IMG/VR virus record: IMGVR_UViG_2563366830_000013 | Origin: a virus | Lineage: Duplodnaviria; Heunggongvirae; Uroviricota; Caudoviricetes | Direction: 5' to 3' (one strand) | DNA length: 4,813 nt | Shown here: one piece after another, positions 1-4,813 of the stretch | Position numbering within the stretch: position 1 is the stretch's first letter | Layout: the number at the start of each line of letters is the position of its first letter | Made by a program: the position numbers and the translations under genes | Notes under the pieces: generated by a model | What the model was told of the DNA's origin: nothing | Seen by the model: only the letters and a program-made list of their open reading frames with translations | Databases searched by the model: none

Positions 1-244
1 CACGGCGGTGCGGAGTCCGGAGAGTAACGGCATAGCAGAGAGCTTCGTGAAAACGATAAAGCGTGACTACATCAGTGTCATGCCCAAACCAGACGGGTTA
101 ACGGCAGCAAAGAACCTTGCAGAGGCGTTCGAGCATTATAACGAATGGCATCCGCATAGTGCACTGGGTTATCGCTCGCCACGGGAATATCTACGGCAGC
201 AAGCCAGTAATGGGTTAAGTGATAACAGGTGTCTGGAAATATAG
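1..244 (+). CDS. insD: IS2 transposase OrfB (InsD), C-terminal fragment (5'-partial; reading frame enters from upstream)
   Basis: Open frame from window start to TAA at 242-244; translation …[62 protein letters not shown]… is typical of the C-terminus of IS3-family integrase-core (rve) transposases and matches IS2 InsD from memory. The M at 8 in the ORF track is an internal GTG, not the true start. Confidence 0.8.
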
Positions 245-486
245 GGGCAAATCCAGCCGATAAGAATTGATGCTGCTGGTTTGTAAAAGAGAAGGCCGCA
301 AAGAAAGCTGAGCATCGACAGGAGCACCCGGCGACGGATGGGGTACTCTACTGCAGAGGTAACAAAAATTACCACCCCAGCCAAAGCCCCTAAAGCAACC
401 TCCGGAGGGACACCTGCAATAACTGCAGCAAGAGAACCAAAACTAAGCAACTGATTTAATTGCTCATTTGTTACTTGAGCAGACAT
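169..486 (-). pseudogene. Small two-TM membrane protein (holin-like) gene interrupted by IS2; native first 77 codons (486->256) fused to 28 codons read from the IS2 inverted repeat
   Basis: ATG at 486-484 is preceded by a strong SD (minus-strand AAACAGGAGAAAGT-ATG). Native part MSAQVTNEQLNQLLSFGSLAAVIAGVPPEVALGALAGVVIFVTSAVEYPIRRRVLLSMLSFLCGLLFYKPAASILIG has two hydrophobic segments separated by a basic loop. After codon 77 the translation (WICPYI…) is read from IS2 terminal sequence. It lies downstream of the tailspike on the same strand, where lysis genes sit in T7-like gene order. The holin assignment is inference only. Confidence 0.5.
215..255. repeat. IS2 terminal inverted repeat (right end, ~41 bp)
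   Basis: Last ~41 bp of the IS2-like segment; contains the CCAGACA core I recall as shared by both IS2 ends. The target-site duplication cannot be checked because the other end is outside the window. Confidence 0.55.
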
Positions 487-767
487 ACTTTCTCCTGTTT
501 ACTATCTATAAGCCAGTCAATTATTGATGACTAAACCCGCATAGCAAACCATATATGAATCATTATTGTTCCATATCATATATCTCAATAAAAGTACTAA
601 TGATTTTACAGAACGAGCCAGCAGAGTGGGGGCAGTTGTACAGGAACCATAGACTTAATTTTGTATTTAATAATGCTATGGTGTAATAAACCTGAACATG
701 TATTTAAAATACGTACTGATTCATGATAGAATTCAAAGATAACTTTTCACCAACTCCGTTTTTGATA

Positions 768-794
768 CCCGCAATATTTTGCGGGCTTTTTTTT
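768..794 (+). terminator. Rho-independent terminator-like hairpin (7-bp GC-rich stem CCCGCAA/TTGCGGG, 4-nt loop, then C + T8) immediately 3' of the tailspike stop codon
   Basis: Perfect inverted repeat 768-774/779-785 followed by TTTTTTTT at 787-794. The T-tract is on the plus strand, so it is canonical for plus-strand transcripts; on the minus strand (tailspike mRNA) the hairpin follows an A-tract and has no U-tract, so it may act bidirectionally or mainly stop convergent transcription. Confidence 0.6.
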
Positions 795-3700
795 AACGTT
801 CTTCCAGAGACTGAACCCGCTCTTTTATCTTATCCATTTCTCTGCGCTGCCATGCTGCCTCGATATAGAATAAGAGATCAGGTCTGACCCCCCATCTAGA
901 TCCTGCTGGCGTTATTTCAACGCGCTCAATGATGTCTTCTATTACCATCACTGGATTATCATCATCATCAACAATGATGCTCCCGTCATTATCAGTCAGC
1001 GGCATTTCCCTTTGGCCAGTAATGACGTCATCATATACTGCGGGATAATCGTCATAGCAAAGAAAGGCATAGCGGCATGTTGTGCTTTCTTCTTCCATGA
1101 GTCCGTGAGAAATAAGAACATCACGAAGTTGCTGCGCGATTACACCATGATGTATCCTCGCCCCTTCTTCCCCCTTTATAGCGACAGCGTTCAGCCATTT
1201 ATAAGCGATATACCTGACGTCACCCCAGGCATCCAGCAATGCTTCGTCAGGAGAGACCGGCTCTGTCTTTAATGTTCCGTCACTGGTAACCACAGGATTG
1301 GAGCCAAGATAAACTGTCGAGAACCTGTTTCCCGGACCACCAAGAGCATTTACATTATCAAGATAAGGTTTAACATCTCCGTTCTCAAAAAGATGTTCGA
1401 GTGCGTTATATACCGCGCGACGTGGAGTACTGCTTCCGGAACCATGCAACGTTATCATTGCACCATCTGCTGAAGACGTTGTTTCACCGCCGCTAACGAT
1501 TAATCTCTGAGCGGTAACATCATCAGACGGTACTTTCTTCGCAATAATGGCGTAATTACCCTCAAGTTTGACTTCCGCGCGAACTTGTCCTGATGTACCT
1601 GCATGGACAGTCAGTGACTGGACGGCAACATCATCTGTGAAATCAACGGGTACAGGAACCGTCCTCACGCCTGACGTCGACATAAAAGTAGGAAGCGTTC
1701 TGTTAGGAGTGGCTCCGTAGACAAAATCCCTTGAAACAAATTCTTCCTGTTTAATTTTCACCCTGAAACAATACAAATCAGCCGGGTGACCATCGTGAAC
1801 ATAAGGATATTTTCTGTTGTTATCCCCTATGCTCCATGGGTTTAGAAAGTCTTCCCCACCGAAAATGTAGTACAGCCAGTTGTCTTTGATACAAACTGAA
1901 CCAACACCAACCGCAGAGTTAACTATTCCGCCCTGATAAATCTGATCAGTAACATTAACCCACTCTACATTATCCAGACTCCACTCATTGACGTTAACTC
2001 TGGTCATAAATGTTCTTGGATAATTTCCTGCATAACGGTTATCAGGTTCTCCTCCTTCCCACTCACCAAATGCGCGCTCACTGCCAAAAATAATCAGCTC
2101 ATCGCCAACTTTGGCAAAAGGAAGGTTTGAGTGATGAACATTATTTGGGAAGCGAAGAGAATTCCATGATGTACCTAAATCAGAGCTTCTGTGCAATGAA
2201 CTACCGGGTTGAGTACTTAATGTCCCCCTGGTCGTCAGATACAGAATGCCATCATAATATTTTACACATGGCTCAGATGCATTCGCCTCATATTCTACAG
2301 GTATGCGTCTGCGAACAAAGCTACCAGGAGAACCGAAAGCATCAGAGAAATAGAGTATCCCAAGCTCGCGTGGACCAATATCACCATTATGGTAGCCAAC
2401 AGCAAAACTGTTATCGCTAATCGTCGCAAAACTGTGAATCTCAGTAACAGGAGTGCTTCCGTCAACAAAAGAAGGAATAGTTCCAAGACTGGTTTTTCTC
2501 CATGGTGACGAGTGAAATGATGTGCCAAAACTCCAGTATCTACCCTCGTTATTCTGATCCACATCCTGGGTATTTTGCGTCGTAACTGTAAAGGTATTTT
2601 TATCAATAACAGTAGTCACCGTCATATTCCCGGTAACACCTGTAACACCAGAGTTTGAGAAGTTGACAAAATCACCAGCAAATAATCCGTGATCAGTAAT
2701 GCGAATATAAGCGACTTGCTGATTTGCTGCTTTCGTTATACCACCATAAACGCGAAGGCTGCGACTCATTGGGCGATCCCACAACTCTGCAACCTGCAGT
2801 TTATTTCCTCTCACGGTCCGCGTCTCAATTACAGCAAAAAGGCGATTTCTGACAACCCCCATACTCATGCAGTGATAGTTAACTGTGGGATAGTTTTCAT
2901 GTAAATCTGTAAGCCATTCCGGCGTTGTCCAGGTCTTCCCGTCATCTCCTGAGCGAACCCATGCAACATGGAGGTTATTTACACCATGGCGGTCTCCAGC
3001 CATAAAAGGCGCATAGATGACATTGTCATATACAAACGTTTTATCCTGCGTCCAGGCGTTGTACCACGGTGTATCTGTAATTTTAAATAACTCTCCCTGG
3101 ATAAAATCTTCAGAAGCATAAAAAAGAGGCTGGCCCGGTATTCTCTCAAATAAAAAACGAGCATTTTTAAATCGACTGACATCCGGAAGAGTTGATACTT
3201 TAAAAGTAAGCCCTAATCCGTCAATTTTATAACCTGGAGATGAGGCTTCAAGGCACGCGCTTATTGCAGTGGAATCGTCATTTATACCATCACCAACAGC
3301 TCCAAAATCTTTGGGGCTAATAGCATCACGCATTTTATCCTGGAACGTTCGGTACACAGCCCCAGAACCATACTGAATAAACCAACCAAAACCACCAACA
3401 ACTCCGGCGATTGCAGCATCGACATAATTACGCATTGAGCGATTATTTACAGCGTCCTGCTCAAATGATGGATCTGCAAGGTTAGAAATTTTGTTTTGCT
3501 TTGCATCGTAATATTTTGCAAGCAAAGATGGTTTCATCAATGCACGTCTGAACCACCCAAAACATTGCTGGATCAGCATCGTCAGGTAGTCAAAGGCATC
3601 TTCATGCACTTCGGGGAAAAATTTTCCCTGATTGCGAAGGTCTGTGTCCTGCACTACATCAAGCACACGATCTATCGTAATTCGCCATCCAGTAGCAAGC

Positions 3701-3912
3701 GGAGACGGAAGAACCACAGAACCGCCACTATAAGTGCCCGCCCCAGTTACCGTATAACCGGTATCCAGGACCAATTCTGTTACGTTCCCGTTCAGGTCAG
3801 ACACCTGAACAACCAGGTCTGATTTTCTGAAAATTCGAAAAGTATACGGAAACGATGTCGTAACGCCGTTACCGGTGTATTCGTTGTGGTCAACTTCGGT
3901 TGAGACCGTCAT
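793..3912 (-). CDS. Phage tailspike/tail-fibre protein, 1039 aa: T7 gp17-like N-terminal adaptor domain, central endosialidase-like glycanase region with two Asp-boxes, C-terminal intramolecular chaperone (peptidase S74-like) domain
   Basis: Long uninterrupted ORF with SD (minus-strand CTGGAGATTTAAC-ATG). The N-terminal ~150 aa follow the T7 gp17 N-terminal pattern (YTGNGVTTSFPYTF…DYTV…DLRNQG…). Residues 202-215 DFGAVGDGINDDST. Two Asp-box motifs: SGDDGKTW (aa 321-328, nt 2929-2952) and SSDLGTSW (aa 576-583, nt 2164-2187). C-terminal ~160 aa carry a Ser877…Lys882 spacing (TSDGTLK) and …DAWGDVRYI…IHHGVIAQQLRDV…, consistent with a self-cleaving C-terminal chaperone domain. The overall pattern resembles K1F-type endo-N-acetylneuraminidase as I remember it; substrate specificity is not proven. 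Confidence 0.9.
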   Translation of the reverse strand: MTVSTEVDHNEYTGNGVTTSFPYTFRIFRKSDLVVQVSDLNGNVTELVLDTGYTVTGAGTYSGGSVVLPSPLATGWRITIDRVLDVVQDTDLRNQGKFFPEVHEDAFDYLTMLIQQCFGWFRRALMKPSLLAKYYDAKQNKISNLADPSFEQDAVNNRSMRNYVDAAIAGVVGGFGWFIQYGSGAVYRTFQDKMRDAISPKDFGAVGDGINDDSTAISACLEASSPGYKIDGLGLTFKVSTLPDVSRFKNARFLFERIPGQPLFYASEDFIQGELFKITDTPWYNAWTQDKTFVYDNVIYAPFMAGDRHGVNNLHVAWVRSGDDGKTWTTPEWLTDLHENYPTVNYHCMSMGVVRNRLFAVIETRTVRGNKLQVAELWDRPMSRSLRVYGGITKAANQQVAYIRITDHGLFAGDFVNFSNSGVTGVTGNMTVTTVIDKNTFTVTTQNTQDVDQNNEGRYWSFGTSFHSSPWRKTSLGTIPSFVDGSTPVTEIHSFATISDNSFAVGYHNGDIGPRELGILYFSDAFGSPGSFVRRRIPVEYEANASEPCVKYYDGILYLTTRGTLSTQPGSSLHRSSDLGTSWNSLRFPNNVHHSNLPFAKVGDELIIFGSERAFGEWEGGEPDNRYAGNYPRTFMTRVNVNEWSLDNVEWVNVTDQIYQGGIVNSAVGVGSVCIKDNWLYYIFGGEDFLNPWSIGDNNRKYPYVHDGHPADLYCFRVKIKQEEFVSRDFVYGATPNRTLPTFMSTSGVRTVPVPVDFTDDVAVQSLTVHAGTSGQVRAEVKLEGNYAIIAKKVPSDDVTAQRLIVSGGETTSSADGAMITLHGSGSSTPRRAVYNALEHLFENGDVKPYLDNVNALGGPGNRFSTVYLGSNPVVTSDGTLKTEPVSPDEALLDAWGDVRYIAYKWLNAVAIKGEEGARIHHGVIAQQLRDVLISHGLMEEESTTCRYAFLCYDDYPAVYDDVITGQREMPLTDNDGSIIVDDDDNPVMVIEDIIERVEITPAGSRWGVRPDLLFYIEAAWQRREMDKIKERVQSLEER

Positions 3913-4015
3913 GTTAAATCTCCAGATAGTCGCAGCACCCGTTGCGCCGCATATCTGGTTATTCTATTACCTGAAAAACCATATATGGATAAAAAGACTA
4001 TAAATACCAATAGAT

Positions 4016-4032
4016 ATTACCTTTCGGGTAAT
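4016..4032. promoter_or_regulatory. Palindromic candidate operator ATTACC-N5-GGTAAT in the divergent intergenic region
   Basis: Perfect 6-bp inverted repeat with 5-bp spacer. A near-identical palindrome ATTTACC-TTTGC-GGTAAAT recurs at 4395-4413, and isolated ATTACC half-sites lie at 3966-3971 and 4374-4379. The binding protein is unknown. Confidence 0.35.
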
Positions 4033-4068
4033 TTGCAAAACGTGCTGGATAGCAAACAAATTATTTGT

Positions 4069-4088
4069 TACTGTATAAACATACAGTT
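4069..4088. promoter_or_regulatory. LexA (SOS) box, near-consensus
   Basis: TACTGTATAAACATACAGTT matches CTGT-N8-ACAG and 17/20 positions of the E. coli consensus TACTGTATATATATACAGTA. It ends 19 nt upstream of the ATG at 4108 and would overlap any promoter for that ORF; it is also about 157 bp upstream of the divergently oriented tailspike start. Confidence 0.75.
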
Positions 4089-4107
4089 ATTGCATGGAGA
4101 AGATAAG

Positions 4108-4365
4108 ATGCAGCAGTATCACTATCCACTGGAAGACGGATTTACCGAAAGGATTCACACGCCGGGAGGCGTCAGGTCACTGGTGGAGGGATCGCACTTG
4201 ATGAAATTACTCCGGGATCTCGATAAGGATGGATTTAATGTCGATGGCCCACTTGCCGAACTGACTGCACTGATTAACTACGTCACCAGCTCACAGATGT
4301 CTATGCAGGATCTGCAAACACATCTCGACTATTGTGCCGAACAATTACGAAAACAAACCAGATAA
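4108..4365 (+). CDS. Hypothetical small protein (85 aa), putatively SOS/LexA-regulated; function unknown (candidate antirepressor or regulatory factor)
   Basis: ATG at 4108 preceded by GGAGA (4096-4100) at 7-nt spacing; stop TAA at 4363-4365. The ORF track's upstream in-frame ATG at 3985 has no SD and would make the LexA box coding, so 4108 is preferred. No transmembrane segment; no family recognised from the sequence MQQYHYPLEDGFTERIHTPGGVRSLVEGSHLMKLLRDLDKDGFNVDGPLAELTALINYVTSSQMSMQDLQTHLDYCAEQLRKQTR. Confidence 0.65.
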   Translation: MQQYHYPLEDGFTERIHTPGGVRSLVEGSHLMKLLRDLDKDGFNVDGPLAELTALINYVTSSQMSMQDLQTHLDYCAEQLRKQTR

Positions 4366-4504
4366 GGTTTGCAATTACCAAATGGAGTGCTTATATTTAC
4401 CTTTGCGGTAAATTTACATCGCACTCCTCTTGTGCCATAGTAATCGGGCACTGGCAAAATCCAGTGCCGGGATTGGTCTCCCGGATTACTACAGAGGCAC
4501 ATAT

Positions 4505-4524
4505 GCCGCATAAGCGGTTTTTTT
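4505..4524 (+). terminator. Putative Rho-independent terminator (short GC stem GCCGC/GCGG with 4-nt loop, followed by T7)
   Basis: GCCGCATAAGCGG followed by TTTTTTT at 4518-4524 on the plus strand, about 140 nt downstream of the 4108-4365 ORF and after a cluster of stable hairpins. The stem is short (4-5 bp), so it may be weak or conditional. Confidence 0.5.
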
Positions 4525-4678
4525 ATGTGTAAAGCGCACCTATTCTATGGTGGGCTGTGTGGGGGCACCGAAAGGTGCGCCGGGTTCCTTTGTAGCCGGT
4601 AAGACCAACTCTGCACAGTTCACCACCATCTGATTGGTCTCAGCGGTGGTGATTAACCTAACTACAAAGGTGATCGCT

Positions 4679-4813
4679 ATGAATACCAAACCTTCCATCT
4701 TTTCCTTTGAGTCATCCTGCCAGATCCGTATGTTCATGATTGACGGAGAACCTTGGTTTGTCACCAAAGATGTGTGCAATGCTTTGAATATTGATGTTAC
4801 ACAAGCGAGAAAA
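4679..4813 (+). CDS. Bro-N domain protein (phage antirepressor-like), N-terminal 45 codons; 3'-partial, continues beyond the window
   Basis: ATG at 4679 with SD AAAGG (4666-4670) 8 nt upstream; translation MNTKPSIFSFESSCQIRMFMIDGEPWFVTKDVCNALNIDVTQARK shows the Bro-N signature (F.F……IR…IDGEPWFV.KDVC.AL). Not in the ORF track because no stop is reached within the window. Confidence 0.8.
   Translation, partial: MNTKPSIFSFESSCQIRMFMIDGEPWFVTKDVCNALNIDVTQARK

Follow-up and report, generated by a model that had tools for sequence, protein, structure and literature searches.

The gene at positions 793–3912 on the minus strand of the window (the whole 4,813-nt stretch of DNA that was analysed) very probably encodes the receptor-binding and receptor-destroying tailspike of an epsilon15-like temperate podovirus (Uetakevirus). 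The protein is predicted to be an endosialidase that cuts the polysialic acid of the K1 capsule, and its gene is recombinant, with an epsilon15-type adaptor in front of the endosialidase region and a C-terminal chaperone domain behind it. The open reading frame delimited in the initial annotation proved to be real and intact, comprising 1039 codons and a stop, with an ATG start; its minus-strand location had not been made explicit there.

The whole window is 100% identical to the chromosome of E. coli MS 196-1, and the tailspike protein is 100% identical to WP_000218905.1 of this strain, named endosialidase domain protein in RefSeq. Over its full length, the tailspike shares 99.5% amino acid and 99.7% nucleotide identity with ORF7 of the temperate Escherichia phage vB_EcoP_ZX5 (GenBank MW722083), a member of Uetakevirus in which the gene has the same neighbours on both sides, a gp19-like gene and a holin-like gene. 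The protein and its three-part architecture are already known: besides the endosialidase annotation in RefSeq, a three-domain description identical to the present one has been published for ZX5 ORF7 (Li et al. 2022, PMC9782041).

Catalytic Region and C-Terminal Chaperone Domain

A Pfam search of the tailspike protein returned matches to all four endosialidase domains. End_N_terminal covers residues 205–271 (E 5.8e-32) and is followed by the catalytic beta-propeller at residues 272–721 (positions 1750–3099, minus strand), which matches End_beta_propel (PF12217) with E 1.7e-232 and 771 bits against a cut-off of 24. Within the propeller lies a beta-barrel insert at residues 383–465 (2518–2766, minus strand; End_beta_barrel, PF12195, E 3.2e-46, 155.7 bits, cut-off 35), and the stalk domain at residues 722–876 (1285–1749, minus strand; End_tail_spike, PF12219, E 8.4e-78, 260 bits) ends at the predicted cleavage site Thr876/Ser877. 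Comparison with PDB entries showed that the structures of K1F endoNF (1v0e and 3gvl) match residues 205–876 with E = 0. The motif scan found exactly two Asp-boxes of the form S-x-D-x-G-x-x-W, namely SGDDGKTW at residues 321–328 (positions 2929–2952) and SSDLGTSW at residues 576–583 (positions 2164–2187).

The K1F active-site residues (Glu581, Arg596 and Arg647, plus His350) are all conserved in the alignment, where His350, Glu581, Arg596 and Arg647 correspond to His309, Glu547, Arg562 and Arg613 of the tailspike; in the alignment with 3gvj, a crystal structure of the K1F R647A mutant, the mismatch falls exactly on that arginine. The polysialic-acid-binding site in the K1F stalk comprises Arg837, Ser848 and Gln853; two of these three residues are conserved as Arg803 and Ser814, with Gln853 replaced by Met819. 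The closest characterised enzymes are K1F gp17 endoNF, with about 63% amino acid identity over residues 196–1039 and the same domain order past the adaptor, and SiaK1 of CUS-3, with 95.3% identity. The endosialidase-like region with two Asp-boxes proposed initially is therefore backed by the Pfam matches, the K1F structures, the CUS-3 match and the catalytic residues, all of which agree. Judged by its sequence, the tailspike is a genuine phage endosialidase of the endo-N-acetylneuraminidase family GH58 and not a mere look-alike.

The C-terminal intramolecular chaperone domain comprises residues 877–1039 (positions 796–1284, minus strand). Peptidase_S74 (PF13884) was detected at residues 877–937 (E 1.7e-10, 41.4 bits, cut-off 22), and the K1F chaperone construct 3gw6 matches residues 757–1038 (E 3.2e-93). 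Ser877 (codon at 1282–1284) and Lys882 (codon at 1267–1269), assigned initially as a self-cleavage dyad, are indeed at these positions of the matched domain and in register with Ser911 and Lys916 of K1F, the lysine standing five residues past the serine. The mat_peptide boundary of K1F coincides with the predicted cleavage place in the tailspike, and the last residue of the crystallised K1F construct aligns precisely with Thr876. The released part, estimated earlier at about 160 amino acids, would be 163 amino acids long.

Very close homology to the enzymes of K1F and CUS-3, for which structures and biochemical studies exist, suggests both cleavage of polysialic acid and self-cleavage by the tailspike, and indicates how the protein would work. 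Three chains would trimerise under the guidance of the C-terminal chaperone domain, which would then remove itself by Ser877/Lys882-dependent cleavage after Thr876. The mature trimer would be anchored to an epsilon15-type tail by its N-terminal beta-sandwich, and the six-bladed beta-propeller, together with the beta-barrel insert and the stalk, would bind and cut alpha-2,8-polysialic acid, allowing the virion to tunnel through the K1 capsule. In this protein, an epsilon15-type adaptor common to phages with other depolymerases is joined to a CUS-3-like endosialidase body, and in relatives such as ZX5 the tailspike is part of a viable phage plating on a K1 host.

N-Terminal Adaptor

The virion-anchor module, residues 1–199 (positions 3316–3912, minus strand), is of the epsilon15 gp20 type. 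Residues 1–165 are about 71–73% identical to residues 1–161 of epsilon15 gp20, and over these approximately 165 residues the identity to the tailspikes of epsilon15, phiV10 and SPN1S is 68–73%, which places the adaptor, as far as sequence goes, in this tailspike family. In epsilon15 and phiV10, the tailspike gene also has the same position, divergent from gp19 and with a conserved intergenic region, whereas the receptor-destroying parts of their tailspikes act on O-antigens and show no sequence relationship with the endosialidase body.

The initial annotation had called the adaptor T7 gp17-like. A Pfam search of the isolated residues 1–204, run at E values up to 10, returned nothing but a sub-threshold match to the T7 tail-fibre N-terminal domain PF03906 (16 bits, cut-off 25.2), restricted to residues 135–161. 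BLASTP of the adaptor against the T7 gp17 N-terminus yielded a single, unconvincing 22-aa stretch with E 0.01, and nothing significant was obtained against the N-terminus of K1F gp17, a protein of a lytic T7-like phage whose adaptor, about 240 amino acids long, truly belongs to the T7 family. Since pairwise BLASTP gave no convincing match to T7 or K1F, a fold comparison was needed. The AF2 model of the adaptor is confident only at about residues 8–85, where it predicts a beta-sandwich (pLDDT about 84–90), followed by helical segments that are probably coiled-coils. The same beta-sandwich-plus-helix organisation is found in the anchors of Carin-1 Dpo31 (8ck1, 28lx; PMC13317679) and of the T7 gp17 N-terminus (7boz, 7ey9). 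Dpo31 (8ck1) matches the adaptor by sequence (E 3e-35) and shows 47% identity in the Foldseek alignment. Foldseek matched the T7 gp17 N-terminus with E 7.2e-5 (7ey9_a) and E 9.8e-5 (7boz_a) at a probability of 1.00, with only 13–16% identity and TM-scores of 0.48–0.57 normalised on the target; the remaining top matches were fibre anchors from podoviruses, T7-like ones among them. Structure comparison of the model thus confirmed a predicted podovirus fibre-anchor fold. The likeness to T7 gp17 holds at the fold level (Foldseek E about 1e-4) but not at the level of sequence, where PF03906 remains below its cut-off and the module is of the epsilon15 gp20 type instead. A P22-type head-binding adaptor, an idea derived from CUS-3, was rejected because similarity to CUS-3 begins only at residue 193.

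Mosaic Structure of the Tailspike Gene

Endosialidase tailspikes are textbook modular receptor-binding proteins, in which the N-terminal adaptor is swapped between phage chassis. In the present gene, codons 1–199 share 97.3% nucleotide identity with the 5' part of the tailspike gene of phage EC.W1-9, whose product has a different catalytic enzyme. Codons 233–1030 (positions 822–3214, minus strand) form a segment similar to siaK1 of CUS-3, with 99.29% identity over 2393 nt (gene nucleotides 699–3091, blastn), which spans the greater part of the catalytic region and almost the entire chaperone domain. At the protein level, identity to CUS-3 is 95.3% over residues 193–1037 and rises to 98–100% from about residue 241. 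Between these two segments lies a junction at residues 200–233 (PKDFGAVGDGINDDSTAISACLEASSPGYKIDG; positions 3215–3315, minus strand), which makes up the first half of the N-terminal extension of the endosialidase; with gene nucleotides 597–698, blastn matched neither EC.W1-9 nor CUS-3. The join sits inside a conserved 'DFGA-GDG--DD' region.

SiaK1 belongs to a P22-like prophage carried by the E. coli K1 strain RS218 (GenBank CP000711), and its endosialidase activity is marked as experimentally shown in the GenBank record. It has the same catalytic region and chaperone domain as the present tailspike, but is 981 amino acids long and begins with a P22 gp9-type head-binding N-terminus without similarity to tailspike residues 1–192. 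The siaK1 gene is followed by neuO and int, while the present tailspike gene is followed by a lysis cassette; comparison of the 44.8-kb prophage locus with 8 kb of CUS-3 around siaK1 revealed no similarity besides the siaK1 segment.

The recombinational exchange of modules suggested initially is thereby demonstrated at the nucleotide level (97.3% to EC.W1-9 and 99.3% to CUS-3), and the alignments mark it as a recent exchange between two unrelated temperate podovirus lineages of K1 strains. The comparison of GC content between modules proposed along with it was uninformative about the exchange: the values (0.459 for the adaptor, 0.436 for the junction, 0.445 for the CUS-3-like segment, and 0.470 for the chaperone domain) are flat, so that composition is silent on this point. 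The locus alters no concept, but provides a clean, datable case of one enzyme body placed on different phage chassis by an adaptor swap. Such modularity is useful for host-range prediction and for the selection of depolymerases to be directed at K1 E. coli of the neonatal-meningitis and avian-pathogenic types.

Divergent Control Region and Transcription

The tailspike gene is separated by a control region (positions 3913–4107) from a divergent plus-strand neighbour at 4108–4365, whose product is 84% identical to epsilon15 gp19. The region contains a 15-nt element (3976–3990), the palindrome ATTACC-TTTCG-GGTAAT (4016–4032), and, ahead of the gp19-like gene, a predicted LexA box (4071–4086) with the core CTGTATAAACATACAG, a perfect and single match to CTGT-N8-ACAG, for which 0.07 matches per window would be expected by chance. 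All three are conserved in the gp19–gp20 intergenic region of epsilon15, to which the epsilon15 record assigns a repressor site and an IHF site. The divergence from an SOS-type region reported initially is thus confirmed. It corresponds to the normal Uetakevirus layout, in which a gp19-like gene with a LexA box points away from the tailspike gene and the lysis cassette comes after the latter.

A promoter of its own had also been claimed for the tailspike gene. The divergent arrangement is real and standard for epsilon15, while the promoter itself is only inferred, and a scan for the sigma-70 consensus on the tailspike strand of 3913–4107 found no site meeting the criteria. The best candidate seen by eye, with -35 TCCATA (3989–3984), a 17-nt spacer and -10 TAGAAT (3966–3961), is weak, with 8/12 matches. 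A second copy of the 15-nt element (repeat D6; ATTCATATATGGTTT on the minus strand) is located at 546–560, 60 nt upstream of the start of the holin-like gene. The entire ZX5 genome contains just two copies, where 0.17 would be expected, and copies occupy the equivalent positions in epsilon15; in both this prophage and epsilon15, the element lies about 60–66 nt upstream of the tailspike gene and of the lysis cassette. This pattern suggests that the copies could be dedicated, co-regulated control sites, and it is solely this conserved element that speaks for a tailspike promoter. The hairpin at 768–785, just past the stop codon, was considered as the tailspike terminator and rejected, since TATCAAAAAC comes after it on the tailspike strand; as a terminator it would serve only the opposite strand.

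The tailspike gene might instead have no promoter of its own and be reached by late structural-operon transcripts, which would read through the opposite-strand antirepressor/moron region by antitermination, in the way that late read-through across immI serves gene 9 of P22. The outcome of the sigma-70 scan and the weakness of the by-eye candidate are in line with such read-through. We nevertheless hold it to be rather unlikely, since the epsilon15 record places a rho-independent terminator ahead of gp19, where the structural operon ends, and the conservation of the 15-nt element in front of the tailspike gene as well as the lysis cassette, here and in epsilon15, also speaks against it. Moreover, the structural genes of ZX5 lie about 2.2 kb away from the tailspike gene, with genes on the opposite strand in between. 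Starting from a separate tailspike promoter, one could go further and propose that the tailspike gene and the lysis cassette of Uetakevirus are two transcription units sharing the conserved 15-nt element (palindromic core CCATATATGG) and a putative regulator that recognises it, and that defective copies could express the endosialidase alone, for example after SOS induction, to act on the K1 capsule of the host or of competitors; taken as a whole, this extended scheme is very improbable.

Prophage and Host

The tailspike gene resides in an epsilon15-like (Uetakevirus) prophage adjoining yfgI in MS 196-1, together with portal, capsid, terminase and lysis genes annotated in RefSeq. This position is consistent with the attachment site at the 3' end of guaA reported for ZX5, which has a K1 host (O87:H52:K1), integrates at guaA and is induced by mitomycin C (PMC9782041). 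Positions 1–255 (plus strand) of the window represent the 3' end of an IS3-family insertion sequence, with the C-terminus of the transposase at 8–244 according to RefSeq, and in related genomes that lack the IS, the match to the window starts only at position 256. The element truncates a holin-like gene, homologous to epsilon15 gp23, to a 5' fragment of 77 codons (256–486, minus strand), which is a RefSeq pseudogene ('putative holin, missing C-terminus') and matches the holin family phrog_198 with 9.4e-25; the gene is intact in ZX5 (405 nt). The IS-disrupted downstream gene noted initially is thus this holin-like gene. The suggested decay of the prophage is also evident, as it contains two IS3 insertions as well as pseudogenes, and about 11 kb of the ZX5 genome, made up of tail and ejection genes, are unmatched in the MS 196-1 prophage locus. 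ZX5 itself is viable, and its lysis cassette and tail genes are intact. Since the prophage is defective, the intact tailspike gene in MS 196-1 is most likely a recent relic. MS 196-1 has a K1 (neu/kps) capsule locus with neuB, neuC, an alpha-2,8-polysialyltransferase gene and kps genes; neuA and neuE are annotated as frameshifted, so the strain may currently make no capsule.

Two other readings bear on what the enzyme cuts and for whom. The K1 specificity could be wrong or incomplete, the substrate being K92 or, for instance, only O-acetylated or de-O-acetylated polysialic acid; the replacement of K1F Gln853 by Met819 in the stalk site and the separate origin of the junction segment in the N-terminal extension could be read in this way. 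Set against them are the 99.3% nucleotide identity to siaK1, an enzyme recorded as directly assayed, the conservation of all four mapped active-site residues, the polysialyltransferase gene of the lysogen, and the isolation of ZX5 on a K1 strain (PMC9782041), which together make another substrate very unlikely. Equally, the host could have kept the tailspike for its own use, releasing free endosialidase upon SOS induction to remodel or shed its own capsule or to attack K1 competitors. Its reading frame has stayed intact while the holin-like gene and tail genes of the same prophage were destroyed, and it adjoins the predicted LexA-controlled module and may have a control element of its own. Such retention by selection is nonetheless most improbable compared with a recent relic, since 99.5% identity to a viable phage implies a decay too recent for selection to have become visible; in addition, the capsule genes of MS 196-1 appear damaged, and the locus is present in 71 genomes, from most of which the IS is absent.

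Endosialidase Tailspike of a Uetakevirus Prophage

Escherichia coli MS 196-1, isolated from the human colon, has the window in its chromosome with 100% identity, and at least 80% of the window is carried by 71 of 5426 complete E. coli genomes. About 45 kb around it form a prophage adjoining yfgI, with terminase, portal, capsid, lysis, and replication genes. The single long open reading frame of the window (793–3912, minus strand, ATG start, 1039 aa) is named endosialidase domain protein in RefSeq, and its product shares 99.5% identity with the "tail fiber domain-containing protein" of the temperate phage vB_EcoP_ZX5 (GenBank MW722083; hereinafter ZX5), classified in Uetakevirus, the epsilon15-like phages. 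ZX5 is plated on an O87:H52:K1 strain, uses the 3′ end of guaA as its integration site, and is induced by mitomycin C (PMC9782041). Its ORF7 was described as having "three conserved domains", namely a tail fibre N-terminus like that of T7, a middle part resembling endosialidases, and an endosialidase intramolecular chaperone (PMC9782041); therefore, the architecture proposed in the initial annotation had already been published for an essentially identical protein. With this protein published, the reading frame annotated in RefSeq, and endosialidase modularity an established concept, the tailspike is already known, and the DNA-level breakpoints and the relationship to CUS-3 described below are a modest addition to this picture.

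The Pfam endosialidase domain set is complete, comprising the N-terminal extension (residues 205–271), the catalytic beta-propeller (272–721; E 1.7e-232) with its beta-barrel insert (383–465), and the stalk (722–876), followed by the Peptidase_S74 chaperone domain (877–937). Among solved structures, the endosialidase endoNF of phage K1F (1v0e, 3gvl) is matched by residues 205–876 with E = 0, and the K1F C-terminal chaperone construct 3gw6 by residues 757–1038 (E 3.2e-93). Exactly two Asp-boxes occur, as claimed: SGDDGKTW (residue 321) and SSDLGTSW (residue 576). When the protein is aligned with full-length K1F gp17, His309, Glu547, Arg562, and Arg613 correspond to the conserved catalytic residues His350, Glu581, Arg596, and Arg647, and Ser877 and Lys882, the pair named earlier for chaperone self-cleavage, align with Ser911 and Lys916; the K1F record separates mature protein from chaperone domain at the same point. 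Met819 (codon 1456–1458) replaces K1F Gln853, one of the stalk residues binding polysialic acid, and the equivalents of Arg837 and Ser848 are conserved. Since domains, motifs, and aligned residues agree, the initial observation is confirmed in every sequence detail. Judged by its sequence, the reading frame encodes a true endosialidase tailspike that combines an epsilon15-type adaptor with a chaperone domain predicted to cleave itself off; we infer its function and mechanism from very close homologues that have been characterised by experiment.

The adaptor, which anchors the spike to the virion, shares 68–73% identity over about 165 residues with the tailspikes of epsilon15, phiV10, SPN1S, and related phages, and Dpo31, the tailspike of the marine podovirus Carin-1, is matched by residues 1–209 (E 3e-35). 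It scores 16 bits against the Pfam T7 tail-fibre N-terminal domain, below the threshold of 25.2, and direct comparison with T7 and K1F gp17 yields a single 22-residue stretch at an equivalent position near the domain end. In an AlphaFold model of residues 1–204, the beta-sandwich (approximately 8–85) is confident and the helical part poor; the latter probably needs the trimer. A Foldseek search of the PDB with this model returned podovirus fibre and spike anchors, with Carin-1 at the top (E 4.6e-12), followed by PhiM1, LME-1, Kp7, Kp9, and P-SCSP1u; the T7 gp17 N-terminus (7ey9, 7boz, 8dsp) was matched with E values of 1e-5 to 1e-4, probability 1.0, and 13–16% identity. In Carin-1, the homologous domain D1 is a beta-sandwich by which the spike is attached to the tail, and a three-helix coiled coil comes after it (PMC13317679). 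Therefore, the term "T7 gp17-like" is right for fold and role but imprecise for family, the module being of the epsilon15 gp20 type.

Mosaic Structure of the Tailspike Gene

At the DNA level, the gene consists of three pieces. Nucleotides 1–596 (codons 1–199) share 97.3% identity with the beginning of the tailspike gene of phage EC.W1-9; the 624-aa product of that gene, annotated as "eliminase", diverges completely beyond about residue 200. Nucleotides 699–3091 (codons 233–1030) and siaK1 of CUS-3 share 99.3% identity; CUS-3 is a P22-like (Lederbergvirus) prophage of E. coli K1 RS218, and its record flags the endosialidase activity of siaK1 as directly assayed. The junction segment of 102 nt between them (window 3215–3315, residues 200–233) matches neither EC.W1-9 nor CUS-3 DNA. 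It translates to PKDFGAVGDGINDDSTAISACLEASSPGYKIDG, contains the motif DFGA-GDG--DD common to all aligned tailspikes and, despite the lack of a donor match, covers the beginning of the N-terminal extension of the endosialidase. GC content, proposed earlier as a comparison between the domains, is uniform across the pieces. Outside the tailspike gene, the 44.8-kb prophage locus has no match to the 8 kb that surround siaK1 in CUS-3.

From these identities, we infer that the enzyme body was recently exchanged by homologous recombination between two unrelated temperate podovirus lineages sharing K1 hosts. Because the junction segment is of separate origin, it suggests that an older fusion of an epsilon15-type adaptor with an endosialidase pre-existed and would later have been overwritten by CUS-3-like sequence; the segment hints at a third endosialidase lineage in this older fusion. 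The same endosialidase body is found on T7-like phages (K1F and relatives), on phages of about 73 kb, and on phages of 116–155 kb, which is a known modular pattern. A 277-aa protein of Kluyvera cryocrescens combines a region 79% identical to the adaptor with the endosialidase N-terminal extension domain PF12218; therefore, combinations of an epsilon15-type adaptor with an endosialidase-like body may also occur outside E. coli.

Upstream Region and Transcription

The gene upstream of the tailspike (4108–4365, plus strand, 85 aa) encodes a protein 84% identical to epsilon15 gp19, and the intergenic region aligns over its whole length with the gp19–gp20 region of epsilon15. Thus, the divergent arrangement is the normal layout of the genus and no peculiarity of this locus. 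In the epsilon15 record, a terminator follows the structural operon, and the gp19–gp20 interval carries repressor and IHF sites; a palindrome at 4016–4032 (ATTACC-TTTCG-GGTAAT) is conserved in epsilon15 as the annotated "repressor" site. A perfect LexA-box core just upstream of the gp19-like gene (4071–4086), also kept in epsilon15, supports at the sequence level the proposed divergence from an SOS-controlled region.

The divergent promoter assigned to the tailspike gene is at most putative: a consensus promoter scan gave no site on the tailspike strand, and the best candidate found by eye (TCCATA, 17 nt, TAGAAT; 3989–3961) is weak. These results would suit transcription by read-through from the late operon, which we nevertheless regard as rather unlikely given a 15-nt element, ATYCATATATGGTTT, with the palindromic core CCATATATGG, at 3976–3990 and 546–560 on the minus strand, its copies preceding the tailspike start by 64 nt and the holin-like gene by 60 nt. 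There are exactly two copies in the window, and exactly two in the whole ZX5 genome versus 0.17 expected. In ZX5 and epsilon15, the positions are conserved, 60–66 nt upstream of the tailspike and holin-like genes, the epsilon15 copies having one and two mismatches at the two equivalent positions. Two matches with up to three mismatches occurred in 46 of 200 shuffles of the 10.5-kb epsilon15 locus, which is not rare; therefore, support comes from the equivalent positions. This pattern favours dedicated, putatively co-regulated control sites before the tailspike and holin-like units.

Directly after the tailspike stop codon, a hairpin followed by T8 (768–785) forms a strong intrinsic terminator for the opposite (plus) strand only. 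It is preceded on that strand by a promoter-like site at 703–732 (TTTAAA-18-TAGAAT, with an upstream TG), both aimed at the tailspike 3′ end; the 703–785 region could yield a very short transcript or be what remains of a moron on the opposite strand, comparable to the conversion genes of epsilon15.

The gp19-like protein has a weak PHROG match to an antirepressor C-terminus (phrog_1760, 4.5e-7), and is possibly a small Tum-like antirepressor under SOS control. Between its gene and a BRO-N antirepressor gene starting at 4679, Rfam models detected, on the plus strand, C4 antisense RNA (RF01695; 4543–4630; 78.6 bits, cut-off 45), isrK (RF01394; 4448–4524; 74.7 bits, cut-off 50), and a sub-threshold c4 a1/b1 target (4435–4487). 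This 4435–4630 array looks like P1/P7 immI-type antisense control of an antirepressor.

Prophage Decay and Host Capsule Locus

MS 196-1 carries a K1-type capsule locus (L008, 34229–49948; record 834–850 kb) with neuB, neuC, an alpha-2,8-polysialyltransferase gene, kpsMT-like transporter and neuD-like acetyltransferase genes, and kps export genes. IS1 is inserted between the transporter and neu genes, and the annotation gives frameshifts in neuA-like and neuE-like genes; these may be assembly errors, or the lysogen may lack a capsule. The Uetakevirus prophage that contains the tailspike in this E. coli of K1 genotype is defective. The holin-like gene downstream of the tailspike is, as noted initially, IS-disrupted, being split by an IS3-family element whose end occupies 1–255 of the window. 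A second IS3 copy lies in the tail-gene region of the prophage locus (L001, 31887–33100) with truncated genes on its flanks, roughly 11 kb of the tail and ejection genes of ZX5 (28.3–39.4 kb) have no counterpart, and a Rha-family gene is a pseudogene. Virion production cannot be expected from this prophage. Given these lesions and the mosaic gene, the two alternatives raised earlier, a decaying prophage and a recently exchanged receptor-binding module, are therefore both true and compatible. In the same locus (L001, 25407–33500), a segment matching ZX5 1–1350 is inverted relative to its neighbours and partly duplicated.

Follow-up and report, generated by a model that had tools for sequence, protein, structure and literature searches.

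The two palindromes of the form TTACC-N5-GGTAA that flank a small LexA-regulated gene in the DNA analysed here (the window, a stretch of 4,813 nucleotides) are very probably operators, of consensus aTTACC-N5-GGTAAw, of the repressor Rep that the prophage itself encodes, a protein of the type found in phages epsilon15 and SPC32H. The assignment is based on the operators annotated in the GenBank record of epsilon15, which may themselves be an in-silico prediction, and on comparative evidence. As judged from the alignments, the palindrome upstream of the small gene (site 1) is already known, being a plain ortholog of an annotated epsilon15 site; the downstream palindrome (site 2) is, on the same grounds, an unannotated member of the same operator family, and it belongs with a module composed of an isrK-family RNA, a C4 antisense RNA and a BRO-type antirepressor, not with the small gene ant.

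The prophage and its genes

The window is part of an Escherichia coli prophage similar to epsilon15 and phiV10 (Uetakevirus) and is 99.96% identical to the prophage of strain MS 196-1 (NZ_CP146681.1), which we call the host prophage; DNA resembling it occurs in 543 of 5426 complete E. coli genomes (about 10%). The features of the window and those of the related genomes to which we refer are collected in Table 1.

The small open reading frame between the two palindromes encodes a homolog of Ant (PDB 5D50_E, E 4e-47), and its SPC32H ortholog is annotated 'ant'. The ant gene of SPC32H is reportedly controlled by LexA, in keeping with the gene names in GenBank. A LexA box was found together with a start codon in 77 of 80 related viral contigs, and it is kept in a 10-sequence alignment (A2) in which the Klebsiella phage is the most divergent. 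The Rep homolog of the host prophage shares 99% identity with the repressor of phiV10 and 43% with the Rep proteins of epsilon15 and SPC32H; its N-terminal NLVNRW is invariant despite the low overall identity.

Downstream of ant, the isrK-family RNA has a terminator-like site at 4505-4518. The upstream a1/b1 target element (RF03163) gave a match of 39.9 bits, short of its gathering score (46.7), which coincides in part with that of isrK.

IS3-family elements (window 1-486; L004 18997-20210 and 31853-33081) break the holin gene and a structural gene, and this copy of the prophage therefore probably cannot finish lytic growth, its regulatory sites being intact. The annotation of the tailspike as an endosialidase, with a catalytic domain of the beta-propeller kind, implies that the phage is specific for the K1 capsule; relatives that share this regulatory region have very different tailspikes, among them SGNH hydrolase, GH28 and beta-helix types.

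Table 1. Features of the window and of the related genomes; positions without prefix are those of the window, and L003, L004, L006 and L007 designate loci of epsilon15, the host prophage, SPC32H and phiV10, respectively.
Feature	Position	Strand	Remarks
IS3-family transposase fragment	8-244	+	holin gene broken by the fragment
Tailspike (endosialidase)	793-3912	-	divergent from ant; likely target of site 1
Lone ATTACC half-site	3966-3971		inside block ~3962-3990, conserved across eight genera
Site 1, ATTACC-TTTCG-GGTAAT, 17-bp palindrome	4016-4032		divergent tailspike/ant intergenic region
LexA box CTGT-N8-ACAG	4071-4086		upstream of ant; read from the sequence
ant, small antirepressor	4108-4365	+	homolog of SPC32H Ant
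Promoter-like TTGCAA-N17-TATATT	4369-4397	+	consensus scan; 3' end of -10 overlaps left arm of site 2
Lone ATTACC half-site	4374-4379		starts at last base of -35 TTGCAA
Extended inverted repeat GGAGTGC...GCACTCC, predicted RNA hairpin	4384-4427	+	around site 2; specific to the lineage
Site 2, ATTTACC-TTTGC-GGTAAAT	4395-4413 (core 4397-4411)		promoter region of the isrK/C4/BRO-antirepressor module
Promoter-like TTTACA-N17-(TG)CATAGT	4413-4441	+	consensus scan; -35 abuts right arm of site 2
isrK-family RNA with terminator	4448-4524	+	Rfam RF01394, 74.7 bits (gathering score 50)
C4 antisense RNA	4543-4630	+	Rfam RF01695, 78.6 bits (gathering score 45)
BRO-N domain antirepressor gene, 5' part	4679-4813	+	matching gene WP_001525323.1 (RefSeq annotation); continues beyond the window
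Rep homolog	L004 4431-5015	-	WP_000836293.1; PDB 5D50_A, E 3.5e-42; ~23 kb from the window; flanked by motif clusters
PL-like promoter beside rep			TTGACA, about N17, AATTAT, then TACC
Promoter past the replication genes			TTGATT-N17-TTTAAT, then TACC
62-bp operator pairs, host prophage	L004 4297/4359, 7395/7457		
62-bp operator pairs, epsilon15	L003 32555/32617, 35907/35969		
62-bp operator pairs, SPC32H	L006 33604/33666, 35972/36034		
62-bp operator pairs, phiV10	L007 31953/32015, 35070/35132		
Motif positions shared with epsilon15, SPC32H and phiV10	ahead of small terminase gene; ahead of portal operon		
Motif positions shared with epsilon15, SPC32H and phiV10	ant-tailspike interval; ahead of lysis genes		
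Motif positions shared with epsilon15, SPC32H and phiV10	2-3 per side of repressor gene; 2 past replication genes		

Abundance of the palindrome in the window and in the prophage

Both palindromes and both lone ATTACC half-sites are present as an earlier, sequence-only reading of the window had reported them; that reading also held that all copies of ATTACC fall in the two intergenic regions around ant, which is not the case, three of the seven lying elsewhere (368, 941 and 1555). With up to one mismatch allowed, TTACC-N5-GGTAA has exactly two matches in the window (4017-4031 and 4397-4411), while 200 dinucleotide-preserving shuffles of the window give a mean of 0.10 matches and none of them reaches two. 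The seven copies of the hexamer, counted on both strands, compare with 2.7 expected, and 4 of the 200 shuffles reach seven, a mild enrichment; the statistical weight is carried by the full palindrome and not by the hexamer.

In the 34.7 kb of the host prophage the motif has 13 exact copies against 0.035 expected, 12 of which are intergenic in a genome whose intergenic share is only 10.8% (binomial P about 3e-11). No copy is present in the 15 kb of chromosome next to the prophage, and the surrounding genome thus offers no comparable density of the motif, which the sequence-only reading had named as the sign of a compositional artefact; the palindromes are also found, as that reading would have it, in the orthologous regions of six genera.

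Identity of the motif and extent of the Rep regulon

Seven sites are annotated as protein_bind 'repressor; lysogeny' in the GenBank record of epsilon15 (AY150271.2), and the consensus of the seven extracted sequences is ATTACC-N5-GGTAAT. Site 1 is an exact match to this consensus and aligns column for column with the epsilon15 site at 19895-19911, between gp19 (the Ant homolog) and the tailspike gene. Site 2 agrees with it over the 15-bp core TTACC-N5-GGTAA and has T and A in its two outer positions. Corresponding places carry 11 exact copies in epsilon15, 10 in SPC32H and 8 in phiV10, and the positions that are shared (Table 1) delineate what is, by prediction, a dispersed Rep regulon in which a putative operator heads most transcription units.

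These results bear on the regulator proposed in the sequence-only reading, namely an unnamed dimeric protein, encoded outside the window and acting through a pair of operators. A repressor of the prophage, with its gene outside the window, is well supported as the DNA-binding protein and can now be given a name, a Rep of the epsilon15/SPC32H type. As for its oligomeric state, secondary literature describes Rep as a tetramer on palindromic DNA sites (PMC9638917) and the Ant tetramer as taking the Rep tetramer apart (PMC9638917; PMC9986798). Moreover, the two palindromes do not form a dedicated pair, being two members of a regulon that extends over the prophage. The same reading had mentioned Arc/Mnt-like proteins as an example; in the RefSeq annotation near the site clusters of the host prophage no Arc/Mnt ribbon-helix-helix regulator appears by name, and the adjoining gene is the helix-turn-helix Rep homolog.

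Operator pairs exactly 62 bp apart (about six helical turns) were observed at the PL-like promoter and at the promoter past the replication genes in all four genomes. This spacing fits an arrangement in which two palindromes on one face of the DNA are occupied by one tetrameric repressor.

Site 1 in the interval between tailspike and ant

The ant start follows site 1 at a distance of about 90-110 nt in phages and prophages of eight genera (Escherichia, Salmonella, Citrobacter, Erwinia, Pseudocitrobacter, Scandinavium, Enterobacter and Klebsiella). The arms of the site are invariant and its 5-nt spacer is free in the 10 sequences of alignment A2, the exception being a single base in phiV10 (GGTGA); among the 77 viral contigs with a locatable LexA box, the site is exact in 63 and has one mismatch (GGTGA) in 14.

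The consensus promoter scan gave nothing for either ant or the tailspike, and their promoters were for this reason placed by hand from conserved blocks. The ant promoter would overlap the LexA box. On the other side of site 1, the conserved block 3962-3990, which reads ATTCTATTACC..AAAAACC.TATATGAAT and holds the lone half-site, contains on the minus strand TCCATA-N17-TAGAAT, a candidate tailspike promoter below the threshold of the scan; its -35 element is TTCATA in most relatives and TCCATA in the window. Site 1 lies upstream of the -35 elements of both presumed divergent promoters, which is not a classic position for occlusion and leaves its exact target less certain. The tailspike is the best candidate, as this gene needs a promoter of its own and is expected to be silent in the lysogen.

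The 5' leader of the tailspike (3925-3955, minus strand) contains a short GC-rich hairpin of the GCGC-N5-GCGC type, conserved across genera. A larger structured leader was considered and dropped, since the alignment supports the short GC hairpin only, with zero covariation or compensatory changes. Furthermore, the sequence TTGCAA adjoins an ATTACC/GGTAAT arm twice, at 4034-4039 and at 4369-4374, in opposite orientations; it occurs as GGTAATTTGCAA at site 1 and as TTGCAATTACC ahead of site 2, and the second copy is unconserved in other junction types.

Site 2 and the isrK/C4/BRO module

Site 2 is exact in 72 of 73 copies of the module in related viral contigs, and its ten core positions do not vary among the 11 sequences, from six genera, of a second alignment (A1). 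It stays directly upstream of isrK where another gene separates ant from the module. In epsilon15 and SPC32H, neither the module nor site 2 is present and a terminator follows ant instead; with the module missing, epsilon15 has nothing that corresponds to site 2. A search of species-representative genomes returned only 5 loci, from distant genera.

The isrK/C4/antirepressor modules of APSE-7, VT2-Sakai and SW-37, which are associated with other repressors, retain a promoter ahead of isrK and have no TTACC-N5-GGTAA upstream of it (Gifsy-1 was outside this set). Since modules under other repressors lack the palindrome, it would appear to be matched to the resident repressor and to be no part of the RNA module. 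The phiV10 record, which includes the module, annotates no operators, and no paper describing site 2 was found in the literature searched, a set that lies outside the primary papers on SPC32H and epsilon15.

Two promoter-like sequences surround site 2, one overlapping its left arm with the -10 element and the other abutting its right arm with the -35 element (Table 1), and the predicted start of the latter coincides with the 5' end of isrK at about 4448, where the Rfam isrK model starts. The block TGCCATAGT is invariant in all 11 sequences of A1; the -35 element TTTACA is retained in most of them and lost in phiV10 and Scandinavium. As for the first promoter, whose predicted start lies near 4404, a TTGNAA or TTGATT -35 element and a TATNAT -10 element that touches the operator are found again ahead of the module even in junctions of unrelated sequence. 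The -10 likewise adjoins the left arm at two further promoters of the host prophage, and both of these have a partner operator exactly 62 bp upstream. In Gifsy-1, isrK and, by read-through, the antirepressor are transcribed from the isrK promoter (PMC4825925), and overexpression of the BRO-type protein of vB_EcoP_ZX5, a close relative, promotes lytic growth (PMC9782041).

We took the lone half-site at 4374-4379 for a possible auxiliary site and then rejected this, as it is missing from other junction types; being unconserved, it is probably incidental. In phiV10 (L002 1993-2033) the palindrome at site 2 has longer arms, perfect over 18 bp, GGAGTGCTTATATTTACC-GCAAA-GGTAAATATAAGCACTCC, which take the place of the TTTACA -35 element present in the window and in most relatives. 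The host prophage also carries a second isrK-like module (L004 22794-23085), 80.7% identical to window 4391-4681, with a Rep operator pair of its own (22707 and 22800) and located ahead of Rha/ORF6N-type genes; the accessory region around it includes a toxin-antitoxin gene.

Alternative explanations

The palindromes could act in the RNA instead of the DNA, site 1 as a small hairpin and site 2 as the innermost helix of a hairpin between ant and isrK that would serve as leader, attenuator or terminator, a possibility that the sequence-only reading had raised for the second palindrome. Palindrome 2 does form, as that reading described, the inner stem of the predicted hairpin at 4384-4427; the folded region (4380-4432) reaches -17.6 kcal/mol with a z of -5.5, transcripts reading through from the LexA-controlled ant promoter would contain all of the hairpin, and the perfect 18-bp arms of phiV10 point in the same direction. 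However, the hairpin of site 1 has only -5.1 kcal/mol and a z of -0.5, no more stable than shuffled sequence, and at site 2 the five core pairs never vary, giving no support from covariation, while pairing in the outer stem extends to only 62% of cells across relatives and disappears beyond the E. coli lineage. The hairpin is not followed by a run of T, the isrK/C4 modules of the other phages examined are without the palindrome, and the 15-mer occurs at 13 places of the host prophage that are nearly all intergenic, both sides of the repressor gene included. An RNA role is accordingly very improbable for the palindromes as a whole, and RNA structure as a conserved function was rejected on account of the invariant core, the unconserved outer stem and the weak fold at site 1; the hairpin of site 2 may be an extra layer in this lineage only.

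Improbable as well, if somewhat less so, is that the sites are bound mainly by a phage protein other than Rep, such as a Cro-like product encoded beside rep or another regulator. Cro-type proteins usually share operators with the repressor, and a small open reading frame divergent from rep (L004 5170-5400) would be a candidate; sharing, however, would add to the Rep model and not replace it, the epsilon15 annotation gives the sites to the repressor, and binding of palindromic operators by Rep has been published, as reported in a secondary source (PMC9638917). Chance or base composition, finally, has a negligible probability. The hexamer alone is only mildly enriched and has three copies outside the intergenic regions, but the full motif stands at 2 against 0.10 in the window and at 13 against 0.035 in the prophage, all but one of the copies there being intergenic, and it is conserved in six genera. 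Binding by Rep is the reading that we retain for both sites.

Comparison with known systems

Epsilon15 and SPC32H, the latter with solved structures of its repressor and antirepressor (PDB 5D50 and 5D4Z), share with the window the 17-bp palindrome ATTACC-N5-GGTAAT and the position of site 1 between the small LexA-controlled ant and the tailspike, and with its prophage the dispersed sites at matching positions and homologous Rep and Ant proteins. They differ from it in the sequence of Rep (43% identity) and, downstream of ant, in having a terminator and neither the isrK/C4/BRO module nor a counterpart of site 2. PhiV10 resembles the window in possessing the module, in a record free of operator annotation.

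A second parallel is provided by the immI region of P1 (c4 antisense RNA, icd, ant1/2), where, as in the window, an antisense RNA of the C4 family heads an antirepressor operon. The C1 operators of P1 are asymmetric 17-mers, and both the repressor family and the operator sequence are unlike those of the window. The P1 operon is under a double hold, by the master repressor C1 and by the C4 RNA (PMC8198154), and by analogy site 2 could be the functional counterpart of the C1 operator in immI. In contrast to P1, the window has an RNA of the isrK type ahead of C4, a BRO-N protein as antirepressor and, directly upstream, another antirepressor under the control of LexA. The isrK-orf45-anrP region of the Salmonella prophage Gifsy-1 has, like the window, an isrK RNA preceding an antirepressor (the isrK of the window scoring 74.7 bits); the module of the window is distinguished by the Uetakevirus Rep operator at the isrK promoter, absent from APSE-7, VT2-Sakai and SW-37 (Gifsy-1 being outside this comparison).

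A possible cascade of two antirepressors

The arrangement of the sites suggests a switch in which Rep would act on both sides of ant. Bound at site 1, Rep would help to hold the tailspike promoter off in the lysogen and perhaps damp ant; bound at site 2, it would block transcription of the operon composed of isrK, the C4 RNA and the BRO-type antirepressor, because this site overlaps the 3' end of the -10 element of one promoter-like sequence and abuts the -35 element of the other, from which isrK would start. Upon DNA damage LexA would leave the ant promoter, and the small Ant protein would then disassemble Rep and free every Rep operator, site 2 included, with the possible release of a second, RNA-gated antirepressor. 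We tentatively propose that the operators bracketing ant might constitute a two-stage antirepressor cascade of this kind, with the BRO-type operon locking induction in, a scheme that we regard as possible, if less likely than not; a loop may perhaps be involved, one Rep tetramer bridging sites 1 and 2, which are 380 bp apart, with ant looped out, in parallel to the 62-bp operator pairs at other promoters of these phages.

With Rep as the probable regulator, the sites of the window find their place in a map of the Rep regulon for this type of prophage. Site 2 adds a modest new point, namely that a module similar to immI of P1 may have been brought under an unrelated master repressor simply by means of an operator that it carries at its promoter, and it would illustrate clearly how mobile regulatory modules become connected to the switch of their host phage. 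The prediction that follows for these phages is that two antirepressors would operate in series.

Follow-up and report, generated by a model that had tools for sequence, protein, structure and literature searches.

Does the small gene that follows a strong LexA box in this phage DNA couple prophage induction to DNA damage, and does the Bro-N antirepressor gene downstream belong to the same device? An earlier inspection of the letters alone (the sequence-only reading) had proposed an SOS-dependent induction module built on an orphan gene. The window, meaning the whole 4,813-nucleotide stretch analysed here, was followed up by homology, covariance-model and comparative searches. The region very probably serves an epsilon15/phiV10-like (Uetakevirus) prophage as the SOS input to its lysis-lysogeny switch, with a separable IsrK/C4 antirepressor module downstream. 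The central features are a gene and a site in front of it:

4108-4365, plus strand: ant, encoding an 85-aa SPC32H-type antirepressor; ATG start, Shine-Dalgarno GGAG at 4096-4099, match to PDB 5D50 chain E
4069-4088, unstranded: LexA (SOS) box TACTGTATAAACATACAGTT, called from consensus match, heterology index and comparative alignment

The 85-aa protein has a characterised relative, SPC32H Ant, of which a crystal structure together with its repressor Rep has been solved (PDB 5D50). A PDB sequence search gave one match, 5D50 chain E "Anti-repressor protein" (E 4.1e-47), with the alignment running end to end (residues 2-84 on 3-85). By tblastn against phage records the protein is 88% identical to one in Salmonella phages SPC32H and SPC32N whose gene carries the annotation ant, 84% identical to epsilon15 gp19, and 97.6-100% identical to proteins listed as "hypothetical" in phiV10, ZX5, TL-2011b and other E. 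coli phages. The gene is divergent from the tailspike gene in every Uetakevirus examined. The earlier description of an orphan without recognisable family, and perhaps an uncharacterised variant, thus gives way to membership of the SPC32H Ant family. The protein looked unrecognisable because it has no Pfam or NCBIfam model and falls in PHROG 450, listed as "unknown function"; the single match in the Pfam and NCBIfam searches, DUF724, was rejected at 17.6 bits against a threshold of 38.4. Also rejected was a 126-aa reading from an ATG at 3985, which would make the LexA box and an operator coding; the upstream indels have lengths not divisible by three, and the protein in the crystal has 86 aa. 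About 529 of 5,426 complete E. coli genomes hold the ant locus, under the RefSeq label "hypothetical protein".

In a review, Kim and Ryu 2013 (J Virol 87:11775) is cited as one of the cases of Salmonella prophage antirepressors under LexA control. Two further papers portray Ant as a tetramer that binds two Rep dimers and takes Rep off the DNA. The details of LexA control of ant are taken here from abstracts of the primary SPC32H papers, from GenBank annotation and from such secondary citations.

The presumed target is encoded in the same prophage. The window matches NZ_CP146681.1 1407283-1412095, on the chromosome of E. coli MS 196-1, at 100% identity and lies in a prophage inserted adjoining guaA, the attachment site shown for ZX5. 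A 194-aa HTH protein of this prophage (WP_000836293.1; L010:12431-13015; NZ_CP146681.1 1384430-1385014) matches the SPC32H repressor, 5D50_A, over its full length (E 3.5e-42). Pfam finds HTH_3 only, and by Pfam the Peptidase_S24 autocleavage domain is absent. Since this Rep homologue matches 5D50_A and is without S24, the target of Ant is present and is of the non-cleavable kind. Two palindromes in the window resemble Rep operators:

4016-4032, unstranded: ATTACCTTTCGGGTAAT, predicted Rep operator, a perfect ATTACC-N5-GGTAAT palindrome, conserved, in the tailspike/ant intergenic region
4396-4412, unstranded: TTTACCTTTGCGGTAAA, operator-like palindrome TTTACC-N5-GGTAAA, with two mismatches to ATTACC-N5-GGTAAT, abutting the -35 of the IsrK/C4 promoter

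The first is kept in all eight aligned phages, and the second has a counterpart (ATTACC/TTTACC-N5-GGTAAA) at the same place in Tyrion, a Klebsiella phage, TL-2011b and ZX5. In the epsilon15 record, seven ATTACC-N5-GGTAAT sites carry the annotation of predicted "repressor" sites, three of them adjoining rep; here, too, the rep homologue is flanked by copies. These likenesses suggest that Rep may bind at both palindromes.

The MS 196-1 prophage is probably defective, because it has two IS3 insertions, one in a holin-like gene and one in the virion block, and has lost most of its tail genes; about 9 kb of the tail/ejection genes of epsilon15 are absent. Its switch may no longer yield phage production. 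One insertion, an IS3-family element whose 3′ end takes up bases 1-255 of the window (rve_3 ORF at 8-244), interrupts a holin-like membrane gene of the epsilon15 gp23 type; the remnant of that gene lies at 256-486 on the minus strand, and matches of other genomes to the window begin only at base 256. The second IS3 copy, in the same prophage and outside the window (L009 29960-33494), lies between two truncated virion genes. A YafO-family toxin gene with a small upstream ORF (L009 25686-26511) follows just 3′ of the Bro-N gene, an accessory stretch between the antirepressor module and the virion genes.

The insertions and the missing tail genes lend some weight to the strongest alternative, that the cassette is a relic or acts in trans: LexA-controlled ant would no longer induce its own phage, and would either be decaying neutrally or serve to inactivate the Rep of co-resident or superinfecting related phages. 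Crosstalk by antirepressors that act in trans is known from Gifsy and Fels prophages. However, none of ant, the box, rep and the operators is damaged here, and each is 96-100% identical to its counterpart in viable phages such as ZX5. We consider this alternative a serious one, if rather doubtful, and it bears on the consequence of the switch, not on its mechanism.

The spacer between ant and the Bro-N gene contains the following features:

4413-4441, plus strand: predicted promoter of the IsrK/C4/Bro-N unit, with -35 TTTACA, 17-nt spacer and extended -10 TGc-CATAGT; predicted start at about 4448; conserved in relatives
4448-4524, plus strand: IsrK-like sRNA, Rfam RF01394, 74.7 bits against a gathering score of 50
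4473-4479 and 4489-4497, plus strand: a1 (TTGGTCT) and b1 (CTACAGAGG), C4 target mimics within IsrK; b1 has one mismatch
4505-4518 and the T run that follows, plus strand: intrinsic terminator of IsrK, from a terminator scan
4543-4630, plus strand: C4-type antisense RNA, Rfam RF01695, 78.6 bits against a gathering score of 45
4587-4595 and 4602-4608, plus strand: C4 loops b′ (CCTTTGTAG) and a′ (AGACCAA), from fold and complementarity
4634-4640 and 4662-4670, plus strand: C4 targets a2 (TTGGTCT) and b2 (CTACAAAGG); b2 overlaps the Shine-Dalgarno of the Bro-N gene
4679-4813, plus strand: Bro-N antirepressor gene, 5′ part of a 230-aa protein, Pfam Bro-N; runs off the window

Judged by these matches, the spacer is a separate module of the P1 immI / Gifsy-1 IsrK type, with a promoter of its own that ends 6 nt 5′ of the start of the IsrK model. 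The sequence-only reading had noted a structured spacer containing a terminator, and that terminator is here identified as the one belonging to IsrK. A match to RF03163 (c4-a1b1) at 4435-4487 overlaps the 5′ half of IsrK and scores below threshold at 39.9 bits. Loop a′ of C4 can pair with a1 and a2 over 7 nt, and b′ with b1 and b2 over 9 nt. RF01695 matches above the gathering score are also found in five relatives, and there are two types of C4. The first is that of the window, Tyrion and the Klebsiella phage. The second, in phiV10, TL-2011b and ZX5, has a′ ACGCCAA with a1/a2 TTGGCGT, and b′ CCTTTTAG with b1/b2 CTAAAAGG. Between the types all three copies of each set (a′/a1/a2 and b′/b1/b2) are altered together, a covariation that speaks for the proposed pairing.

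There is no leader ORF like icd or orf45, and no ORF stops where the Bro-N gene begins. Two coding readings of C4 were considered, a 28-aa ORF inside it (stop at 4633) and the 'ash family protein' CDS that the ZX5 record places atop it (L013 2163-2276). Both were rejected because the two C4 types differ by 2 nt in length, which changes the frame; the ZX5 CDS looks like an annotation artefact over a non-coding RNA.

The Bro-N gene had been named as a neighbour in the sequence-only reading. Pfam confirms the domain (E 1.4e-4 on the 45 aa in the window, E 1.8e-13 for all 230 aa, as read from the source genome), while the start is corrected from 4680 to 4679. Outside the window, residues 149-225 of this protein align with Ant itself (BLASTP, 42% identity, E 6e-16), and the C-terminus matches 5D50_E (E 9.1e-14). 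By these alignments the C-terminus of the Bro-N protein is an Ant paralogue, a modestly new point. The same Bro-N plus Ant-like architecture is common to Tyrion gp20 and to ZX5 ORF4, which is 81% identical to the protein here. In phiV10, all that p23 (194 aa, L001 4779-5458) retains of the Ant-like domain is its first 31 or so residues, and a 90-bp ORF, p22, comes next; this suggests a frameshifted or truncated copy.

When 1.84 billion cluster representatives were searched exhaustively with a profile, only 50 proteins proved to have the Ant domain, most of them stand-alone at 80-95 aa and a few with the domain behind Bro-N, AntA or Rha N-terminal domains. It was this profile search that found the fusions; a word-indexed protein search returned only close small orthologues. 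The ZX5 paper reports that overexpression of ORF4 lowered the prophage titre from 1e9 to 1e6 (about 1000-fold) and repressor transcription by 75%. It calls the small gene 'hypothetical protein' and is silent on LexA, SPC32H and the small Ant.

Do ant and the RNA module then form one unit? A LexA-derepressed ant transcript could read through IsrK, C4 and Bro-N as a single SOS operon, so that Ant and the Bro-N protein would act as one damage-induced unit. Between the ant stop at 4365 and IsrK there is no canonical terminator, only an imperfect hairpin at 4384-4427, and the Ant domain occurs in both proteins. Yet Ant works alone in SPC32H, and four relatives (SPC32H, epsilon15, BUCT554 and BUCT711) carry ant without the IsrK/C4/Bro-N module. 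Homology between phages stops exactly at the ant stop codon (matches spanning query positions 1-466 only), and a Klebsiella phage record shares the RNA module alone at the DNA level (query 508-782); ant and the RNA module are therefore separate recombination modules. Moreover, the RNA module brings with it a conserved promoter, operator-like site and terminator, and the IsrK terminator would halt most read-through. A single operon is thus unlikely. The earlier idea of a two-component system of Ant and Bro-N loses ground on the same evidence, the Bro-N gene having its own predicted promoter and its own RNA control.

Both the operator-like palindrome and the IsrK promoter's -35 lie inside the hairpin at 4384-4427 (GGAGTGC...GCACTCC, then UCUUGUG), which might serve as a weak terminator for ant transcripts; its phiV10 counterpart is a perfect 18-bp palindrome that takes the place of the -35. 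Klebsiella phage ST512-KPC3phi13.3 has two small genes in a row, each of about 85 aa, after the tail fibre gene and ahead of an IsrK/C4 module (L011 1088-1696). By tblastn there are two Ant-like places in this record, and the left arm of the LexA box there reads ATGT for CTGT.

Ant and the Bro-N protein may be two antirepressors that share a Rep-binding Ant fold and differ in their inputs: LexA and DNA damage for Ant, the Rep operator and a type-specific C4 countered by IsrK for Bro-N::Ant. As a positive-feedback or anti-immunity arm, the fusion could lock in induction, or attack the Rep of related prophages with a different C4 type, and the Ant domain would then be a portable repressor-targeting module. 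We offer this reading tentatively, its merits and its doubts being nearly in balance; activity of the Bro-N C-terminal domain against Rep is predicted from its likeness to Ant. In the literature searched, no paper stated this reading of two Ant antirepressors.

The SOS input depends on the box at 4069-4088. It agrees with the LexA consensus TACTGTATATATATACAGTA at 17 of 20 positions, a match reached by none of 200 dinucleotide-preserving shuffles, and it is the sole instance of CTGT-N8-ACAG in the window, with both arms perfect. Its heterology index is about 2.0, in the range of umuDC, recN and dinD; the matrix was made from 24 E. coli SOS boxes, and the values are approximate. The runner-up 20-mer in the window has an index of 14.2, and in about 60 kb of prophage and flanks the box is the single site with an index below 9. 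In epsilon15, likewise, the ant box is the single strong LexA site.

Comparison among relatives also supports the near-consensus box that the sequence-only reading had claimed here. The end of the box is 19 nt from the ant ATG and 7 nt from the Shine-Dalgarno, and the spacing to the ATG is the same in phiV10, SPC32H, epsilon15, Tyrion, BUCT554, TL-2011b and ZX5. At the loci of nine relatives the ant box is the top-scoring LexA site each time, ending 18-19 nt 5′ of the ant ATG; in the two Klebsiella phages among them the left arm is ATGT, not CTGT. In an eight-phage alignment of the tailspike-ant intergenic region its position is constant, its arms are kept and its centre is variable. Between SPC32H and SPC32N there are two base differences over a 3.2-kb stretch, one of them a C-to-A change in the CAG arm of the ant LexA box, at the place equivalent to 4084 in the window. 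Kim and Ryu are reported to have explained the lytic phenotype of SPC32N, in 2013, by a single LexA-site change that makes Ant constitutive, and the C-to-A change agrees with that explanation.

The box would act on a promoter that can be proposed from the same alignment:

4046-4074, plus strand: candidate ant promoter, with -35 TGGATA at 4046-4051, 17-nt spacer and extended -10 TGtTACTGT at 4066-4074; predicted start at about 4081; proposed from conservation

This call, of low confidence, rests on the invariant columns CTGGA-A and TG-TAC-TGT in the eight phages; a consensus scan at the LexA box found no 9-of-12 sigma-70 promoter. The box overlaps the -10/+1 of this predicted promoter, consistent with the earlier claim that it would occlude the promoter of the ORF.

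On the other side of the box lies the divergent tailspike gene:

793-3912, minus strand: tailspike gene (K1 endosialidase), Pfam End_beta_propel E 1.7e-232 plus four further endosialidase domains

Its product is built on an N-terminal adaptor of the epsilon15 type and comprises an N-terminal extension, a beta-propeller, a beta-barrel, and tail-spike and Peptidase_S74 chaperone domains. Of 5,426 complete E. coli genomes, 71 hold 80% or more of the window. A non-coding block at 3962-3990 (ATTCTATTACC...CATATATG), 5′ of the tailspike gene, is conserved, with parts invariant in eight phages, and may be a late promoter or an activator site.

It had been suggested that the LexA box also controls this tailspike gene. 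The box is palindromic and lies within the shared 195-bp intergenic region, but it is 157 bp from the tailspike ATG against 19 nt from that of ant, the conserved elements nearest the tailspike gene are the Rep-operator palindrome and the block at 3962-3990, which stand between the two, and no leftward promoter is predicted near the box. Joint control is accordingly most improbable. Finally, the notion that the box is a chance palindrome in front of an ORF that is not expressed (4108-4365) is, on the comparative data, already refuted, given the shuffling result, a position and arms kept in phages of E. coli, Salmonella, Enterobacter and Klebsiella whose Ant proteins are 58-100% identical, and the crystallised protein of a close orthologue.

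The favoured mechanism, LexA control of Ant with the RNA module as a second arm, can be put together as follows. LexA on the box, over the -10/+1 of the ant promoter, would keep ant silent; upon DNA damage LexA would cleave itself and the 85-aa Ant would be made. By homology to SPC32H Ant, it would bind Rep, an HTH protein with no autocleavage domain, and strip it from the ATTACC-N5-GGTAAT operators, leading to lytic transcription. The silencing by LexA, the release upon damage and the sequestration of Rep by Ant are predicted on strong orthology to a characterised system. We infer that Rep would also leave the operator-like site at the IsrK/C4 promoter, which would then give an IsrK-like sRNA ending at its own terminator and, by read-through, C4 and the Bro-N mRNA. 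C4 would pair with a2/b2 and block the Bro-N ribosome-binding site. The a1/b1 of IsrK are the same sequences, and IsrK could titrate C4 as a decoy. Bro-N::Ant might then reinforce or extend antirepression.

The proposal of the sequence-only reading that a LexA-repressed small antirepressor would allow induction without repressor autocleavage is well in line with the 88% identical Ant orthologue, the box at the same spacing in nine relatives and the non-cleavable Rep. Binding by LexA and Rep, and any activity in this probably defective prophage, are predicted from the DNA and its relatives.

LexA-controlled Ant is an already known and established induction switch of epsilon15-like phages, here re-discovered in a close E. 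coli orthologue, and the RNA module next to ant belongs to the known C4/IsrK class. What is modestly new is that the Ant domain is common to both antirepressors and occurs as a fusion module. The practical value is in annotation, as the gene is a "hypothetical protein" in RefSeq, is without a Pfam or NCBIfam model, has "unknown function" in PHROG 450, and went unnoticed in the only experimental study of a near relative in E. coli (ZX5). Recognising ant explains the sensing of DNA-damaging antibiotics by these prophages, including those carrying a K1-specific endosialidase in extraintestinal E. coli. An RNA-controlled Bro-N antirepressor that ends in an Ant paralogue leads to a testable model in which a single repressor is under two-input control.

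Several known systems can be compared. In coliphage 186 Tum, Gifsy GfoA/GfhA and N15 AntC, as here, a LexA box represses a small antirepressor of a non-cleavable repressor. Pfam, NCBIfam and PHROG gave no link of Ant to antirepressors of the 186 Tum or Gifsy GfoA type; these systems are functional analogues only, because within these searches no sequence family is shared.

The SPC32H Ant/Rep/LexA system (PDB 5D50/5D4Z) shares the 88% identical protein of 85/86 aa encoded divergently from the tailspike gene, a LexA box equally far from the ATG, and a homologous non-cleavable Rep with palindromes of the ATTACC-N5-GGTAAT type. It differs in its host (Salmonella there, E. coli here) and in that nothing lies between ant and the virion genes, whereas here the IsrK/C4/Bro-N module follows ant; Rep is also more diverged (E 3.5e-42) than Ant (88% identity). 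phiV10 and vB_EcoP_ZX5 are closer, with 97.6-100% identical Ant, the same LexA box position and an IsrK/C4 module, and ZX5 also shares the guaA integration site and ORF4, 81% identical to the Bro-N antirepressor. Both have the other C4 specificity type, and the records of both call the small ant homologue 'hypothetical protein'.

The immI operon of P1 and P7 consists of the c4 antisense RNA, icd and ant; a′/b′ of c4 pair with a1/b1 and a2/b2, and the C1 operator Op51 lies at the promoter. The module here likewise has a C4-family RNA whose two loops face an upstream and a downstream target pair, the downstream pair on the ribosome-binding site, and it has a repressor-operator-like site at the promoter; the covariation of types recalls the c4 heteroimmunity of P1 and P7. 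Unlike immI it has no icd-like leader ORF, b2 overlaps the Shine-Dalgarno of the antirepressor gene itself, and in place of P1 Ant1/2 it has an antirepressor that joins Bro-N to an Ant domain.

The isrK-orf45-anrP locus of Gifsy-1 has an IsrK with a leaky terminator, then a C4/CI-like RNA (STnc1160) and then an antirepressor gene, and the same prophage carries a separate LexA-controlled antirepressor, as here. There the processed RNA STnc1160, 3′ of IsrK, is complementary to IsrK, and IsrK activates translation of the antirepressor (Hershko-Shalev et al., 2016; PMC4825925). The window differs in having no coupled leader ORF of the orf45 type and no AntQ branch. Gifsy-1 isrK-orf45-anrP is the closest characterised locus to the RNA module in the spacer.

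Follow-up and report, generated by a model that had tools for sequence, protein, structure and literature searches.

Which function belongs to a short open reading frame (ORF) that stands directly behind a LexA box in an E. coli prophage, and how is it related to the regulatory genes beside it? We addressed this question in a 4,813-nucleotide stretch of DNA, here called the window, that is identical (100%) over its whole length to part of an epsilon15-like (Uetakevirus) prophage adjoining guaA in E. coli MS 196-1. The window opens with the 3' end of an IS3-family transposase gene (1-255) and a holin gene fragment cut by that insertion (256-486, minus strand), and matches of other genomes to the window begin only at 256, beyond the IS3 end. 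The minus strand then encodes a 1039-aa endosialidase tailspike (793-3912; Pfam End_beta_propel, 1.7e-232, plus other endosialidase domains), which is separated by a 195-bp intergenic region from the 85-aa ORF (4108-4365, plus strand, ATG start and TAA stop). Another 313 bp of non-coding DNA lie between this ORF and the 5' part of a gene for a Bro-N antirepressor (4679-4813, plus strand), a protein of 230 aa in full that runs on to L002 25371; the Bro-N domain is recognized by Pfam at E=1.4e-4 in the 45-aa window fragment and at 1.8e-13 in the full protein. In the tailspike, an adaptor of the epsilon15 type at the N-terminus is combined with a complete endosialidase (polysialic acid, K1 capsule) and, at the C-terminus, with a chaperone domain; the protein is equal in length to the tail gene product of phage vB_EcoP_ZX5. 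A preliminary description of this DNA had noted the LexA box upstream, the Bro-N gene downstream and the divergent tailspike gene, all of which hold, and had suggested that the 85-aa protein is the direct output of the SOS response, acting as an uncharacterized antirepressor, an anti-defense factor or a partner of the Bro-N protein.

Comparison with known proteins gave a clear answer. Among all PDB sequences, the 85-aa protein matched only chain E of 5D50, an 86-aa 'Anti-repressor protein' (phmmer E=4.1e-47, residues 2-84 against 3-85), and BLASTP aligned it over its full length, at 88% identity, with SPC32H_020, the 'ant' product of Salmonella phage SPC32H. It also matched PHROG 450, an unnamed family (E=9e-48), and a tblastn search of phage genomes found 84-88% identity in the Salmonella phages SPC32H, SPN1S and epsilon15. 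The gene lies opposite the tailspike gene in SPC32H, epsilon15, phiV10, Tyrion and Klebsiella phages as well, and an alignment of the intergenic regions of the window and SPC32H shows that both keep the LexA box, the ribosome-binding site and an inverted repeat farther upstream. We are therefore confident that the product of the ORF is Ant, the small antirepressor known from Uetakevirus phages, and that it couples the host SOS response to prophage induction. Of the three suggested functions, antirepressor is thus the one that stands, although the protein is not uncharacterized, being an orthologue of the crystallized SPC32H Ant; the protein, its control element, its partner and the phage genus are all as already known from SPC32H.

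The name has been missed because Pfam, NCBIfam and PHROGs hold no named model for Ant. The protein is labeled 'hypothetical' in RefSeq in all of the E. coli matches listed, and the 2022 paper on vB_EcoP_ZX5 left an identical protein unnamed and hypothetical, studying the Bro-N protein alone, as 'the' antirepressor. In agreement with the earlier statement that no motif could be assigned, scans with Pfam, NCBIfam and PADLOC returned nothing above threshold: there was no match to the DinI family of SOS proteins in Pfam or NCBIfam, and Pfam found none of the Bro-N, ORF6N, Rha or AntA N-terminal head domains. The single Pfam line, to DUF724 (17.6 bits against a cut-off of 38.4), was dismissed as noise.

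The ORF bears the marks of a genuine gene. A good Shine-Dalgarno sequence had been claimed for it, and GGAG indeed occurs at 4096-4099, 8 nt before the ATG, within a block (GCATGGAGAAGA) that is kept in SPC32H. The frame is clean and its product lacks a transmembrane stretch, as described before; the product is also acidic, if only mildly so (pI 5.4, with 12 D+E against 8 K+R). Measured against the Salmonella and Enterobacter orthologues, dN/dS was 0.065-0.069 at a dS of ~1.3-1.5, that is, with synonymous sites saturated, a pattern of substitution that indicates strong purifying selection on ant. Absence or frameshifting of the ORF in related prophages, which would have argued that it is non-coding, does not occur; it is intact at 85-86 aa, a length kept in more than 100 clusters (90% identity) across Enterobacterales. 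The LexA box and ant are carried together by 527 of 5426 complete E. coli genomes (~10%), counted as matches to at least 80% of a 326-base query that spans both (4040-4365) at 90% identity or more.

Many automatic gene calls start instead at an in-frame ATG at 3985, giving a 126-aa ORF (3985-4365); one cluster of such proteins has 833 member sequences. Because the longer ORF would cross both the LexA box and the operator described below, and because it disagrees with the 86-aa length of the crystallized protein, the 3985 start is almost certainly wrong and 4108 the true one.

The LexA box, TACTGTATAAACATACAGT (4069-4087), has no mismatch to TACTGT-N8-ACAGT and overlaps the core promoter or leader of ant; in shuffles of the window, 0.04 perfect matches were expected by chance. 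We compared 17 loci from 9 genera, comprising the window, 8 phages and 8 genomic loci (from Citrobacter, Superficieibacter, Pseudocitrobacter, Scandinavium, Kluyvera, Klebsiella and Buttiauxella). Every one of them has a LexA-type box, 34-46 nt before the ant start codon. The half-sites read CTGT-N8-ACAG in 12 loci and ATGT-N8-ACAG in the other 5 (the Klebsiella loci, Superficieibacter and Kluyvera), where the box is otherwise near-consensus (TATATGTATATATATACAGTA). The suggestion that Ant is a direct SOS output fits this conservation. A promoter scan upstream of ant yielded no promoter-like site and no convincing conserved -35/-10 pair; two promoters picked by hand, TTGTTA-17-TATTGC around the LexA box and one with TTTGCA by the operator, were discarded, as neither is conserved in SPC32H or in Tyrion. 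Between operator and LexA box, the block TGCTGGATAG (4043-4052) is kept from E. coli to Enterobacter phages, and Klebsiella-type loci retain its CTGGAA.

The source prophage also encodes the cognate repressor. A 194-aa Rep homologue, WP_000836293.1, occupies the syntenic immunity position (L003:12431-13015, minus strand), and its match to the 'Repressor' of 5D50 (chain A) has an E-value of 1.7e-41. Over its whole length, the E. coli protein shows 42% identity to SPC32H Rep; the figure is 54% for the N-terminal, DNA-binding part and 48% for the last 48 residues. Pfam recognized helix-turn-helix (HTH) domains alone in it, and the S24 peptidase domain responsible for self-cleavage was not found. 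Given that Rep has diverged from its SPC32H counterpart far more than Ant has (42% against 88% identity), binding of the E. coli Ant to the E. coli Rep is an inference.

The sites at which this repressor would act can also be recognized. The inverted repeat TTACC-N5-GGTAA occurs at 4017-4031, upstream of both ant and the divergent tailspike gene, and precedes the LexA box of ant by ~50 bp. Of the 17 loci, 16 have kept it, the equivalent site is marked as a repressor binding site in the GenBank record of epsilon15, and the same repeat lies between rep and cro in SPC32H as well as in the E. coli prophage, with ~10 copies in SPC32H and ~15 across two E. coli loci. On these grounds, the repeat at 4017-4031 is very likely a Rep operator, which may act on ant, on the promoter of the divergent tailspike gene or on both. 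A second presumed Rep operator (4397-4411) abuts the -35 element of the isrK-like promoter discussed below, and operator half-sites occur near 3966-3971 and 4374-4379. Presumed Rep operators stand beside the ant region and beside both isrK-like promoter regions of the prophage, an arrangement in which loss of Rep could feed forward as positive feedback.

Taken together with what has been reported for SPC32H, these features suggest how DNA damage would lead to induction. In an undamaged lysogen, host LexA bound to the box at 4069-4087 would keep ant off; upon damage, RecA would become active, LexA would cleave itself and ant would be transcribed. Ant, a tetramer in SPC32H, would then bind the C-terminal domain of Rep. 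The Rep tetramer would come apart into dimers, these would leave the TTACC-N5-GGTAA operators, and the lytic genes would be turned on. Rep could not sense RecA by itself, since it has no self-cleavage domain. Kim and Ryu (J Virol 87:11775, 2013) reportedly described the LexA control of SPC32H ant, and the study of Kim et al. (PNAS 113:E2480, 2016) reportedly agrees with the Ant–Rep mechanism given by citing papers. For SPC32H, Ant is reported to be a tetramer, to be sufficient in that phage and to split the Rep tetramer on binding, and PMC9986798 assigns both tetramerization and Ant binding to the Rep C-terminal domain. A review, PMC7380047, describes several Salmonella prophages in which LexA self-cleavage leads to production of an antirepressor that inhibits the repressor by protein-protein contact, and names Kim and Ryu 2013, on SPC32H, as one of three papers for LexA-controlled antirepressors. 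The E. coli prophage has the orthologue, the conserved LexA box, the synteny and the cognate Rep, and by analogy the steps of SPC32H (LexA control, Rep binding and tetramer disassembly) would operate in it.

Whether induction of this particular copy ends in phage is a separate matter. IS3 insertions interrupt the MS 196-1 prophage twice, in a holin gene and in a structural gene (L002 31887-33100), and on that account it is probably defective, so that its induction may yield no phage. If so, the importance of its Ant could lie mainly in action on other, related repressors of the cell, as has been shown for Gifsy prophages.

Directly 3' of ant, at 4435-4670, lies what is, by its covariance-model matches and base pairing, an IsrK/C4 RNA switch of the P1 immI and Gifsy-1 isrK type. 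Its predicted promoter, TTTACA-17-CATAGT with a TG element (4413-4441, plus strand), has its predicted start at position 1 of the isrK match and is kept in Tyrion and in loci L013, L014, L016 and L017. The IsrK-like RNA (4448-4524, plus strand; Rfam isrK 74.7 bits, gathering score 50; c4-a1b1 39.9 bits) contains the C4 target sites a1 (4473-4479) and b1 (4489-4497) and ends in a terminator-like site, a stem at 4505-4518 followed by a T run up to 4524. A C4-type antisense RNA follows on the same strand (4543-4630; RF01695 78.6 bits, gathering score 45), and beyond it stand the target sites a2 (4634-4640) and b2 (4662-4670), the latter overlapping the Shine-Dalgarno sequence of the Bro-N gene. 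C4 positions 4602-4608 and 4587-4595 are exact complements (7 and 9 nt) of a2 and b2, such that the C4 loops pair exactly with TTGGTCT (4473-4479 and 4634-4640) and with CTACAAAGG (4662-4670). A 28-aa ORF overlies the C4 gene (4547-4633) at the position of Gifsy-1 orf45; it is shorter than orf45 and stops short of the Bro-N start by 45 nt. Protein annotations have been placed over C4 genes elsewhere, namely an 'ash family protein' in phage ZX5 (L011 1955-2068) and a 'frameshifted Rha family' pseudogene in MS 196-1 (L002 29060-29156).

The gene for Ant and this switch may not be transcribed independently. On the plus strand of the scanned region (3880-4813), the only terminator-like site is that of IsrK; a hairpin at 4385-4427 was considered as an ant terminator and rejected, as it has no T run and represents an extended palindrome around the Rep operator. 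With no terminator before that of IsrK, ant transcripts probably carry IsrK sequence at their 3' ends. An IsrK/C4/Bro-N-type module is immediately next to ant in 8 of the 17 loci, where IsrK begins ~83 nt after the ant stop codon, lies further along in 3 and is absent, within the flanks, from 6 (SPC32H, epsilon15, BUCT711 and three genomic loci). For three phages, the megablast match to the window stops at the ant stop codon, which indicates that ant and the IsrK/C4 unit are separate mosaic blocks.

The MS 196-1 prophage has a second IsrK/C4 module (L002 29060-29246, minus strand), ~4.5 kb beyond the window, that precedes a 168-aa ORF and an ORF6N antirepressor gene. Here, target and C4 have changed in step, from TTGGTCT/AGACCAA to TTGGCGT/ACGCCAA at one pair of sites and from CTACAAAGG/CCTTTGTAG to a CTAGTAG-type target and CCTACTAG at the other. 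Because the C4 loops and both target pairs have co-changed, the prophage has two RNA switches of different specificity.

The antirepressors behind these switches are themselves related to Ant. The C-terminal domain of the Bro-N protein (residues 147-228, beyond the window) is homologous to the whole of Ant (42% identity, BLASTP E=6e-16) and matches PHROG 450 (E=3e-37) and 5d50_E (E=9e-14). The ORF6N antirepressor (L002 27796-28515, minus strand), encoded 3 kb past the Bro-N gene, ends in 80 residues that are identical to those at the end of the Bro-N protein; identity between free-standing Ant and these fused domains is 37-42%. The Bro-N protein of vB_EcoP_ZX5 ends in an Ant domain too; when it was overexpressed, according to the paper on that phage, the prophage titer went from 10^9 to 10^6 PFU/mL. 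A profile search run exhaustively against 1.84 billion representative proteins placed the Ant domain, for which neither Pfam nor NCBIfam has a model, in only 49 clusters (50% identity), mostly stand-alone proteins of 80-95 aa and a few in which it is C-terminal to Rha, Bro-N or AntA; wherever Pfam could name the N-terminal domain of a fusion, it was an antirepressor-type head. A word-indexed protein search with Ant found close relatives of 85-127 aa only, and no fusions. By these homologies, Ant is a free-standing copy of the C-terminal module of larger antirepressors, and since Ant contacts Rep in the crystal, the module is probably the part by which those proteins recognize a repressor.

The Bro-N-Ant and ORF6N-Ant genes sit behind IsrK/C4 switches and not behind LexA boxes, and we tentatively propose that the Ant fold is a portable repressor-binding module put to three uses, under three triggers, in this one prophage: alone behind a LexA box, on a Bro-N head behind one IsrK/C4 switch, and on an ORF6N head behind a second switch of other base-pairing specificity. 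As part of the same tentative proposal, the first use could be coupled to the second. SOS transcription through ant would add IsrK-like a1/b1 RNA to the cell, and this RNA might titrate C4, or work in the manner of Gifsy-1 IsrK, thereby unlocking translation of the Bro-N-Ant protein, with the result that DNA damage would call up a second, stronger antirepressor.

The same homology invites a different interpretation, in which the chief role of Ant is to serve the Bro-N-Ant and ORF6N-Ant proteins as a subunit or modulator, co-assembling or competing with them rather than acting alone on Rep. Whole Ant corresponds to the C-terminal ~80 residues of both proteins, the shared domain oligomerizes, with Ant reported to be a tetramer, and ant is immediately next to the module in 8 of the 17 loci and near it in 3 more. 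Against this, the six module-less loci have ant all the same, SPC32H Ant is reported to be sufficient in a phage with a single Ant-domain copy, and at 37-42% identity between stand-alone and fused domains the formation of mixed oligomers is uncertain. We regard this interpretation as improbable. The idea of a partnership with the Bro-N protein, raised in the preliminary description, finds no support in the form in which it was put, given that ant occurs without Bro-N and that a mosaic junction falls at the ant stop codon; a real link exists all the same, in that Ant is homologous to the C-terminal part of the Bro-N protein.

An anti-defense or host-directed SOS factor unrelated to repressor control, the other function that had been suggested, would account for a small, mildly acidic, early-expressed protein, features shared by many anti-defense proteins, to which no Pfam or NCBIfam model gives a function. 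What it leaves unexplained is the full-length identity of 88% to a protein crystallized bound to a phage repressor, the cognate Rep in the same prophage and the ~49 clusters in which all nameable fusion heads are of the antirepressor type. PADLOC, a library of defense rather than anti-defense models, gave no match, and we found no support for this function, which we consider highly improbable. That the ORF is merely a chance, untranslated frame in a regulatory spacer has nothing but its short length to recommend it; the idea is refuted by the conservation pattern (dN/dS ~0.065 with saturated synonymous sites, length kept in more than 100 clusters) and by an orthologue that has been expressed and crystallized, and its probability is negligible. 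An antirepressor that frees the prophage from Rep upon DNA damage remains the reading that we adopt.

The main practical value of this assignment is a corrected annotation for a protein that is widely labeled hypothetical. The prophages concerned are specific for the K1 capsule, as judged by the endosialidase, and reside in extraintestinal E. coli, in which Ant is the likely route for induction of K1-specific prophages by DNA-damaging antibiotics. If the module hypothesis is true, it would be through their C-terminal domains that many 'antirepressors' of the Bro-N, ORF6N, Rha and AntA types recognize the repressor, and one prophage could wire such a domain to several independent triggers. In the literature accessible to us, we did not find described the homology of Ant to the C-termini of Bro-N/ORF6N/Rha/AntA proteins, the occurrence within a single prophage of three genes with an Ant domain, one of them under LexA and the others under two distinct C4 switches, or the possible read-through coupling of ant and IsrK. 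These three additions are modest extensions and not a new kind of system, and the RNA switch beside ant is itself of a known kind, represented by P1 c4 and Gifsy-1 IsrK.

The closest known system is the Ant/Rep/LexA circuit of SPC32H (PDB 5D50 and 5D4Z). Both circuits have an Ant of equal length (88% identity), the same LexA half-sites in the same place, an ant gene divergent from the tailspike gene, a TTACC-N5-GGTAA operator and a Rep with HTH but without a peptidase domain. They differ in Rep, which is only 42% identical, and in what follows ant: a GC-rich hairpin and convergent genes in SPC32H, and in E. coli the IsrK/C4 switch and Bro-N-Ant gene, with no terminator in between. The names differ as well, as the E. 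coli protein has remained 'hypothetical' in RefSeq and in the vB_EcoP_ZX5 paper.

In its manner of working, Ant also resembles Tum of coliphage 186 and GfoA/GfhA/GftA of the Gifsy prophages, which are small LexA-controlled antirepressors that act by protein-protein contact on a non-cleavable repressor. The likeness is one of working and does not set them in one family; the Pfam and PHROG results for Ant include no Tum-named family, and it is the Tum/Gifsy-type antirepressors that a review calls homologous (PMC7380047). The multidomain Bro-N, ORF6N, Rha and AntA antirepressors, on the other hand, share the Ant domain as their C-terminal module and differ from the 85-aa protein in having a head domain.

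The module next to ant, as distinct from ant itself, has its counterparts in P1 immI (c4 RNA, icd, ant) and Gifsy-1 isrK-orf45-anrP. The isrK and C4 matches score above their gathering thresholds, and, as in these systems, a1/b1 and a2/b2 complement the C4 loops and b2 lies over the ribosome-binding site of an antirepressor gene; in Gifsy-1, translation of the antirepressor gene that follows is activated by the short IsrK RNA. Unlike P1, the E. coli module has no icd gene, and unlike both P1 and Gifsy-1, it stands directly 3' of a LexA-controlled gene and governs an antirepressor that ends in an Ant domain.

Follow-up and report, generated by a model that had tools for sequence, protein, structure and literature searches.

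The window, a 4813-nucleotide stretch of Caudoviricetes DNA (IMG/VR record IMGVR_UViG_2563366830_000013), very probably carries at positions 4397–4681 a c4-type RNA immunity module, similar to immI of phage P1, that gates the translation of a Bro-N antirepressor. An Rfam scan found two adjacent RNAs on the plus strand, an IsrK-like small RNA and a C4 antisense RNA, each matched over its full length and above the gathering score (GA). The C4 RNA exposes two short sequences, a′ and b′, which are complementary to two sites in the IsrK-like RNA (a1 and b1) and to two sites in the antirepressor leader (a2 and b2), and b2 overlaps the Shine–Dalgarno sequence of the antirepressor gene. The IsrK–C4 module of this DNA was previously unannotated. 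The type of RNA switch is already known from phages, and no new mechanism emerges from the finding.

The window is 100% identical to positions 1407283–1412095, minus strand, of the chromosome of E. coli MS 196-1 (NZ_CP146681.1), where it is part of a prophage of about 36 kb with guaA and yfgI on either side. The nearest phages are phiV10, ZX5, TL-2011b, and Tyrion, of the genus Uetakevirus (epsilon15-like), and the minus-strand gene for a 1039-residue protein in the window encodes an endosialidase tailspike (Pfam End_beta_propel, 1.7e-232). The source of the window is an epsilon15/phiV10-like K1 prophage of E. coli. The structured leader has an 85-residue ORF (4108–4365) on one side and the gene of the 230-residue Bro-N protein on the other. 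The 5′ end of the latter occupies 4679–4813 of the plus strand, and the full gene corresponds to 7679–8371 of locus L019. Its product matches Pfam Bro-N (1.8e-13) and PHROG 130, ‘anti-repressor Ant’ (3.5e-51), and a RefSeq annotation of the gene is available; judging from this homology, the protein is a putative antirepressor. A scan of the window for tRNA and tmRNA genes found none, and Rfam families other than C4, isrK, and c4-a1b1, including riboswitches and leaders, gave only chance-level matches in the scan.

The leader had been described as highly structured in an earlier note on this DNA, and the RNA from 4448 to 4700 indeed folds at −100.5 kcal/mol, with a z of −5.25 relative to shuffled sequences. 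The IsrK-like RNA lies at 4448–4524 (Rfam RF01394, 74.7 bits, GA 50, model positions 1–77). Its minimum-energy fold (z of −2.8) gives the three hairpins of the Rfam model, among them hairpin 1 (4448–4454 paired with 4461–4467) and hairpin 2 (4468–4472 with 4479–4483). The intrinsic terminator, GCCGC-ATAA-GCGGT followed by T7, is at 4505–4524, within the isrK model; the terminator scan finds the stem at 4505–4518 and the T7 run that the note had also seen, and a rho-independent terminator is annotated at the homologous site of phiV10. The phiV10 record marks the terminator only, and the RNAs are unannotated in the records examined. Compensatory changes are seen in 12 of the 17 pairs among 83 sequences, comprising all seven pairs of hairpin 1 and three of the five of hairpin 2. 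Site a1, TTGGTCT (4473–4479), is in the loop of hairpin 2 and is a perfect complement of a′, while b1, CTACAGAGG (4489–4497), is in a single-stranded linker, ends 7 nt before the terminator stem, and forms 9 bp with b′, one of them G-U. The c4-a1b1 family of Rfam also matches here, at 4435–4487, with 39.9 bits, which is below its GA of 46.7. The IsrK-like RNA is the equivalent of the a1/b1 element of P1 and of seqA of P4. It had been supposed that the stem of GGCACTGG with CCAGTGCC competes with that of CCGGGA with TCCCGG, but in the minimum-energy fold both form, as adjacent hairpins of IsrK.

The C4 antisense RNA gene is at 4543–4630 (Rfam RF01695, 78.6 bits, GA 45, model positions 1–87, E = 8e-15). 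The minimum-energy fold, at −43.6 kcal/mol with a z of −4.3, is the same as the Rfam structure, with a closing stem (4548–4564 with 4609–4625), hairpin 1 (4565–4569 with 4574–4578), and hairpin 2 (4579–4583 with 4596–4600). Across 62 distinct sequences, 98.3% of the cells are paired in this structure, compared with 36–49% in slid controls, and 11 of the 27 pairs show compensatory changes. The complement search placed b′, CCTTTGTAG (4587–4595), in the loop of hairpin 2 and a′, AGACCAA (4602–4608), in the internal single-stranded stretch. The 5′ sequence AUGGUGGG and the 3′ sequence CACCACC are both conserved, and they align with the annotated ends of the C4 RNA of P1. By analogy with this RNA of 77 nt, the mature C4 is predicted to extend from about 4547 to about 4626. 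An alternative pairing of GCGCACCT (4534–4541) with AGGTGCGC (4573–4580) had been proposed; in the minimum-energy fold of the precursor, 4534–4541 instead pairs with the 5′ arm of the stem that closes C4. A conserved ATG at 4547 opens a 28-codon ORF (4547–4633) through C4, with the stop 45 nt before the Bro-N ATG. A small protein encoded across C4 (Ash/orf45) was also considered and rejected, since the ORF ranges from 3 to 416 codons across the 108 modules compared below and abuts the start of the next gene in only five of them. The record of ZX5 annotates the C4 region as ‘ash family protein’.

The target sites account for a repeat in this leader. The 10-nt motif GATTGGTCTC occurs exactly twice, at 4471–4480 and 4632–4641, where 0.01 occurrences are expected, and none of 200 shuffles reaches two. 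The two copies of the repeat, which had been pointed out before, are the a1 and a2 targets, and the inverted copy AGACCAA is the a′ element of C4; the 11/13 imperfect inverted repeat of 4596–4608 with 4634–4646, reported at the same time, is likewise real. A second complementary triplet, consisting of b′, b1, and b2, had been overlooked (three matches, 0.03 expected). The motifs listed in the earlier note all exist, and 11 of the 16 are at the positions given there, whereas the other five are displaced by 1–4 nt: GGAGTGC is at 4384–4390 rather than 4388–4394, CCAGTGCC is at 4461–4468, GCGCACCT at 4534–4541, the first copy of GATTGGTCTC at 4471–4480, and AGACCAA at 4602–4608.

Site a2, TTGGTCT (4634–4640), begins 4 nt after C4 and forms 7 bp with a′. 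In the precursor fold, it is presented in the loop of a hairpin of CACCACC (4621–4627) with GGTGGTG (4645–4651), which competes with the 3′ strand of the C4 closing stem. This hairpin is 94% paired across the 62 sequences with almost no covariation; it is thus compatible with the sequences and plausible, with covariation too weak to call. Site b2, CTACAAAGG (4662–4670), is a perfect 9-bp complement of b′ and overlaps the Shine–Dalgarno sequence AAGGTGA (4667–4673) of the Bro-N gene, whose ATG is at 4679. A start codon was found for 100 modules, and in 65 of these b2 ends 8 nt upstream of it.

IMG/VR was scanned with the conserved 5′ pattern of C4, which gave 120 DNA stretches. These, combined with the phage loci, gave 120 distinct candidate modules, 108 of which parse as C4. 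There are 17 variants of a′ and 32 of b′ among the 108, in many combinations, and a site was counted as matched if a′ or b′ of the same module pairs with it over 6 bp or more. By this measure, a′ matches its own a1 in 106 and its own a2 in 98 of the 108 modules, and b′ matches its own b1 in 107 and its own b2 in 106. All four sites are matched in 94 of the 108 modules, compared with 0 of 540 when a′ and b′ are swapped between modules. The complement search recovers the annotated a1, b1, a2, and b2 of P1, and their four counterparts are detected in the window as well as in each of the other loci. Furthermore, an isrK followed by a C4, 20–25 nt apart, is present upstream of an antirepressor-type gene in all 17 of the non-P1 phage loci fetched, which include phiV10, Tyrion, a Klebsiella phage, APSE-1, a Yersinia phage, VT2-Sakai and other Stx phages, SfV, and a Salmonella phage. 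Cognate duplexes have energies of −9 to −14 kcal/mol, compared with −4 to −8 kcal/mol for duplexes with the other module of the prophage. In the minimum-energy fold of the read-through RNA, a1 and b1 pair with a′ and b′ in cis.

The region upstream of 4448 is probably a DNA signal rather than an RNA structure. Two outer stems proposed here fail as RNA helices. That of TGTGCC with GGCACA would need bases 5′ of the predicted transcription start, which are those of the TG-extended −10 element, and the arms of GGAGTGC and GCACTCC are not complementary in Tyrion, while the second module of the prophage lacks the left arm. The promoter scan predicts a sigma-70 promoter for the IsrK–C4–ant transcript at 4413–4441 of the plus strand, with −35 TTTACA (4413–4418), TG (4433–4434), and −10 CATAGT (4436–4441). 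Its predicted start, at about 4448, coincides with the first position of the isrK model of Rfam. The sequence TGTGCCATAGTAATC is invariant in the alignment of the close relatives phiV10, Tyrion, and ZX5, and the TG-extended −10 element (4433–4441) is correctly spaced. The P51b promoter of P1 is at the equivalent position relative to the a1b1 hairpin of that phage, and it is by such analogy that the start of IsrK near 4448 and the ends of the mature RNAs are predicted. The earlier remark that the antirepressor gene lacks an obvious promoter is accounted for by the predicted promoter upstream of IsrK.

A palindrome, TTACC-N5-GGTAA (4397–4411; extended as ATTTACC..GGTAAAT, 4395–4413), abuts the −35 element of this promoter. 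In the alignment of phiV10, Tyrion, and ZX5, the arms are kept and the spacer is variable. There are 16 copies of the palindrome in the prophage, where 0.75 are expected; 14 of them are intergenic, and two are located between an HTH repressor-like gene and a divergent cro-like gene. The kept arms, the variable spacer, and the number of copies in the prophage show that the palindrome behaves like a protein-binding site. We infer that it is a dispersed operator, analogous to Oc4 of P1, to which a repressor would bind and so control the adjacent promoter. Among all the fetched loci, the palindrome about 40 nt upstream of isrK is found only in the phiV10-like subset.

The suggestion that the antirepressor is under the control of a processed antisense RNA of the c4 type, as in P1 and P7, was the right one among those made for this leader, as seen from the Rfam matches, the covariation, and the layout of immI. 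This operon of P1 and P7 (c4-icd-ant) was reportedly described by Citron and Schuster in 1990 and 1992. The P1 record, NC_005856, annotates in order Oc4, P51a/P51b, a1/b1, a 77-nt c4 RNA, a2/b2, icd, and ant. Like the window, immI thus has an operator and promoter, a1, b1, a hairpin with a T-run, C4, an a2 directly after C4, and a b2 on the Shine–Dalgarno sequence of the next gene, and its C4 has the same fold, with b′ in the loop of hairpin 2 and a′ in the internal single strand. The specificity is carried by a′ and b′ in the module of the window, as in the heteroimmunity of P1 and P7. There are also differences. In the window, the upstream element matches the whole IsrK model and has a strong T7 terminator; its P1 counterpart matches c4-a1b1 only, and the terminator scan does not report the P1 hairpin with TATTTTTG. 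The window has a Bro-N antirepressor where P1 has Ant1/2, and the phage is an integrated epsilon15-like podovirus rather than a plasmid prophage. In P1, the translation of icd is blocked, and this is followed by polarity on ant. No icd-type ORF is present between C4 and the Bro-N ATG in the window, and b2 covers the Shine–Dalgarno sequence of the antirepressor itself; the icd and polarity route of P1, therefore, cannot apply literally here. Icd-like ORFs are found in only a subset of the modules.

In P4, the CI RNA prematurely terminates transcription of the replication operon. Like the C4 predicted here, it is a processed small RNA between two complementary target regions, seqA and seqC; however, the downstream target in the window overlaps a Shine–Dalgarno sequence, and the regulated gene is an antirepressor. 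We liken P4 to the window by description, not by sequence. The sar RNA of P22 is encoded in cis, on the opposite strand. The sar-ant system resembles the window in that a small RNA represses the translation of an antirepressor, but the RNAs of the window are on the same strand as the gene and would act through short loop contacts.

The isrK-orf45(STnc1160)-anrP locus of Gifsy-1 in Salmonella (Hershko-Shalev et al. 2016, PMC4825925) also resembles the window, with a promoter-proximal IsrK of 77 nt, a terminator, which is leaky in Gifsy-1, a C4-like RNA, and an antirepressor downstream. IsrK in trans raises the translation of anrP about 140-fold, and the ‘orf45’, or C4, region is the source of STnc1160, a processed RNA of about 80 nt (PMC4825925). 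The association of IsrK with Hfq and the trans-activation of the antirepressor were shown for Gifsy-1 only (PMC4825925). In the compensatory mutant pairs, IsrK G28/G31 map by position to a1 and ‘orf45’ C162/C159 to a′, and ‘structure A’ of Gifsy-1, in which IsrK pairs in cis with the a′/b′ region, corresponds to the minimum-energy fold of the window. In contrast, the ORF through C4 in Gifsy-1 has its stop at the anrP start (AUGA), with demonstrated coupling, whereas that of the window ends 45 nt upstream, and the specificity sequences of the two differ. In the APSE phages of Hamiltonella, isrK and c4 adjoin a Bro-N gene (Rouil et al. 2020, PMC7313666). As in the window, the two RNAs are beside a Bro-N/Ant gene in a podovirus, and APSE-1 (L005) has all four complementary sites, with a′ and b′ sequences that differ from those of the window. 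The upstream target was placed by that study at the end of the DNA polymerase gene, not in IsrK (PMC7313666). A catalogue from 2010 already included the c4 and c4-a1b1 motifs (PMC2864571), the Rfam C4 and isrK models were stated in 2023 to detect relatives of P4 CI and seqA (PMC10111431), and a review from 2025 still treats IsrK and c4 as separate systems (PMC12197685).

The proposed mechanism for the module of the window is as follows. Transcription from the promoter at 4413–4441 would begin at about 4448, and the intrinsic terminator at 4505–4524 would stop most transcripts, giving the 77-nt IsrK-like RNA, with a1 predicted to be exposed in the loop of a hairpin and b1 in an unpaired linker. 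Transcripts that read through would include the C4 gene, and an RNA of about 80 nt would be excised from them; in P1, the C4 cut is made by RNase P. The a′ element of C4 (4602–4608) would then pair with a2 (4634–4640), and b′ (4587–4595) with b2 (4662–4670). Since b2 overlaps the Shine–Dalgarno sequence, C4 bound there would block ribosome binding, and the antirepressor would not be made. As IsrK has the same two target sequences, it may pair with a′ and b′ and counteract C4, either in cis, before the precursor is processed, or in trans, by mimicking the target. This is the most economical reading of the paired sites. The balance of IsrK and C4 would then decide whether the antirepressor is translated.

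A more specific form of this proposal is that IsrK is a dedicated target mimic (‘anti-antisense’) that titrates C4, so that mimic, antisense, and mRNA constitute a three-RNA switch whose output is set by read-through of the terminator. We put this forward tentatively, as a possibility with the odds somewhat against it. Simple titration is opposed by the result that STnc1160 of Gifsy-1, when co-expressed with IsrK, did not relieve the toxicity of IsrK (PMC4825925). If the mimic reading is true, the published Gifsy-1 model, in which a small RNA acts on its own mRNA, would be recast as C4 sponging. Alternatively, the control could be mainly transcriptional, with IsrK a by-product and not a regulator: C4 would pair with nascent a1 and b1 and enforce termination at 4505–4524, and possibly further downstream through a2 and b2, as in P4. 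The location of a1 and b1 just upstream of the terminator fits such attenuation, which would also explain the selection that keeps a1 and b1 complementary to C4; CI, seqA, and seqC of P4 are recognized relatives of C4 and IsrK (PMC10111431), and the possibility was raised for STnc1160 by Hershko-Shalev et al. (PMC4825925). However, the minimum-energy fold of IsrK leaves the linker unpaired, forms the terminator, and shows no competing antiterminator structure, and b2 on the Shine–Dalgarno sequence with near-constant spacing points to translational control. Moreover, IsrK in trans increased translation in Gifsy-1 140-fold and transcription only 8-fold (PMC4825925). On balance, we regard attenuation of the P4 type as rather unlikely to be the main control.

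The model published for Gifsy-1, in which IsrK opens the ribosome site of the ‘orf45’ that runs through C4 and translation is coupled to the antirepressor gene, has been demonstrated genetically in Salmonella (PMC4825925), and the conserved ATG at 4547 with its 28-codon ORF could serve the same function here. The stop of this ORF 45 nt before the Bro-N ATG, though, makes translational coupling implausible in the window. The length of the ORF (3–416 codons) and its abutment in only five of the 108 modules argue in the same direction, and the authors themselves remarked that the nucleotide sequence is conserved but the peptide is not (PMC4825925); we consider this model improbable for the present leader. 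A purely cis-acting conditional terminator or antiterminator, or a riboswitch-like leader, working without a trans-acting RNA, had been another suggestion for this DNA. The 3′ strand of the C4 closing stem can indeed pair either with its 5′ partner or with GGTGGTG (4645–4651), and these pairings are mutually exclusive in the precursor. But no riboswitch family was matched in the Rfam scan, both pairs of targets co-vary with the loops of a stable, separately folded RNA, and the related RNAs are excised and act in trans (P1 annotation; STnc1160, PMC4825925), so that a leader acting only in cis is very improbable. An antisense RNA like sar of P22, transcribed from the opposite strand across the antirepressor start, had been proposed as well, and a single weak promoter-like match is present on the minus strand (4764–4736, 9/12 matches). 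Yet the stretch has four promoter-like matches where 2.1 are expected by chance, the minus strand has neither a terminator nor a significant Rfam match, and the conserved structure is confined to the plus strand; such an RNA is hardly to be expected here.

The same prophage has a second IsrK–C4 module, orthogonal to that of the window. The two modules have near-identical predicted promoters and the same putative operator, and each has a different antirepressor-type gene. RefSeq annotates the second C4 as a frameshifted ‘Rha’ pseudogene. The prophage also has a paralogue of the C-terminal domain of the antirepressor that is preceded by a LexA box.

Two orthogonal copies of the switch in one prophage would extend the target-mimic reading. 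If that reading is extended, SOS induction of the upstream small ORF through its LexA-box promoter (candidate LexA site at 4069–4088) would give a transcript that stops at the IsrK terminator. This transcript would supply additional a1/b1 mimic as its 3′UTR and thus couple DNA damage to the release of the antirepressor. The comparison of modules gives a simple rule: the antirepressor leader and the IsrK that a C4 will recognize can be predicted from its two short loop sequences. Heteroimmunity and cross-talk between prophages that share a host could be mapped with this rule. For the K1-capsule-specific prophages of E. coli, the module identifies a control element for prophage induction in this family.

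The prophage carries a second isrK and C4 module, which lies outside the window about 4.5 kb from the module described there, at 34800-35095 of a larger stretch containing the same prophage (L140). The second isrK (34851-34927) scores 68 bits and the second C4 (34952-35037) scores 76.7 bits; in the RefSeq annotation, this C4 is given as a frameshifted 'Rha family' pseudogene. The operator/promoter region of the second module is near-identical to that of the module in the window. The C4 specificity elements of the second module are unlike those in the window, with a' ACGCCAA and b' CCTACTAG. The b2 target of the second module lies over the Shine-Dalgarno sequence of a gene for a 168-aa protein, and an ORF6N-domain gene comes next. 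Cognate duplexes within the two modules have predicted energies of -10 to -13 kcal/mol, whereas cross-module duplexes reach only -4 to -8 kcal/mol, and thus the two modules look orthogonal to each other.

Two or three isrK-C4 modules in tandem are also seen on some viral contigs (L055, 9685-11220, with 656-bp spacing; L111, 4691-5458), and the a'/b' combination is different in each module. In phage ZX5 (L003, 3163-3276), most of the C4 RNA gene is covered by an annotated 'ash family protein' CDS, which is probably a spurious call, since this reading frame is not maintained from one module to another. Phage P1 (L018, 18284-18318) has a hairpin followed by TATTTTTG between b1 and c4, where the IsrK terminator would lie. 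This P1 element gives no isrK score, and the terminator scan makes no call there; P1 may have an IsrK-like RNA of its own, though a weaker one. An Stx2a phage (L013) contains a match to sRNA-Xcc1 (RF02221; 75.7 bits, 1443-1526) about 560 nt downstream of its C4 module, which resembles the co-occurrence reported for some APSE phages.

Upstream of isrK in the window is an 85-aa ORF (4108-4365), a free-standing paralogue of one part of the Bro-N antirepressor encoded downstream, its C-terminal domain (aa 149-222). The two are 42% identical across 74 aa (E = 6e-16), and each matches PHROG 450 and PHROG 15539. The ATG of the ORF, at 4108, is 20 nt downstream of a LexA-box-like palindrome, TACTGTATAAACATACAGTT (CTGT-N8-ACAG, 4069-4088), whose arms are invariant and whose spacer is variable in the alignment with phiV10, Tyrion, and ZX5. 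No terminator was found between the ORF and the IsrK terminator; therefore, the mRNA of the ORF may end at 4524, bearing the a1/b1 targets. One possibility is that the product is a mini-antirepressor induced by the SOS response; alternatively, it might compete with the full-length Bro-N protein.

Another palindrome, TTACC-N5-GGTAA, occurs in the window at 4017-4031 and 4397-4411. There are 16 copies (13 perfect) in the prophage (L140, 10769-40080), compared with 0.75 expected. The copies are mostly intergenic and adjoin promoter-like hexamers, including in the repressor/cro-like intergenic region. The prophage repressor probably uses this palindrome as a dispersed operator.

The window also shows an IS3-family element, represented by its 3' end, inserted in a phage holin gene (1-255 and 169-486), with the transposase C-terminus at 8-244; RefSeq annotates the holin gene as two fragments. 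A second IS3 copy (L140, 30997-32210) breaks another prophage gene. With these two insertions, the prophage may be defective. The minus-strand tailspike gene (793-3912) encodes an epsilon15-type N-terminal adaptor joined to an endosialidase that carries a chaperone domain of the Peptidase_S74 type. This tailspike is a K1-capsule-specific receptor-binding protein of a temperate Uetakevirus-like prophage.
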